Assembly (NCBI GenBank): GCA_036012755.1
Contig: DASCPX010000070.1
Coordinates: 128,001 to 192,000, forward strand
Reading direction: 5' to 3'
DNA: 64,000 nt
DNA from: Myxococcota bacterium
GTDB taxonomy: Bacteria > Myxococcota_A > UBA796 > CAJQPC01
How positions within the stretch are numbered: the stretch's first letter is position 1; the number at the start of each line of letters is the position of its first letter. This document shows positions 1 to 64,000 of the stretch, piece after piece. The position numbers and the translations under genes were made by a program. The notes beneath the pieces are model-generated. The model was not told where the DNA came from, did no database searches, and saw only the letters and a program-made list of their open reading frames with translations.

Positions 1-755
1 AGCTCGAGGGCGTGCCAGGGATCTCGCGGCTCTGTCCACGGGCCCAGCAGGGACGTGGCCGGATCCGGGGTCTCGCACCACGAGGGGCTGAACTCGAGCC
101 TGGGCCGCGGCACTCGGGCGTCTGCCCGTATCTGCTCGGCGCTCCGCCCCTGTCTCCAGCAGGCCAGGATGTAGCGGTCGACCTCTCTCGATGGAAGGTG
201 CGCGCCCAAGTACAGCCGCGCCCTCCGCCGGGCCTGCTGGATGTCGGCCACGTCCTGCCCGAAGACGAAGACCCGGAAGCCGTCGTCTTCGCCGCCGCGA
301 TCGATGCCGGTGGGGCAGCGTCGAGAGACCAGCCCCGCCCGAGCCCTGGACAGCCACTCGAGCTGGTCGACTACCTCGACCCTGCCCGGGGCCAACAGCG
401 CGATCGAGAGGGGGATCAGGCCGCTGGAGGCCGCCTCCTTCACCAGCTCCAGCGGGCTCCCCACCAGCCGCAGCAGGTCTCGGAGCTGGCTCGTGCGCCA
501 GGGGACCCGCTCCTTGCAGAAGGCGGTGAAGCTGGAGTAGCCGAGCCTCGCGACGTCGTTGGCCCTGATCCAGCCGATGAGACGGGCCAGCCGAAGGTCG
601 ATGGCGGCGCCCTCTGTGGCCAGCTGCTCGACGGTCCCTCGCAGCTCCGCTAGCCGATCAGCTCGAGGGTGGAGCGGCCACGGCCCCAGCAGCGCGGCGA
701 TCACGGGGGATCGCAGCGCGGCAGGAGTGACGGTGGGGTCTTCTGGCGAGAGCAC
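1..755 (-). CDS. Partial gene running off the left edge; N-terminal region of a probable DUF222-like/HNH endonuclease-type protein
   Basis: Hand translation (not in the ORF track) is open to the window edge: ...IDLRLARLIGWIRANDVARLGYSSFTAFCKERVPW... The LGYSSF..F..ER motif resembles myxobacterial HNH proteins. Start uncertain (GTG at 755 or 704). Confidence 0.5.
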   Translation of the reverse strand, partial: MLSPEDPTVTPAALRSPVIAALLGPWPLHPRADRLAELRGTVEQLATEGAAIDLRLARLIGWIRANDVARLGYSSFTAFCKERVPWRTSQLRDLLRLVGSPLELVKEAASSGLIPLSIALLAPGRVEVVDQLEWLSRARAGLVSRRCPTGIDRGGEDDGFRVFVFGQDVADIQQARRRARLYLGAHLPSREVDRYILACWRQGRSAEQIRADARVPRPRLEFSPSWCETPDPATSLLGPWTEPRDPWHALE

Positions 756-884
756 CAGTGCATGTATCGAGGGGGTAGGCCAGAAACTGTCCGGCCCGCG
801 AGGCGTGGAGCGAAAGCGGCGAAGGGGCTTTCCGCCGGCGCTTCGCCCGCCCGTCGCGCGGTGGGCGGCTGTTAGGCTCCACCA

Positions 885-2771
885 GTGCGCCTCGCTGTCG
901 CCGCTTCGCTGACCCTCCTGCTGTCCGCGTGCATCACGGCCCCGGCCGGCTACCAGGCGCTCGTGCGCGACGTCGTCGACACGGACGGTGACGGCTACGC
1001 CGAGGAAGGCCTCGAGGAGCGGGGCGCGGAGCTCGGGCTGGAGCCCGGGGACTGTGACGACGAGGATCCCGACGTCAACCCTGGCGCCGACGAGGTGCTC
1101 TACGACGGCGTCGACGACGACTGCGACGCTTTCACCAGCGACAGCGACGGCGACGGTGACGGCTTCGACGCCATCGAGGTCGACGGTGACGACTGCGACG
1201 ACACCGATCCGAGCGTCAATCCGGCCGCTGATGAGAGCTGGTACGACGGCGTCGATCAGGACTGCACCGGCGGCAGCGACTACGACGCCGACGGAGACGG
1301 AGAGGACCACATCGACCACGGCGGGGCGGACTGCGACGATGACGACCCGGAGGTCACCGGGGCCTTCACCTTCTACGAGGACCTCGACGGCGACGGATAC
1401 GGCACCACCGAGATCCTCGCCTGCGCGCAACCCGCGGACAGCGCCCAGCTCGACGGGGACTGCGACGACTCGACCTCCGAGCGCGCCCCGGACCTCGACG
1501 AGGAGTGCGACGACGGGCTCGACAACGACTGCGACGACACGACGACCTGCCGGTGGGACGGAGATGTGTTGCTCGACCACGGCGTGCGGCTCAGCGGGGA
1601 CGCCGGGTCTGGGTTCGGGAATGGCGTCGCCCCATTGGGGGATGTCGACGGCGACGGTGTGGCCGACTTCATCCTCGGGGCGCCGAACGAGGGTCACGGC
1701 TGCGCGCACATCTACCGGGGGGGCACGCGCGCACCGACTTCACCTTGGCGCTCCATTTGCGATGAGGGGAGCGAATACGAGTTCGCCTATTCAGTAGGCG
1801 GCGGGCGGGATGCCGACCTGGACGGGGCGAACGAGTATCTGGTGGGGGAGAGTAGCGGCGCCGTCTACCTCTACGATGGGGCATCCGGTACCGAAGTGGC
1901 CGTGTTCGGCTCGGTTCAAATGGGCAGGCCAAGCTTGATCCAGTCTCTGTCGGGGGCTCCTTACCCAGACCTCCTGACGGGCGACTCGTTTGGGATGGAC
2001 GTGGGCGGCCACGTGTACCTGTTTCAGGGCATGGAGGGCGGTTGGTCTGGGAGCTACACCGAGAGCGATGCTATCGCCGTGATGCGAGACGAAGAGGCTG
2101 GACTCTTCGCCGCCACCTTCGGGACGGCTGACCTGAGCGGTGACGGGCTGCCCGATGTCGCGGTTGGCGACCCGGACGCAGATGCCGGGGGCTTCGATGC
2201 CGGGGCGGTGTTCGTCTTCGAGGGGCCCGTGGAGTCCACGCTTGGGCCCGCCGATGCTTCCACCAGCTTGCTCGGTGAGGACGCTGGAGACAAGGCGGGA
2301 AGTGGCATCTGTGCGGGAGATCTCGATGGCGATGGAGCTGCCGACCTGGTTGTGACTGGACTCGGTGCCAGTGCCGGCACGACCTGGGTTCTGATGAGCG
2401 CCGACCAGCCTGATGAGCTGGCGGATGCAGGACTCCGTGTCGAGGCGTCCTCAGCAGACGAGGGAGTTGGGTACGGCTGCGCTGTCGGCGACTTCGACGG
2501 CGACGGGGCCGCTGATCTCGCGCTGGGCACGCCGGCCAACGGTGCGGGTGGTAGCTACGCCGGAGGCCTCCTCGTGGTCTGGGGGCCCGCGTCGGGGACC
2601 GCACTCCCCGGAACCACGCTCGCTGGGGACACACCGGGGGAGCTTGCGGGCTTCCGCGCCGCAAACCTGGGGGATTTCGACGGCGACGGCACGGATGACC
2701 TGCTGCTCACCGCGACGGCGAGCTCTGAGGCGGACGGCGCGGTGTATCTCATCTTCGGGCGGGGTTTGTAG
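885..2771 (+). CDS. Secreted lipoprotein with Cys/Asp putative metal-binding repeats and an FG-GAP (integrin-alpha-like) propeller
   Basis: Lipobox LLSAC; repeated DCDD.DP.VNPGA.E..YDGVD.DC; repeated GD.DGDG..D...GAP motifs. Confidence 0.85.
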   Translation: MRLAVAASLTLLLSACITAPAGYQALVRDVVDTDGDGYAEEGLEERGAELGLEPGDCDDEDPDVNPGADEVLYDGVDDDCDAFTSDSDGDGDGFDAIEVDGDDCDDTDPSVNPAADESWYDGVDQDCTGGSDYDADGDGEDHIDHGGADCDDDDPEVTGAFTFYEDLDGDGYGTTEILACAQPADSAQLDGDCDDSTSERAPDLDEECDDGLDNDCDDTTTCRWDGDVLLDHGVRLSGDAGSGFGNGVAPLGDVDGDGVADFILGAPNEGHGCAHIYRGGTRAPTSPWRSICDEGSEYEFAYSVGGGRDADLDGANEYLVGESSGAVYLYDGASGTEVAVFGSVQMGRPSLIQSLSGAPYPDLLTGDSFGMDVGGHVYLFQGMEGGWSGSYTESDAIAVMRDEEAGLFAATFGTADLSGDGLPDVAVGDPDADAGGFDAGAVFVFEGPVESTLGPADASTSLLGEDAGDKAGSGICAGDLDGDGAADLVVTGLGASAGTTWVLMSADQPDELADAGLRVEASSADEGVGYGCAVGDFDGDGAADLALGTPANGAGGSYAGGLLVVWGPASGTALPGTTLAGDTPGELAGFRAANLGDFDGDGTDDLLLTATASSEADGAVYLIFGRGL

Positions 2772-2795
2772 GGACCATCCGGCCCGGCGCGGCAG

Positions 2796-3656
2796 CTATC
2801 TCACAGAGGTGTAGACCAACAGACGCGCCGGCTTGGCGTCCTCGCCGAAGTCGACGCAGACGAGGTCCGGGTGGAGGTAGTCCTCGAAGTCCCAGCCGCT
2901 CCGAAGCGCGGATAGGTGTGCATTCGCGGCGAGTCCGAGGTCGAGGCGGATCTGGTCCACGCCCTGCCAGGCCAGGCTGGCTGTCTCGGGCCGGTGGGAC
3001 TCGGGCATCCACATGAGCTTGTCACCGCCTCGGCCTCCAGCGGTGACCCGGCGACCCCAGAGATAGCGCCGGTTCTCGAAGAAGGGATTCCAAGGCAGGC
3101 GGTCTCGCCAGTCCACGAGGACCTCGGGCACCTGCCGAAAGTCACCCGGGCGATCCTCGGCCATCCAGTAGTCCTTGGCCGCAACGATGGCGTCGTCGCG
3201 GATGTCCAGGCAGACCGCGACCGGTCGCCAGCCTTCTGGCCGAGGGGGTGGCTGGTGGCCAGCCAGCGCGAAGACCGCGTCGATCAGCTCGGCATCATCG
3301 AGCTCCTCGAAGTACAGCCCGATCCGGTCGAGGCGGCCGTTGCGGTACTTGAAGGAGGCGGTCGTCTGGACAGCGCCGGGAGGGGACAGGGCCAGAAAGG
3401 CTGCTGTGACTCGTAGACCGAGAGTCTCTAGACGCTCACGAAAAGCGCTGGGCTCACCCTTGTCATTGAGCGACCAGCGCACCTCGCTGTCGCCGCAGGC
3501 GAAGGAGACGTCGAACTTGAAGCGCCGGGCCTCGCGGCTGGCCACATCCCAGTCGATGAAGCTGGTGTCGGGTACCGAGGCGAGGACGCGCTCGATGGCT
3601 TCGCGCGGGACCGGGTGCTCGGGGCGGTGGTCGGGTCCCCGAGAGCTGGAGGCCAT
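2796..3656 (-). CDS. Hypothetical protein (286 aa)
   Basis: Coding-like composition, fills the gap between neighbours, divergent from the kinase gene. Confidence 0.65.
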   Translation of the reverse strand: MASSSRGPDHRPEHPVPREAIERVLASVPDTSFIDWDVASREARRFKFDVSFACGDSEVRWSLNDKGEPSAFRERLETLGLRVTAAFLALSPPGAVQTTASFKYRNGRLDRIGLYFEELDDAELIDAVFALAGHQPPPRPEGWRPVAVCLDIRDDAIVAAKDYWMAEDRPGDFRQVPEVLVDWRDRLPWNPFFENRRYLWGRRVTAGGRGGDKLMWMPESHRPETASLAWQGVDQIRLDLGLAANAHLSALRSGWDFEDYLHPDLVCVDFGEDAKPARLLVYTSVR

Positions 3657-3708
3657 TGGTCCTCGGCGCGTGGTCTTCCCGACGATAGCGCGGCGGTAGG
3701 CTCCGACA

Positions 3709-5346
3709 ATGGCGAAGCCCCCTCACCACCTCGGACCAGCGGTCCCGGTCGGAAGCCATGCTGGGGTCCAGGTCTTCAGGGTGGAGACAGGCTTCGTCAA
3801 GTGCTTCGACGAGCCATCCCGCTGCCGGCGGGAGCTCGCGGTCCTTCGCGACCCGCCGCCCTGCGTCGTGCCGGATCTCCTCGAGGCAGGCGACGACTGG
3901 CTCATGACCGCCGATGTCAGGGCCGGACGCGACCCGCGGGTGCGGCGGGTGGAGGCCCTCGTCGAGGCGGCTCGGGTCCTCGCCCGGGTCCACGGCCACC
4001 GGGTGTCGGGCAGCCTCCCTGCCGCGGAGCACATGCGCAACCTGGACGCGCGGGTTCACAGCGCCGGTGTGCAGGGTGTCTTCTCGGGGTTCATCGGCGT
4101 CGGGGACGCCTTCTGTCATCACGATCTGCACGCCTCGAACTGGATCATGGAAGGGGGGCGACCCGTCGGGTTGCTGGACTGGGCCAGCTCGGGACACGGC
4201 GACCCCGAAGAGGATCTCGCCCGCCTGCTGCGCGGCTCGTCGTCCGATGTCGAAGTCGCCGTGATCGCCGCCTGGGAGAGAGAGGGGCAGCGCGCTCTGG
4301 ACCGTCGGAGGCTGCGGGCCTACGCGGCGCTGTTGGCTAGCGAGGAAGGAGGGGTCGCCCCAGCCCTCGAGGGTGCTCCCTTCCACGGTCAGCGCAGGAC
4401 CGTCCGTTGCGTGGACAAGGAGGAGCACCCCGCCCTGCGCTGGCTCCCGATCTCGGCACCGGCGATCGAGGTCGCGCTGGAGAGGGAAGGTCTCCGCGAC
4501 GCCCAGGTGGTCTCCAGCTTCGCCGCTCACGCCTGCAACGACGTGCTCCGCATTCGCTGGCAGGACCGGGACCTGATCCTGAAGGTCTACAACAAGCCAG
4601 TCGAGACCTGGCTCTTCGAGCTCGAACGAGGGCTCGCCAAGGTACTGGAGCAGACGGCTGCCTGTGTCCCGGCACCGCTCGCGCTCCCAAGTGGCGGACA
4701 CCTCCTACGCATCGGCCCGCGCCTCGCCGCGGTCTACCCGGACTGTGGGGACGAGCGTCCCGACCTCTCCGCGGCTTGCTTGAGGCGTCTGGCCATGGCC
4801 CAGGCCGCCTTCGTCTCCGCCGAGTCGATGAGCGTGCCACTTGCGGGCCTGCCTGATCCGGCGGTGGACCGATGGACCGGTGGTGGGCTGTCCGAAGACA
4901 CTCGCGGGCGCCTGGCGGCCATCCTGGAGCGCACTCGGGAAGCCTCCGTGGGTCTACCTGTCTCGACGATCCATGGCTCCTTCCATCGGGATCACACGAG
5001 CCTGATGGCGGACGGGCGAGTCGCCATCTTCGACCTGGAGAAGGCTCGGCGCGGCCCGAGGATCGTCGACGTCGTGAACACGGCCTACCACCTGGGCTAC
5101 CGCAACAACGACGAGCGCCTCGAACCACGCCTGATGGTCTTCTACCTCTGCGAGGTCCATCGTCACCTGCGGCTCGGTGCCGAGGAGATCGAGCGGATCC
5201 CGAACCTGCTGTTGCGTGCCTTCGTTCTGGACCTGGCGGCTGTCGGGGCCTCGCCGGCGCACCTGTCTTCACACCTGCGGCTCACCTTCGAGTTCGAGGC
5301 CAACGTGCACAACATCGCGAGATCGCTCGACCGCTACCTCGACTGA
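3709..5346 (+). CDS. Tandem aminoglycoside-phosphotransferase/choline-kinase-like protein (two APH-type domains)
   Basis: Domain 1 HHDLHASNWI...LLDW; domain 2 LILKVY...IHGSFHRDH...IFDLE. Confidence 0.75.
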   Translation: MAKPPHHLGPAVPVGSHAGVQVFRVETGFVKCFDEPSRCRRELAVLRDPPPCVVPDLLEAGDDWLMTADVRAGRDPRVRRVEALVEAARVLARVHGHRVSGSLPAAEHMRNLDARVHSAGVQGVFSGFIGVGDAFCHHDLHASNWIMEGGRPVGLLDWASSGHGDPEEDLARLLRGSSSDVEVAVIAAWEREGQRALDRRRLRAYAALLASEEGGVAPALEGAPFHGQRRTVRCVDKEEHPALRWLPISAPAIEVALEREGLRDAQVVSSFAAHACNDVLRIRWQDRDLILKVYNKPVETWLFELERGLAKVLEQTAACVPAPLALPSGGHLLRIGPRLAAVYPDCGDERPDLSAACLRRLAMAQAAFVSAESMSVPLAGLPDPAVDRWTGGGLSEDTRGRLAAILERTREASVGLPVSTIHGSFHRDHTSLMADGRVAIFDLEKARRGPRIVDVVNTAYHLGYRNNDERLEPRLMVFYLCEVHRHLRLGAEEIERIPNLLLRAFVLDLAAVGASPAHLSSHLRLTFEFEANVHNIARSLDRYLD

Positions 5347-5351
5347 GTCGC

Positions 5352-6671
5352 TCAGGTCCCAGAGAACTGCACCCCATCGAAGACCAGGGTCGGCACGCGG
5401 TAGCTCGAGTGCTTCCACACGTCGCTGGCGGGCTCGACGAAGCGGGAGATGAGGTCGATGAGGTTTCCCGTCACGTTCATCTCGCTGAGGTTCTGGGCCC
5501 ACTCGCCGTGGCGGTAGAGCTGGCCCCGGATGCCGAAGCTGAAGTCCCCGCTGGCGGGGTTCGAGTTGCCGCCGAGGAAGCTCGTGACTCGGATGCACTC
5601 GGGGTAGCTCGCGGCGATCTCCCGCCAGGAGCGTGGGCCGGGGGCGATGACCACGTTCCCGGCTCGCCCGGTCGTCGGCTCCACGCCGAGCTTGCGGGAG
5701 TGGTAGAGGCCGACGTACCAGGTGTTCAACACACCCTCTGTGAAGATGGGACGCGCGCGGGCGACGAAGCCGTCTCCGTCGAAGGGCTTCGAGCCGAGGC
5801 CACGCGGGATGGTCGGATCGTCGAGGACCGAAAAGGCGCTGGAGCCGAGCTTGTCTCCGAGCTTGTCGTGCATGCAGCTGCGGCCGTGATGAAGGGAGGT
5901 GCCAGAGAGCGGGCTCAACAGGGCGCCGAGGAGCCGGGGGGCGACCCGGGCGTCCAGCAGCATCGGGCAGACCGTGGAGGCGCAAGCAGAGGTGTCCCGG
6001 ACGGCCGCGGCGCGGGTCCAGAGGTCCTCTGCCACCGCGCTCATGGTCGGCAGGTCGTCGAGGTGGGCGGCGTTGATGAAGCTGTAGGCCTCTGGCAGCT
6101 TTCCGCTCGGCTCCTTCAGCGTCACCATGCCGCCGAAGCCGAAGTGGGTGCGCTCGGAGTGACCCTCGAAGCCGTTGCTGAAGGCGCAGTCGGAGCGATT
6201 CCGCATGTCCCACAAGAAAGCCGTGGCGGAGACCAGGTCGTCGCCGGCGCCTGCGAGCACGGCCTCCTCCAGCCGGGCGATGCCCCCTCGCCGGATCACG
6301 CTGTCTCGCCCGTCGAAGCTGGTCTCGTCAGCGGCGTCCAGGGAGGCGACGTCCAGGCTGCCCATGCGCTCCCGCGCGGCCATCGCCCGGTCGGGATCGG
6401 GCTCCAGGTAGCGGGTCCCGTCGACCGCCCGCTGGAGGAAGGCCTCGACAGCCTCGGGCCGCAGATCAGAGGTGCTGTGAGAGGAGAAGCGCTCGTCGAC
6501 CAGGAGGCTCACGGAGAGACCGAGGGTGCTGGCCTCGTGGACCCGCTCGAGCTTGCCGGCGCGACGCTCCAGCTCGACCTCGCTGCCCGAACGCACGTAG
6601 GCCTTGACCTCGTCGGCGCCCAGTCTCCGGGCGGTCTCGACCGCGTTGTTGGCCGTCTCGATCGGTGTCAT
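5352..6671 (-). CDS. pmbA: TldE/PmbA family protein
   Basis: SKPFDGDG, G+NPASGDFS motifs; ATGA-coupled downstream of tldD. Confidence 0.9.
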   Translation of the reverse strand: MTPIETANNAVETARRLGADEVKAYVRSGSEVELERRAGKLERVHEASTLGLSVSLLVDERFSSHSTSDLRPEAVEAFLQRAVDGTRYLEPDPDRAMAARERMGSLDVASLDAADETSFDGRDSVIRRGGIARLEEAVLAGAGDDLVSATAFLWDMRNRSDCAFSNGFEGHSERTHFGFGGMVTLKEPSGKLPEAYSFINAAHLDDLPTMSAVAEDLWTRAAAVRDTSACASTVCPMLLDARVAPRLLGALLSPLSGTSLHHGRSCMHDKLGDKLGSSAFSVLDDPTIPRGLGSKPFDGDGFVARARPIFTEGVLNTWYVGLYHSRKLGVEPTTGRAGNVVIAPGPRSWREIAASYPECIRVTSFLGGNSNPASGDFSFGIRGQLYRHGEWAQNLSEMNVTGNLIDLISRFVEPASDVWKHSSYRVPTLVFDGVQFSGT

Positions 6672-8119
6672 CCCTCACCCCCGACGGTCAGCGAGCCCAC
6701 CCGGACCGTGGGCTGGCCCTGGCTCACGGGCACGCCCTGGCCGTCCTTTCCGCAGGTCCAGCCGCCCTCGTCGAGCAGCAGGTCGCCGCCGACCATGTCC
6801 ACCTGTTCCAGCGCCGCGGGGCCGTTGCCGATGATGTTCACGTCCTTGATCGGTCGCGTCAGCTTGCCGTCCTCGATGAGCCAGCCGGTCTTCATGTAGA
6901 AGGTGAAGTCGCCCGCTCCGATCTGGACCGCGCCGTTCTGGAAGGAGGTGCAGTAGATGCCTCGCTTCGTGTTGGCGATGATCTCCTCGGGGGAGTGGGG
7001 ACCAGGCTCCATGTAGGTCGCCCGCATGCGCGGGATCGGGTGGTGGCGGAAGCTCTCCCGCCGGCCGGATCCGGTGGGCTGCACCCCGTAGTGGGCGGCG
7101 CTGATCTCGTCGTGCATGTAGCCGCGCAGGACACCCTCCTCGATGAGCACGGTGCGCTCGGCGAGGTTGCCCTCGTCGTCCACGTTGATGGCGCCCCTGC
7201 TGCCCTCGACCGTGCCGTCGTCGACGACCGTGACGAAGTCGGGAGCGACCTTCTTGTTCAGGCGAGAGGCATAGATGCTGATGCCCTTGCGGTTGAAATC
7301 AGCCTCCAGCCCGTGTCCGATGGCCTCGTGGAGCAGGATGCCGCTGGCTCCGGCGGCGAGGACGACTGGCATCTCCCCAGCCGGGGGCTTGCCCGCGTCC
7401 AGGAGGAAGGTGGTCCGCTCGACGGCCCTTCGAACCATGCGATCCTGCCGCTCCAGGTCGTCGAAGTACTCGAGCCCGGCGCGAGCGGCGAGGTTGTAGC
7501 TGTTGCTCTCCAGGCGGCCGCCCTCGGCCTCTGCGGAGCAGACGACCATGGCCCGGCACATGGGCTGGTAGTCCTCTGCCAGGCGTCCGTCCGGGCGCAC
7601 GATCAGCAGGACCCTCTCTCCGTCGACGAGGTGGGTCTGGACCTTCTGGATGCGTTCGTCGAGGGCGAAGGCCTGCTCCTCCCAGCGACGCACCATCGGC
7701 ACGCGCAGGTCCATGCCGACGGCCTCCCAGCGCCTCTGGACCGGGTAGTAGGAGGGCAGGTCCAACAGCGCGAGGTCCACGGTCTCCCTCGAGCCACCAC
7801 CGGCAGCGATGGCCGAGGCGGTCTTCGCAGCAGAGAGCATCGAAGCCAGGCCGAGGTTCTCCGTGTAGGCGTAGCCCACGGCCTCGCCGAAGCGGGCGCG
7901 CACTCCGAGGCCGAGGTCCACGTGGGTCGAGGCCTTGTTGACGGAGCCGTCCGACAGGGAGACCGAGGTGACCACGCTGTGCTCGAAGAAGAGGTCGCAG
8001 TCCGTGGCCCCTCCCGAGAGGGCGGCGGCGAGGACGTTGTCGAGGACCTCTCGGCTGATGCCGAAGCGCTCGAAGTAGCGTCCACGAGGAGCCCCGTGGA
8101 CCGTGATGGGCTGACTCAT
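6668..8119 (-). CDS. tldD: TldD metalloprotease
   Basis: LLHEAIGHGLEAD zinc motif, DDEG, PRMRAT, CGKDGQGVPVSQGQP. Confidence 0.95.
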   Translation of the reverse strand: MSQPITVHGAPRGRYFERFGISREVLDNVLAAALSGGATDCDLFFEHSVVTSVSLSDGSVNKASTHVDLGLGVRARFGEAVGYAYTENLGLASMLSAAKTASAIAAGGGSRETVDLALLDLPSYYPVQRRWEAVGMDLRVPMVRRWEEQAFALDERIQKVQTHLVDGERVLLIVRPDGRLAEDYQPMCRAMVVCSAEAEGGRLESNSYNLAARAGLEYFDDLERQDRMVRRAVERTTFLLDAGKPPAGEMPVVLAAGASGILLHEAIGHGLEADFNRKGISIYASRLNKKVAPDFVTVVDDGTVEGSRGAINVDDEGNLAERTVLIEEGVLRGYMHDEISAAHYGVQPTGSGRRESFRHHPIPRMRATYMEPGPHSPEEIIANTKRGIYCTSFQNGAVQIGAGDFTFYMKTGWLIEDGKLTRPIKDVNIIGNGPAALEQVDMVGGDLLLDEGGWTCGKDGQGVPVSQGQPTVRVGSLTVGGEG

Positions 8120-8128
8120 GGGGTGGGC

Positions 8129-8977
8129 TTAACTCCAGACCGCCAGCTCCAGGGCGGTGGCGCTGATGTTCAGGCAGACGTGAGCCACGATGGCGCTCTC
8201 GACGCCGCTTCGGCGTGCCAGCCAGCCGAAGAAGAGGCCGATGAGGAAGATCTGGAGGATCTTCATCCCGGGGGCGGTCGTGTTCGGCGCGTGGAGGATG
8301 GCCCAGAACACCGAGGTCAGGACGATGGCGACCCAGCCGGCTCTCTCGGTGCCGCCGAACCACTTCTCGAGCCAGCGCTGGACCACGCCACGGAAGAGCA
8401 GCTCCTCGCCGACCGCCGCGGCGCAGACCGCCGGCAGCACCACCCCCCACTGGAACCAGCCGGCGTCGCGGTCGAGGTCGGGTGTGAGATCCATGGCGAA
8501 GTCGAGGAGCGAGCCGATCTCTATGCCGAGGAGGTGGAAGGCCAGGGTGCTCAGGATGCCGAAGAGCAAGCCGGCGCCTGCCCCGATGAGCCATCCCGAG
8601 GTGGCGTCCGGCAGCCCGTAGAGCTTCGGGAAGGGGTGGCTCGGCCCCCCTGCTCGAAGCGCCACCGGCACCATGATCCCGTACAGCCCGAGGGTGATGA
8701 GCGCGCCGGTGACCACCCCGGTCAGCGCGGCCGCCGGGTTGTCCTGGTTCGGCAGGAAGGGGATCAGCTCGCTGATGTCCGTGTACAGCGCCCCGACCAC
8801 CCGGTTCGGGAGGTCGAGCAGCACCATCCCCCCGGCGATGACGAGGCCCTTCTTGAAGTTCGCCGTGGTGTGGGTCCAGGACCGCGCGGCGGCGATGAAG
8901 ACAGCCAGCATGGCGCCGCCCTGCAGCGCGGCCCCGAAGAAGGTCAGGAGCAGGACGGGGATCGAGACGTTGTCCAT
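8129..8977 (-). CDS. CPBP (CAAX/Abi) family intramembrane glutamic endopeptidase
   Basis: EELLFRG, FWAILH, AHVCLN; multiple TM helices; start placed at ATG 8977 (MDNVSIP). Confidence 0.85.
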   Translation of the reverse strand: MDNVSIPVLLLTFFGAALQGGAMLAVFIAAARSWTHTTANFKKGLVIAGGMVLLDLPNRVVGALYTDISELIPFLPNQDNPAAALTGVVTGALITLGLYGIMVPVALRAGGPSHPFPKLYGLPDATSGWLIGAGAGLLFGILSTLAFHLLGIEIGSLLDFAMDLTPDLDRDAGWFQWGVVLPAVCAAAVGEELLFRGVVQRWLEKWFGGTERAGWVAIVLTSVFWAILHAPNTTAPGMKILQIFLIGLFFGWLARRSGVESAIVAHVCLNISATALELAVWS

Positions 8978-8999
8978 CGCGCGCAGGTTAGCGGAGGGC

Positions 9000-9545
9000 A
9001 TGGCGTGGATTCGGACCGTTGGCGACGACGAGGCCCTCGGCAGCCTCGCCAAGCACTACCGAGGCGCGCTCAGGCGCGCCGGGCGGGTCTTCGGGATCGT
9101 GCGGCTCCACAGCCTGGACCCCCGGCTGCTCGGGGCCTCGATGCGGCTCTACCACGCCACGACCACCGACGAGGACCTCCCCCTGACCCGCGCGCAGCGA
9201 GAGCTGATCGCGGTCGTGACGTCGAAGGCCAACGACTGCTTCTACTGAACGGAGGCGCACGGAGAGGATCTCCGTGGTGCTGGCTTCCCGGACTCCCTCG
9301 TCGATCACATCGTGCGCGACTGGAAGAGCGCCGAACTCTCCAGCGTGGATCGGGCTCTGTGCGAGTACGCCGAGAAGCTGACGCTGTCACCCTCCGAGAT
9401 GAAGCGCGCGGACGTCGACGCCCTGAGGGCAGTCGGGCTGACCGACGAGCAGATCCTCAACGCCGCCGCCACCTGCAGCTACTTCAACTTCATCAACCGG
9501 ATGGCGGACGGGCTCGGGGTGGATCTGGAGCCCGAGATGAGGTGA
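9000..9545 (+). CDS. AhpD/carboxymuconolactone-decarboxylase-like peroxidase-related protein, probable selenoprotein (CxxU; TGA 9246-9248 read as Sec), 181 aa
   Basis: RELIAVVTSKANDCFY-TGA-TEAHGEDLR continues in frame into the 9312..9545 ORF (...YFNFINRMADGLG). GGAGG RBS before ATG 9000; hairpin after the TGA. Confidence 0.88.
9258..9276 (+). promoter_or_regulatory. Candidate bacterial SECIS hairpin
   Basis: CACGGAGA-GGA-TCTCCGTG: perfect 8-bp stem with a G-starting loop at 9266-9268, just 3' of the in-frame TGA. Confidence 0.7.
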
Positions 9546-11025
9546 GCTGCCGCCCGCAGAGGGTGGCCAGGGCCAGGATGCTGGTCTGGGGGTTCACGCC
9601 GGTGTTGCTCGGGAACACACTGGAGTCCGCCACGTAGAGACCCTCGATGTGGTGGTGGCGGAAGTCCGGGCGCACCACCGAGGTGGCCGGATCGCTGCCC
9701 ATGCGGCAGGTGCCGAAGAGGTGGGTGACGGCCATGGAGTAGTGCGTGCCGAGCAGGGGGCCGTCGTCTTCGAAGGCGCGCATCTGCTCTGCCCCGGTGA
9801 CCACCGACGGCATGCCGAAGACCCCGGGCTCGACCTGCTCCGCGCCTGCCGCGAAGAGCAGCTCTCCGAGGACCCGCACCCCCCGACGCACCTTGAACAG
9901 GTCCCCACGACCCAGGTCGAAGCGAACCACCGGACGGCCCCGGCGCAGGACGACCCGGCCCTCGCTCTCGGCGCGGACCGCGCAGCCCCAGTGGGCTGCC
10001 TCGTGCATCCGCTCCAGCTCACGGGCGAAGTCGACGCCGAAGCCTCTCAGGCGAGCGGCGAGGATGGTCAGGTCGTAGCCAAGGGCCTCGAACTTCAGGC
10101 CCTCTCCCCTCAGCCCGGTGACCTCGTGGCCCTGGGTCGCGCCGGTCCACATGCGCACGGGCTCGCCGAAGCGTCCGGCGACGGCCACACCCGGATGACA
10201 CTGGAAGTGCCGGCCCACGGGGCCCTGCCGGATGCCCGAGGCCAGGAGCAGGGCAGGGGACTGCACCGCGCTGGCGGCGAGCACGACCGCGTGGGTGGCC
10301 CGCACCGAGACCCGGGCTCCTCCTTCGGCGCGTCCCGTGACACCGACGGCGCGACCTTGGGCTGTCTCGATCCGCTCCACGCGCACGCTGGCGGCGACGC
10401 GCGCCCCTCGCTCGCAGGCCTCTGGTAGCCAGGTTCGCTCCAGGCTCTGCTTGGCGCCGACGGGGCAGCCCTGCAAGCAGCGCCCAAGGCCCTCGCAGTC
10501 CCGCACGTTTCGGCGAATGGGTCGGTGAGCCAGCCCCAGCGCCTCCGCGCCACGGGCGAGCAGGGTGTTGTTGCGCCCGGCCACGGCCGGATCCGTCGGC
10601 GTGATGTGGAGGCCGGCTTCGACCTCGTCCGTGGCGGCCTCGATCCACTCCCAGGGCAGGGCCTCGGCCAGCGCCGGATCTTCGCGACGCCAGCCGTCGA
10701 AGACGTCCTCTGGGAGCCGCCAGCTGATGGCCCCGTTGACGACGGAGGTACCTCCGACGGCTCTGCCCTGGAGCAGCGCCATGGCCGGCTTCCCCCGCGT
10801 CACGCCGACGCCCATGTCCCGGTACAGGCTGCTCATGGCTCCGAAGCTGTCGCTCGAGGTCTCCGCCGGCTGCGGCATCGGGCCCTCCTCCAGCACCAGC
10901 ACGTCGGCCCCCGCTGACGCCGCCGCTCGGGCCACCGCTGCACCGGCCGGACCGCTGCCGATGATCACGACCTCGGCCTCCAGGCGCTCGTCGCCGCGCC
11001 AGCCTCGGCCGTCCAGCAGCTTCAC
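9493..11025 (-). CDS. GMC family oxidoreductase
   Basis: VVIIGSGPAG FAD motif, GRAVGGTSVVNG, C.GLGRCLQGCP, HLFGTCRMG, NTGVNP; start GTG 11025 overlaps the upstream stop. Confidence 0.92.
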   Translation of the reverse strand: MKLLDGRGWRGDERLEAEVVIIGSGPAGAAVARAAASAGADVLVLEEGPMPQPAETSSDSFGAMSSLYRDMGVGVTRGKPAMALLQGRAVGGTSVVNGAISWRLPEDVFDGWRREDPALAEALPWEWIEAATDEVEAGLHITPTDPAVAGRNNTLLARGAEALGLAHRPIRRNVRDCEGLGRCLQGCPVGAKQSLERTWLPEACERGARVAASVRVERIETAQGRAVGVTGRAEGGARVSVRATHAVVLAASAVQSPALLLASGIRQGPVGRHFQCHPGVAVAGRFGEPVRMWTGATQGHEVTGLRGEGLKFEALGYDLTILAARLRGFGVDFARELERMHEAAHWGCAVRAESEGRVVLRRGRPVVRFDLGRGDLFKVRRGVRVLGELLFAAGAEQVEPGVFGMPSVVTGAEQMRAFEDDGPLLGTHYSMAVTHLFGTCRMGSDPATSVVRPDFRHHHIEGLYVADSSVFPSNTGVNPQTSILALATLCGRQLTSSRAPDPPRARPPSG

Positions 11026-11390
11026 CGAGCCTCCGCGGCCCGTCGGACGTCCGGTCGTTGGAAGTGGGCGAAGCAGAGGACCAGCTTCAGGACCAGCGCC
11101 ACCTGCCTCAGGGGGTACAGCGCCGAGTCCCCGAGAGCCTGCACCAGCTCCGCGCGCTGCGGTGGACTGAGCGAGCCCAGGCAGCGCCCCCGAGCGAGCG
11201 CCGAGGCCCAGACCACCCAGACCGCAGCTCGCAGACCCCAGCGCAACAGCGGCGGCGCGTGAGACTCGAGCTCTGGCCAGAAGAGCTCGACCGCGGCTGG
11301 CTCGAAGCCCGGCTGGCCTGGCAGCGGCGGGAGCATCGCGCTCAGGATCTGGTCGCGGGCCCGGCGCTCGGGCGAGGTCCAGGTCTTCAA
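11022..11390 (-). CDS. Small hypothetical protein, probable partner subunit of the GMC oxidoreductase
   Basis: Stop/start overlaps with both neighbours; position typical of small GMC partner genes. Confidence 0.6.
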   Translation of the reverse strand: MKTWTSPERRARDQILSAMLPPLPGQPGFEPAAVELFWPELESHAPPLLRWGLRAAVWVVWASALARGRCLGSLSPPQRAELVQALGDSALYPLRQVALVLKLVLCFAHFQRPDVRRAAEAR

Positions 11391-12073
11391 GCGAGGCGGG
11401 CCAGCGTGAGGGCGTCCAGCGCCTCGAGGGTGGTCGACACGACCCCGCGGGCCTGCTCCGGATCACCGGCTCGAAGCAGCGCCACCACCGCCGGGTAGCT
11501 GGCCGCGACGGCCGCGCGGTCGGTGTGCATCGCGGCCGCCAGCTCGGGGTGGACGGCGTAGGTGCGCATGACCGTGTTGAAGAGCAGGACCAGGGCCGGG
11601 TTTCCGGCGGCGCGGACCACGCGCTGGGAGAAGGCGATGTCGCGGGCGGCGAAGGCCTCTGCGTCGAGTTCGGCGGCGCCGACCTCGGCCTGCTGGGCGC
11701 GGGCCATGACCTCGAGGTCCTCGATGTCACCGTCGGAGGCTCGCTCGCAGGCCCGGGCCACGGCCTCTGCGGCGACACAGCGGCGCAGCTCGAGGAAACC
11801 CGCAGCCAGGGCACGATCGGGCTGCGCGAGCAGGTGCGGCAGCAGGTCGAAGCCGCCCGTCTCACGCCAGCTCCGGACCCTGTAGCCCGAGCCCTGGCGA
11901 GCGCTCAGCAGGCCAGCAGCGCAGAGCTGCGCCAGCGCCGCTCGCAAGGTCGGGCGACTGACGCCCATCGACTCCGCCAACCGCCGCTCTGCGGGCAGCA
12001 CGCTCCCTACGGTCCACTCGCCCGCGATGACCCGGCGGGTCAACGCCTCTGCCGCTTGCTCGGTCCTCGTCAT
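11387..12073 (-). CDS. GntR/FadR-family transcriptional regulator (FCD domain)
   Basis: LPAERRLAESMGVSRPTLRAAL...RQGSG winged helix; C-terminal D.AF...AAGNP. Confidence 0.92.
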   Translation of the reverse strand: MTRTEQAAEALTRRVIAGEWTVGSVLPAERRLAESMGVSRPTLRAALAQLCAAGLLSARQGSGYRVRSWRETGGFDLLPHLLAQPDRALAAGFLELRRCVAAEAVARACERASDGDIEDLEVMARAQQAEVGAAELDAEAFAARDIAFSQRVVRAAGNPALVLLFNTVMRTYAVHPELAAAMHTDRAAVAASYPAVVALLRAGDPEQARGVVSTTLEALDALTLARLA

Positions 12074-12081
12074 CTTCCTCG

Positions 12082-12109
12082 ATTGGTCGAGCCAATTGGT
12101 TTGACCAAT
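12082..12109. promoter_or_regulatory. Two overlapping FadR/PdhR-type operator palindromes
   Basis: ATTGGTCGAGCCAAT (12082-12096) and ATTGGTTTGACCAAT (12095-12109) just upstream of the regulator start; the second resembles the PdhR box AATTGGTnnnACCAATT. Confidence 0.75.
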
Positions 12110-12138
12110 ATCCCGAGGCCCGACGCTACGTCAAGCGA

Positions 12139-12765
12139 TCAGATGGGCGCGATGAGCTGAGGCCCGGTGGCCCGGACGTTGCCGATGGTCTTGGCGACCC
12201 GGTGACGCTCGACCGTGCTCGCCTCCGGAGGACGCAGCATCCTGGCGAGGTTCTTCTCGTCGAGGTCGGAGAGCCAGCGCAAGGGTTCATCGAGCAACAG
12301 CGGCATGCGATCGTGGATGTCCTCGAGGTCCGGGCTCGCCGGCACCGTGATGATGCTGAAGCTGCCGTTGTCGCTGAGACCGGCGAAGGCGAACATCGCA
12401 CCTCCGCGGTGGAGGTACCAGGGCTGCTTTCCGCCCTTCGGACCTGTCCACTCGTACCATCCGTTGGCCACGACCAGGCACCGTCCGGAGTGAATCCCGG
12501 TACGGAACAGCGGCCTCTTGAGGACCGTCTCGGCGCGGGCGTTGACGAACCGGGACGCCATGTGCGGAGCCTCGAACTCGGCCCACTTGGGCAACAGGCC
12601 GAACTGGTAGGACTTCAACTCGTTGGCTGTCGCCCCCTGGAGGACGATGGGGGCCATGTCGGTCGGGCAGACGTTGTAGTTGGCCTGCACGGCGGTATCG
12701 CTGGCGAGACCGAAGGCCTCGATCAGCTCCTCAGGCCTGCAGTAGATTGCGTAACGGGCGCACAT
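12139..12765 (-). CDS. SOS response-associated peptidase (SRAP; YedK/HMCES abasic-site protein)
   Basis: N-terminal MCARY (Cys2), YNVCPT, NARAET, GWYEW, IHDRMP. Confidence 0.93.
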   Translation of the reverse strand: MCARYAIYCRPEELIEAFGLASDTAVQANYNVCPTDMAPIVLQGATANELKSYQFGLLPKWAEFEAPHMASRFVNARAETVLKRPLFRTGIHSGRCLVVANGWYEWTGPKGGKQPWYLHRGGAMFAFAGLSDNGSFSIITVPASPDLEDIHDRMPLLLDEPLRWLSDLDEKNLARMLRPPEASTVERHRVAKTIGNVRATGPQLIAPI

Positions 12766-12776
12766 CGTTCACGTTT

Positions 12777-13601
12777 CTATGGACAGGGGTTGAACTCGGG
12801 GCCGAGGTCCCAAGTCTTGATGATGGTCGACAGGCCTTCGTGCGTACCGCAGACATCGTCCGCGAGCGACTCCGCGTCCTCCCAGTCGTCGACGTACTCG
12901 GCGACGAAGGCGGCCTTGTCTGCGGAGGTGAAGACCGCGAGCCGGTCGCACTCGTCGTACTCGTGGCAGGACTCGTCGAGGTGCCAGTCGAAGTAGTCGA
13001 CGAGCTCCTCGAGCTGGTCGAGGTCGTTCTTCAGCGCCACCGACAGTCCGCGCTCGTGAGCCTCGTTCGCTATCCACTGGTTGAAGTCGAGCTGCTCGGT
13101 CTCGTTGAGGCCGAGGCCGTTGTCGTTGGCGTAGCCGTCCACGTTGTCGGGCTCGACGCCGTCGCAGCCGCGCTCGAAGGCGAGGTCCAGGCGCGCCTCG
13201 AGGATGTCGCGCACCCGGTCGTCGCGGACGTCGACCCACCTCTCGCCCTCCCACTCGTCGAGGGGGTCGCCCAGCACCGCCGAGGGATAGTCCCCGGCGT
13301 CCTCGCGCCAGTCCTCGTAGGTGCCGGCGGAGAAGTAGCAGATCAGGGTGCTCTCCTCCGTGACCTCTTCGATGACATCGTCGCTCGCGTCGAAGAGGTC
13401 GAGGTTGTACATCTCGACGTCCAGCGAGGTGTCGATCTCGCCCTGGAGCTGCCACTGCCAGGTCGTGCCGACGGCGGGTTCCCAGACCTCGGCGTCGACG
13501 GGGTCCGTGCGGGTGAACCCGACGCACGCGCCGTCCATGTAGATCGTGCCGATGGGGCAGTCGGGGGTCCTGTTGCAGGCCATCGATAGGAGGAGGAGCA
13601 T
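12777..13601 (-). CDS. GH114 endo-alpha-1,4-polygalactosaminidase lipoprotein
   Basis: WQWQL, ICYFSAGTYEDWRED, GCDGVEPDNVD, LKND; signal MLLLLSMAC starting at 13601. Confidence 0.88.
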   Translation of the reverse strand: MLLLLSMACNRTPDCPIGTIYMDGACVGFTRTDPVDAEVWEPAVGTTWQWQLQGEIDTSLDVEMYNLDLFDASDDVIEEVTEESTLICYFSAGTYEDWREDAGDYPSAVLGDPLDEWEGERWVDVRDDRVRDILEARLDLAFERGCDGVEPDNVDGYANDNGLGLNETEQLDFNQWIANEAHERGLSVALKNDLDQLEELVDYFDWHLDESCHEYDECDRLAVFTSADKAAFVAEYVDDWEDAESLADDVCGTHEGLSTIIKTWDLGPEFNPCP

Positions 13602-14437
13602 CAGACCTCGTGGCTCGCGGACTCTGCAGATGGGCCGATGTCGATCGAGCCCTCGTGGGTCGAGGCGGCGGCGGAGCAGACCTGCTCCAGCTCGTCGTCG
13701 CTCCGAGCAGGGTCGTAGTGGAAGAACAGGAGCCGCTTGGCGGCCACGGTCTCTGCGTAGCGAACCGCCAGCTCGGCCGTGCAGTGTCCCCACCCCGCGC
13801 GGCTCGCGTACTCCTCGCCGGTGTACTGGGCGTCGTGGACCAGGAGGTCGGCGCCCTCTGCGATGGAGAAGCCAGAGAGCCACTCTTCTCTTGGGAGCCC
13901 GTTCCGGCAACCGAGCTGGGGCTCATGGTCGGGCATGTAGGCCAGCGTGCGCCCGCCGCATTGGATCCGGTAGCCGACGGTGGGGCCGGGGTGGGTGACG
14001 AGGTGGCCGCTGAGGCGGAAAGCGCCGATGTCCCAGCCGTCCCGGGTCACGTCGTGGCAGCTGACCAGCGACGGGACCTCGCGAATGCGGACGGGGAACA
14101 GCGGCGGCGAGAGGTAGCGATTGAGGCGCTTTCGCAGCGTCCGCGTGGTGCTCGGTGGACCCCAGATGTGGACCTGGACGTCGGGGGTGTAGAGAGGGGT
14201 GAAGAAGCCCAGCCCCTGGATGTGATCCATGTGGAGGTGGGTGAGCAGGACGTCGACGCGCTTCGTGCCGGGGGGGATGGCCTCTCCGGCTGCGCGGATG
14301 CCGCTCCCGGCGTCCAGGATGAGGACCTGGCCCTCGTCGTTCTGGACCATGACGCAGGACGTGTTTCCACCGTAGCGGGTCGTCTCTGGACCCGGCGAGG
14401 GGAGGCTGCCCCTGGTTCCGTAGAAGGTGAGTCGCAC
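13601..14437 (-). CDS. MBL-fold metallo-hydrolase (phosphodiesterase-like)
   Basis: GTRGS, YGGNTSC, THLHMDHIQG, HDAQY, GWGH, FHYDP. Confidence 0.9.
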   Translation of the reverse strand: MRLTFYGTRGSLPSPGPETTRYGGNTSCVMVQNDEGQVLILDAGSGIRAAGEAIPPGTKRVDVLLTHLHMDHIQGLGFFTPLYTPDVQVHIWGPPSTTRTLRKRLNRYLSPPLFPVRIREVPSLVSCHDVTRDGWDIGAFRLSGHLVTHPGPTVGYRIQCGGRTLAYMPDHEPQLGCRNGLPREEWLSGFSIAEGADLLVHDAQYTGEEYASRAGWGHCTAELAVRYAETVAAKRLLFFHYDPARSDDELEQVCSAAASTHEGSIDIGPSAESASHEV

Positions 14438-14824
14438 TCAGCCCGCCGTCTCGAGCAGCACGAGGACGCCGGCCTGCCCCTGGGACAGTCCGCGAATCGG
14501 GAACGAGGTCAGGGTGACGACCCGACGCTGGCCGTCCATGCCGCGGAGGCTCAACGTGTGCTGGGTGGCGTGCTCGGAGGCCAGCGCTCGGGCGAGCGGG
14601 CTGTCCTCCCAGCCGACGACCTTTCCGTCCGCCCCTTCCACTCGGAAGGCGGCGTGCCACTCCTCCGGTGCCATCGAACCCGACTCGCTGAAGGACCGTC
14701 CGACGACCAGCGCGGCAGCCTGGTTGAAGTAGACGAGCGCGCCGCAGTCATCGAAGAGCAGCGTGGGTGTCGTCAACAGGGCGCTCCACTGGCGCGCCAT
14801 CACCAGTTCGATCGGTCGACCCAA
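14438..14824 (-). CDS. Stand-alone PAS domain protein
   Basis: PTLLFDDCGALVYFNQAAALVVG; directly abuts the MBL gene. Confidence 0.75.
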   Translation of the reverse strand: MGRPIELVMARQWSALLTTPTLLFDDCGALVYFNQAAALVVGRSFSESGSMAPEEWHAAFRVEGADGKVVGWEDSPLARALASEHATQHTLSLRGMDGQRRVVTLTSFPIRGLSQGQAGVLVLLETAG

Positions 14825-14886
14825 GGCTCGCTCCTTCCGGGCGGCATCGTAGCACCGGGATAGAGGCGCACCTCGGAGGTGTGTCG

Positions 14887-15144
14887 ATGATGCTGATGGT
14901 GACCTGGGAACCGGGAAAGGAGAGCGAAGACTTCGTCAACGAGCTGAAGTCGTTGGGGAACTGGTCCAATCGCGTCCCTGGCGCCTGGATCCTCGACACG
15001 CCGCTGGCCCCGCAGAAGGTGCGGGATCTGCTGGGCACCAAGATGCCCGGAGAGCGGCTGTTCGTCGCTCGGATCACGCAGAACTGGGCGGGCAGGAACA
15101 TGGGGACGCAGTTCCCCGAGTGGATGAAGCGCCGCCAGTTCTGA
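14887..15144 (+). CDS. Small hypothetical protein (85 aa), possibly ferredoxin-like Cas2/VapD-type fold
   Basis: GGAGG RBS; pattern LKSLGNW...AWILDT...VRD.L...RLFVARIT.NWAG. Confidence 0.6.
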   Translation: MMLMVTWEPGKESEDFVNELKSLGNWSNRVPGAWILDTPLAPQKVRDLLGTKMPGERLFVARITQNWAGRNMGTQFPEWMKRRQF

Positions 15145-15153
15145 GAGTCGGCC

Positions 15154-15624
15154 TCAGTTCAGCCACTCCCAGGCGCCGAGGTTTTCGTAGTCGAGGACCC
15201 GCCGCCCGGAGATGCCCGTCGACAGCGGGTGCCACCACAGGACGTGCTCCTCGCCGGATTTCCAGCAGAGGTAGACCTCGCGTCCGTTGCGCATCGCCGG
15301 GAAGTCCAGCAGCGGCTCCTCGATGCCCTTCACCTCGACACCTTCGGCGTGGATGTGCTCGACGACGCGGGCGATCTCCGCGCGGAGCTCCTCCACCTGC
15401 CCCATGAGCTCCTCCGGGTCGACCCGAGGCTCCGGCGCCCGAAGGGTCTGGACGAGCTGCCTCACCTGGCCGTAGCAGCCGCTCGCGTACTCGATGAGCT
15501 CGCGCAGACGGGGCAGAGCGGCGTTGGCCTCGGCGGGCGTGAAGTAGCGGACTCGGGGCGGGCGCTCGGTCTCCACGCTCCAGAGCCTATCGCGGTCAGC
15601 GTCTACCGGTGGCGAAGGCGTCAC
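15154..15624 (-). CDS. DUF2203 family protein
   Basis: RYFTPAEANAALP, GVEVKGIEEPLLDFP, VYLCWKSGE, WWH. Confidence 0.85.
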   Translation of the reverse strand: MTPSPPVDADRDRLWSVETERPPRVRYFTPAEANAALPRLRELIEYASGCYGQVRQLVQTLRAPEPRVDPEELMGQVEELRAEIARVVEHIHAEGVEVKGIEEPLLDFPAMRNGREVYLCWKSGEEHVLWWHPLSTGISGRRVLDYENLGAWEWLN

Positions 15625-15662
15625 GTAGAGGGCAGTCTTGGCGTAGGGTTCAGTGATCGTCT

Positions 15663-17567
15663 GTGGGACTACTCATGCTTCTTCTCTCCCTCGCGTGCAT
15701 CCAGTACGATTTCAACAAGGACGGCGACGTCACTCCGGGCTTCGAGCACGACTCCTCGGAGCCCTGCCCGCCGGGCGTCGACTGCTCAGAGGACAGCGAG
15801 GTCCCCGACGACTCGGACTCGCAGGTGGAGCTGGACTACTGCGATGACAAGTACTTCGAGGCTGGTGAGCTCTCTCCGGTCGACGAGTGCTACAACGAGC
15901 CCACGACCGGCACGTGGAACCCGGTCATCGAGTGGACCTCCTCGGCGCCGAGCGGGGTCTACACGACCCCCGTCATCGGCAACCTCACGGACGACAACGG
16001 CGACGGCAAGATCGACGAGGACGACATCCCCGACGTCGTGGTGGGCAACACCTCGGGTGTGTACTGGGCTCTGGAGGGGGACTCTGGCGCGACCATCTGG
16101 TCAGCCGGCAGCCTCGGAAGCGAGCCCATGACCGCGGCCATCGGCGACGTCGACGGCGACGGCAACCCCGACGTCGTAGGTGCTGGCTCCGGCGGAATCC
16201 AGGCCTTCAACGGCGAGGACGGGAGCTCGCTGTGGCTGGTCAGCGCCTACTCCGGTGGCAGCAGCCCGCAGTGCGGCGCGGTCGGGCTCCACGACCTCGA
16301 CGGCGACGGGGATGTCGAGGTCATCATCGGCAACGCGATCTACGACGGGTCCACCGGGAGCCTCAACGCCCAGGGCAGCTACGGCGCTGGTGCGGGACAT
16401 GCGTGGGCGGCGCCCATGGGTGTGGCCGCGGACATCGACGCCGACGGTGACCTCGAGGTCGTGGTGGGCAACGCCATCTACGACGAAAACGGCAACGCCG
16501 AGTGGTACAACGGCCTCTCCGATGGCTTCGTCGCGGTCGGTCAGTTCGACTCGGACCCATACGGCGAGATCGTCGTCTCCCACACGGGCTCGCTGCGGCT
16601 CCAGGATGACGACGGCACCGAGATCTGGACCCTGAGCGGCCTGACCGGGAGCACCATCGGTCCGCCGACGGTCGCGGACTTCGACGGTGACGGCGACCCC
16701 GAGATCGGCGTGGCCGGTAACGGCGTCTACATCGTCGTCGACAAGGACGGCAACGAGCTCTGGCAGAACACGGTGCAGGACTACTCCAGCGGCTTCACCG
16801 GCTCCTCGGTCTTCGACTTCGAGGGTGACGGCGCCGCAGAGGTCGTCTACGCCGACGAGGTGGCCGTCTGGGTCTACGACGGGGCCACCGGGGCGGTGAA
16901 GCTCAAGGAGACCCAGCACTCCAGCGCCACCTGCAGCGAGTACCCGGCGGTCGCCGATGTCGACAACGACGGCAACGCCGAGATCATCTACAGCTCCAGC
17001 CCCTACGGCTCACCGAGCTACTCCGGCGTCACGGTCATCGGCGACGACGACGACAGCTGGCAGCGGGGCCGCCCGGTCTGGAACCAGCACGGCTACTTCA
17101 TCACCAACGTCGACGACGACTCGACGATCCCGAAGACCCAGGACACGAACTGGCTCACCTACAACAACTTCCGGTCCGGTGACATCCTCGCCGGCACCGG
17201 CGGCGTGATGCCCGACCTCGTGGTGAAGCTCGACCACGTCTGCGACACCGAGTGCGACCGCGGCACGCTCTGGGTCTGGGGCCGGGTCGGCAACCAGGGC
17301 CACGAGGACGTGGTGGACCCCTTCGAGGTCGTGCTCTCGGTCATCACCCCCGACGGCGAGAAGCAGATCGCCAGCCAGACCGTGACCAGCGGCCTCGCCT
17401 CCGGTGAGCTCAAGGACAGCATCGTCTTCGAGGTCGGCGGACTCGAGGGCTGGACGATCTACGACGTGCGCCTGGAGGTGGACGGAGGGAACGCCGACGA
17501 GGGCGACATCCGCGAGTGCAACGAAGACAACGACGAGGACAGCTGGGGCACCAGCGTCTGCCTGTAG
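15663..17567 (+). CDS. FG-GAP/VCBS repeat lipoprotein with C-terminal CARDB-like domain
   Basis: Lipobox SLAC; many D.DGDG..E motifs; FDFEGDG.AEVVYADE; WNQH.Y; terminal ECNEDN. Confidence 0.87.
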   Translation: MGLLMLLLSLACIQYDFNKDGDVTPGFEHDSSEPCPPGVDCSEDSEVPDDSDSQVELDYCDDKYFEAGELSPVDECYNEPTTGTWNPVIEWTSSAPSGVYTTPVIGNLTDDNGDGKIDEDDIPDVVVGNTSGVYWALEGDSGATIWSAGSLGSEPMTAAIGDVDGDGNPDVVGAGSGGIQAFNGEDGSSLWLVSAYSGGSSPQCGAVGLHDLDGDGDVEVIIGNAIYDGSTGSLNAQGSYGAGAGHAWAAPMGVAADIDADGDLEVVVGNAIYDENGNAEWYNGLSDGFVAVGQFDSDPYGEIVVSHTGSLRLQDDDGTEIWTLSGLTGSTIGPPTVADFDGDGDPEIGVAGNGVYIVVDKDGNELWQNTVQDYSSGFTGSSVFDFEGDGAAEVVYADEVAVWVYDGATGAVKLKETQHSSATCSEYPAVADVDNDGNAEIIYSSSPYGSPSYSGVTVIGDDDDSWQRGRPVWNQHGYFITNVDDDSTIPKTQDTNWLTYNNFRSGDILAGTGGVMPDLVVKLDHVCDTECDRGTLWVWGRVGNQGHEDVVDPFEVVLSVITPDGEKQIASQTVTSGLASGELKDSIVFEVGGLEGWTIYDVRLEVDGGNADEGDIRECNEDNDEDSWGTSVCL

Positions 17568-17577
17568 GCAACGCCGC

Positions 17578-18027
17578 CTACAGCTCCCCGAGCTCCCCTC
17601 CGGCCGAGGCCCAGGCGCCGAGGCCGCCCTCCAGCGAGGTGGCGTTGATCAGGCCCTTCTGTCGCAACAGGGTCGCGGCCTCCAGGCTGCGCGCCCCGGT
17701 GGCGCAGTAGCAGACGATCTCGTCTGCGTCCTTCAGCTCCTCCCACCGCGTCCTCAGCTGGGAGAGCTCGATGTGCAGCGCTCCCGGAAGGACGCCGCTG
17801 GCGACCTCCGCCGAGGTGCGCACGTCCACGATGACGATGTGCTCGCCGACTTCGAGGCGTTCCCTGAGCTCCTGTGCTCCGCACTCGATGTTCGCGAGGT
17901 TCGAGTAGTCCTCATCGGAAGCTTCCCTTCGGGGCTCGCGGGGCGGTCGCGGGGGCCGCTTCGGGCCGGAGTCGTCCAGGCCGAGGGCGCGCCTGGCGAT
18001 GCTCTTGAGCGTGCTGCGAATGCCCAT
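17578..18027 (-). CDS. Rhodanese-like domain protein
   Basis: IVDVRT..E...G.LPGA, CYCATGARS, LEGGLGAW; start at ATG 18027. Confidence 0.85.
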   Translation of the reverse strand: MGIRSTLKSIARRALGLDDSGPKRPPRPPREPRREASDEDYSNLANIECGAQELRERLEVGEHIVIVDVRTSAEVASGVLPGALHIELSQLRTRWEELKDADEIVCYCATGARSLEAATLLRQKGLINATSLEGGLGAWASAGGELGEL

Positions 18028-18050
18028 CTCCGAGACCTCCGAGCCGACCT

Positions 18051-20162
18051 CTACCACGAACCCCAGTCCGTGGGTTCTGGACTGCGGAGGAAGAGGAGGT
18101 GGCGCTCTCCGGTGAGCCGTCCGTGGGAGATGATTGCGCTCTGCAGCGGCTCGCCGTCCAGCAGCACAGCCGCTGTGTAGTCCCCCTCGCCGTGTGCCTC
18201 GATCGTCAAGGCGCCTCCTGGCCGATCGATGACCGCGACCTCGAACCGCGGGGTGGTCAGGACGTAGTCGTCCGTGCCGTTGAGGGGGTAGAGGCCAAGG
18301 GTCGCGAAGCAGTACCAGGCAGACAGCGTGCCCCCGTCGTCGTTGCCGTCGAGCCCCCCCGGACCGGCGGAGTAGCGGGTCTCGAGGATCCACTTCACCC
18401 AGCGCTGGGTCTGACTCGGGTCTCCCAGGGCGGCGAAGAGGAAGGCGTAGTGCAGGTCGGGCTCGTTCCCGTGCCAGTAGTAGGGGTCCGGCGCGAAGGT
18501 GTCCTCCTCGTCGGCGGAGAGCTCGAAGATCTCGGACAGCCGCGCCCGCAGCTCCGCGGGGCCACCGTAGAGCTCCGCGAGACCCTCGACGTCGTGGGGT
18601 GCCAGGAAGGCGTACTGGTAGGGGTTGCCCTCGACGTAGGGGTCGGGCCAGCCCTCCATCTCCATCTCGACCCAGCTGCCGTCGGAGTTCCGCCCCTGCA
18701 TCCAGCCGGTCTCGGGGTTGAAGACGTTCTGGTAGCTAGCAGAGCGGGAAAACAGCATGCGGGCTTCGTCTGCGCGACCCAGCTCCGCCGCCCACATCGC
18801 GAGGCCGGCGTCGTCGATGGCGTACTCCTGGGTCTTGGAGACTCCCCCGTGCTCCAGGTCGTGGGGGATCCAGCCGTGGTCGAGGTAGTACTCGCCCCGG
18901 GAGCGCTCGGCCTCCGGGTCGGTCGCGGTGGTCCAGGCGACCTCGAAGGCCTCCTCCGCGGGCCAGTCGGTGACTCCCTTGCGCATGGACTCGCCGAGCA
19001 CGATGTCCGCGCTGTGGCCGACCATGGACCCGGACTCGATGACCCCGGCGGGCCAGCGGGGGATGAAGCCGCGCTTTGCGCCCATGTCCGCCAGGCTGTG
19101 GGCGTGGTCCGCGGCCAGCTCTGGCCAGGCCAGGATGACCCAGGGGTGCAGCGTCCGGTACGTGTCCCACAGGCTGAAGTCCGTGTAGTAGGTCCAGCCA
19201 TCGGCTTCGTGGACCTCCAGGTCGAGCCCCCGATAGCGTCCGTCGATGTCGGTGAAGAGTGTCGGCATCATGCGCGTGTGCATGAGCGCGGAGGAGAACA
19301 GCACCTGCTCCTCTTCCGTGCCGCCGGCGATCCGCACGTTGCCGAGGGCCTCGTCCCAGGAACGCCACGCCTGCTCGACGGTCGCCGCGAAGTCCCAGCT
19401 CGGGAGCTCGACCTCGAGGTTGTTCCGCGCCCCGTCGAGGTCCACCGCCGAGAGCCCGACTTGCAGCTCGACGTCCGCGTCGAAGCGGAAGGCTGCCTTG
19501 TCACCCTCTGCGACGACCTCTGCCGCGGGGACAGAGAACCGTCCCACCGTGAACAGGGGCAGGTGGTCGTCCTCGTTCGAGGTCACGTTGCCCCGGAACT
19601 CGATCTCTCCCGAAAAACCAGCGGCGTCGGCCTCGATGCTCGCGACGTGCTCGCTGATGTCGCTGGCGGACCCGGCGCTGAGATCGACGATGAGCCAGCG
19701 CTCCTCGTCGTGCCACTGGTAGCGGTGGTGCGCCGCGCGGGGAGTCGCCGTGAGCTCGACGAGCCCCTCCGGGATCTCCACCCTGTAGAAGCCTGGCCAG
19801 GCCTCTTCGTCCTCGTGGGACAGGGGCGCGCGGAGGTCGTTGGCGTCGAAGCTCGAGGAGTCGGACATCACCACGCGCACCGCGCCGCCGTCGCTGACGC
19901 CGATGCCCGGGAGCCGGTAGTGGGAGAAGCCCTCGAGGTGGGTGTCGGGGAAGTTGTAGCCGGCGCTGTGGTTGAAGGAGGGGCGCGCGCCGTCGACGCT
20001 GGTGTCGGGGCCGACCTTGACGAGACCGTCTGGCGCGCTCGCCGCCGGGCTCAGGCCGCCGTAGCCGAAGCCGAGCCCGCCGGTTCCGATGAAGACGTTG
20101 GCATGCTCGGCCAGGTCGACCGGTTGCCAGGGGTCTGGGGTGCAGGCGAGGAGGAGGAACAT
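18051..20162 (-). CDS. GH92 alpha-1,2-mannosidase family lipoprotein
   Basis: NVFIGTGG, FSLWDTYRTLHP, YVEGN, HGNEP, GNDDGGTLSAW. Confidence 0.92.
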   Translation of the reverse strand: MFLLLACTPDPWQPVDLAEHANVFIGTGGLGFGYGGLSPAASAPDGLVKVGPDTSVDGARPSFNHSAGYNFPDTHLEGFSHYRLPGIGVSDGGAVRVVMSDSSSFDANDLRAPLSHEDEEAWPGFYRVEIPEGLVELTATPRAAHHRYQWHDEERWLIVDLSAGSASDISEHVASIEADAAGFSGEIEFRGNVTSNEDDHLPLFTVGRFSVPAAEVVAEGDKAAFRFDADVELQVGLSAVDLDGARNNLEVELPSWDFAATVEQAWRSWDEALGNVRIAGGTEEEQVLFSSALMHTRMMPTLFTDIDGRYRGLDLEVHEADGWTYYTDFSLWDTYRTLHPWVILAWPELAADHAHSLADMGAKRGFIPRWPAGVIESGSMVGHSADIVLGESMRKGVTDWPAEEAFEVAWTTATDPEAERSRGEYYLDHGWIPHDLEHGGVSKTQEYAIDDAGLAMWAAELGRADEARMLFSRSASYQNVFNPETGWMQGRNSDGSWVEMEMEGWPDPYVEGNPYQYAFLAPHDVEGLAELYGGPAELRARLSEIFELSADEEDTFAPDPYYWHGNEPDLHYAFLFAALGDPSQTQRWVKWILETRYSAGPGGLDGNDDGGTLSAWYCFATLGLYPLNGTDDYVLTTPRFEVAVIDRPGGALTIEAHGEGDYTAAVLLDGEPLQSAIISHGRLTGERHLLFLRSPEPTDWGSW

Positions 20163-20188
20163 CGAGGGCTGAGACAATAGGGCTCCGC

Positions 20189-21769
20189 ATGGACCGGCGC
20201 ACCCGCCAGATCTCCGCAGTCGTCACCGCGCTGGCCGTGGCCTGGGCCGTCTGGCGGGCTCGAGCGGAGACCTGGGTCTGTGACGACGCCTTCATCTCCT
20301 TCCGCTACGCGCGCAACCTCGTCGAGGGGCACGGGCTCGTCTTCAACGCAGGCGAGCGTCTCGAGGGCTACACGAACTTCCTGTGGACCCTGCTGATCGC
20401 CGGAGGCCTGGCGCTGGATCTCGACCCTGTCGCGGTCGCCGCGGCGCTCGGCATCGCCGCCTATGCCGTGCTCGTCGGCCTGCTCGGCTTCCGTCGGCTC
20501 GAGACGGGCTGGCCGCTGGCTGCGCTGGCCTGTGCGCTCCACCTCCACCTCCAACGCTTCGCGACCGGGGGCCTGGAGACCATGCTGTTCACGCTGCTGG
20601 TGACGGCGACGGTGCTGCAGGCCGCTAGGGCCGAGACACGCCGGGCCTGGCTCGTGGTCGGCCTCCTCGGCGCCCTGGCGACCCTCACTCGCCCGGAGGG
20701 GGCCGCGGTGCTGCTCCTCTGCGCTCTGTCCGGGCGCCGCAAGGGCGGCTGGGCGCTGGCGGTCGGCGCCGCGATCGGGATCCCCTATGTCGCCTGGAAG
20801 CTGTGGTGGTTCGGCGAGCTCCTCCCGAACACCTGGTACGCCAAGGGTGGCAGCGACTGGGCTCAAGGGCTCCTCCACCTTCGCCTCTACACCCAGGCCT
20901 ATTGGCCGGTGATGGTCGGCATGCTCGCGGCCTGCGTCTTGGCCTGGAGGACCCGGGGTCGCCTGCCCCTGCTCATCACCGCAGTCTGCGGCGTGCTCAT
21001 CCTCCACTTCGCGAGGGTCGGCGACTTCATGTTCGCGCGCTTCTGCCTGCCCTTTACGCCCCTGCTGCTCGTCGCCCTCGAAGAGGCCCTTCCGAGGAAG
21101 TACGGCGCCCTGTGGACCGCGCTCGTGGGGGCGGCGATCGTGATGTCCCCCTACCCGGGACAGCTGCGAGCGAGGCCAGGAGATCCTGGCGGTGTCTCGG
21201 GCATCCTCGAAGAGAAGGACTGGTACCCGCCCGAGTGGGTGGCCGAGGCCCAGCGGCAAGGGTCGATCATCGCCGAGAAGGCAGGGGGCATCGACCTCCA
21301 CGCGGCCTACTACGGGACCCAGGCGATGCTCGTCTACCACGGGCGCGTCCGAGCGCTGGAGGCCCACGTGGGGCTCACCGACTTCGAGGTCGCGAGGCTT
21401 CCGATCCCAGAGGACGCCCGGACCGGACACGGCCAGAAGACCACTCCGGAGTACCTGCGGGGCCGCGGCGTGGACGTCGTCTTCGACTACCGGCTGTCCC
21501 AGGAGGCCAACCGCTTCGAGACCATCGACTTCGGCGAGGGGGTCACGGGCAAGCTGTCGTGCTGGCGGGGAGAGGTGCTGCGTCCCCTGTCCGAGCGCGG
21601 GGTGGTCGTCTTCGACGTGCCCGGCTTCCTCGACGGCTACATCGCCGCGATGTCCGACTTCGAGGACTCCAAGGTGGAGGCGGACTTCGCCTGGATGGAG
21701 GGCTTCTACTTCGACCACAACGACGACCAGCCTCGCCGCCGCGCCTTCCTGGAGCGCCTGGGCCGTTGA
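20189..21769 (+). CDS. GT-C-type membrane glycosyltransferase (AftB-like)
   Basis: DDAFISFRYARNL..G.GLVFN.GERLEGYTN, GLET, TRPEG, LPNTWYAK; multiple TM helices. Confidence 0.8.
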   Translation: MDRRTRQISAVVTALAVAWAVWRARAETWVCDDAFISFRYARNLVEGHGLVFNAGERLEGYTNFLWTLLIAGGLALDLDPVAVAAALGIAAYAVLVGLLGFRRLETGWPLAALACALHLHLQRFATGGLETMLFTLLVTATVLQAARAETRRAWLVVGLLGALATLTRPEGAAVLLLCALSGRRKGGWALAVGAAIGIPYVAWKLWWFGELLPNTWYAKGGSDWAQGLLHLRLYTQAYWPVMVGMLAACVLAWRTRGRLPLLITAVCGVLILHFARVGDFMFARFCLPFTPLLLVALEEALPRKYGALWTALVGAAIVMSPYPGQLRARPGDPGGVSGILEEKDWYPPEWVAEAQRQGSIIAEKAGGIDLHAAYYGTQAMLVYHGRVRALEAHVGLTDFEVARLPIPEDARTGHGQKTTPEYLRGRGVDVVFDYRLSQEANRFETIDFGEGVTGKLSCWRGEVLRPLSERGVVVFDVPGFLDGYIAAMSDFEDSKVEADFAWMEGFYFDHNDDQPRRRAFLERLGR

Positions 21770-21771
21770 GG

Positions 21772-22035
21772 TTGAAGGTGGCCGTCTGGGAGGTCCTTGG
21801 GACAGCGCGACTGCGCCAGCTGCTGATGGGCGGGCTGGCGCCGGTGCAGATCCTGGAGCGTCTCCCGCCGGAAACGGTGGCCGCGTTGTCGATCGAAGAC
21901 AACCCCACGCTGGCTCGACGCGAGGCCCTGGAGGCCATCGTCCTCGCGCTCGACGAGCTCGTGGGTGAGGGCCGCGTCAGGCGCGGGCGCCGGCGCCTGA
22001 AGAGCTCGATCGTGGATGTCTACTGCAGGCGCTGA
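21772..22035 (+). CDS. Small hypothetical protein
   Basis: TTG start 2 nt after the upstream stop; coding-like frame MKVAVWEVLG... Confidence 0.4.
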   Translation: MKVAVWEVLGTARLRQLLMGGLAPVQILERLPPETVAALSIEDNPTLARREALEAIVLALDELVGEGRVRRGRRRLKSSIVDVYCRR

Positions 22036-22553
22036 TCGACCCATTCCTCCAGCCTCGGCCCGATCACGGCCATGCCCTCGGCGACGAGGGCGCTCCAGGG
22101 ATCGTCGGAGCGGGGCTGGCGCCGGACGAGCTCCAGGCTGGCGAACTCGTAGAGCCGAAGGTGGCGGAAGAGCAGGGCGTTGTGAGGGAGGCCGAAGGCG
22201 TCGGGGATGCCGTCGGCGTCGACCTTCAGGCCGTCGAGACGGTAGACGGTGTCGCCGATGCGGGTGGTGTGGTCGATGTCGGTGGCCCAGGCCTCCCAGA
22301 GCACGATCTCGGCGTCGAGCTCGGGCAGCCATCGGCGCAGGGCGGCCTCCTTGGCGTCGAAGGTGAAGGCGGGTGCGGCGAAGTTGTGCACGCACCAGGC
22401 GGTGGTGCCGTCGAGGTCCATGAGCTCCACGCCCTGGCCGTCGCGCACGACCTGCACCGCAGGAGACGGGTTCCAGACCCGCACGCCACACTCGGCCAGC
22501 ACCAGGCCGGCGAGCAGGCCGAGCGACAGCTTCGCGAGGCGCCCGAGCTTCAC
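22020..22553 (-). CDS. Membrane-anchored hypothetical protein, possibly an internally deleted SGNH-hydrolase-like gene
   Basis: GTG 22553 overlaps the upstream stop; N-terminal anchor LGLLAGLVLAECGVR. Confidence 0.5.
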   Translation of the reverse strand: MKLGRLAKLSLGLLAGLVLAECGVRVWNPSPAVQVVRDGQGVELMDLDGTTAWCVHNFAAPAFTFDAKEAALRRWLPELDAEIVLWEAWATDIDHTTRIGDTVYRLDGLKVDADGIPDAFGLPHNALLFRHLRLYEFASLELVRRQPRSDDPWSALVAEGMAVIGPRLEEWVDQRLQ

Positions 22554-23398
22554 GCCCCGATGATGCGCGATGCGCCCTCGCCGAAGGTGCCTGCAGGGTC
22601 TCCCAGGATCTCCGCGAGTCGGCCCATCATCCGGCCCGCGCGGGTGCCGTCGATGAGGCGGTGATCGAAGACGAGCACTATCGGCAGGACGGGACGCACG
22701 GTGGGTACACCGTCGACCGGGACGACCTCGTCGACGACGCCGCTGATACCCCAGACCGTGCCCACGTGGAGGAGTCGCTCGGGGGGACTGAGGCTGGCGC
22801 CTCGGAACCAGATGCCGGGGACGCCGCGGTAGGTGGAGCCGACGTTGCTCACCGCGGCGGTGACCGGGACGCGCTTCCACACGAGCTTCGCCAGCAGTGG
22901 GCTGTGGGCGCTGCGACCCATGAGGCTCCACACGCGGTGGGCCACGGCGTCGGGCATGGCCTCGACGAACCTGGTGATCCGCTCGTTCGTGGAGTCGACG
23001 AGGTGCCCCTCGCGCTCGCTCCTGGCCTGCTTCGTCGTGTGCTCGGCGAGCTCTCGCAGGCTCATCGAGTCGACGTCGTGGACGGCGATCGTCGAGACCG
23101 CCATGCGCTCCTGGCCGGCGTGACCCACCAGGTTCACGGGCATGGCGAGGCCGACACTGGGCGCCTGGTAGATGTGGCGGCCGACGATGCGGCAGTTCGC
23201 CTCTGGATGCTCGTAAAGCACCCGGCCGATGGCCGCGCAGACCAGCGCGTTGATGCCGACCCCCTCGAGACCCTCGAGGTACTGCCGCGCCGCCAGGAAG
23301 TCGATGGCGGCGTTGCCGCTGACGTAGGCGCCCGAGGCGGGCTCGGAGAACCACCACAGCATGAAGCGCCGCAGCGCGCTCAGGCGCAGCTTCTGCAA
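22550..23398 (-). CDS. Stand-alone 2-oxoacid dehydrogenase E2-type acyltransferase catalytic domain
   Basis: AAVSNVGS and LVFDHRLIDG catalytic motif; no lipoyl domain; start (TTG 23398) uncertain. Confidence 0.8.
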   Translation of the reverse strand: MQKLRLSALRRFMLWWFSEPASGAYVSGNAAIDFLAARQYLEGLEGVGINALVCAAIGRVLYEHPEANCRIVGRHIYQAPSVGLAMPVNLVGHAGQERMAVSTIAVHDVDSMSLRELAEHTTKQARSEREGHLVDSTNERITRFVEAMPDAVAHRVWSLMGRSAHSPLLAKLVWKRVPVTAAVSNVGSTYRGVPGIWFRGASLSPPERLLHVGTVWGISGVVDEVVPVDGVPTVRPVLPIVLVFDHRLIDGTRAGRMMGRLAEILGDPAGTFGEGASRIIGA

Positions 23399-23406
23399 GA
23401 GCTTCC

Positions 23407-23979
23407 CTAGAGGAAGGCGATGACGGCGAGGCCGGTGCCGACCCCGATGACCGTGCCCACGGTTGCGCCGACGAGGCTGTAGACGACTCGGCGGCGCTGG
23501 ACGCCCCGGCGGTAGCCCTCGATGTAGCCCTGCTGGTACTCGCTGCCGTAGCCCTGCCAGGGACCGGCGGGAACGCCAGGCACGACCACGGCCTCGATCG
23601 CGGGCACCGCTACGCAGCCGCAGGGGCCGATGAGGCAGCCCGCGCCAAAGCCGGCGAGGCCATGCAGGGCGTAGTCCTTGGCGAGCTTGGAGTCGGCCTG
23701 TCCGGCCTCGAAGCCATGGTGGTAGCCGAGCACGGGGTTGTCGGGCGGGGGCTCCTCTTCGATGACCTCCTCCTCGATGACCTCCTCGTCGAAGACTTCG
23801 TCGATGACCTCTTCTTCGCCTGGGTCCGCGTCCTCCCAGCCGTCCTCTTCGACCGCCGGCTCTTCGGACTCTTCGCCCCCGGCGGGGGTCTCCTCGGTAG
23901 TAGGGATCTCTTCGATCGCGGGGGTGTCCTCGTCGGCGAAGACCGGGGACGAGCCGAAGCAGAGCAGCAGTCCGAGCAA
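23407..23979 (-). CDS. Secreted/membrane hypothetical protein with Glu-rich linker
   Basis: Signal-like N-terminus, acidic tract, C-terminal TM helix. Confidence 0.65.
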   Translation of the reverse strand: MLGLLLCFGSSPVFADEDTPAIEEIPTTEETPAGGEESEEPAVEEDGWEDADPGEEEVIDEVFDEEVIEEEVIEEEPPPDNPVLGYHHGFEAGQADSKLAKDYALHGLAGFGAGCLIGPCGCVAVPAIEAVVVPGVPAGPWQGYGSEYQQGYIEGYRRGVQRRRVVYSLVGATVGTVIGVGTGLAVIAFL

Positions 23980-24086
23980 ACATCACCTCTCTCGATCAAG
24001 GTAGCTGTAGCCTGCGGCAGCTTGAAACAAAACCCGCATCCCAAGCAAATACGGGCCGGTTAGGCCAAGCCTGACCGGAGCTCTCC

Positions 24087-24650
24087 ATGATCGTCTTGTT
24101 CGCCCTGTCCTGCGCCTCACCGGCGCCGGTCGACTGCCCCGAGTGTCCCGCCTGTGCGGAGGCAGAGGCCACGCCACCCTCGACTGGAGCGCTCGAGCCC
24201 TGGCATCAGGAGCTCTTGCAGCCCTCGATCGACGATCTGAACGAGGGGGTGCGGCCTTGGGACGAGCAGGGCCTCGGGGTTTGCATGGGGGACCGCGAGT
24301 GCGACGCCTTCGTCGGCCTCGACGCCGGCGAGCTCACCGTGGGCGACCACATCGTCAAGGCCGAGCTGGCGGTGCCCCAGCTGGGAGAGGGCTGGCAGGT
24401 ACGGTTCGAGGTGGCCTGCACCGTCACGCTCCCGACCGGGAGCACCAAGCCCGTCGAGCACGACAAGGTCTACGACGTCACCTACACCGGTCCCAAGCGC
24501 GGCTACCGCCTGATGCCGCTCTGGCGCATCCAGTCCCCGCACCCGCAGGGCGCGCGCGACTGCGAGTACCGGCTCACCCCCCTGCGCCCCGACGGCTCCG
24601 CCGGTGACGCACTGACGGGAACCTACAAGACCCCAATGCCGGAGGCCTGA
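24087..24650 (+). CDS. Hypothetical lipoprotein
   Basis: GGAG RBS; ALSC lipobox; CPECPAC. Confidence 0.7.
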   Translation: MIVLFALSCASPAPVDCPECPACAEAEATPPSTGALEPWHQELLQPSIDDLNEGVRPWDEQGLGVCMGDRECDAFVGLDAGELTVGDHIVKAELAVPQLGEGWQVRFEVACTVTLPTGSTKPVEHDKVYDVTYTGPKRGYRLMPLWRIQSPHPQGARDCEYRLTPLRPDGSAGDALTGTYKTPMPEA

Positions 24651-25909
24651 TGAGCTGGCCAGCCTGGATCGAAGAGCTGAAGATTCGCTACCTCGCAGAC
24701 GAGAGCAACGTGTTCCTCCTCCACGGGGACGCCGTGCTCAGCGGCCGCTGGGCGGTCCCGGGCGAGATCGTCGACTGCGCCGATCTCGTTCGGCGCTTCC
24801 TCGAGCCCAGCCGCGACATCGTGGGGGTCTTCGACCCGGACCCCTCCGACGGCAAGGCCCCGCCGGACGTTCGTCGCTCGGCGATGGACTTCCGCGGGGT
24901 CGAGGACATCGGCCAGTTCCGCCGGCTCGTCGAGGTGCGCTTCACCCTGGATGGTGTGCGCGCCCGCAAGCGCATGGACACCCCGGAGGGAGCCCTCGGC
25001 CTGGTCTGGATCGCCCTGACTACCCGCGGCAAGGACCAGGGCTACATCGTGAAGAAGACCGACAAAGTCCTGAACTCGCGGCGCAAGAACCCACCCCCCT
25101 TCGACCACGGCGCGCCTCCGCTCGTGGAGTGGCCGGGCCACGCCGGCTTCGAGGGCACGAACAACGTCGTCGTGCTGCTGGCCGCGGACCTCTCCACGGT
25201 GCGGAGTGACCTCGTAGAGGCCTGCGCGAAGATCGAGGTGACGCCACACCACGCCCAGCTGGCAGAGGCCGAGTTCGCCCCGGTTGGGGACGAGCAGGCC
25301 GCGGCGACCGCTGAGATCGAAGACGCGCTCAGCCTCAAGCGGGCCCCGAAGCCGCCGCCGATGGAGGAAGCCGAGGCGGAGCTCGACAGGGCTCTAGCGG
25401 GAGAAGACGAGCTGTCGATGCGTCGAGAAGAGGAGGATCCGCCTGCCGCCGAGCCGGTCACGGAGCCGCTCCCGGACATCGTCGATCTGCTCCCGACGGA
25501 GCCCCTGCCCGAGGTCGCGCTGCCACCGCCCACTACTGCGGAGGAGATCGACCTGCCCGAGCGGGTCGACCAGGCCTTGCGAGCCACGATCCTGCGTCAC
25601 CCGGAGGGGGACTGGCCCCAGAACCTGCCGGGTCGCGAGGCGGTCGCGCTGGTGGTTCACGAGGTCGCACCAGAGCGCTGCGGTTTGCTCTCGATGGAGG
25701 TCGTGGACGAGCAGGTCGTGGCCGTTGGAGAGGGCGCCGAGTGGTTTTCGGACTGGTACAAGAAGGACATCGCCCTCGACGCCGCCTGCGGCATGGCGCT
25801 CGGCGCGCTCGAGGTCCCGGAGGGGGGCTTCACGGCCGAGAACCTGCCGGAGCTGGAGCGTCCGGCGATCAACGCTCTGGCGAGGCGGATCGGCAAGCTG
25901 CTGGGGTAG
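24650..25909 (+). CDS. Hypothetical protein whose N-terminus resembles the N-domain of some AAA+ ATPases; no P-loop
   Basis: WPAWIEELKIRY...FLLHGD; TGATG-coupled to the upstream gene. Confidence 0.6.
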   Translation: MSWPAWIEELKIRYLADESNVFLLHGDAVLSGRWAVPGEIVDCADLVRRFLEPSRDIVGVFDPDPSDGKAPPDVRRSAMDFRGVEDIGQFRRLVEVRFTLDGVRARKRMDTPEGALGLVWIALTTRGKDQGYIVKKTDKVLNSRRKNPPPFDHGAPPLVEWPGHAGFEGTNNVVVLLAADLSTVRSDLVEACAKIEVTPHHAQLAEAEFAPVGDEQAAATAEIEDALSLKRAPKPPPMEEAEAELDRALAGEDELSMRREEEDPPAAEPVTEPLPDIVDLLPTEPLPEVALPPPTTAEEIDLPERVDQALRATILRHPEGDWPQNLPGREAVALVVHEVAPERCGLLSMEVVDEQVVAVGEGAEWFSDWYKKDIALDAACGMALGALEVPEGGFTAENLPELERPAINALARRIGKLLG

Positions 25910-25918
25910 GCTCCGCCA

Positions 25919-27607
25919 GTGACCGACCTGACCCCGCTGTCCGGTAGACGCTACGAACTGCGCGGGCTGCTCGGTGTCGGCGGCATGGCGACGGTGTACT
26001 CGGGCTGGGACACGATGCTGCACGTCGAGCGTGCCATCAAGGTCCTGAACCCGAACCTCAACAAGAGCGCCACGATCCAGCAGCGGTTCTTGACCGAAGC
26101 GCGGACCATGGCGCGGCTGCAACACCCCCACATCGTTCAGGTCGTGGACGTCGGTGTAGACGGCGCCCGGACCTTCATGGTGATGGAGCTGCTCGAGGGG
26201 GGCTCGCTCCACGACCAGCTCCAGCGCAACGGGCCCCAGCCACCGCATGCTGCTGGCGCTGTCGCGTTGGCCATGCTCGACGCGCTGTCGGTCGCCCACG
26301 CGGCGGGCATCATCCACCGGGACATCAAGCCGCAGAACATCCTGCTCGCCCGGGACGGCAAGCCGAAGCTCGCTGACTTCGGCATCGCCCACCTCACCGA
26401 CGCGACGCGGCAGCTGACCAAGACCGGCGCGGTGATGGGGACCATCGGCTTCATGGCCCCCGAGCAGCGCATCTCCGCTCGAAAGGTCGACGGCCGGGCC
26501 GACCTCTACGCGGTCGGGACCACGCTCTACGCGAACCTGACCAGCCAGATGCCCATCGAGCTCTACGCCTCGGCCTTCGACGACGAGCTGATGCTGGGGA
26601 TCCCCCAGGCGCTCGTGCCCATCATCCAGACCGCGACTCGCTACCAGCCAGCGGAGCGCTACCTCGACGCGGCCGAGATGTCCCTGGCGCTGCGCCTCGC
26701 GCTGCAGAAGATCCCGCTGGAGGCCCCCGCCATGCTGCCGTCTCCGCCGACCTCGGGGGCGACGATGTGCGTCGACGACCTCGACGACGGCGACGATCTC
26801 GACGATCTCGACGACCCGGCGCCTGGAAGCGGTGCGGCGCTGCATGCCTCCAGCGCGGCGGAGCCGGTGGCGCTGCCGGTCGAGGCGATGGCGGACCCGC
26901 TCGGGCCCCCACTGTGGACTGGCGGCACCACGGCGGACCCCGTGCGGCCTCCTGGTGGCACGCTGGATCTCAGCGCCGGGATCGACGAGGACCCGCCTCG
27001 GCGATCGCGCGCTCCGCTGTTCCTCGGCGTGGTGGCCCTGCTCATCGGTGTCGGCGTGGCTGCGCTCGCCGCTGGGCTCTACGCCTCGTCGGTCCGCTCG
27101 GAGCCCGAGACGGTGGTGGCGGAGGTAACGCCCGGCTCGGAGGCGGAGACAGAGGCCGCGTCCAAGCCTGTGCCAGAGACGTCTGCGAAGTCGCCGACTG
27201 CCTCGAAGACGACCTCTTCCAGGACCACGACCCCCGCGCCCCCGCCAGTCGAGGAGATCGCCGACGCGGAGCCCGTGTCGAGCGCCCCGGTGAGCGCGAA
27301 CAGCCTCGACGGCATCTGGGAGGGCACCTGCGGCGGTCGTGGCCTGACGCTGGATCTGAACTTCATGGAGGGCAACATCGTGGGGGGCTCGAGCTCGCTC
27401 TACCTCGCTGGCGTCGAGATGAACGTGCCGGTCTCGGGTACCTACCGTCTCGACGGCGAGGGCAACGGGCGCATCGCCCTGACCGGAAAACGCCGCATCT
27501 CGGGGACCGTCACCCTCAAGGGCGACATCACCTCCGCCAAGAGCATGAGCGGGACCATGCTGGTCGGCCAGAGCGCGCGCGGAGGCTGGACAGCGGAGCA
27601 GCGCTGA
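25919..27607 (+). CDS. Membrane Ser/Thr (Hanks) protein kinase
   Basis: LGVGGMATVY, AIKVL, HRDIKPQN, DFG, APE; TM helix then extracellular domain. Confidence 0.93.
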   Translation: MTDLTPLSGRRYELRGLLGVGGMATVYSGWDTMLHVERAIKVLNPNLNKSATIQQRFLTEARTMARLQHPHIVQVVDVGVDGARTFMVMELLEGGSLHDQLQRNGPQPPHAAGAVALAMLDALSVAHAAGIIHRDIKPQNILLARDGKPKLADFGIAHLTDATRQLTKTGAVMGTIGFMAPEQRISARKVDGRADLYAVGTTLYANLTSQMPIELYASAFDDELMLGIPQALVPIIQTATRYQPAERYLDAAEMSLALRLALQKIPLEAPAMLPSPPTSGATMCVDDLDDGDDLDDLDDPAPGSGAALHASSAAEPVALPVEAMADPLGPPLWTGGTTADPVRPPGGTLDLSAGIDEDPPRRSRAPLFLGVVALLIGVGVAALAAGLYASSVRSEPETVVAEVTPGSEAETEAASKPVPETSAKSPTASKTTSSRTTTPAPPPVEEIADAEPVSSAPVSANSLDGIWEGTCGGRGLTLDLNFMEGNIVGGSSSLYLAGVEMNVPVSGTYRLDGEGNGRIALTGKRRISGTVTLKGDITSAKSMSGTMLVGQSARGGWTAEQR

Positions 27608-27619
27608 AGCGGGTACAGG

Positions 27620-29011
27620 GTGTCGGTGCTGTTGCTCGCCACCGTCGCCTGCCAGCGGACCGAGGGCACCCTCGGCATGCACTGGAGCGTCGATCCCAGC
27701 GAGGCGGTGACCGGCAAGTTCGTCGACGTCGAGCTCGAGGCGCCCGGCACGGTGGTGCTGACCTGCACCTCCCGCGACGATCCCCGAGATGTCCACGTCG
27801 TGCGCAGCGAGACCGCTCGAGAGAACCACTCGACCGGGGTCTTCGGCCTCTTGTCGTCCTCGACCTACGACTGCGTGCTCGAGGCGGATGCGGACGCGGG
27901 ACTCTGGGCTCGTGGCGAGTTCCGCACCTCCACCGGGCGCCTGCCGCGGGGCCTGGAGGAGGGCTTCGTAGAGGGAGATACCGCGGCGATGACAGGGGCT
28001 TGGACGCTGTTCAATCCCTTCGAGAATGGCAAGGCCACAGACGACCAGTGGCTGGTCGTGATCGATCCGGAAGGCGAGGTGCGCTGGTACACAGAGGTAG
28101 AGAACCAGCTCGGCAGTGTCGACGCCTCCGTCATCGACGGCGACATCCTCTATGGGGGTGGCTACGACGACCCGGGCAGCCCGCGCATCGTGACCTTGGG
28201 CCACGAGGTGCTCTACCGCGGGGACCAGCCCCTGACAGGCGGGACCTACCACCACGACGTGGAGATGACGCCCTCGGGACTCGTCGCCGGGCTCATCACG
28301 CGCGAGGGTGATGGCTACCTCGGCTTCGGGGTGGAGATCCGCGACCCGGACGACGACGGGGCGCTCGTCTGGGCCTGGGAGAGCGACGACTCGGTCTCCG
28401 ACGGCGACCTGCCCGCCCCCCGGGGCGACCTCTACCACGCCAACGCCCTGGAGATCGTGGAGGAGGACGGCGTTCCCCGCTGGGCCTACATCAACGTGCG
28501 CAACCTGGGGCGCTACATCCGCGTCGACATCGAAGAGAGCGTCATCGACTGGCAGATCACCTCGTCGGTGTGGAGCATGACGGGCGACTGGTGGTTCCTC
28601 TCCCACGAGCCGAAGCTGGAGGGTGACCGCCTGCTGGTCTACGACAACGGCGAGCGCCAGCCAAGCGCGCACTCGCGGATCGTCGAGTACGAACTCGACT
28701 TCGAGAACGAGACCGGCGAGCTCATCTGGGAGTGGACGGAGGATGCCTGGCGGGAGCCCGCCTGGGGTGGCGTCGACCGCCTGGAGGGCGGCAACGTCCT
28801 TGTGGCCATCGGACACTGCGAGGGTGCCAGCTGCGACGAGGTCCACCCCGAGAGCCGCTCGCGTATCCTGGAGGTCGACCCGGACACGGACGAGGTCGTC
28901 TGGGCCTACCGCTACACGGACGAGGACGTGGGGCTCTACCGGGCCGAGCGCATCGACGGCTGCGATCTCTTCGCCAACGCGCGCTTCTGTCCTCAACTGC
29001 TCGAGGACTGA
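27620..29011 (+). CDS. Aryl-sulfate sulfotransferase (ASST)-like lipoprotein
   Basis: HHDV, YHANAL, SHEP, YDNG, GGVDRLEGGNVL, YRAERI. Confidence 0.8.
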   Translation: MSVLLLATVACQRTEGTLGMHWSVDPSEAVTGKFVDVELEAPGTVVLTCTSRDDPRDVHVVRSETARENHSTGVFGLLSSSTYDCVLEADADAGLWARGEFRTSTGRLPRGLEEGFVEGDTAAMTGAWTLFNPFENGKATDDQWLVVIDPEGEVRWYTEVENQLGSVDASVIDGDILYGGGYDDPGSPRIVTLGHEVLYRGDQPLTGGTYHHDVEMTPSGLVAGLITREGDGYLGFGVEIRDPDDDGALVWAWESDDSVSDGDLPAPRGDLYHANALEIVEEDGVPRWAYINVRNLGRYIRVDIEESVIDWQITSSVWSMTGDWWFLSHEPKLEGDRLLVYDNGERQPSAHSRIVEYELDFENETGELIWEWTEDAWREPAWGGVDRLEGGNVLVAIGHCEGASCDEVHPESRSRILEVDPDTDEVVWAYRYTDEDVGLYRAERIDGCDLFANARFCPQLLED

Positions 29012-29049
29012 TCCGAGGGGTCATGGCGTAGGGGGCCCAATCCGATCGC

Positions 29050-30218
29050 GTGGGCGTGAACGTCACCTCCGCGTGGAAGATCTCTGCTGTCGCGGCGACG
29101 GGCTCGTCCTCGACGTCCACCAAGGCGAGGACGGCCAAGGCGAGCCGGCGCTCGGACCTGGTGCTCTTTCACCAGGGCACCTCGGCCCTGCGCAAGTCCC
29201 TGGCGAGAATACGCACCGATCTCGAGGGGATGCGGGGCTCGTCACGGACGTGGAGTACACGACCCTGACCTCCAGCGAGGAGCTGAACACCACGCCGACG
29301 TCCTACGACGGCATCTCGCCGAGCTTCTCCGGATCCTCGACCAGCAGCCCGACGGTCCTCGGCGAGTACGACGGACGCTATGGCGATGACACGCTCATCT
29401 TCAAGGTCCGGCGAAACCGGACGGTCGGCGGCAACAAGACCATCCGGATCAACGTCTACACCGCCTCCAACGGCAACAAGGTCGACACGCTGAAGTGGGC
29501 GGCCTGGGCCCCGGCAGGGACGACCGACACGGAGAAGAGCGGGCTGACGGTCTCGCTCAGCGCCGGCCAGGTGAAGAAGAATGACACCTTCACGGTGGAC
29601 GTCTTCTCCAGCGTCGGGACCGACGTCGACGAGCCCGAGCAGTTCGACGACCCGTCGTCCTGGGTCGAGAGCGCGATCAGCGACGGCTCCTTCGACGTCG
29701 ACGGCACCAGCATCGCCGTCTACGCCACCGACACGCTGCAGGACGTGGTGGACCGCATCAACTCGACGGTGAGCCACGTCTCGGTCTCCCTCGCCAACGA
29801 CCAGCTGATCTTCACTCGGGCCACGGCGGATTCCGAGGACATCGTGCTGGACAACGACGACAGCGGCGTCCTCGCCGCCATGAAGCTCGACTCGGCGGTG
29901 GCGGACCTCGGCTACGAGGGCACCGGGACCGACGAGTCACTGATCCAGGACATCGAGGACCTGGACTCGGTCAGCAATGGCACGCTGTCGATCAACGGCA
30001 CCGACATCTCCATCGACATCAGCACCATGAGCCTCGCCGACATGGTCGACGCTATCAACGACGATGTCCCGGGGGTGAAGGCCAGCCTGGATGTGGACGC
30101 AGGGGAGATCACCCTGCGCAGCCACGGCAACGTGCGGGACATCCAGATCGAGGACGACACCGGGCTCCTCTCCGCCTTCGGCATCGAGGACGGCACCACC
30201 CGCGGTGGCTACGGGTAG
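29050..30218 (+). pseudogene. Flagellar hook/cap (FliD, flagellin-IN-motif)-like gene, frameshifted near 29240 and apparently 3'-truncated
   Basis: Repeats DGSFDVDGTSIAV..TDTLQDVVDRIN and NGTLSINGTDISID..SLADMVDAIN; N-terminal 29050 ORF lies in another frame. Confidence 0.6.
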
Positions 30219-30220
30219 TG

Positions 30221-32041
30221 CTAGTGCTGCATCACGTCTTCGCCAACGAGATCCGTGAAGCTGTTGCCAGATTGAGTCAACGAGGCGGTCTCGCCCAATT
30301 CGATGCCGTGACCGGCGCTGTTGCGGAAGACCGAGTCCTCGACCGTCACCGCAGCGCTCCGGGCAAAGAGCAGCGACTCTGCACAACATCCCCAAGTAGG
30401 CGCATTGTAGCTGGCCCCACCGTACTCGAAGATGACCGACCGGAAGGTAGCCTCCGTGGTCGCTCCATAGATGCCGACGGCTTCCCAGTCGCCAGCCGCG
30501 GGGCTCTCTCTTGACGAGGTGAAGGTGATCGGGGCAACGCTCCCGTCGGCGATCAGGGCCCCCTGTTCCTCGGCGCCAATCTCCAAGGCTGTGTCCTCGC
30601 CCATCTTCAAGGTCACCCCTGCGGCAATGGTGAGCGTTGGCGCGGCGCTGCCCTTCACCTGGACCCTTCCGTCCAGGCGATAAGGGGCGCCGAGAGCAGA
30701 CCAGGTCGCATCCGATGAGACGATCCCGCCCGCGACGGCAACAACATCATCCGAGTCGAAGGTGTTGGGGCTCGAGAGCGTACCGATCGCCTCTGGCGTG
30801 CCGGCCACTGCCGCGCCAGAGAGCTCGGTGAAGACGTTGTCGTGAAAGGCAGTTGCCGACCCGTCCTCATGGAAACGCACCCCATCGACACCATTGCTGA
30901 AGCTGCTGTTCGTGATCGCGACGTCGCCGTCGCGCACCAGCAGCGATGTCTCCGCACAGCAGCCGGAGTTCGGAACATTGAAGCTCTGGCCGGCATACTC
31001 AACATGGACATACTCGAACGTTGCAGCGATCGCATCGAGATTGACCAGCAGGCCTTGCCAGTCGCCTGGGCCCTGCACGGCCTTCGCAGAGCTGAACAGG
31101 ATCGGCGCCTCCGCAGTACCCACCACCATCAGGCTTCCCTGCGCCTCGTCGCCTACAGAAAGATAGGCATCCTCGGCAAAGTACATCGAAACCCCGGGGG
31201 CAATCGTCAGCGTTGGGGCACTATCGTCCTGGACCTGCACGCTCTCGAGCACCTCGTAGGGGGCGCCGAGATTGTTCCAGGTCGCATCCGATGAGACGAT
31301 CCCGCCCGCGACGGCAACAACATCATCCGAGTCGAAGGTGTTGGGGCCGGTCAGCGTGCCGACCTGAGACGCTTCGATCTGCACCGGCCACTCGGAGTGC
31401 CCGGAGAAGCTGTTGTCACTGAAGGCAACTGCACTCCCCCCATTCTTGAACAGCACCCCACTCACGTTGTCTGCGAAGATTGTGTTGCGCAGGGTGACCG
31501 CTGAGTTGTTGACGAGCAGCGCTGCCTCGGTGCAGCAGCCGTAGTCCGGCACGTTGAAGCTGGCTCCACCGTACTCGATGATGGCGTGCTCTATGGTCGC
31601 TGAGTTCGCACCCGAATGGATGACGATCGCCTTCCAGTCACCAGCGGCTGGTACGGCGGCGCTGGAAGTGAAGAGAATTGGCTCGTCCGCGGTTCCCACA
31701 GCGCTCAGGCTCCCATGCTCATCTTCAGCACCGATCACCAGCGAGCCATCCTCCCCGAACTCAACCGTAACTCCAGGGGCGATGGTAAGGGTAGCTGCTG
31801 CACTGACATTGAACTCCGACATCACCTGGTATGGCGCGACCGTACAGTCCCAAAGGGTGTCCTGGGAGACCCCCTCCTCGACGAGAATCGACCCGCCCAG
31901 TTCGCATTGGTCGTCAACTGGATCGGAGCTTGCGCCACACCCGAGGAGGGCGAAACATGTGAGCACCGTGAGGCACGTCTCGAGTACAGGATACCGATAT
32001 GCAGGTGACTGATGCGAAGGAAAACAAATCTTGTGAACCAT
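30221..32041 (-). CDS. Lipoprotein with three right-handed beta-helix-like repeats, lower GC than its flanks (true start may be downstream of 32041)
   Basis: Repeated LTIAPGV...L.AVGTA.EPILFTS...GDW...IEYGG; lipobox-like ALLGC; visibly more A/T-rich. Confidence 0.8.
   Translation of the reverse strand: MVHKICFPSHQSPAYRYPVLETCLTVLTCFALLGCGASSDPVDDQCELGGSILVEEGVSQDTLWDCTVAPYQVMSEFNVSAAATLTIAPGVTVEFGEDGSLVIGAEDEHGSLSAVGTADEPILFTSSAAVPAAGDWKAIVIHSGANSATIEHAIIEYGGASFNVPDYGCCTEAALLVNNSAVTLRNTIFADNVSGVLFKNGGSAVAFSDNSFSGHSEWPVQIEASQVGTLTGPNTFDSDDVVAVAGGIVSSDATWNNLGAPYEVLESVQVQDDSAPTLTIAPGVSMYFAEDAYLSVGDEAQGSLMVVGTAEAPILFSSAKAVQGPGDWQGLLVNLDAIAATFEYVHVEYAGQSFNVPNSGCCAETSLLVRDGDVAITNSSFSNGVDGVRFHEDGSATAFHDNVFTELSGAAVAGTPEAIGTLSSPNTFDSDDVVAVAGGIVSSDATWSALGAPYRLDGRVQVKGSAAPTLTIAAGVTLKMGEDTALEIGAEEQGALIADGSVAPITFTSSRESPAAGDWEAVGIYGATTEATFRSVIFEYGGASYNAPTWGCCAESLLFARSAAVTVEDSVFRNSAGHGIELGETASLTQSGNSFTDLVGEDVMQH
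30701..31347. repeat. Exact 71-bp intragenic direct repeat (30701-30771 and 31277-31347)
   Basis: ccaggtcgcatccgatgagacgatcccgcccgcgacggcaacaacatcatccgagtcgaaggtgttggggc occurs twice, 576 bp apart. Confidence 0.9.
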
Positions 32042-32158
32042 TGAGACCTCGACGGCACTGCCATCCCGACTGGAACAAGCTCAAGCGCTCAATCATTAGA
32101 GCACAGGAAATTGCGTATAGGTCCGATAACAGGCGGGGATAAGAACGACAGACAGCCT

Positions 32159-32263
32159 TCAAGGTGTCAACGCGGGGACCCTCATGGGCTTGCCGCAGCG
32201 AGGGCAGGAGATTTTGTCTTCTCGAAAAACTCGCCAGAGGAGAGCTGCCCACGCCAGCCATGT
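32159..32263 (-). mobile_element. IS91-family-like transposase C-terminal remnant
   Basis: WAALLWRVFREDKISCPRCGKPMRV matches the WA.L..RVF..D...CP.CG..MR tail of IS91-type transposases. Confidence 0.6.
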
Positions 32264-33160
32264 GGGCTCGGGCCCAAGCGCGGGTTCCTTCGTGAGCCGG
32301 ATGCGGAGATGGTCTGGCGTGGTGTCTGCCGGGGGCTCGGGGCCGATCTCCTCCCAGGCCCAGGTCCAGGCGAAGCGGCGGACGGCGAAGGCGGTGCGCT
32401 CGTGGGTGTCGAGGAGTCCCTCCGCTTCTTCGAGCCTGCGCTCCAGCTGCTGGGCCCGCTCCAGGCGGGTGGGGCCACCGGCGAGCTCTCGCACGGTTGT
32501 TCCGCCACGAGCCCCGGGAGGAGGCGCAGACCGCTGCGATGCGGCGCTGGCTGCCCCCCAGGACGGCGACCAGTGGCTCCATCGGCCCGCCCTCTGCGGT
32601 CTCCAGGGTCCGCGCGGCCAGCTCCGCCCAGCCCGGCACGCCGTCGTCGTCGGGCATCATCAGGCGGTAGAAGAAGCTCTCGCGGAGACCCTCGATGGCT
32701 CGGTGAGCGGCTGACGATGGCACCCTGCGGGCCACGAGCACCGAGCGGAATGCTCGCTCGGCGTGCTCCAGGTAGAGGCCCTCGAAGACACGGCGCTGGT
32801 CCCAGGCGCCGCCCATCCAGCCGGCCCAGCAGGCGGCTGCGTCTCCGTCCTCCGGCCGATGCCACCAGGGGCCCTCCCAGGCCAGGCGTTCCCGCTCCTC
32901 GACCCGGTTGCCGAGGAAGTGAAGCCGCTCCAAGGCCCAGGCCAGGCGGTTCTCTGGGGTCCCGGGCAGCTCCCCGGTCACCCTCGCCTCCAGCTCCTGG
33001 CGGTGGATGTGGGGGCGAGCAGGCGCCTGGTCTTTGGGGGGGGGGCCTCGCCCAGGGCGCGCTGCCGGTTGGCTTCATGGCGCTCCAGGTAGATGGACCA
33101 ACAGATGGCTTCCTCCAGTGCCCTCGATGCAGCGGCGGACCTGTCCCCGATTCGTGTCAT
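32264..33160 (-). pseudogene. Hypothetical gene broken by two frameshifts (G10 tract 33036-33045 and near 32495)
   Basis: MTRIGDRS...GEAPPP joins KDQAPARPHIHRQELEARVTGELPG if the tract were 11 or 8 nt. Confidence 0.45.
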
Positions 33161-33319
33161 CGCAGGCGCAGCGCTGTGGCCGGAGTGAGCAGCAGATCGC
33201 TGGCGAAGACCTCGAGCTGTCCGGCGGGGTGGGTGAACTCCTGGCCGGCTCGTCTCAAGATCGCGGTCCCGCTGCCCGGGCGGGCTATTGTGCAGCGAAT
33301 CCACCGCCGCGAGACGCCC

Positions 33320-33808
33320 GTGACCGACGAACGCTCCTCCACGCTGTTCCGCCTCACCGTCGCCAACACCGTGCTCCTGGTGGTGCTGGTGGGCCTTGGC
33401 CTCGTGGAGGTCTTCGGCCCGGAGGATGAGAGCCCGGTGGCCACGTCCCAGAGCGTCGGGGACCCCGTGCCGACCGTGGGTGACCCTGTCCCGGGTGCCG
33501 CTACACCCAGTGTCGCCGAGCCCGGCGTCGCCGTCCCCCCGCCCAGGGCCCCCGTAGCGGTAAAGCTGATCGACCTCAGTGGTCAGCAGCAGGCGCTGGC
33601 CGACTGGTTCGGCGCTTCCATCGAGGAGCTCGAGAAGGGAGTCGAAGGAGGGCTGGAGGGTGTGGAGAGCCTGCCCAGCGAGGGGACCGTGGGCTCCTGC
33701 GTCCAGGCTGGCGATGTCACCTCGGCGCACTGCGCAGAGGCCATCGAGGCAATGCGGCAGACCTACGAGGACGCAGGCATGGACTTCGAGCCGCCCGTCG
33801 CGGGGTGA
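33320..33808 (+). CDS. Membrane-anchored hypothetical protein
   Basis: GTG 33320, TM helix TVLLVVLVGLGLV; GTGA-coupled to the next gene. Confidence 0.65.
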   Translation: MTDERSSTLFRLTVANTVLLVVLVGLGLVEVFGPEDESPVATSQSVGDPVPTVGDPVPGAATPSVAEPGVAVPPPRAPVAVKLIDLSGQQQALADWFGASIEELEKGVEGGLEGVESLPSEGTVGSCVQAGDVTSAHCAEAIEAMRQTYEDAGMDFEPPVAG

Positions 33809-35493
33809 GCAGACCGCGTCGGGCCCTCCTGCCACGCCTCGGTCCTGGAGCGGTGCGGTGGTGGGTCGCGGCGACCCTGCTGCTGAGCGCCTGGGTGATC
33901 CTGCTCCCGGCCAGCGCCAGGCCATGGGAGCTCCTGCCCGGCGACGGCACCTACCCCGATCTCCCCGGCACGGTGCAGTACTTCTGGGTGCTGCAGGAGC
34001 ACGGCTTCATCGGCCTGGCCCACGACCGGATGCTGATGTGGCCGGCGACCACGGATCTGCTGGCGCTCAACGGCTTCCCCCTGGACGCCCTCGCCTGCCA
34101 GCCCTTGTTGGCGGTCTTCGGCTGGCCGGCGGGCTTCACGATCTTCCAGGTCCTCAGCCTCTGGTGTGTCGGCCTCAGCATGGCCTGGCTCGCGGGACGA
34201 TGGTGGCGCTCCCCCATCGCTGCGCTCGGGGCAGGGGTGGCCTACCAGGTCTCGGGTCCGCTGGTGCGGGAGATGGCCTACGGGCGTCCGAGCCAGGTCT
34301 TCGCTGCGATCTTCGCCCCCTTGGCCCTCGGGCTCCTGGCTCGCGCCCTCGTGGAGCGCCGGGACAGGGACGCGCTGTTGGCCGGGGTGATGCTGGGACT
34401 CTCCGCGCTGGCCTACTGGTATGCAGGCTTCTTCTATGGGCTGGGTCTCGGCGTGTTGCTGGTGTTCGGCCTCATCGAGCGCAAGGCGCTGCTCCGGCCG
34501 AGCTTGCTCTGTGCTGCTGGTGCTCTCGCTGTCGTCGCTCTTCCGGCGGCCTACACCGTCGAGGCGATGGGCCACGTGGGGGGGGCGGACGCCAACCTCT
34601 GGACCCTGGTCCACCACTCCAGCGACCGGGTTCCGCTCGCGGCGGTCCTCGAGCAGAGAGACCTCTTCGGCGTGCTGCACGAGGGCATCGTGGGCTTGAC
34701 ACCCCTGTGCTTCGGGGCTGCCGCGTTCGCCCTCTGGAGGGCGCCCGCCCGGCGCTGGGCGGCGCCGCTGTGCTGGGTCCTGGTGGGGGTGGCCTTCGCC
34801 TGCGGGCCCTGGCTGAGGCTGTCCTCGGACACGCTGCTACCCGGTCCCTTCGCCCCGGTGCCGATGATTCCGATGCTGCGGCGGCTGTGGTGGCCCGACC
34901 GGGCGATGCTGCTGGCAGCTCCGGCCTGGGCGTTGTTGGCCGGAGGCGGGCTGGCTGCCCTGACGAAGCGCTGGCGGTCCGGCTGGGTGGCGCTCCCGGT
35001 CACTGGCCTGCTCTTGGTAGAGGCCTTCCTCGCCCTCCCCACGCTCCCCGGCCCGACTACAGATGGCACCCCCTCGGCACACGCCCTCGCCCTGTCCAGG
35101 GGAACCGGGCCGGCGCTGGTTCTGCCCCAGGGAGGAGCCGCCTCCGGCGCGAACCTGCACATGCTCCTGGACCAGGTCTTCCACGGTCGCCCCCTGGTCA
35201 ACGGGGCCATGCCTCCGAGCAGCAGCACTGCGCCGAAGGACTACGCGATCATCTCGTCGCTGCCCGCGGTGGAGTACCTCTACCAGTGCGTCGGGGATCC
35301 CGCGTTCCGGTCCTCTCTCCCAGAGTCCATGGAGACCCTGCGCCGCATCGGAATCCGGGACGTCTACCTGGACCCGGAGGAGCTGTCGGTCGGCTCTGCC
35401 GAGCGCGAGGAGTACGTTGCTTGCGTCGAGGCGCTCCTGGGGGCGCCCGCCGAGACCCACGCCTCCCTCAGGGTCTATTCCCTGGACCGGTGA
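33805..35493 (+). CDS. Polytopic membrane protein, GT-C glycosyltransferase-like
   Basis: About 10 TM helices, AYWYAG, RRLWWPDR, LDQVFHGRPLVNG. Confidence 0.65.
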   Translation: MSRPRRALLPRLGPGAVRWWVAATLLLSAWVILLPASARPWELLPGDGTYPDLPGTVQYFWVLQEHGFIGLAHDRMLMWPATTDLLALNGFPLDALACQPLLAVFGWPAGFTIFQVLSLWCVGLSMAWLAGRWWRSPIAALGAGVAYQVSGPLVREMAYGRPSQVFAAIFAPLALGLLARALVERRDRDALLAGVMLGLSALAYWYAGFFYGLGLGVLLVFGLIERKALLRPSLLCAAGALAVVALPAAYTVEAMGHVGGADANLWTLVHHSSDRVPLAAVLEQRDLFGVLHEGIVGLTPLCFGAAAFALWRAPARRWAAPLCWVLVGVAFACGPWLRLSSDTLLPGPFAPVPMIPMLRRLWWPDRAMLLAAPAWALLAGGGLAALTKRWRSGWVALPVTGLLLVEAFLALPTLPGPTTDGTPSAHALALSRGTGPALVLPQGGAASGANLHMLLDQVFHGRPLVNGAMPPSSSTAPKDYAIISSLPAVEYLYQCVGDPAFRSSLPESMETLRRIGIRDVYLDPEELSVGSAEREEYVACVEALLGAPAETHASLRVYSLDR

Positions 35494-37156
35494 TCTCCAG
35501 GTAGCGGTCCACCGGGTCCACCGGGCTTCGGGGCTCTGGAATCGAGTAGAGCTGGAGGTACTCGCCGCCGTCACGACTCGTGGCCGAGGGCGGCCCCAGG
35601 GAGACCTCCAGAGCCTCCAGGAGCGCCTCCCGATCCCCTCCCTGGAAGAGGTCCGGGCGCACCACCACCGCCCCGATTCCCAGCTCCGCGAGGATCTCCG
35701 CCACCTCGCTCCCGGTCTCTCCGACGAGCAGCTTCCCCATCAACCAGCCGCTCACCTCCCAGCGGGGGCCTGCGCGCCGCTGGGTGCCGAGGCAGAGGTT
35801 CAACAGCGAGCGTCCGTGCTCGGCCTGGTAGGAGCAGCTGAGGTTGTTGAGGTACATCTCCTCGTCCGTGAGGTCGGCGTTGAAGTCCGGAAGCAGCTCC
35901 AGCACGGCGCGGTCGGCTGGGGCGGCGGCGTAGGCCGAGGGCGTGGCCACCGGAATGCGAGCCGTGCGCTGCAGCGCCCCAGAGAACAGCAGCACGTCGG
36001 CCAGGGCGGTAGCCAGAACCAGGAAGACCACTCGCCCTCGGGATCTCGCGATGTGCGCGGCCGATGCCGCGGCGAGCACGCCCATGCCCAGGTGGGCGAG
36101 CTGCAGCAGGCGGGCCGGGAAGTGGAAGAAGGAGGCCTTCTCCAGCCAGGTGAGTGGGAGCAGGACCCAGGGCCAGCCGATGTCCCTCTCGAAGAGGTTC
36201 AGCTCTGGCCCCAGGGACAGCACGACCCCTCCAATCGCCAGCAGCAGGTAGGGTCGGAGCTCCGCGCGCCCTCGCAGCGCGGGCCAGGCGAAGAGGCAGA
36301 GGGCGATGACCGTGAAGCCCAGCATCGGCGCGATGGAGTGGTTCGCCAGGTCGATCCCGGGTGTCCAGCCCACCAGGGTCCCCAGCCGAGCCGAGCCCAC
36401 CGCCATGGTCTCGTCCGTGGCGAAGCTCCGCGCGCCGATGTCGAGGCGCTGTTCGCCGCCGGAGCTGGTGAACAGGTACAGGTAGGCCAGCCCCACCGGA
36501 AGGGCCACGGCTGCGGCTGCGAGCAGCGCTCGCCAACAGCGGCCTCGCCACAGCGAGGGCACCCAGGCGAGCAGGAGCAGGGTGGCGACGATGCCGGTGT
36601 AGGCGGAGGTGAGCAGGCACAGGGCCCACAGCACGCCAGCGAGCACGCCGTGCAGTGTCCGCCCGTCCGGACGGGTGGCCTCGGCCCACGCCCACGCCAG
36701 GAGCGGGATCCAGGGACACAGCATCGCGTAGACGTGCCCTTCCAACAGCGCCGTGAGCTGCAGACCGGAGAAGCCGAAGGACAGCCCGGCGATGATCGAC
36801 CACGGCCAGGGGATGCCGAGGTGGCGGGCCGCGAGGCGCTCGGCTGCCCAGGCAGAGAGCACCGGTCCTACGAGCGCGAGGGCCGCGGCCAGGGTCGTTC
36901 CCCTCGCCTGGCAGGCCTTCGCGACCAACACCAGCAGGAAGCTGTCGGCGTGGACCAGGCGCTGGCCGAGGGGCCAGGCGGACAGGGGGGTGAGCAGCGC
37001 GCCGTCCAGGGAGGGCACGGCGTGCACCAGCCACACGAGGCTGTAGAGGTCGAACTGCCGCGACACCATCAGCGTCCGACCCTCGACCGCGAGGGGCCAG
37101 GAGAAGGCGATGGTGACCAGGCAGAACAAGAGGAGGCTGGCGAGGCCTCGCTTCAC
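35468..37156 (-). CDS. Polytopic membrane protein, GT-C glycosyltransferase-like, related to the convergent gene
   Basis: GTG 37156 overlaps the upstream stop; FHFPAR, AVLELLP, YQAEHGRSLLN. Confidence 0.65.
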   Translation of the reverse strand: MKRGLASLLLFCLVTIAFSWPLAVEGRTLMVSRQFDLYSLVWLVHAVPSLDGALLTPLSAWPLGQRLVHADSFLLVLVAKACQARGTTLAAALALVGPVLSAWAAERLAARHLGIPWPWSIIAGLSFGFSGLQLTALLEGHVYAMLCPWIPLLAWAWAEATRPDGRTLHGVLAGVLWALCLLTSAYTGIVATLLLLAWVPSLWRGRCWRALLAAAAVALPVGLAYLYLFTSSGGEQRLDIGARSFATDETMAVGSARLGTLVGWTPGIDLANHSIAPMLGFTVIALCLFAWPALRGRAELRPYLLLAIGGVVLSLGPELNLFERDIGWPWVLLPLTWLEKASFFHFPARLLQLAHLGMGVLAAASAAHIARSRGRVVFLVLATALADVLLFSGALQRTARIPVATPSAYAAAPADRAVLELLPDFNADLTDEEMYLNNLSCSYQAEHGRSLLNLCLGTQRRAGPRWEVSGWLMGKLLVGETGSEVAEILAELGIGAVVVRPDLFQGGDREALLEALEVSLGPPSATSRDGGEYLQLYSIPEPRSPVDPVDRYLEITGPGNRP

Positions 37157-37662
37157 TTCCGACCCCGGCTCAGCGTACCCACGAAGACCAGCAGCAGGAG
37201 CCCCCAGCCGAAGGCCACCAACATCGGCAAGCCCTCGGCCATCGAGGCCGCGCCCCCGGGGCGAGCCACCGCCACCCGGCGGGCAGTGAAGGGGTCTTCT
37301 TCGGCCAGCTGGACCACCTGCCAGCCGATCGTGCTGGAGCGGACGTCCTCTGTCCGGACGAGCCCCGAGAAGAGCACCTCCTCTCCCCCTTCGAGGGGGA
37401 TCCCCACCAGCGTCACCTCTACGTAGCGGCTCCAAGCGTCCTCGTCGCTGGCGACGTAGGTGCCGTCGTAGGGCCGATCGAGGTTGTGGCTGCCGTCATC
37501 CGTGAGGGTCAGCTGGCGGTGGTCGCCGAGGCGGTCCAGCTCGATGACGAAGCTCGTGTAGACCGAGTGTGGTGGTACGGCCACCTCGAAGACCAGGCGG
37601 TGCTTCTCGGGCGGCTCCATGGCCGGGGCGGCGCCGCAGAGGAGGGCGAGGAGCGGTCCCAC
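37153..37662 (-). CDS. Exported protein with choice-of-anchor-X-like motif and C-terminal TM helix
   Basis: LTDDGSHNLDRPYDGTY. Confidence 0.6.
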   Translation of the reverse strand: MGPLLALLCGAAPAMEPPEKHRLVFEVAVPPHSVYTSFVIELDRLGDHRQLTLTDDGSHNLDRPYDGTYVASDEDAWSRYVEVTLVGIPLEGGEEVLFSGLVRTEDVRSSTIGWQVVQLAEEDPFTARRVAVARPGGAASMAEGLPMLVAFGWGLLLLVFVGTLSRGRK

Positions 37663-38598
37663 CTAGCCCTCTCCCTGGTCGGGCCAGCTCTGCCAGGTGG
37701 TGGGGCCCCCGACCACCCACAGCGGGAAGCGGCGGTCCACCAGCGCGTCCAGCCGTTCGGAGGCCGACTCCGGGCCCATTACGTCGAGGCGCTCCAGCGC
37801 GGTGATCAGCAGGGCTGGCGGGGGTCCTGACCGTGCCGCCAGCTGCTCCACCGCGAGCACGAGCTCCTGGGGGAGAGGCCCCGCCTCCGCGCACTGGTGG
37901 ACCGCCGCTCCTGGAGGCAGGGGGCCCAGCGCCACGACACGGAAGGCGGCGAGGGGTCCCTCGAGGGCTGCCTCGACGCCTGCCTCGTCCAAGCGGGTCG
38001 GCGGGATTGGCTTCGACGAGGGACCATCGAGCCTGCTCGGTCGCGCGACCGGGCGCCTGCTGGCCTTGAAGGCCAGGCCGCCCAGGACTGCCCCGGCGAC
38101 CCCGAAGAGAGCCAACCAGAGCCACCAGCCCCTCGGCAGACGCTCCCGGTCCAGGGTCTTCGCCTCGGCGCCGGGCCCGCCCGCCACGGTGTCAGCTGGT
38201 CCGCCGTTGAGGATCAGCCGGCCGTTGTCCTCGAATTGCACCCGGACCATGGGTTTGTCGCGGTTGCGGTCGAGCTCCATCTCGCCGGTCCAGCGCTCCG
38301 TCTCCAGGTCGATGGAGACGGCCAGCGTCGTCCCGTCCCACTCGGACACCATGGCGCTCCACTTGCCGTCCCCTGCTTCCAGGTCCAGGTCCTCGCCGTC
38401 GTCGACCACGTACACCGCGAACTCGTCGCCATCCGAGTCGACCAGGTCGATTCGGGGGGATCCCTCGAGCCTCTGGGCCTCGTCCACCACCTGGAGGAGA
38501 AAGCCGACCGGGTGCTCGGGGGGCACCGGTGGCGGGGTTCCCCCTGGGGGACCTGGCTCATCGGCGAGCGCAATGGCGGCGAGCAGCAGGCTCGGCAT
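37663..38598 (-). CDS. Single-pass membrane protein with N-terminal choice-of-anchor-X-like motif
   Basis: Signal peptide, VVDDGEDLDLEAGDGKWS, central TM helix. Confidence 0.6.
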   Translation of the reverse strand: MPSLLLAAIALADEPGPPGGTPPPVPPEHPVGFLLQVVDEAQRLEGSPRIDLVDSDGDEFAVYVVDDGEDLDLEAGDGKWSAMVSEWDGTTLAVSIDLETERWTGEMELDRNRDKPMVRVQFEDNGRLILNGGPADTVAGGPGAEAKTLDRERLPRGWWLWLALFGVAGAVLGGLAFKASRRPVARPSRLDGPSSKPIPPTRLDEAGVEAALEGPLAAFRVVALGPLPPGAAVHQCAEAGPLPQELVLAVEQLAARSGPPPALLITALERLDVMGPESASERLDALVDRRFPLWVVGGPTTWQSWPDQGEG

Positions 38599-38642
38599 CC
38601 GCGCATCCTAGCCCAGCTGTGGCGAACAGGGCCGCTTTCGCC

Positions 38643-39233
<591 letters not shown>

Positions 39234-39329
39234 AGGTCTCTCCTTGTTGCCGGGACGATAGCAGGCTTCCTCGGGGGCCGCGGCTCGGCGGCGCGAGCGA
39301 CGTTGGCCTCGCTCGCACCGCCGGCAGGC

Positions 39330-39716
39330 TCACTCCCAGCACTCCAGGATGGTCTCGATGGAGGTCTGGACGTCGTCTGTGGGCTGCGCTCCCCAGTCCG
39401 CCAGCATCTCCATCCTGGTCTCGGTCAGAGCTCCCTGCGAGGCCAGACCGGAAGCGGTCAGCGCCAGCAGCTCACGGCCGAGGGTCGTAGCGCGGTCCGG
39501 CACGCACTCACCGCTGGGGCCTGGGACGAAGCCTGGCGGGCAGTCATCGTCGTCCTGGGGCCACTCGCTGGTGTCGATCACGCAGGCGTCGGCGGGTCCG
39601 GGCTTCATGCCATCGGGGCAGCTGACCCACCAGGTGCCGTCGAGCTCGTCGCTGCAGTCGTTGACGCAGTCGGCTTCGTTGGCGATTGCGAGGGAGAAGA
39701 GGAGGGTGGTGAGCAT
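39330..39716 (-). CDS. Small secreted Cys/Asp-rich protein
   Basis: Signal peptide; CPDGMKPGP..AC and CPPGFVPGPSGEC mini-repeats. Confidence 0.65.
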   Translation of the reverse strand: MLTTLLFSLAIANEADCVNDCSDELDGTWWVSCPDGMKPGPADACVIDTSEWPQDDDDCPPGFVPGPSGECVPDRATTLGRELLALTASGLASQGALTETRMEMLADWGAQPTDDVQTSIETILECWE

Positions 39717-39760
39717 TGGGGCCGTCCCCGATTCGTGCGCCCCCTACAGCCCGCGGCGGT

Positions 39761-40560
39761 TCAGTCCGGCCGGCTGTAGAGCAGGTAGACCCGGCCGTCC
39801 GACCCGAAGGGCGCGGCGACCGCCACGTCGGGGTAGCCGTCGCCGTTGAGGTCACCGCCCCCTGAGACCGACCAGCGCAAAGCCCGGGTCGATGGCTCCA
39901 GTGAGCGTGAAGCGAGCCACCGACTCGATGTCGACCTCGCCCCCTGCGCCCATCTCCGAGCCCCGGACCACCCAGGCGCGTTGGGCCTCCCTCGAGCCGA
40001 TGAGCAGGTCGTCGGAGCCATCGCCCTCGAGGTCACCGGCCCATGCGACCGAGACGCCCTCGCTGCCTGCGAAGTCCTCGCTCTGGATGGCCCAGTCCGC
40101 GTCCTCGGGACCGAGGACCTCGCCCAGCCCGAGGTTCTTGCCGAGGAACACGTAGACGGAGCCGACGTTCGTCGAGCTCACATCCGGCGCCGCGATGGCG
40201 AGGTCGGCCAGCCCATCACCGTCGAGGTCACCCCCGATCACGACCTGCCGGCCAAAGCCCTCGTCGCCGACGAGGAGCGTGTCCGCGGACCCGAGGTCAC
40301 CCGAGAGGACCCCATCCACGCAGTCGCGGTTCGCGAGCAGCCCGTCGGTGGCGCCCGGGTAGACCCAGGCGTCGGTGTCGTCGCAGTCCCCGTCGTCGAC
40401 GCTCACGCCGTCGCCGTCGACGTCGGTCACATCCGTGTCGGTGTCCGCGTCGGTCTCCTCCTCCACGCAGTCGGGGCTGTCCATGCAGCCCAGGTCCTCG
40501 CAGTCGAAGTACCCGCCCGCGTCGTCGCCTTCCACCCTGCAGGCTGCCAACAGGAACCAA
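39761..40560 (-). pseudogene. Short FG-GAP lipoprotein gene, frameshifted near 39870 (start approximate)
   Basis: WFLLAAC, DCDDTDAWVYPGA, three GDL.GDG motifs with the last in a different frame. Confidence 0.6.
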
Positions 40561-40621
40561 AGCTTGCCGGAGGCTACCGCGTCCTCCGTTGTGTACAGCC
40601 GCGAAGGGACCAGGGCTGGGG

Positions 40622-42088
40622 TCAGCCTCCGTCGAGGCCAGCCCAGCCCTTGTCCGTCGCGTACTTCATCAGGACGGCCTCGCCCGCCAGGAGCTCCACC
40701 CGCAGAGCGCCGCCATCCAGACCCGCGCCGTAGACCGCGCCAGTCTCCGGATCGAGGAGCTCCATCCGGCTGTCGTCCAGCTCGGACCCGGCACCGGAGA
40801 AGTCGAACTCGAGCTCGACGGTCACCCGGTCGTGGGTCCACAGGGGCCAGTCCGCGCCCTCGTGGTTGCCGTTGAGCACCATGATGTAGCGCTCGCCCTC
40901 GTCGTCCTCGAAGAGGCCGACCACCAGATCCTGGAGCTCCCAGGCCTGCAGGTTCACGGCCTCGACCGTGCTCAGGTAGGGGTCGCCCCCGGTCCCGGGA
41001 GTCCAGTCCGCGTGGTTCTCGGGGGTGTACACGGACGCCGCCGGGATGAAGCCCACCCCAGTGCTGGTCAACTGGGTGATGACCTGGCCGACGTGGAGCA
41101 GCTCCCGGTTCAGCTCGGCGACCTGGTCGAAGTGCTCGGTGGTGCCCGTCCAGGTGTCTGTGCTCGTGAAGAACGCCGGCTCCAGGGTGTGTGCGCTGCT
41201 GACCTGGTACACGAACCAATGGTGGCCCGTGAAGCCGTAGGTCAGGCCCGAGTAGACCTGCCAGCGCAGATCGGAGATCTCTGGCCAGTGTGGGGTCGCT
41301 CCCGTGAACTCGAAGCTTCGTAGGTAGCGCCAGTAGGGCAGGCCGTGCTCGAGCCCCGCTTCGCGCACCGCCATCATGTTCTCGTACTCGCCGTAGTCGT
41401 AGCTGTAGCGGTCGTAGGACACGATGTCCCCAGCCATGTCGTCGGCGAAGTAGTCGAACATCTCGTCGATCTCCGACTTTCCCACCGAGAAGTTCACGAT
41501 GACCAGAGCGTCCGGATCTGCCGCACGGACCGCGTCGACTCCCACCCCGATCTCCCGCAGCGCTGCCAGGTCCTCTGGTTCGTCACCGACCTGGTAGGCC
41601 ACGAGGCCGTCGGCCCCCGCGCCCACGCCGCCGAGCACCTCGCCATTGGCCGCGCTCGTCCCGTCGTTCTGGAGCCAGGCGATGAACCGGAAGTCGCTCC
41701 CTGCGTGGGTCCGCCAGCCAGCGACCTCGGCGGGCAGCCCGGTAATCCAGACGTGGGCCGTGTTGGCCCCGAAGTCGTCGAAGTAGGCGTCGACGGCGCT
41801 GGCTGGGGGAGCGCCCATCGATGGCACCAGGCCGCTGATCACCATCGGGTTCGTGCGAACCCAGCACATCCCGGGTGTGAGCCCGTCGCAAGGATCCGCC
41901 TCGACCACCTCGCCTGTGTCGAAGGTGGGGGCGTCCCCGGTGTCCTCGGTGTCGGCGGGTGGGTCGCTGTCGGCTGAACCGGTGTCGAGGGGCACCGCTG
42001 TGTCCCGGTCGGGGGTCCGCGGGGACCGGAAGGGTGGGTCGCCAGCGGCGAGGTGCTCCGAACAGGAGAGCAGGATCAACAGGGACAT
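40622..42088 (-). CDS. Lipoprotein, putative glycoside hydrolase (TIM-barrel type)
   Basis: LLSC lipobox; YQVGDEP, IVSYDRY, LRWQVYSGLTYG. Confidence 0.6.
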   Translation of the reverse strand: MSLLILLSCSEHLAAGDPPFRSPRTPDRDTAVPLDTGSADSDPPADTEDTGDAPTFDTGEVVEADPCDGLTPGMCWVRTNPMVISGLVPSMGAPPASAVDAYFDDFGANTAHVWITGLPAEVAGWRTHAGSDFRFIAWLQNDGTSAANGEVLGGVGAGADGLVAYQVGDEPEDLAALREIGVGVDAVRAADPDALVIVNFSVGKSEIDEMFDYFADDMAGDIVSYDRYSYDYGEYENMMAVREAGLEHGLPYWRYLRSFEFTGATPHWPEISDLRWQVYSGLTYGFTGHHWFVYQVSSAHTLEPAFFTSTDTWTGTTEHFDQVAELNRELLHVGQVITQLTSTGVGFIPAASVYTPENHADWTPGTGGDPYLSTVEAVNLQAWELQDLVVGLFEDDEGERYIMVLNGNHEGADWPLWTHDRVTVELEFDFSGAGSELDDSRMELLDPETGAVYGAGLDGGALRVELLAGEAVLMKYATDKGWAGLDGG

Positions 42089-42148
42089 CGGATCTCCGAA
42101 GTGGGGAATCTGGATCAGGGGTTGGGGCGGGGACGAGACATCGATGTC

Positions 42149-43384
42149 TCAGCGCTCGAACTGCAGGTCCTGGACGTGGTCGGTGAAGTCGAACCAGGCC
42201 TCGGGGGAGCCCTTGTGGAAGCCTCGGTCCCAGAAGTCGCGGGTGGCCTCGATCTCCAGGACGCTCTCGCCGATGTCGCCGCCTGGAGTGGTCCACAGCA
42301 GGTCCGCTCCGTCCGCCCCCACGCCGTAGCGGAGCCCATGGACGGTCTCCACGTCGAAGTCCCTCACGCCCCTGTAGAAGGCGGCCGTGCTCGTCTTGTC
42401 GGCGCCCGCAAGACCGCGCTCCTCGTGGATCCAGAGCCACAGCTGCGCTTCTTCGATCTCTGCCTCACACGGAATCGCGCTGAGGTCTGTGTGGACGAGG
42501 CCGTTGTAGTAGTGCACGCCGTCCCACACCTGGGTGCGCAGCTTGTGGAGGAAGTTGGCCCTGCACGCGTCGTCGCCGGATGCACAGGAACCCGGCCCCA
42601 GCAGCGCGTCCGCACCCATGATGAAGGTGCTGGTGAGGGGACCGTCGACACCTGATGGCCCATCCTGGAACACCGACGTCGAGGACACCCCGTCGAGGCT
42701 CCAGCGCACCTCGAGGCGAGGACGTTGGGCCTCGACGTCCATGGGATCGAACCAGAACTCGCAGTCCCAGCAAGGGGCGCTCGTCTTCTTCAGAACGAGG
42801 TTCAGGTCCATGGTGTCGCAGGCCTCGTCCGCGGCCGCGTTCCAGCGCAGGGTCTGGCCGTTCGAGGTGTCCTCGGACCACATGTGGACAGGGTCGAAGT
42901 CCCCGCAACTCTGAGCGATCTCGACAACATGCCGAGTGTCGCCCGATGGAGTCTGGGCCACCGTGAGCTGCAGGACGGTGGGCGTGATCGGCTCGCCGAA
43001 GTCGAGCTGGATCCACTGGGGAGCGAAGTCCCCGGCGTTCCAGATCGTGCTGCGGTCGCCGTCCCGGAGCGCATCGAGGCCATCCGAGGAGCTCCCGCTC
43101 AGGGTGGCCCCCGAGATCAACGCGCCGACGTCTCCTCCGGCGCGGGACCCGCTGAACTCCACCTCGGCCCAGGCCACCCACGAGGGGCTCGTGTCGGTCC
43201 AGATGCGAATGCTGCGCAGGGTGCCCTCGGGATCGCCCTCGACGCAGTCGTCGTCGGGGGCCCCGCTGTCCGGCTCGAAGACGCTGTCCCCGAAGACATC
43301 CTCGTCGCGCGCTGGCTGGGCGGGTCCGGGATCCGGATCGCTGGTGTCGGGAACGCAGCACAGGGTGAGCAGGGTGAGCAACAT
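42149..43384 (-). CDS. Secreted protein with discoidin (F5/8 type C) domain and DNRLRE-like C-terminus
   Basis: AAGGAG RBS before ATG 43384; DGDRSTIWNAGDFAPQWIQLDFG; DLSAIP..AEIEEAQLWL; WTTPGGD. Confidence 0.65.
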   Translation of the reverse strand: MLLTLLTLCCVPDTSDPDPGPAQPARDEDVFGDSVFEPDSGAPDDDCVEGDPEGTLRSIRIWTDTSPSWVAWAEVEFSGSRAGGDVGALISGATLSGSSSDGLDALRDGDRSTIWNAGDFAPQWIQLDFGEPITPTVLQLTVAQTPSGDTRHVVEIAQSCGDFDPVHMWSEDTSNGQTLRWNAAADEACDTMDLNLVLKKTSAPCWDCEFWFDPMDVEAQRPRLEVRWSLDGVSSTSVFQDGPSGVDGPLTSTFIMGADALLGPGSCASGDDACRANFLHKLRTQVWDGVHYYNGLVHTDLSAIPCEAEIEEAQLWLWIHEERGLAGADKTSTAAFYRGVRDFDVETVHGLRYGVGADGADLLWTTPGGDIGESVLEIEATRDFWDRGFHKGSPEAWFDFTDHVQDLQFER

Positions 43385-43467
43385 CGCGGACTCCTTGGAC
43401 GCCGAAGCGCGAGGGACTCCACTGAGCAACAAGCGTGCCAGCGCATCGCTCCCGATAGGTTGGGTGC

Positions 43468-46400
43468 ATGGCGACGCTCGGACGCTCGAGACTGGACCAC
43501 AAACTCGCGGTCGGCGGAATGGGCGAGGTCTGGGCCGCGACCGATACGGCCACCGAGCTCCCGGTCGCGCTCAAGGTCGTCCCGGCGCTGAGCGCTCCGG
43601 GGGCGACGGCGTCCTTCGCCGACGAGGTTCGAGCGGTGGCCCGGCTGGACCATCCCCACGTGGTCCGAGTCTTCGAACAAGGCCGCTGTGCACAGGACGA
43701 CCCGCGCTGGCCCGACAGCCCGTGGCTCAGCATGGAGCGCGCCGCCTCGACGCTCGCCGAGGACGCCCCGGATCGGGACTGGCCCGAGGTCTTCCGCTTG
43801 CTCCAGGAGCTGCTCTCGGCGCTCTCCCACGCCCACGCCCGAGGGGTCGTTCATCGAGACGTGAAGGCGTCGAACGTGCTGCTGAGGGCCGATGGAAGCG
43901 TCGCGCTCGCGGACTTCGGCATCGCCCGCCTCGGGCCGGAGAGCCTCGACGCCGGCACCCCCGGCTGGATGGCCCCGGAGCAGCTCCGAGGTCAACGCGG
44001 CCGCCAAGGCCCGAGGACGGATCTCTACGCCGTCGGCTGCCTCGCCTGGCACCTGCTCACCCGAGCCCCCGTGTTCGGCGACGACGCCACGGCCCAGGAC
44101 CACCTGCATCGGAGTCCACCCGCGCTGACGCCCTCGACGCCCGTCCCGGAGGGGGTCGAGGCCTGGGTCCATGCGCTCCTCGAGAAGGACCCCCTCCGCC
44201 GGCCCGAGAGCGCTGCTCAGGCGGCTGCTCAGCTCCGGGCCCTGCACGGGCCGTGGACCCTGACGCGCCGGCCAGCACCCGCTCTCCGAGGAGTGGGCGC
44301 TTCCCTGGTGGGTCTGCGCCCGGTTCCGCTGGTGGAACGGGCCGAGGAGACGACGAGGCTCCGCGAGACTCTCCGGCGGGTCGAGCGCGAAGGCCGCGCC
44401 GAGGCCCTCGTCCTGAGCGGTCCCTCGGGCATGGGCAAGACCCGACTGGCGCTCGAGTTGTGCTGGTGGGCCCGGGAACAGGGTCTGGCGGCTCTCTTCG
44501 CCACCCACGGTGCCGAGGCTCGAGAGGGTCTCGTCGTCGCGCTGGCCACGTCGATCGGCGACGTGCCGGTGGACCGAGCCCTCGCCGCTCGAGGCGCTCC
44601 GCCACGTGACCGCAGCGCGCTCTCCGATCTGCTCGCCGACCCGACGAGCGTCTCCGAGGCCGCCCTCCGCCACGTCCTGATCGTTGGAGCCCTACAGGAC
44701 TTCGCGTTCGGCGGCGCCCTCGTCCTCGTCCTCGACGACGCTCAGTGGGCGCCTCGAGGCCTCGAGGTCTGCAAGGCCGTGGTGGGGAGCGCCTTCCCCA
44801 TCCTGCTCGTGCTCACGGTTCAGGACGAGGCCTCGCGCGGGGAGCCCGAGACCGCGGCGATGCTGAAGGCCATCGACGCCGAGCGCATCGCCCTGGACGC
44901 TCTGCCGACCGACGCTGTGGCCGAGGCCGTCCTCGGGCTGGACGACGCCGCCGCGACAGCGCTCGCGCAGCGCTCCGCCGGAAACCCACTGATGGCGGTC
45001 CAGCTGGTCTCCGACTGGGTCCGACGGGGTCTGCTGGTCCCCTCCCCGAGAGGCTACGACCTGGCCGAAGGGGCGGACCCGGGGATGCCGCCCGACCTCG
45101 AAGCCCTGTGGACGGGGCGGCTGGAGGGGGTCCTCGAGGGTGTCGACGCCTCCAGCATCGAGCTGGCGGCAGCCGGCGGCCTCGAGATCGACGCCTCTCG
45201 CTGGGAGCGGGTGTGCGCCCGGGCGGGCATCCACCCCGACGAGCAGGCTCTCGAGCGCCTCCTCCAAGCCGGCCTCGCGTTGCGCGATGGGGACTCCTGG
45301 CGCCTGGTCCACGCGATGGCCCGAGAGGCTCTGAACACCCACGCGCGACGAAAGGGCCGATGGTCCACCTTCCACGCCGCATGGGCCGAGGTGGCCGTCG
45401 ACGAGGGCCTGGCACCCGGACGGATCGGGCACCACCGGGTACAGGCCGGCGATCTGGAGGGGGCGCTGGCGCCCTTGGAGACCGAGGTCGAACGGCTCTG
45501 GCGCCAGGGAGCCTTCAGCGAGGTCTCCCGAGCGATCTCGCTGTGGGGCGAGGCAGCCGCAGGGCGGGCCGAGACCTCGGAGATCTTCGGACGGATGGGC
45601 CTGTGGCGCTGCCGGCTGGCCCTCGTGCGCGAGGGCGTCGACGCGGCTGCAGAGCGGGTGGAGGAGCTGGCATCACACGCGAACGCGCCGGACTGGGCCC
45701 TCGACGAAGCCCTCGATCTGCAGCGCTGTCACCACCGTTGGATGCGGGGAGCGCTCGACGAGGCCCTCGAGCTTGCGCGCAACGTAGCCGGGTCCTCCGA
45801 GCCGCGACTCGCGCTCCAGGGAGGGCGCGACACCGGCCGACTCCTCGCGGCCCTCGGGCGTCACCAGGAGGCTCGCTCGGCGCTGGAGAAGACGCTCGCC
45901 GAGGCCACCGCCAGCGGCGACACCTTCGTCGCTTGCGTGTGCCTGGACGGCCTGGCCGAGGCCTCCATCGCAGGCCTGGATCTGGAGGCTGTCAGGGCCT
46001 TCTCCCAACGTCAGGAGGCCCTGTGTTCGGCCCACGGGTTCCGGGTGTGGGAGGCCAGCGCCCGCTTCTGGCCCGCCTTCGCCGATCTCCTCGACGGCCG
46101 CCCCGCCATCGACGCCCTGGGCCGCTGCCGCGCTGAGAGCCAGGGCCTTGGGCAGCCCACCTGCCACACGGTCGGCGCGTTGGCGGTGGCTTTGGCTACG
46201 AGCGGGGAGTCGGACCGTGCCTTCGCGCTGTTCGACGAGGCGCTGGCGGAGGCGCGCGAGCTGGGGTGGAACGACACGGCGGGTGCGCTCGAGGCCTACC
46301 GCCTGGTGCTCGCCTGCGATGCCGACGATGTGACCTGGGACAAGGCGGCGCGGGCATGCGAGGCCCTCGTCGAGAGGACCGCGGACGCGCTCCTCGACGT

Positions 46401-46497
46401 TGTGCTCCGCCACGTCGAGGTGCAGGCCCCTTCGGACCGTGCCCGGAGAGCGGAGGCCCTGAGCGAGGCCCTCCGGCGGCGTCGGGGAACGGAATGA
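43468..46497 (+). CDS. Ser/Thr kinase fused to an AAA/STAND-type ATPase and helical repeats
   Basis: GGMGEVW, HRDVKASN, DFG, APE; Walker A GPSGMGKT; LVLDDAQW; SAGNPL. Confidence 0.9.
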   Translation: MATLGRSRLDHKLAVGGMGEVWAATDTATELPVALKVVPALSAPGATASFADEVRAVARLDHPHVVRVFEQGRCAQDDPRWPDSPWLSMERAASTLAEDAPDRDWPEVFRLLQELLSALSHAHARGVVHRDVKASNVLLRADGSVALADFGIARLGPESLDAGTPGWMAPEQLRGQRGRQGPRTDLYAVGCLAWHLLTRAPVFGDDATAQDHLHRSPPALTPSTPVPEGVEAWVHALLEKDPLRRPESAAQAAAQLRALHGPWTLTRRPAPALRGVGASLVGLRPVPLVERAEETTRLRETLRRVEREGRAEALVLSGPSGMGKTRLALELCWWAREQGLAALFATHGAEAREGLVVALATSIGDVPVDRALAARGAPPRDRSALSDLLADPTSVSEAALRHVLIVGALQDFAFGGALVLVLDDAQWAPRGLEVCKAVVGSAFPILLVLTVQDEASRGEPETAAMLKAIDAERIALDALPTDAVAEAVLGLDDAAATALAQRSAGNPLMAVQLVSDWVRRGLLVPSPRGYDLAEGADPGMPPDLEALWTGRLEGVLEGVDASSIELAAAGGLEIDASRWERVCARAGIHPDEQALERLLQAGLALRDGDSWRLVHAMAREALNTHARRKGRWSTFHAAWAEVAVDEGLAPGRIGHHRVQAGDLEGALAPLETEVERLWRQGAFSEVSRAISLWGEAAAGRAETSEIFGRMGLWRCRLALVREGVDAAAERVEELASHANAPDWALDEALDLQRCHHRWMRGALDEALELARNVAGSSEPRLALQGGRDTGRLLAALGRHQEARSALEKTLAEATASGDTFVACVCLDGLAEASIAGLDLEAVRAFSQRQEALCSAHGFRVWEASARFWPAFADLLDGRPAIDALGRCRAESQGLGQPTCHTVGALAVALATSGESDRAFALFDEALAEARELGWNDTAGALEAYRLVLACDADDVTWDKAARACEALVERTADALLDVVLRHVEVQAPSDRARRAEALSEALRRRRGTE

Positions 46498-47804
46498 CGA
46501 CGCGTCCCGTGACCCACCCCTTCTGGGCCGTTCAGACTCTCGAGGGAGGCCGGCTTCAATGCACGGGTGGGCCGGAAGCAGGGGCGCGCTGGGAGCTCTC
46601 GGGGGCGCGCGTCGCCATCGGCTCTGCGAGCGATGACGAAGTCCGACTGCCGCCGGGCTCCTGCGCGGAACACCACGTGGTCCTCGAAGCGACGGACCAG
46701 GGCGTCTCGATTCGCGCTGCGCCGGGGCAGAGCATCCGCATCTGCGGGGCCGATGTCGGGGAGGCGTGGCTGTCCCCTCACACAGCCTTCGTCGTGGGGA
46801 GCTGCAGGCTGGTGTTCGAGTCCCAGGCCGTAGTGCGGGTGCTCGATGGGCTGAACAAGGAACGAGCGAATGGACTCTGCGCGCGAAGCGACGCCATGCG
46901 AGAGGTCTTCGACGCGCTCGGCCGCGTCGCCCCGACCCCTCTGCCCGTGCTCGTCAGCGGAGAGACCGGCTCGGGCAAGGAGCGCGTGGCCGAGGCCCTC
47001 CACAGCCTGAGCCTCCGCCGCCGAAGGGTCGTCTTCGACTGCGCCTCGGCCCAACCGAGCTTGGCCGCATCGGCGCTCTTCGGGCACGTCGCGGGGGCGT
47101 TCTCCGGTGCGCATCGAGACCGCGCCGGCGCCTTCGAGCAGGCCCACGGCGGCACCCTGCAGCTCGCCAACATCGACGAACTCCCGCGCTCGCTCCAGCC
47201 GATGCTTCTTCGCGTCCTCGACGACAGGACCTTCCTCCCGGTGGGCGGGAACGATCGCCAGAGGGCGGACGTCCGCCTGGTCACCACCAGCCGTCACGAC
47301 CTCCGGAAGCTCGTCGCCGACGGAGCCTTTCGAGAGGACCTCTACTTCCGCCTCTCGGTCGTCGAGCTCGTCGTCCCCTCCCTCCGGGCACGCGCCGACG
47401 ATCTTCCGCTCCTGGTCGAGGATCTCCTCGCGGAGCTCGGCTGCCCAGGTGAGCCCTCCCTCGAGATCCAGGGGGCCCTCGCCCTCTGGTCCTGGCCCGG
47501 CAACGTCCGCGAGCTCCGCAACGTCCTGGCCAGGGCCGTCGCCCTGTCGGACGGAGGCGCGCTGTGTCTCGACGACTTGCCCGCGGCGCTTTGCGAGGAC
47601 CTCGACCCGCTCGCCGCGCCTCTGAGCACACTCCCCTGGCGCGAGGCTCGACGCTGGCTGACGGACGCCTTCGAGCGTCGCCGCCTGGTCGCGCTCCTGG
47701 AACGCTGCAACGGCAACGTCGCGGCGGTCGCGCGAGAGGCCGGACTGGCCGAGGGCACCGTGTTCCGCATGCTCCGCCGCCACGGGCTGGGGCGCTCTGG
47801 TTGA
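46494..47804 (+). CDS. FHA-like domain + sigma54-interaction AAA+ + Fis HTH regulator
   Basis: ATGA-coupled to the kinase; GETGSGKE, LFGHVAGAFSGA, FREDLYFRL, WPGNVRELRN. Confidence 0.88.
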   Translation: MTTRPVTHPFWAVQTLEGGRLQCTGGPEAGARWELSGARVAIGSASDDEVRLPPGSCAEHHVVLEATDQGVSIRAAPGQSIRICGADVGEAWLSPHTAFVVGSCRLVFESQAVVRVLDGLNKERANGLCARSDAMREVFDALGRVAPTPLPVLVSGETGSGKERVAEALHSLSLRRRRVVFDCASAQPSLAASALFGHVAGAFSGAHRDRAGAFEQAHGGTLQLANIDELPRSLQPMLLRVLDDRTFLPVGGNDRQRADVRLVTTSRHDLRKLVADGAFREDLYFRLSVVELVVPSLRARADDLPLLVEDLLAELGCPGEPSLEIQGALALWSWPGNVRELRNVLARAVALSDGGALCLDDLPAALCEDLDPLAAPLSTLPWREARRWLTDAFERRRLVALLERCNGNVAAVAREAGLAEGTVFRMLRRHGLGRSG

Positions 47805-47860
47805 GTGTCCCTCGACACCGCCACGGGGGCGTGCCGCGGGTGTGGAGCGAGCCGGGCCTC

Positions 47861-47930
47861 GAGGCCCTTCTCGAGGAGATCCTCGTCGATGCAGAGTGGG
47901 AGGGCCAGAGCTTCTCGGGTCTCGAGGCCC
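47861..47930 (+). pseudogene. Degenerate partial copy of the 48080 gene
   Basis: EALLEEILVDA-EWEGQSFSGLEA versus EALLEEILVDA...DWDGQPYSGLEA. Confidence 0.6.
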
Positions 47931-48079
47931 AAGGCCAACTCGCTGCAGACCTGGAGGAAATCGACCTCCTGCCCTGGCTGCGAGGCCCCGCGGGAGCCGT
48001 CGCCCTCAAAGAGAAGCGGAAACGAAGAAGCGCTGAGCGGAGGGCGCGCCGGGAGGGCCGACGGCGTTAGGCGGTCCGG

Positions 48080-48382
48080 ATGGACCAGGAAGCCCTCCTC
48101 GAAGAGATCCTCGTCGACGCCTACCGCGACGCCGAGCAGATGGTGGCGTTCCACTGCGCGGTCAGCGAGCTGCCCTGGCCACGCGAAGCCCGACTCGGGG
48201 ACATGCCCGTGACCATTCATGGCGTCGACTGGGACGGCCAGCCGTACTCGGGGCTGGAGGCTTCGGTCCGCTACGAGGGCCACTCCTTCGACGTCCTCTT
48301 CAAGGGCCTCGTGTTCCCCGAGGGCACTCTCCATGCCCTCCACGTCGCAGCGCATCGGCGCTGGCTCGGGTTGGACACGTGA
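48080..48382 (+). CDS. CcbP-like 'calcium-binding' family small protein
   Basis: EEILVDAY...EQ..AF....LPWP, terminal AHRRWL. Confidence 0.65.
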   Translation: MDQEALLEEILVDAYRDAEQMVAFHCAVSELPWPREARLGDMPVTIHGVDWDGQPYSGLEASVRYEGHSFDVLFKGLVFPEGTLHALHVAAHRRWLGLDT

Positions 48383-48810
48383 CCGAGCAGAAGCTGGTCG
48401 AGCGCCTGCTCAAGGTCGAGGCGCTCTTCGCGGTTGCCGCGACCCCGGGTGAACGAGACGCGGCGGGGGCGGCGCTGGAGCGGATCCGGGCCCGCCTCGC
48501 CGAACTCGAGCGGGAGTCGCCTCCGGTCGAGTTCCGCTTCAGCCTGCCCGACCCGTGGAAGCGCCGCCTCTTCCTCGCGCTGGCACGCCGCTACGGGCTC
48601 AGGCCCTACCGCCGTCCTCGTCAGCGACGGCAGACCGTCATGCTCAGGGTTCCAGAGCGCTTCTTGGACGAGACCTTCTGGCCTCAGTTCGAGGAGCTGG
48701 CCCGGGAGTTGGAGGTGTGGCTCGACGACGCCACCACACGGGTGATCAGCGAGGTCGTGCACGCGGATACCGGCGAGGCAGCCGAAGTCAGGCAGCTCGA
48801 CGGGACTTGA
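48379..48810 (+). CDS. Hypothetical protein with DUF2786-like N-terminus
   Basis: KVEALFAVAATPGERDAA; LFLALARRYGLRPYR; GTGA-coupled. Confidence 0.7.
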   Translation: MTEQKLVERLLKVEALFAVAATPGERDAAGAALERIRARLAELERESPPVEFRFSLPDPWKRRLFLALARRYGLRPYRRPRQRRQTVMLRVPERFLDETFWPQFEELARELEVWLDDATTRVISEVVHADTGEAAEVRQLDGT

Positions 48811-48840
48811 ACACCTGTTCAGTCAGGATAGGAGGACGCC

Positions 48841-50613
48841 ATGGATGATCTGCTCCTGTACACGTCGCCGGATGGTCAGGTCCGCATCGACGTCGTCTAC
48901 CAGGACGAGACGGTTTGGCTGACCCAGCGGCGCATGGCCGAGCTCTTCGGGGTCCAGGTGCCGGCCATCTCCAAGCACCTGAAGAAGATCTTCGAGTCCG
49001 GCGAGTTGGTAGCTGAGTCAGTTGTTTCCGAAATGGAAAGGACTGCCGCAGACGGCAAGGTCTACCTCACGCGCTTCTACGGCCTCGATGCCATCATCGC
49101 CGTCGGCTACCGGGTCAACTCGAGGTCGGCGACCCAGTTCCGGATCTGGGCCACCTCGACGCTGCGCGAGTTCATCATCAAGGGTTTCGTCCTCGACTCG
49201 GAGCGGCTCAAGAACGGCCCTCGGTTCGGAGCGGACTACTTCGACGAACTGCTCGAGAAGATCCGGGAGATCCGGGCCTCGGAGCGCCGCTTCTACCAGA
49301 AGGTCACCGACATCTACGCCGAGTGCTCGGTCGACTACGACCCGGCCGCCGACGTCACCCGGACCTTCTACGCGACAGTGCAGAACAAGATGCACTGGGC
49401 CATCCACGGCAAGACTGCGGCCGAGCTGATCGCCGAGCGAGCAGACGCCGAACGGCCGAACATGGGGCTGACGAGTTGGAAGTCGGCACCACGAGGCAAG
49501 CTCCTCAAGAGCGATGTCGCCGTCGCGAAGAACGACCTGACCCAGAAGGAGCTCGAGGAGCTGAACCACATCGTCGTGATGTACCTGGACTACGCGGAGC
49601 TTCAGGCGCGGAAGCAGCGGCGCATGGTCATGGCGGACTGGGCCGAGAAGCTGGATGCCTTCTTGCGCTTCAACGAGTACGACGTGTTGGACAACCCGGG
49701 CCGGGTCTCAGCGCACGTCGAGGAGGTCGGCGCCGACGAGCGCGCCGTCCTGTACGACGAGTGGGATGCGCGAGCGGGCCGCTACCGCAAGGGCTGGTGT
49801 CGGGTGTATCCGTCGGCGCTCCCGCCCGGCGGTGGTGCCTGGGCGCGCCAGACCCTGCCGGCCCATCGCCGGACCATCGACCGCCTGTACGGCCAGCTGT
49901 TGCGACGCCGGGACCGACTTCGGGCCCGCCCCCGCTCCCTTCACGGCGCGGACGTCGACGTGGACGCGCTGTGCGACGCGTGGGCCACCCTCGCGGCGCG
50001 GCGGAGTCCCAGTCCGCGGCTGTACGTCGAGTCGGCGCGGGTACGGCGGGACGTCGCCACCCTGGTGCTGCTCGACGTCTCCCTGTCGACGGACTCCTGG
50101 GTGGCGGACCGGCGGGTCCTGGATGTGGCGAGGGACTCCGTGTTGGTGCTGGGAGAGGTCCTCGACAGGTTGGGGGAGGAGGTCGAGGTGCTCGCGTTCG
50201 CCAGCCACACCCGCCACAAGGTGCGCTGTTGGACGGTGCGTGGGTGGGGCGAGCCGTGGTCGGTCGGTCGAGGACGGCTGTCGCTGCTCTCGCCCCAGGG
50301 CTACACGCGCATCGGACCCGCACTGCGCCACGCGAACGCACGCCTGGCAGCCAGATCGGAGACCTGCCGGGACCTCATCCTCGTGAGCGACTGCAAGCCC
50401 ACCGACTACGACCGGTACGAGGGGCGGCACGGCGTCGCCGATGTTCGGAAGGCGCTGGCCGAAGGCGCTCGGGTCGGCGTCCGGACGCACGCCCTCGCGA
50501 TCGACGCCGCCGCGTCGGGGTGGCTCCCCGCGATGTTCGGCGCGGCCCGTTGGTCGGTGCTGCCGAGCCCGGAGCGGCTACCGGACGCGCTCGTCCGCGC
50601 GGCGGTCCGATGA
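48841..50613 (+). CDS. In-frame chimera: RhuM-family protein (to about 49716) fused to the C-terminal vWA region of a NorD/CbbO-type activase
   Basis: RhuM: VWLTQ..MAELF, IIAVGYRVNS..ATQFRIWA, IRASERRFYQK. NorD: YDEWD....Y...WC.V, MIDAS LLDVSLST, GYTRIGPALRH, SDCKPTDYDRYEG. Confidence 0.85.
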   Translation: MDDLLLYTSPDGQVRIDVVYQDETVWLTQRRMAELFGVQVPAISKHLKKIFESGELVAESVVSEMERTAADGKVYLTRFYGLDAIIAVGYRVNSRSATQFRIWATSTLREFIIKGFVLDSERLKNGPRFGADYFDELLEKIREIRASERRFYQKVTDIYAECSVDYDPAADVTRTFYATVQNKMHWAIHGKTAAELIAERADAERPNMGLTSWKSAPRGKLLKSDVAVAKNDLTQKELEELNHIVVMYLDYAELQARKQRRMVMADWAEKLDAFLRFNEYDVLDNPGRVSAHVEEVGADERAVLYDEWDARAGRYRKGWCRVYPSALPPGGGAWARQTLPAHRRTIDRLYGQLLRRRDRLRARPRSLHGADVDVDALCDAWATLAARRSPSPRLYVESARVRRDVATLVLLDVSLSTDSWVADRRVLDVARDSVLVLGEVLDRLGEEVEVLAFASHTRHKVRCWTVRGWGEPWSVGRGRLSLLSPQGYTRIGPALRHANARLAARSETCRDLILVSDCKPTDYDRYEGRHGVADVRKALAEGARVGVRTHALAIDAAASGWLPAMFGAARWSVLPSPERLPDALVRAAVR

Positions 50614-51119
50614 GTGCCCAGGACGCGCTTGGCGCCGAGGAGCCCCTCGACCTCCTGATGGCCTGTCACGCACGGATCCGCCGGTACCTCGGCGGCATCG
50701 AGGCCCTGCTGGCCTTCCCGGACTGGAGCGATCCTCGGGCCATCGCCACCGCCCGGGACTGCGCCCACTACTTTCGCGAGGCCTTGCCCCTGCACGCCGA
50801 AGACGAGGACGCCTCCGTCGCGCCGAGGCTCCTCCGACTCGGACTCGGACCCGAGCTCGCTGCGACGCTCCGGCGCCTCGCCGACGAGCACCACGCCATC
50901 GACACGGGGTGCCTCTCGGTCGTCGCGGCGCTGGACTCGGTCGTGGCCGGGGGCCCTCGGACCAGCGCGCTCCAGGCGGCCAGCCGCCCCTTCGCGACGC
51001 TGCTGCGGTCCCACCTGGAGGTGGAGGAGCGCTCGGTTTTCGTGTTCCTGGACCGGCTCCCGGACGCAGAGCGTCCGGTCATCGTGGCCGAGATCCGGGC
51101 CAGGCGCGCCGGCGGATGA
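50610..51119 (+). CDS. Hemerythrin (HHE) domain protein
   Basis: LMACHARIRR, LHAEDED, DEH, HLEVEERSVF; ATGA overlap. Confidence 0.85.
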   Translation: MSAQDALGAEEPLDLLMACHARIRRYLGGIEALLAFPDWSDPRAIATARDCAHYFREALPLHAEDEDASVAPRLLRLGLGPELAATLRRLADEHHAIDTGCLSVVAALDSVVAGGPRTSALQAASRPFATLLRSHLEVEERSVFVFLDRLPDAERPVIVAEIRARRAGG

Positions 51120-51841
51120 CGATGCAGCTCACCCTCCAACACCTGGGCATGAGCGGTCTGCGCTTGACCCTGGACGAGGACAGCCTCTGCGTCGATCCGC
51201 CCTTACCGGTCGCCGATGACCCCGTCCTCATCACCTGGTCCGAGGCCGAGCGCGTCTCCGGCGTGGGTGGGGCAGGCGCCGTGCTCGCCGACCCCGACGT
51301 CCTCGACTGGCTCGGTGTGTCCGGCGTCCCCCTGATCCCGGACAGGCCCGCTCGATTCGGTGCTTTCGAGGTCGCTGTCCTGCCCTATCGCCCGATCCCC
51401 TACGCTACTCCGAGAGAGGCCCTGCGGAAGACCTTCATAGGGCTTCGTCGGCCCCATGTCGCTGCGCGACGGCTGGCGCACACCCTGTCCCGCCCCGCCG
51501 CACCACCCCTGGCCGTGCGCCTGGACTGGTCCGGTATGCGGATCGGTCTCTGCCAGCAGGCGCTGCATCGCTTCGTGACGCCCGCCGGCGCCGACGAGGT
51601 CCGGGCGTTCTTCGCCGACTGCCACGTCGCCATCGCCAGCCCGGACTTCGACGACGAAGAGGCGTGCGGTCGCATGCTGGGGGCGCTCGGCGCCCGCCGG
51701 GCCGTGCTGATCGACAGCATCGGTCCCGTCCGGCGAATGTTGGGACTGCCGACGCGGGCGCTGAGGGCGTCGATGGCCACGGCGCCACCCGGAACGCTCC
51801 TGCTCGAGGACGGCCAACGCGTCACGCTGAACCTCGCTTGA
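51116..51841 (+). CDS. Hypothetical protein, degenerate MBL-like fold
   Basis: LQHLGMSGLRL...LCVDP...VLITWSEAER (HxHxDH absent); ATGA overlap. Confidence 0.55.
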   Translation: MTMQLTLQHLGMSGLRLTLDEDSLCVDPPLPVADDPVLITWSEAERVSGVGGAGAVLADPDVLDWLGVSGVPLIPDRPARFGAFEVAVLPYRPIPYATPREALRKTFIGLRRPHVAARRLAHTLSRPAAPPLAVRLDWSGMRIGLCQQALHRFVTPAGADEVRAFFADCHVAIASPDFDDEEACGRMLGALGARRAVLIDSIGPVRRMLGLPTRALRASMATAPPGTLLLEDGQRVTLNLA

Positions 51842-51894
51842 TCAGCAGGCGGTCGTTCCGGACACGCGTCCGGACGGCGCGGGACCGGCTGGCG

Positions 51895-52032
51895 AGGCAT
51901 GGGACGAGTCGGGTGGACAGAGTATGAGTGCCCCATGCGCGACGAGCCGCCTCTTTTCCGGCCTCCGAGCGAGGCCCACAGCCTCATCCTCCAGGCCACG
52001 CTGGGCTGCAGCTGGAACAACTGCACCTACTG
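51895..52032 (+). repeat. Left direct repeat (attL-like): truncated 5' copy of the radical SAM gene
   Basis: Similar to 60746-60884; 51979-52032 is identical to 60831-60884 (54 bp); encodes MRDEPPLFRPPSEAHSLILQATLGCSWNNCTY-stop. Confidence 0.92.
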
Positions 52033-52084
52033 ATGGAGGCAAGTGATATCGGTGATTTGAGCGCTCGGTGTACCCGCAGGGCGG

Positions 52085-53299
52085 CTACTGCGAGGCCACC
52101 AGCGCCGGGTCTTCTACAGCCAGCAGCAGGTCGAGGCGCGCACGGGCGACGAAGCCCTCGAGCTGGACCACCGCAGCCTGGCCGCCCAGGATCTGGGCTT
52201 GGAGAAGGACGACCTGGATGAGGTCGATCTCACCGGCCACGTAGCCAGCCTCGACGCTCTCCAGGGCCGCCGCCGCCGCGGCGAGCGGGTCCAGGCCAAG
52301 CGCCGAGACCGTCTCCTGGCCGAGCTCGTCCCGCTGGCGGCTCGTCGCCACCTCGGTGCTGGCCACCGCCTCGGCCTCGACGACGTGCGCCTGGGCCGTG
52401 AGGAGCTCCCCCCGAGCGTCGGCCCGTCCGGCCTGGTTCCGGTTCCGGAGCGGCAGCTCCACCGCCAGCGACGGGCCCACCGTCGTGACCCCTCCATCGA
52501 TTTCCGCTCGCACCCCCACCACCAGCGGCGGAAGCGCCGCTGCCTGCTGGGCTGCGAGCTCGCGCTCTGCGGCCAACACCACCGCCTGCGCCGCTCGGAC
52601 ATCGCTGCGGTCCTCCTCCACGCCCTCGGACGGCGCGGGCACATCGATGTCCCGGGCCAGCATTCCGGCGTGGACCGGCATCGCGACCAGGGCGGAGAGT
52701 CGCTCCGCGGCAGCGGCCTCAAACGCACTAGCCTCCATGAGCCGGAGACCGGCTTCGGCCTGCGCCAGCCGCGCCAGGTTCACCTCGAGCTCAGAAGCCT
52801 CCCCTTCGGCTTCGAGCCGGGAGACGAGGTCCACGAGCCGGACGGCGAGTGCGAGGCCCTCGTCGGCCACCTCCGCGACCTCGATGGCGACGACGGCGTC
52901 GACGTAGGCCGTGCGCACGGCGTGGGCCAGCTCGAAGCGCGCCCGTCGGAGCTGGGCGTTCGCCGCCTCGACCCGGGCTGCGGCCGCCTGGCGTCGGCGC
53001 ATGCCTTCCCCCGTCAGGGACACGGGCCGGCTGAGCTGCAGCTCCGCAGGACCATCCACCAGCACGGAGCCCGACAACGTGGGGTTGGCGCCAAAGGCCT
53101 GGGCCATCTCGCCCTCCGCCTGCAGCAGGACCGCTTCCGCGGCCCTGAGCTCCGGGCTGGCCTCGAAGGCGGCCCGGACGGCCTCGTCCGGCGTCAGGGC
53201 CTGGCCTGCCCACCCCAGGAGGGGGCAGAGGAGGACGAGCACGAGGGTGAGGTGACGAAGCGTCTTGTGCATGGGGTATCTCGGCGTCGGCGAGGGCAT
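52085..53299 (-). CDS. TolC/CzcC-family outer membrane efflux protein
   Basis: EAVRAAFEASPEL, ANPTL, ELPLRNRNQ, GYVAGEIDLIQV; start 53299 or 53272. Confidence 0.85.
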   Translation of the reverse strand: MPSPTPRYPMHKTLRHLTLVLVLLCPLLGWAGQALTPDEAVRAAFEASPELRAAEAVLLQAEGEMAQAFGANPTLSGSVLVDGPAELQLSRPVSLTGEGMRRRQAAAARVEAANAQLRRARFELAHAVRTAYVDAVVAIEVAEVADEGLALAVRLVDLVSRLEAEGEASELEVNLARLAQAEAGLRLMEASAFEAAAAERLSALVAMPVHAGMLARDIDVPAPSEGVEEDRSDVRAAQAVVLAAERELAAQQAAALPPLVVGVRAEIDGGVTTVGPSLAVELPLRNRNQAGRADARGELLTAQAHVVEAEAVASTEVATSRQRDELGQETVSALGLDPLAAAAAALESVEAGYVAGEIDLIQVVLLQAQILGGQAAVVQLEGFVARARLDLLLAVEDPALVASQ

Positions 53300-53802
53300 C
53301 AGCGCAGCCCTCGAAGGAACTCGCGGGCGCCTGGCTCCGCCCAGGGCCTGGCCCCTTGGACGCGGGCGTCGAGCCGTCCCTGGGACACCACCCAGGTGTC
53401 GGGCAGGGAGCTCACTCCCCACCGCGCCGCTGCAGCGCCGGAGGGGTCGCGCACCACGACGGCGGGGACCTTGCCTCCGAACCAGGCCTCGACGACGGGC
53501 CAGGGCTCGTCCGTCACCGCGAGCAGAGGCACACCCTGCTCCTCGGCTGCGTCGATCAGCTCGGGCAGCTCCTGCTGGCAGGGAGCGCACCAGGTCGCCC
53601 AGAAGTGGACCAGGTGCGTGCCAGCCGGGACCAGGACGGGCTCCTCGCCCCGGGCGAGCTCGATCGACGGGGCCGGCCCGTCGACCGGGGCCCAGTCGAA
53701 GGGCGGGGGTGGGGCCCGAACTCGCTCGATCGTCCACCAGATCCCCACCAGGACCGCCTGCACCCCCAGGAGCGCTGCGACGAGTCGCGCCGTCCGTCTC
53801 AC
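53299..53802 (-). CDS. TlpA-family thiol-disulfide oxidoreductase
   Basis: N-terminal TM helix; VHFWATWCAPCQQELP; WGVSSLPDT; GTG 53802 overlaps the RND stop. Confidence 0.88.
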   Translation of the reverse strand: MRRTARLVAALLGVQAVLVGIWWTIERVRAPPPPFDWAPVDGPAPSIELARGEEPVLVPAGTHLVHFWATWCAPCQQELPELIDAAEEQGVPLLAVTDEPWPVVEAWFGGKVPAVVVRDPSGAAAARWGVSSLPDTWVVSQGRLDARVQGARPWAEPGAREFLRGLR

Positions 53803-56800
53803 CGGGACCTCGCGGTCAGGGTGTAGAGCACCGGGAGCACCAGCAGCGTCAGGGCGGTGGACGACAGCAGCCCTCCGATGACCACCGTGGCCAGGGGGCG
53901 CTGGACCTCCGCGCCGATGCCGGTGTTCAACGCCATCGGGACGAAGCCCAGCGCCGCCACCAGGCCGGTCATCAGCACAGGCCTCAAGCGCTCGACCGCG
54001 GCGCGCTCCACGGCCTCGCGCACCGGTACGCCGGCGTCCAGGTGGCGGCGGATCGTCGACACGAGCACCATGTCGGCCAGGACGGACACGCCGGCCAGGG
54101 CGACGAAGCCGATGGCCGCGGACACGCTGAAGGGCAGCTCCCGGAGCCACAGGGCGGCGACGCCTCCGACGGCGGCGAAGGGCACCCCGGTGAAGACGCG
54201 GAGCGCATCGACCACCCGGCCGTAGGTCGCGTAGAGGAGCAAGGCGATGAGCAGGAGCGCCAGGGGCACGACCACGAGGAGGCGCTCCCGGGCGCGCTCG
54301 TAGTGCTCGAACTGGCCCCCGTAGCGCACGAACCAGCCGGTTGGCAGCGTGACCTCGTCGCGGACCCGCTCCTGGACCTCGGCCACGAAGCCGCCGAGGT
54401 CCCGGTCGCGCACGTTGACCTGGACGACCAGGCGGCGGCGCCCCCACTCCCGCTGGATGGACGCGGGGCCCTCGGTCCGCGTGACCTCGGTCAGCAAGCC
54501 CAAGGGGAGGCGCGTGCCCTCCGAGCCGGTCACCAACAGCCGCTCCACCTGGTCGGTGTGCTGCCTCGCCTCCTCCTCCAGCCGCAGCGCGATCGGGAAG
54601 CGGCGCTCTCCCTCGAAGAGCTCCCCCACCTCGACGCCGCCGAAGGCCTCCAGCGCGAGCAGCACCGAGCTCGGTGACACGCCGTGACGGCCGAGAGTCT
54701 CGCGATCCAGCGCTGCGCGAAGGACGGGGAGTCCGGTGGTCTGCTCGACGCTGAGGTCCGCCGCGCCGTCGATCCCGCTCACCACCTGCTCGATCTGCAG
54801 CGCGATCTCGCGCATGCGCGTCAGGTCGTCGCCGAACACCTTGATGCCCAGGTCCGAACGGACGCCGGCGACCATCTCGTTCACCCGCATCTCGATGGGC
54901 TGGGTGAAGACCATGTTCATGCCCGGCAGCCCGGCCAGCTCCTCCTGCATCGCCGCGACCAGCTCGGACTGCTCGTCCGCCCGGGTCCACTGGTCGCGAG
55001 GTGTGAGCGTGATGAAGACGTCCGAGAGCTCGATGCCCATCGGATCGGTCGCCACCTCGGCGCTCCCGGTTCGCGTCCAGACGGCTTCGATCTCGTCGGG
55101 GAAGGCCTGGAGCAGGACCTCTTCGATCTCGGTCCCGTAGCGCACCGACTCGTCCAGCGAGACGCTGGCCAGGCGGACGGTGTTCACCACGACGGCGCCC
55201 TCGGACAGCCGCGGCACGAACTCGGTGCCCAGGCGGGTGGACAGCCACGCTGCGTTGAGCACCAGCAGCAGCGCCATCGCCAGGACCAGGCCCGGGTTGT
55301 CGAGAGCGCGCAGCAAGGCCGGGCGGTAGAGCCGCTGCGCCAGGCGCACCGCCAAGGACTCCCGGTCTGCGCCACGCGCCCGAACCGCCAGGCTCGTCAG
55401 CACCGGCACGAGGGTGAGTGACGCGAACATCGAGCCCATCAGCGCGAAGACGACCGTCAAGGCCATCGGGCGGAAGAGCTGGCCCTCGACGCCCTCCAGC
55501 GCCAGGACGGGCAGGTAGACCACCAGGATGATGAGCTCGCCGAAGAGCGTGGGCTTTCGGACCTCCAGGGCCGCGTCGCCGACCACCTGCACGGGGTCCT
55601 CGTCCGGGCGCTCGGCCAGGCGCCGCACAGCGTTCTCCACCTGGACGATGGAGCTGTCCACGACCAGGCCGAAGTCGATGGCGCCCAGGCTCATCAGGCT
55701 GCCTGCGATGCCCAGTCGCTCCATCAGAGTCCCGGCGAAGAGCATGGACACCGGGATGACCAGCGCGACGACGAAGCCCGCCCGCCAGTTGCCCAGGAAG
55801 ACGAAGAGGACCGCGATGACGAGCAGGGCGCCCTCGAAGAGGTTCGTGCGTACGGTGTGCAGGACCTGGTCGACCAGCCAGGTGCGCTCGTAGATCGGCT
55901 CGGCCGTCATCCCGGGGGGGAGGGATTCGGCCGCCTCCGCCAGCCGCACCTCCAGCCGCTCGGTGACGTGGGCGCTGTTCTCGCCCATCAACATGAACCC
56001 GAGGCCGAGGACGACCTCGCCCTGCCCATGGGCCGTCACGGCGCCGCGACGGAGCTGGCGTCCGTCGGTGACCTCGGCCACGTCGCGCACGCGGACGGGC
56101 ACGCCTTGGTGGCTTGCAAGCACGACCTCGCCCAGGTCGTCGAGCCGCTCGAAGCGCCCTGCTCCCTGGATCAGCGTGGTCTCGCCTGCGTCGTCGATGT
56201 TGCCGCCGCCGACGTTGCGGTTGTCCTGCTGCAGGGCGTGGAGCACCTCGTCCAAGGTGAGCTGGTGGCGGATCAGCGCCTCGGGCGACACCAGCACCTC
56301 GACGCGGCGCTCGTCCCCGCCCCAGGTGTTCACTTCGGCCACCCCTGGGACGGATCGCAGCTGAGGGGCAAGCACCCACTCCTGGGCTGTCCGCAGCTCC
56401 GAGACGGTGTAGTCCTCGCCGCGCACGAGGTAGTGGAAGACCTCCCCCAGACCGGTCGCCACGGGCCCGAGGGCTGGCGGGTCGACGCCCTCGGGCAGGG
56501 CGACGGTGCCGAGACGCTCCGCGACCACCTGGCGGGAGCGCCAGATGTCGGCGTCCTCGTCGAAGACCAGGGTGACCTGCGAGAGCCCGAAGCGGGACAG
56601 CGAACGCACCTCAGTCAGCTCCGGCAGCCCAGACAGGGCCTGCTCGACCGGCCACGTGATCTGGCGCTCGATCTCCTCTGGGGACAGAGCGGGCGCGGTG
56701 GTGTTGACCTGCACCTGCACCGGGGTCGTGTCGGGGAAGGCGTCCAGCGGCAGGCGCAGGAGCGCGATGACGCCGGCCAGACCCACCAGGGCCCAGGCCG

Positions 56801-56855
56801 CGAGCACGACGCCGCGGTGTCGCAGCGACCAGCGGATGACTCGATCGAAGAGCAT
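53799..56855 (-). CDS. czcA: CzcA/CusA-family heavy-metal RND permease
   Basis: DAFPDTTPVQV, SLGAIDFGLVVDSSIVQVEN, RLRPVLMT, GAEVQRPLATVVIGG. Confidence 0.93.
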   Translation of the reverse strand: MLFDRVIRWSLRHRGVVLAAWALVGLAGVIALLRLPLDAFPDTTPVQVQVNTTAPALSPEEIERQITWPVEQALSGLPELTEVRSLSRFGLSQVTLVFDEDADIWRSRQVVAERLGTVALPEGVDPPALGPVATGLGEVFHYLVRGEDYTVSELRTAQEWVLAPQLRSVPGVAEVNTWGGDERRVEVLVSPEALIRHQLTLDEVLHALQQDNRNVGGGNIDDAGETTLIQGAGRFERLDDLGEVVLASHQGVPVRVRDVAEVTDGRQLRRGAVTAHGQGEVVLGLGFMLMGENSAHVTERLEVRLAEAAESLPPGMTAEPIYERTWLVDQVLHTVRTNLFEGALLVIAVLFVFLGNWRAGFVVALVIPVSMLFAGTLMERLGIAGSLMSLGAIDFGLVVDSSIVQVENAVRRLAERPDEDPVQVVGDAALEVRKPTLFGELIILVVYLPVLALEGVEGQLFRPMALTVVFALMGSMFASLTLVPVLTSLAVRARGADRESLAVRLAQRLYRPALLRALDNPGLVLAMALLLVLNAAWLSTRLGTEFVPRLSEGAVVVNTVRLASVSLDESVRYGTEIEEVLLQAFPDEIEAVWTRTGSAEVATDPMGIELSDVFITLTPRDQWTRADEQSELVAAMQEELAGLPGMNMVFTQPIEMRVNEMVAGVRSDLGIKVFGDDLTRMREIALQIEQVVSGIDGAADLSVEQTTGLPVLRAALDRETLGRHGVSPSSVLLALEAFGGVEVGELFEGERRFPIALRLEEEARQHTDQVERLLVTGSEGTRLPLGLLTEVTRTEGPASIQREWGRRRLVVQVNVRDRDLGGFVAEVQERVRDEVTLPTGWFVRYGGQFEHYERARERLLVVVPLALLLIALLLYATYGRVVDALRVFTGVPFAAVGGVAALWLRELPFSVSAAIGFVALAGVSVLADMVLVSTIRRHLDAGVPVREAVERAAVERLRPVLMTGLVAALGFVPMALNTGIGAEVQRPLATVVIGGLLSSTALTLLVLPVLYTLTARSR

Positions 56856-56857
56856 GC

Positions 56858-58204
56858 CTACTCCACGTCGCAGCAGCCGGCGCCGATGCTGTCCTTGAGG
56901 GTCTCGGTCTTCAGCAGGAAGCTGCCCGTGGTGACGACGAGGTCGCCGACGTGTACCCCCCCGGCGATGCGCACGCGCCCACCCTCGCGGGCCAGCACGC
57001 GCACCCGTCGTGCGACGTAGACACCCTGCTCTTGCCGGACGAAGACCAGGTTGACCTCGCCGACGCGCTGCACCGCTGCCGAGGGCACGACGACGGCCCG
57101 AAGCGCGGTCTCGGCCAGCACCGTCGCCTGGCCGTACAGGTTCTCGCGCAGCAGCCCGTCGGGGTTGTCCAGGCCGACGCGGGCCCACACCGTGCGCGTC
57201 GCCGGGTCCACGGCGGGTGAGAGCATGTCGACGCTGCCGGTGAACTCGAGCTCCGGAAAGGCGTCGACGCGGACCCGGACCTCCTGGCCGAGGAGCACCT
57301 GCGGAAGCTGTCGCTCGGGCACGTCGATCTCAGCCCAGACCCGACTGGGGTCGACGAGCTCGAAGAGCGTCTGCTCGGCGGCGAGGGTCGCCCCCAGGCC
57401 GACGTGCCGGGCGACGACCAGCCCGTCGACTGGCGATGTGAGGACCAGTCGGTCGCCCTCGCCGGCCCCGGCCAGGCCCAGGCGGGCCTTGAGCGCGGTG
57501 ACCTCGCGCTCCGCCTCGGCCAACTCCTGCTGAGCATCCAGCAGGGACCGCTCCGAGCCCACCCCCGCCTCGAGCAGCCGGGCCAATCGCTCCACCGCAT
57601 CGGCCTTCACGTCCCGGACCTCACGCGCTGCGAAGAGTCCGGAGCGATGCTCCGCCACGTCGGCGCTCCGCAGCTCGGCCAGGATCTGCCCCGCGGTGAC
57701 GAGTTCGCCTTCCTCGGCCCCAACGCGAGCTACGACGCCTGCGTACCGGGCGCTCACGACAGCCGACCTGGTCGTGTCCCATCGGATGCGGGCGACCGCC
57801 TCGATGCCCTCGACCCAGTCGTGCGCTTCGGCCTCGACGGTCTCGAGGCCGGCCTGCTCCTCGACCTCGGGGCCGCGGAAGCGCACCAGGGTGCCGTCTG
57901 GCGGGGCGCCGTCGGTGCCGGTCGGCTGGACGGGTGGCCGCCCGCGCTCCTCGGGAGCACAGATCGGGCAGAAGGACTCGGGGAAGGCGTGCTCCTCGCA
58001 CCAGTCCCCCTTGGCCTGGAACACCGCGACGAGGCGTGGGTTGCACTTGGGGCAGACGGACTCCAGCACCCCGTGCTCGGCGCACAGTTCGGGATCGGCC
58101 GTGGCCGCAGCGGCGATCGTCCCCTCCTCCTCGACGGAGGGGGCGTCGCAAGCAGCCAGCAGCCCGATCCCCAGGAGGAGAACCCCCTGGAGACGGGTCG
58201 GCAT
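56858..58204 (-). CDS. CzcB-like RND periplasmic adaptor with two N-terminal Cys/His repeats
   Basis: LLAAC lipobox; CAEHGVLESVCPKC / CEEHAFPESFCPIC; SPVDGLV, VDPATRT, VVTTGSFLLK; terminal GCCD. Confidence 0.9.
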   Translation of the reverse strand: MPTRLQGVLLLGIGLLAACDAPSVEEEGTIAAAATADPELCAEHGVLESVCPKCNPRLVAVFQAKGDWCEEHAFPESFCPICAPEERGRPPVQPTGTDGAPPDGTLVRFRGPEVEEQAGLETVEAEAHDWVEGIEAVARIRWDTTRSAVVSARYAGVVARVGAEEGELVTAGQILAELRSADVAEHRSGLFAAREVRDVKADAVERLARLLEAGVGSERSLLDAQQELAEAEREVTALKARLGLAGAGEGDRLVLTSPVDGLVVARHVGLGATLAAEQTLFELVDPSRVWAEIDVPERQLPQVLLGQEVRVRVDAFPELEFTGSVDMLSPAVDPATRTVWARVGLDNPDGLLRENLYGQATVLAETALRAVVVPSAAVQRVGEVNLVFVRQEQGVYVARRVRVLAREGGRVRIAGGVHVGDLVVTTGSFLLKTETLKDSIGAGCCDVE

Positions 58205-58205
58205 G

Positions 58206-58514
58206 TCAGCTCCCCTCGGGGGGGCGCTCGATCTTCAGCTCCGGGTTGCACTGCAGGCACTGCGACTCGGGCAGGCTGTGCTCGGCGCACCAGTCCCCGG
58301 TCGCCTGGAAGGCGGGGACGAGGGAGGCGTCGCAGCGGGTGCACTGCGACTCGGGCACGGCGTGCTCGGGGCACCAGTCCGAGTGCGAACCGGGCACGGT
58401 GGCGTCACCGTGGGCCTCGGCGGAGGGAGGGGTGGCGGGGGTCTCGGTGGCAGGGGTGTCCCCGCCGCAGGCCACGATGGCCAACAACATCAGGGTGATC
58501 ATCTGGATCTCCAT
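58206..58514 (-). CDS. Small lipoprotein made of two Cys/His repeats, putative metallochaperone
   Basis: IVAC lipobox; WCPEHAVPESQCTRC and WCAEHSLPESQCLQC. Confidence 0.8.
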   Translation of the reverse strand: MEIQMITLMLLAIVACGGDTPATETPATPPSAEAHGDATVPGSHSDWCPEHAVPESQCTRCDASLVPAFQATGDWCAEHSLPESQCLQCNPELKIERPPEGS

Positions 58515-58560
58515 GCAGGTTGGGGTCGCTCCGCGAGGGAGCGGGGAGGATGCAGGGAGT

Positions 58561-58890
58561 TCAGGCGATAGGCGGCGGCGTCGGGGGTGGCCCGGTGGCC
58601 CGGGTTCGGTGCCTCGGCGGAACGGGGAGCGCGGTGAGCTCGCTGACCACCGTGACTCGGCGCTGGAGCGGGGCGCCCGCGACCGGGAGCACCATCGTGC
58701 CGTTGCTACAGCAGCGGCCCAGGTCGGTGTCGCAGCAGTCCGTGACTTCGGTCTCGCCGGGCTTGTCGGCCTTGGATGGACAGCAGTCCAGCGAAGCGCT
58801 CGCGCTCGGACCGTCGGGGTGTGCGGTCTCGATGCCCACTCCCGCCGTCAGCAGGAGCGCGAGCAGCGACAGCAGCAGCGTACGAAGCAC
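58561..58890 (-). CDS. Small Cys-rich leader protein of the efflux operon
   Basis: MLRTLLLSLLALLL signal; three CC pairs; terminal RATGPPPTPPP. Confidence 0.65.
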   Translation of the reverse strand: MLRTLLLSLLALLLTAGVGIETAHPDGPSASASLDCCPSKADKPGETEVTDCCDTDLGRCCSNGTMVLPVAGAPLQRRVTVVSELTALPVPPRHRTRATGPPPTPPPIA

Positions 58891-59085
58891 CGCGGGCAGT
58901 CTATCCCGACTCCTCTCGAGCACCAACTCCGGGGGGCCGTCGGCCTCGATCTCTTCCCGGAGAACTCGCGCCCGGGCGATGTCGAACAGCTGGCGTGGGA
59001 TTACGTCGACGAGCTGCACGGTGCTGCCAACCGGCTGCTGGACCCCGTCCTCGCTGGTCTCCGTTCCACGGGCAGGCAGTGGCTC

Positions 59086-59121
59086 TTGCACAAAACCAAA
59101 GCGTGACTTAAGTTTTGTGCA
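59086..59121 (+). promoter_or_regulatory. sigma70-like promoter with inverted-repeat operator of the abiE operon
   Basis: TTGCAC (59086-59091), 17 bp, TAAGTT (59109-59114); arms TGCACAAAAC (59087-59096) and GTTTTGTGCA (59112-59121). Confidence 0.75.
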
Positions 59122-59711
59122 TGTCAGAGACCCGTTCCGGCACGCGGGCCAGCCCCGATTGGGATGCGCTTCAGGACCTCGCCGTGGCCCAGGCCGGGTA
59201 CTTCACGACCGCACAGGCGGCGGAGCTGGGCTTCTCGCCGGAGCTCCTGCACTACCACTGCAGACGGGGGCGAATCCTCCGTGCGCGGCGTGGCGTCTAC
59301 CGGATTCGTCACCTCCCCGCGCAGGATGACGAACAGCTCGTCGAGCTCTGGCTCTGGTCTGATCGCCGGGGAGTGTTCAGCCATGAGACCGCGCTGGCGC
59401 TCTACGACCTGTCGGACGTCCTCCCGGCCCGGGTCCACATGACGGTGCCCGCGGGGTGGAGGAGGCGCCGACTCCGCGTGCCCGAGGTGCTTCGGCTCCA
59501 CTTCGCCGACCTGGCGGACGGAGAGCACCAGTGGGTGGGTCACGTACCCGTCACCGCGCCTGGGCGCACGCTTCGCGACTGCGTGGCCATCTCCCTACAG
59601 CCCGACCTGCTCCGCCAGGCGCTGGAGACAGGGCTCGCCAGAGGGCGCTTCGCCGATGGGGAGGTCCTGGGTGTTCGGTCCTACGTCGAGCACTTTGGTG
59701 AGGCGCGCTGA
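59121..59711 (+). CDS. Type IV TA antitoxin, AbiEi family
   Basis: QAGYFTTAQAAELG, RGVYRI, FSHETALALYDL, VPVTAPGRTLRD. Confidence 0.9.
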   Translation: MSETRSGTRASPDWDALQDLAVAQAGYFTTAQAAELGFSPELLHYHCRRGRILRARRGVYRIRHLPAQDDEQLVELWLWSDRRGVFSHETALALYDLSDVLPARVHMTVPAGWRRRRLRVPEVLRLHFADLADGEHQWVGHVPVTAPGRTLRDCVAISLQPDLLRQALETGLARGRFADGEVLGVRSYVEHFGEAR

Positions 59712-60664
59712 TGGCACGGACCTATGCCACCCCAGGTGCCTTCAAGGCGGCACTGGAGCAGCGCCTGCGCAGCCGCGCGGCTGGAGACGGGCTGGAGCTC
59801 CAGCGCCTTCGGCAGCTGCTCGTCTTCGATCGCTTCATGGCTCGCGTGGTGATGGAGTTCGAACAGGCCGTCGTGCTCAAGGGGGGTCTGGTGCTCGAGC
59901 TACGCCTTCAACGCGCTCGGACGACGAAGGACATCGACCTCCGTCTGCGGGGTGACCCCGACGAGGCCCTCAGCCGACTGCAGCGAGCAGGTCGCCGGTC
60001 GCTGGGCGACTACTTCGCATTCACGATCGTCCCAGATCCGCGCCACTCCACGATCGAGGCGGAAGGCATGAGCTACGAGGGGCTACGCTTCCGCGCCCAG
60101 TGTCGCCTCGCAGACAAGGAATATGGCAGGCCCTTCGGCGTCGATATCGCCATCGCGGAGCCCCTCGTCGCGACCCCGGACGTCATCGTGGGCGAACCAT
60201 GGCTGGAGTTCGCCGGCGTCGGGCCGGTGACGATGCAGGTGTACCCGCTCGAGGCCCACATCGCCGAGAAGGTCCATGCCTTGACGTTGCCACGTAGCCG
60301 CCCGAACTCGAGGGTGAAGGACCTCCCCGACATCGCCTTGCTGGCCACGATCCGCCCGATCGACGCCGAGTCCCTGCGCGCAGCCATCACGGCGACCTGG
60401 GAGCACCGGGGGACCCATCCGCTGCCGGCGATGGTGCCCGATGCGCCCCAGGCGTGGGAGCCGGTCTACCGGGAGATGGCGCGCGCCAGCGACCTGCGCT
60501 GGGCGACGCTGTCCCAGCTGATGGATGCGGTCAGCCGCTTTCTCGACCCCGTGCTCGCTGGAGCAGGCGGCGGGTGGGAGCCCGACGAATGGGCCTGGAT
60601 GGGGACCCCGGGCGAATCGAATAGCGAACAGCGGAAGGCGACGACCAGGAGCGCGCCTCAGTAG
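59711..60664 (+). CDS. Type IV TA toxin, AbiEii/AbiGii nucleotidyltransferase
   Basis: VLKGGLVLELR, RTTKDID, AEKVHA, NSRVKDLPD; TGATG-coupled. Confidence 0.92.
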   Translation: MARTYATPGAFKAALEQRLRSRAAGDGLELQRLRQLLVFDRFMARVVMEFEQAVVLKGGLVLELRLQRARTTKDIDLRLRGDPDEALSRLQRAGRRSLGDYFAFTIVPDPRHSTIEAEGMSYEGLRFRAQCRLADKEYGRPFGVDIAIAEPLVATPDVIVGEPWLEFAGVGPVTMQVYPLEAHIAEKVHALTLPRSRPNSRVKDLPDIALLATIRPIDAESLRAAITATWEHRGTHPLPAMVPDAPQAWEPVYREMARASDLRWATLSQLMDAVSRFLDPVLAGAGGGWEPDEWAWMGTPGESNSEQRKATTRSAPQ

Positions 60665-60745
60665 CGCGTAGTCACCAACCGAAGCCTTCGACCGTCCGAA
60701 GCCAACCATGTGTACACGCTGGGGAGCCCCTGGGACGGCGTGGGA

Positions 60746-60884
60746 AGGCATGGGACGAGCCGAGACGACAGAGTATGAGGACCCTCATGCGCTACGAGCC
60801 GCCTCTTTTCCGGCCTCCATCCGAAGCTTCCAGCCTCATCCTCCAGGCCACGCTGGGCTGCAGCTGGAACAACTGCACCTACTG
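60746..60884 (+). repeat. Right direct repeat (attR-like), forming the 5' end of the intact radical SAM gene
   Basis: Counterpart of 51895-52032. Confidence 0.92.
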
Positions 60885-61692
60885 CGACATGTATCGCCAG
60901 AAGCACTTCCGAATCCGGCCGGTCGAGGAATGCCTCGATGAGCTGAACGATGCTGCGCGCCGGGGCGGTCCGCAGGTCCGCAAGCTCTTCGTCGCGGACG
61001 GGGATGCTCTGGTCATGCCGCTGGAGTGCTGGGAGCCCATCTTGCGGTCCGCAGCCTCGGGCTTCCCCCGACTGAAGCAGGTCAGCTGCTACGCCATGGC
61101 GAGCAACGTGCTCGAAAAGAGCCCGAAGGACCTTCGTCGCCTCCGCGATCTGGGCTTGTCGCTGCTCTACATGGGCCCTGAGAGCGGGGACGAGACCGTG
61201 ATGAGGCGCCTTGCCAAGCAACCCCGCCCACCCGGAGCGCCGCGTGAGGTGGACTACCTGTACGACGCCCACGTCGAGGCCGCCCGCAAGGCCCACGAGG
61301 CCGGCATGAAGGTCTCCGCCATCTTCCTGCTCGGGGCGGGGGGCGTCGAGCGGAGTCGTGAGCACGCCCTCGGATCGGCCCGGCTCGCGACCGCGATGGA
61401 CCCCGAGTACCTCGCGGCGTTGACGCTCACGGTGGTCCCTGGCACGCCCCTGGCGACGACCCGGCACCGCCTCGCCTGGGAGCTTCCCGACATCTACGGC
61501 TTGCTCGAGGAACTCAGGATCTTCGTGAGCAATGCCCGTCCCTCGGACGCTTTGTTCCGGACCAATCACGCCAGCAACTACCTGCCGATCGGTGGGCGAC
61601 TCCCGCAGGACGGCCCGCGCATCGCCCAGGTCATCGACATGGCTCTGGCGGGCGAGATCCCCTTGCGGCCGGAGGAGGAGCGCGGCCTTTGA
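60787..61692 (+). CDS. Radical SAM protein (CX4CX2C variant); start 60775 or 60787
   Basis: FRPPSEA.SLILQATLGCSWNNCTYCDMY, FVADGDAL, YMGPESG, FRTNHASNYL. Confidence 0.9.
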   Translation: MRYEPPLFRPPSEASSLILQATLGCSWNNCTYCDMYRQKHFRIRPVEECLDELNDAARRGGPQVRKLFVADGDALVMPLECWEPILRSAASGFPRLKQVSCYAMASNVLEKSPKDLRRLRDLGLSLLYMGPESGDETVMRRLAKQPRPPGAPREVDYLYDAHVEAARKAHEAGMKVSAIFLLGAGGVERSREHALGSARLATAMDPEYLAALTLTVVPGTPLATTRHRLAWELPDIYGLLEELRIFVSNARPSDALFRTNHASNYLPIGGRLPQDGPRIAQVIDMALAGEIPLRPEEERGL

Positions 61693-61822
61693 GCGGCGGT
61701 GCGGTCGCCACGACATCCTCTCCAAAGGACCGGATCCAGGGCTACCTCAACCATCGACCCCACCCGAAACCGCATCCTCAGCCGCCCGTCGTCGAGCTCG
61801 TCGAGGGCCCGCACGCAAGCCG

Positions 61823-62250
61823 TCAGTCAGCGTTCTTGACCACCCGAAGGCCCGTGTCGTCGCGCGTGTCGCCCGCATTCAAGGAGTTCCGATCTGCGAC
61901 CCGGCATCTCGACGGTGGGTAGCTGACCGCACCGCCCCGGCGACTCCGGGCCGATCCAGACGTCGGCCCCTCCGGGTCCACTGTCGGCGACTCGTCGTAG
62001 TAGTCGCTCGCGTAGTAGTCCTGGGTCCACTCGAACGCGTTGCCCGTCATGTCGTACAGACCGCATGCGTTGGGGTCCAGCCCCCCGACCTCGTGGAGCT
62101 CTCCACCCGACGTCGTCGGGGCCGCTCGCGCAGTCGGGATCTTCGCAGTCGAAGAGTCCGTCCATGTCGTTGTCGCTGCGGTCGACGCACTCGCCCGGGT
62201 CATCTCCCTCCGACTCGGCGCACGCGAGGACCAGCAGCAGCAGCCCGACC
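61823..62250 (-). pseudogene. Internally deleted FGE-sulfatase (SUMF1)-domain lipoprotein gene
   Basis: LLLLVLAC...DNDMDGLFDCEDPDC, then a frame change directly into the FGE C-terminus PNACGLYDMTGNAFEW...RGG...GLRVV. Confidence 0.7.
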
Positions 62251-62480
62251 TCTCCCTGTTCAGATCCGGGTCGAGTGTGTCTTGCCGAGGCCATCGGCGC
62301 GAGTTCCCAGCGTGGCGTCCCTTGGATCATCGCGCCCCGACTCCGGTCTGGCTTGCGCCCAGGTGGGTACCTGCGATGACCTCGCCGCCTTCTTCGAGAC
62401 CCACTGAAGAACGGGCAGCCGCTACGTGCGCGCGGCGAACGTGATCTTCTGGACCCCGTACGAGGAATAGCTCGAGAGCG

Positions 62481-63443
62481 CTACTCGCCGGCCTCTTCGG
62501 CCGGGGCCGCAGGCGCCTCTTCAGCCGGAGCCTCCTCCGCAGGGGCATCTTCCCCTGCCTCTTCGGCCGGGGCCTCCTCGACGGGAACCTCTTCGGCCGG
62601 GGCCTCCTCGACGGGAACCTCTTCGGCCGGGGCCTCCTCGGTGGGCGCTGCCAGGGCCGCGAGGGCCGCCTGGGCGCTGTCCAGCTCGGCTGCGGCCGCG
62701 TCGGCGGCGGTCTTCGCGGCGGCGAGGGCCTCGTCTGCAGCGGTGACGGCAGCAGTGGCCTCGTCCAGGGCGGTCTGGGCGGCTGCCTTGTCCGACCTGC
62801 GGCGGGCCTTGCCCTGGGCCTCTTCGGCGGCCGTCTTGGCCTCTGCGGCGGCGGTCGCGGCGGCCTCGGCATCTGTCACGGCGGTGGTCGCGGCCTCGTG
62901 GGCTGCGGTGGTCTCCGCGACCAGCGCCTCTGCGGCGGCCAGCACGGCGGCGGTGGCGTCAGCGGCCGCCAGGTCGGCGAGGTTGGCCAGTCCGCCCTCG
63001 AAGTCGTCGCCGATCATCGAGACGATCTTCTTGCCGAAGAACGCGGCCCCGATGGGCCCCATCTCCAAGGTCCCTTCCCAGGTCACCGAGGTGACGCCGT
63101 CGGCTTCCGCCAGGATCAGACCGAACGTCTTGCCCGTGTCCTTGCCATCGAAGAAGAGGTCGTAGCTCACGGACTGGTTGGCCTCGATAGCGGTGACGAC
63201 CATCCGGCCCTCGCCGAGCTCCGGGCCGGTCCACTCGGTGGAGTGGCCGATGGCGCCGGCGTCTCCCCCGTAGGTCCAGGAGGCCTCCGGGTCCATCTCG
63301 GCGTTCCAGACCGTCCACTGGTTCCAGGTCTCGTAGTCCGAGACGTACTTCCAGACGATGTCGGCGGGGGCCTCGATCTGCTGGGTCGTGGAGACGGTGA
63401 GGGTCTTCGCTTCAGCTGTGAGGGTCGTGAGCAGTATCAGCAT
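62481..63443 (-). CDS. Secreted SRPBCC/START-domain protein with Ala-rich coiled-coil and EEAPA tail
   Basis: AAGGA RBS; IEAPADIVWKYVSD...WNQWTVW, GTLEM, IGDDFEGGLANL. Confidence 0.85.
   Translation of the reverse strand: MLILLTTLTAEAKTLTVSTTQQIEAPADIVWKYVSDYETWNQWTVWNAEMDPEASWTYGGDAGAIGHSTEWTGPELGEGRMVVTAIEANQSVSYDLFFDGKDTGKTFGLILAEADGVTSVTWEGTLEMGPIGAAFFGKKIVSMIGDDFEGGLANLADLAAADATAAVLAAAEALVAETTAAHEAATTAVTDAEAAATAAAEAKTAAEEAQGKARRRSDKAAAQTALDEATAAVTAADEALAAAKTAADAAAAELDSAQAALAALAAPTEEAPAEEVPVEEAPAEEVPVEEAPAEEAGEDAPAEEAPAEEAPAAPAEEAGE
62558..62640. repeat. 30-bp tandem repeat, about 2.8 perfect copies (encodes EEAPAEEVPV)
   Basis: cctcttcggccggggcctcctcgacgggaa repeated. Confidence 0.9.
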
Positions 63444-63646
63444 GGTCCTTCCTGGGTTGGCAGTCGCGATAACCCAGCAGCAACCGCTGGTCCCGCGTGG
63501 CGGTGGTGCTCTGGATCAGTCCGCGAGGGGGGAGCTGGCGACCAGGAGGCAGGAAACGATGAGGGCCCGCCTTGGCAGCGGTGCGACGTGATCGGGGCCG
63601 GTGTCCGGCCGCTGGTCCTCAGGACCCCCGTGAGGGACACTGGGGC

Positions 63647-64000
63647 GTGCTCCCCCTCCTCGCTGCTCTCCTGCACGCACCGCCGGCGGCCACCGACGTC
63701 GAGGTCCGGATCGATGCCTTGGGCCTCGACGAGGGCTTCGTGATGGCAGCGCCCGTCGATCCCGCGGGAATGAGCCTGGAGACGGAGCTCGCCACCATCC
63801 TGCTCCACTCTGGCGCCGTCGCGCCCCTGTCGTCCCCAGGCACTGGCGCGAGGGTCGGGCTCGTCTTCGAGGGCGAGGGCAGGCTGCTCCTCCACCCGCC
63901 GACGCCGGGCGAGGAGCTGGCGCTGCGGCAGGACCTGTTGCTCCAGGGTGCGACTCCGGAAGAGCTGCCCGAGGCGGGCGAGCCTGTCGAGTTCGTGCTG
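63647..64000 (+). CDS. Partial secreted protein running off the right edge (possibly the N-terminal region of an M1-peptidase-like protein)
   Basis: Hand translation MLPLLAALLHAPPAA...GLVFEGEGRLLLHPPTPGEE, open to the window end. Confidence 0.55.
   Translation, partial: MLPLLAALLHAPPAATDVEVRIDALGLDEGFVMAAPVDPAGMSLETELATILLHSGAVAPLSSPGTGARVGLVFEGEGRLLLHPPTPGEELALRQDLLLQGATPEELPEAGEPVEFVL

Follow-up and report, generated by a model that had tools for sequence, protein, structure and literature searches.

The island, its flanking repeat and the target gene

The window (the whole 64,000-nucleotide stretch analysed, on contig C70 of the Myxococcota genome G000) contains an intact radical SAM gene (60787..61692, forward strand; PF04055; 301 aa) of unassigned function, whose codons 1–33 lie within a repeat. 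Its Cys motif is CX4CX2C (C25, C30, and C33, counted from the ATG at 60787), the canonical radical SAM spacing being CX3CX2C. No NCBIfam family scored above its cut-off for this enzyme, and structure searches gave one weak PDB match and generic Atlas clusters only. The 5′-end repeat (51881–52032 and 60732–60884, 87% identity over 153 nt) occurs in just two copies in the whole genome, 8852 bp apart; the duplication of about 140 bp at a distance of about 8.85 kb reported in the initial annotation is thus real, although slightly longer than stated. Comparison of the copies agrees with that annotation in that the final 54 nt are identical (51979–52032 and 60831–60884, the core) and that identity is lost in the third Cys codon, number 33, which keeps TG in both copies but reads TGA in the left one and TGC in the right one. 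The core also contains a TGCAG-N9-CTGCA inverted repeat; many relatives have TGCTCC at that place, and it was dropped as evidence.

Between the two copies, the reverse strand encodes an outer-membrane efflux protein (52085..53272; PF02321; start codon inferred), a redoxin/TlpA-like protein (53299..53802; start approximate), a CusA/CzcA heavy-metal RND transporter (53799..56850; TIGR00914, 1125 bits, above cut-off; start approximate), an RND periplasmic adaptor with an N-terminus rich in Cys and His (56858..58204), and two small Cys/His-rich proteins without family match (58206..59091). They are followed on the forward strand by an AbiEi–AbiEii type IV toxin–antitoxin pair (59115..60664), which might stabilise the island as proposed initially. 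Apart from small unassigned proteins, the main ORFs of the island thus encode efflux, redoxin and AbiE functions, and no conjugation or mobilisation gene, relaxase or helper was found among them. The earlier observation that no recombinase lies between the repeats holds for the entire contig, where PF00589, PF00239, PF07508, the profile of the class-B integrases, and a class-A integrase protein (see below) all failed to match. A czc cluster 75–78% identical to that of the island is present in the relative G002, outside the outermost recognised fragment of the target gene and with no left end adjoining.

To the left of the island, also on the forward strand, are two small genes of no known family (48080..48810), probably older array cargo, the first of which is matched by a homologue (58%) in G012 that lies immediately inward of a cassette left end. 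Next comes a gene (48841..50613) in which a RhuM-family N-terminal part (PADLOC PDC-S05) is joined in frame to a VWA-containing C-terminal part that we take to be NorD-like, with a deletion junction near 49715–49740 at a microhomology; in relatives RhuM terminates right at the radical SAM start. A hemerythrin gene and a 241-aa gene of no known family (50610..51841), the latter with a more distant paralogue on contig C18, would be cargo of an older cassette. A worn cassette right-end leader with a degenerate TGTACAC box (51862..51934) then precedes the left copy, an orphan 5′ fragment of 32 codons with TGA at the third Cys position (51935..52033).

The left junction is genuine and not an artefact of assembly, being bridged by contigs from runs X11 (51599–52104) and X15 (51788–52134) of two other, independent studies. 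In run X5 contigs end at both repeat copies with an even depth of 10–14, and no independent bridging contig was found for the right core among the contigs listed.

Insertion sites, cassette ends and integrases in relatives

Among 154 genomes of the order (G000 included), orphan 5′ fragments of the radical SAM gene were found in 13 of the 87 that carry the gene. Their matched lengths are 31–37 codons, and the breakpoint falls within codons 31–37 in 22 fragments (the 13 genomes plus one metagenome). One contig (G012:C69) has four of them, spaced 3.1, 10.9, and 4.4 kb, and the cargo between fragments varies among relatives, as anticipated by the initial annotation, which had proposed looking for other cargo at the same core. 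Two matches per genome were seen in 8 of 42 matching genomes inside the order versus 2 of 113 outside it. The 5′ end of this gene is a recurrent insertion hotspot in this marine Myxococcota order, and the repeat in the window is supported as an integration scar. A stop at Cys33 was considered as a universal feature and discarded, the Cys being kept in many of the 22 fragments. Codons 1–24 have a much lower GC3 than the rest of the gene in G012, G005, and the locus L124 (0.38–0.50 vs. 0.82–0.89), a contrast suggesting that these 5′ ends are foreign to the remainder; in the window it is weak (0.75 vs. 0.87). PF00589 and PF00239 had no match on G012:C69, G005:C120, G018:C305, or G002:C37, and no two species were found to share an identical cassette. 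No empty site or circle joint appeared in 8 of the 20 listed runs, for which contigs only were searched; since contigs drop rare forms, this is no evidence of absence. The joints listed for the runs have sides of 20–35 nt, none matching the repeat.

The non-coding ends of the island can also be compared with those of relatives. The right end (60663..60786, forward strand) consists of a TGTACAC box (60711–60717) and a conserved leader, matches the right-end profile with an E value of 5.6e-9, and likely supplies the promoter and start of the radical SAM gene; since a sigma-70 promoter scan of 58900–61000 gave 0 sites, we only infer that the leader acts as a promoter. The left end (52033..52078, forward strand) has lost one of two boxes, and the remaining one (52069–52075) is TGTACCC in the window, while the runs of three other studies have TGTACAC. 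Against a matrix of eight relatives' ends it reaches 16.7 bits (leave-one-out range 13.9–46.7), with 7.4 bits for the best of 20,000 random segments, and a 72-nt left-end profile found nothing in G000 at E ≤ 10. Of 18 fragments in relatives, 10 have TGTACAC in the 120 nt that follow them (0.0017 expected per search window), and the other 8 lack it. Two copies of the box, one of them inexact in G012, also lie between the radical SAM gene and the start of the class-B integrase. By their sequence, both island ends belong to the end family with TGTACAC boxes that accompanies this divergent integrase type.

A tyrosine integrase is found directly upstream of the intact gene at 6 of 56 intact-gene loci, with one further remnant. 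Those of G012 and G005 are divergent (65% identical to each other; class B, of which these are the two elements seen at the gene) and those of G002, G021, G126, and G090 are co-directional; the two types of tyrosine integrase are unrelated. Class B has invariant R266, H353, R356, H379, and Y388, and its predicted model (pTM 0.43; top folds Tn1549 and lambda integrases) shows an N-terminal beta-sheet plus helix, a predicted arm-binding domain. No class-B integrase was found in G000 (96% complete), where its profile matched catalytic parts only (best E 8.5e-11) and where eight PF00589 matches and one PF00239 match all lie outside C70. Because of this, it is only through the sequence of the ends that class B would be linked to the island. 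A class-A relative on contig C138 (39%) was considered as a helper; it adjoins a tRNA-like sequence (read by eye), and a role at the island is unsupported. The viral collection contained no class-B relative and no core-plus-box match, and a scan of the genome collection with a single class-B protein matched G012 and G005 only.

Origin of the island

The best explanation, to which we assign a probability of about 60%, is that the 8.85-kb block is a cis-mobilisable unit left stranded in a tandem array, which arose as tyrosine integrases inserted elements into the codons of the CX4CX2C motif. The attachment site of the element would carry the promoter and codons 1–33 of the radical SAM gene, and recombination within the conserved Cys codons would orphan the old start on the left and fuse a new one to the remainder of the gene on the right. 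The initial proposal that the element supplies a replacement 5′ end agrees with the orphan left start and with the right-end family. Each newer element would enter the rebuilt gene, shoving older units leftwards, and units would lose their integrase or stay behind when an integrase-bearing neighbour excises. Such an excision would restore the gene to an intact form downstream of the AbiE–right-end module, and the locus L123, where a fragment and a further left end come after the same module (87% over 1589 nt), has the arrangement expected before it. The oldest layers would have been eroded by deletions (the RhuM–NorD fusion, the shortened left end). The likely catalyst is the divergent class-B integrase, which would probably use the TGTACAC boxes as arm sites. 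Counting against this reading are the lack of a class-B integrase in G000 and the mere two class-B elements seen at the gene, the 72-nt left-end profile with no match in G000, the weak GC3 contrast in the window, the eight fragments that lack the box, the czc cluster of G002 outside the outermost recognised fragment, and the absence of an empty site or circle joint from the contigs of 8 runs. In addition, the right ends of cassettes and of autonomous elements align at little beyond the box (a local match of 10–12 nt), leaving descent of the cassettes by simple integrase loss conjectural.

A tentative alternative, clearly less probable, is a true lineage of non-autonomous cassettes, that is, integrase-free units with dedicated ends that move singly by an integrase acting in trans and form an integron-like array in a protein-coding gene. 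One conserved integrase-free right end is indeed found with more than one neighbour, namely AbiE (window and L123) and HTH-PIN (G012 and L124), aligning at 90/114 and 92/122 nt across genera, at least as well as the coding gene body (74–80%). In G000 and L124 it is an integrase-free unit that borders the intact gene, and the left box is intact in the runs of three studies. The AbiE module is 87% identical to L123 and RhuM 85% to L125, whereas the radical SAM gene of L124, in the same assembly, reaches 71%, a comparison presuming that L123–L125 are one organism. However, the same geometry would result from excision of an autonomous neighbour, the left end is without one of its two boxes, no relaxase or helper is present among the island ORFs, and neither a circle or empty site (8 runs, contigs only) nor an identical cassette in two species was seen. 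In its fullest form, of the same tentative standing, integrase-free multi-gene cassettes would carry their own copy of the enzyme's 5′ end, from promoter and start through the first two codons for Fe-S ligands, and borrow an integrase, two unrelated integrase clades would have come independently to target the same Cys codons, and each insertion or excision would rewrite promoter and N-terminus.

The initial annotation had implied another geometry, in which the left copy and its leader are native and a single island integrated once, copied the leader and then lost its integrase. The leader motif, with a degenerate box, does precede the outermost recognised fragment in the window and G012, where a native start would be expected. 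We regard this as improbable, as a non-coding right-end profile made without window sequences matches the leader of the left copy (E 0.0019, the next genome match having E 8), and among all loci compared the leader profile matches array loci only (window, G012, L123, and L124), not the radical SAM genes of G001, G002, G003, and G007. Moreover, RhuM lies directly before the intact gene in G001, of the same genus, and directly before a fragment in L125. The empty site proposed initially, with the gene at 51116 beside an intact radical SAM gene, was not encountered; none of 14 fetched loci with homologues of 51116 has a radical SAM gene within ~1.5 kb, and the close orthologue is missing from the two genomes of the same genus that were searched (73 and 100% complete) and does not occur together with the radical SAM gene on any contig listed. 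More probably, the left copy represents an older cassette, of which it would be the worn right end; the RhuM–NorD fusion indicates that the left part of that cassette was deleted.

Finally, homologous recombination (also offered initially), segmental duplication or misassembly would suit a contig without recombinase and a 54-nt identical stretch able to mislead short-read assembly, but is very improbable given the breakpoint recurring in codons 31–37 of 22 fragments, the conserved non-coding ends and the bridged left junction.

Relation to known elements and significance

The stranded array unit that we favour would work like a cis-mobilisable element (CIME) in a tandem-accretion array, with 5′ replacement in the style of dusA islands, an analogy drawn from sequence features. 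CIMEs, as described for the ICESt1/ICESt3 family, keep attL and attR without integration and transfer genes and accrete in tandem (PMC5704250). The island similarly has no recombinase on its contig and no transfer genes among its main ORFs, and retains attL- and attR-like sites (the core twice, the right end, and a recognisable if shortened left end). Units are stacked at one site, with the newest integrase-bearing element adjoining the target gene in the six genomes with integrases, although G000 itself has no adjacent autonomous element. An origin by CIME-like decay would fit the boxes common to the island and class-B elements, the right ends being otherwise unaligned. Unlike CIMEs, the integrase-free units have one conserved right end in common across genera, and unlike ICESt1/ICESt3 the host is an uncultured Myxococcota.

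The islands with dusA-associated integrases enter and replace the 5′ end of a protein-coding gene and leave a remnant 5′ end at the far side (PMC4482086). The same is seen here, and the target, not a tRNA as initially noted, is therefore less unusual than was implied. In the class-B elements of G012 and G005 only, the integrase 5′ end adjoins that of the target, while the window has no integrase. The differences lie in the target (a PF04055 radical SAM gene instead of dusA/dusB), the identical core (54 nt vs. attachment sites of 19–28 nt in PMC4482086), and the second, co-directional integrase type at the same site; the word "tandem" is absent from the main text of that paper. Radical SAM genes are attB for the Streptomyces phages Samy and PhiJoe, that of Samy being called inactivated (PMC12924846), and for a Staphylococcus aureus Sa5-like prophage, where the gene is described as disrupted (PMC6036120), whereas it stays intact here. 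The array also differs from integron cassettes in that the adjacent integrases are far below the TIGR02249 (IntI) cut-off or do not match it, and the spacers are gene-start repeats of 3–11-kb multi-gene units.

A literature search covering sources other than the TIGER target lists found nothing specific on this radical SAM target site. The TIGER paper is reportedly concerned with regulated gene integrity, and the site may already be contained in the target lists of that paper and in the TIGER/Islander database. Cis-mobilisable remnants, accretion and 5′ replacement are each known separately, which limits the surprise accordingly; tandem accretion would here operate by 5′ replacement. The site is a hotspot for defence and metal-resistance cargo in an uncultured marine Myxococcota order, and it presents two uncharacterised tyrosine integrases with a predictable attachment site in a protein gene that is left intact. 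That this gene has been repaired again and again suggests an unannotated radical SAM enzyme under selection.

Repeated gene start and the island between its copies

As first described, the 5' end of the radical SAM gene is present twice, once as an orphan fragment (51881-52032) and once at the start of the intact gene (60732-60884; gene 60787..61692, plus strand), with 87% identity over 153 nt. The Cys codons in the repeat are those of a CX4CX2C motif, and the final 54 nt of both copies are identical, the match stopping past the TG of codon 33 (TGA in the left copy, TGC in the right one). No third copy was found in the 6.7-Mb, 96%-complete source genome. The two copies enclose genes for an outer-membrane efflux protein, a redoxin and a CusA/CzcA transporter with its adaptor, as well as two small genes rich in Cys/His codons and an AbiEi-AbiEii pair; the GC content of the island is close to that of the contig (0.71 vs. 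0.69). The lack of a recombinase between the repeats holds for the whole contig, on which profile and protein searches detected neither tyrosine nor serine recombinases. Directly downstream of the radical SAM gene, a formylglycine-enzyme-like gene is split over two frames (61823-62330).

Junctions were checked in the assembled contigs of 8 of the 20 listed public sequencing runs. The left core is bridged by contigs of runs X11 and X15, from two studies other than the possible source studies, while in X5 contigs end at both cores with even depth. Neither an empty-site nor a circle joint appeared in the contigs of these eight runs, which cannot display rare forms.

The initial annotation took the repeat for an integration scar in which the element supplies a new gene start, and this reading is supported. 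Replacement of the start is clearest in genomes G012 and G005 and locus L124, where GC3 is 0.38–0.50 in codons 1-24 vs. 0.82–0.89 in the rest of the gene; in the window the GC3 contrast is weak (0.75 vs. 0.87) and the argument is from the shared leader.

An insertion hotspot and its integrases

The site is an insertion hotspot, and the same scar is present in Myxococcota relatives. The first 38 residues of the radical SAM gene were matched in 87 of 154 genomes of the order, 13 of which (the source genome among them, seven within the family) have confirmed orphan fragments, a count that omits G008 (a shorter, 18-codon piece) and G130 (a piece reaching the contig edge). Four fragments lie on a single contig in G012, and two each on one contig in G005, G002, and G018, separated by units of 3.1–10.9 kb; these contigs gave zero matches to PF00589 or PF00239. 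The other cargo that had been proposed as a check was found at the same core, varying by locus (cation ATPase, HTH-PIN, AbiE, czc, Schlafen, UvrD helicases, peptidase). In a phylum sample, at least two matches occurred in 8 of 42 matching genomes inside the order vs. 2 of 113 outside (the latter by match counts only), but as kin are not independent all these counts are descriptive only. In G008 the 18-codon fragment and the intact gene are separated by a unit of 0.8 kb that holds a single HTH gene (L008, 2397-3203); the crossover is earlier than in other arrays, possibly involving a third recombinase. A czc cluster 75–78% identical to that of the island lies ~7 kb outside the outermost fragment in G002 (contig C37; L036 15884-20000, L081 1-3447), with no recognizable cassette end.

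Three integrase queries were run against 56 loci with an intact gene, whose flanks range from none to 10 kb; a tyrosine integrase lies immediately upstream of the gene in six of them and a remnant in one more. Class A (G002, G021, G126, and G090) is co-directional with the radical SAM gene, and most of its scars extend the match a few bases past codon 33. Class B (G012 and G005, 65% identical) is divergent from it, with TGTACAC-type boxes between the integrase start and the gene. The two classes gave no tblastn match either way. Of 8000 candidates scored, 10 are related to class B at E ≤ 1e-20. Class B keeps the catalytic residues and is modeled with an N-terminal sheet and helix (pTM 0.43), the best fold matches being the Tn1549 and lambda integrases. 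N-terminal domains of this type are tied to arm sites in PMC8138268, and the boxes are candidate arm sites.

The class-B element of G012 (L035/L034, G012:C20:1-39239) carries a VapE-like gene and Bro-N, together with QueC, FolE2, TGT-like, DndB-like, and helicase genes, which we take to be a 7-deazaguanine-type defense cluster. Distant relatives of the class-B integrase (31–34%) begin directly after the 3' end of msrA in L096 (715-2883, G128) and L097 (266-2271, G079), a family scan confirming msrA at the first of these loci only; this suggests that the clade has switched targets. The source genome yielded no class-B integrase, and its sole plausible relative of the integrases using the site is class-A-like (contig C138, 4946-6055; 39% to that of G126), beside tRNA-like sequences read by eye.

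Ends and mobility of the island

By sequence comparison, the ends of the island are of class-B type. TGTACAC occurs within 120 nt after the fragment in 10 of 18 relatives' fragments (expected 0.0017), leaving out loci L123-L125 because the box was part of the search pattern that found them. On a matrix from eight relatives the left end of the island scores 16.7 bits, whereas the best of 20,000 random segments reached 7.4; within the leave-one-out range this value is close to the lower limit. The left end has a single box where most relatives' ends have two, and a longer left-end profile does not match it. This box reads TGTACCC in the window, X5, X7, X8, and X11, and TGTACAC in X9, X12, and X15 (a single contig from each of three studies, depth 3.9–5.7). 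Marine samples differ by this C/A polymorphism at 52074, which decides whether the box is complete. The right end of the island aligns with those of cassettes that lack an integrase (90/114 with G012, 92/122 with L124).

We consider it reasonably likely (about 60%) that the block is a cis-mobilizable unit stranded beside the radical SAM gene. The AbiE-right-end module recurs at locus L123 (87% over 1589 nt), where a fragment and a further left end come after it and the upstream cargo differs; if the downstream element were to excise from an arrangement of this kind, that of the window would result. The main rival, in which each unit moves on its own by means of a borrowed integrase, draws on a right end that the units share across genera, that adjoins several different neighbors and that scarcely aligns with the two autonomous right ends; we regard it as rather unlikely. 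With a shortened left end and no class-B integrase found in the source genome, the unit probably cannot move at present. AbiE pairs occur at or near the site in the window and in L123, G012, G046, and G135, five loci in all, and a putative role in stabilizing the island is plausible. The G135 pair lies ~1–3 kb upstream of the intact gene, together with a sequence that weakly resembles the C-terminus of the class-B integrase (L064, 2103-4305).

Probable older layers and known systems

The source genome was searched with a profile of the non-coding right end that contains no sequence from the window; it matches 60708-60783 with E 5.6e-9 and, more weakly, 51862-51932 (E 0.0019; next match E 8). 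As the second match is the leader of the left copy, this copy too was probably supplied by an element. The L125 locus has a RhuM gene, 85% identical to that of the window, that runs right up to a 5' fragment, and in G001, of the same genus, the end of a decayed RhuM abuts the intact gene. In the window, RhuM is truncated at a microhomology near 49730, where a VWA/NorD-like piece is joined to it, NorD being our presumed label for the C-terminal part. The in-frame fusion ORF (RhuM, PDC-S05; 48841-50613, 590 aa) is spanned without differences by one X5 contig. Two adjacent small genes (47805-48070 and 48080-48382) are partly duplicated (39 nt at 82%), the first looking degenerate. A third repeat and an older cassette's left end would have been lost by deletion; this cassette would have carried the VWA/NorD-like piece, a hemerythrin and the 241-aa gene at 51116. 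The empty site predicted earlier, with this last gene beside the radical SAM gene, did not appear, as none of 14 fetched loci of its homologs holds a radical SAM gene; what comes closest to an earlier state is G001.

In the features tested, the island fits CIMEs and accretion as defined in PMC5704250. It works like the integrase islands that replace the 5' end of dusA, as described in PMC4482086, although it is no member of that group because its target is a radical SAM gene. Such genes are known phage targets, described in PMC12924846 and PMC6036120 as disrupted or inactivated, whereas here the gene is intact. We found nothing on this target in Myxococcota in mainly open-access text; integration-site catalogs (TIGER) may list it. 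The feature is real. The integration scar with 5' replacement that was initially proposed stands, but the single unit does not, the island being one layer of an eroded tandem array.
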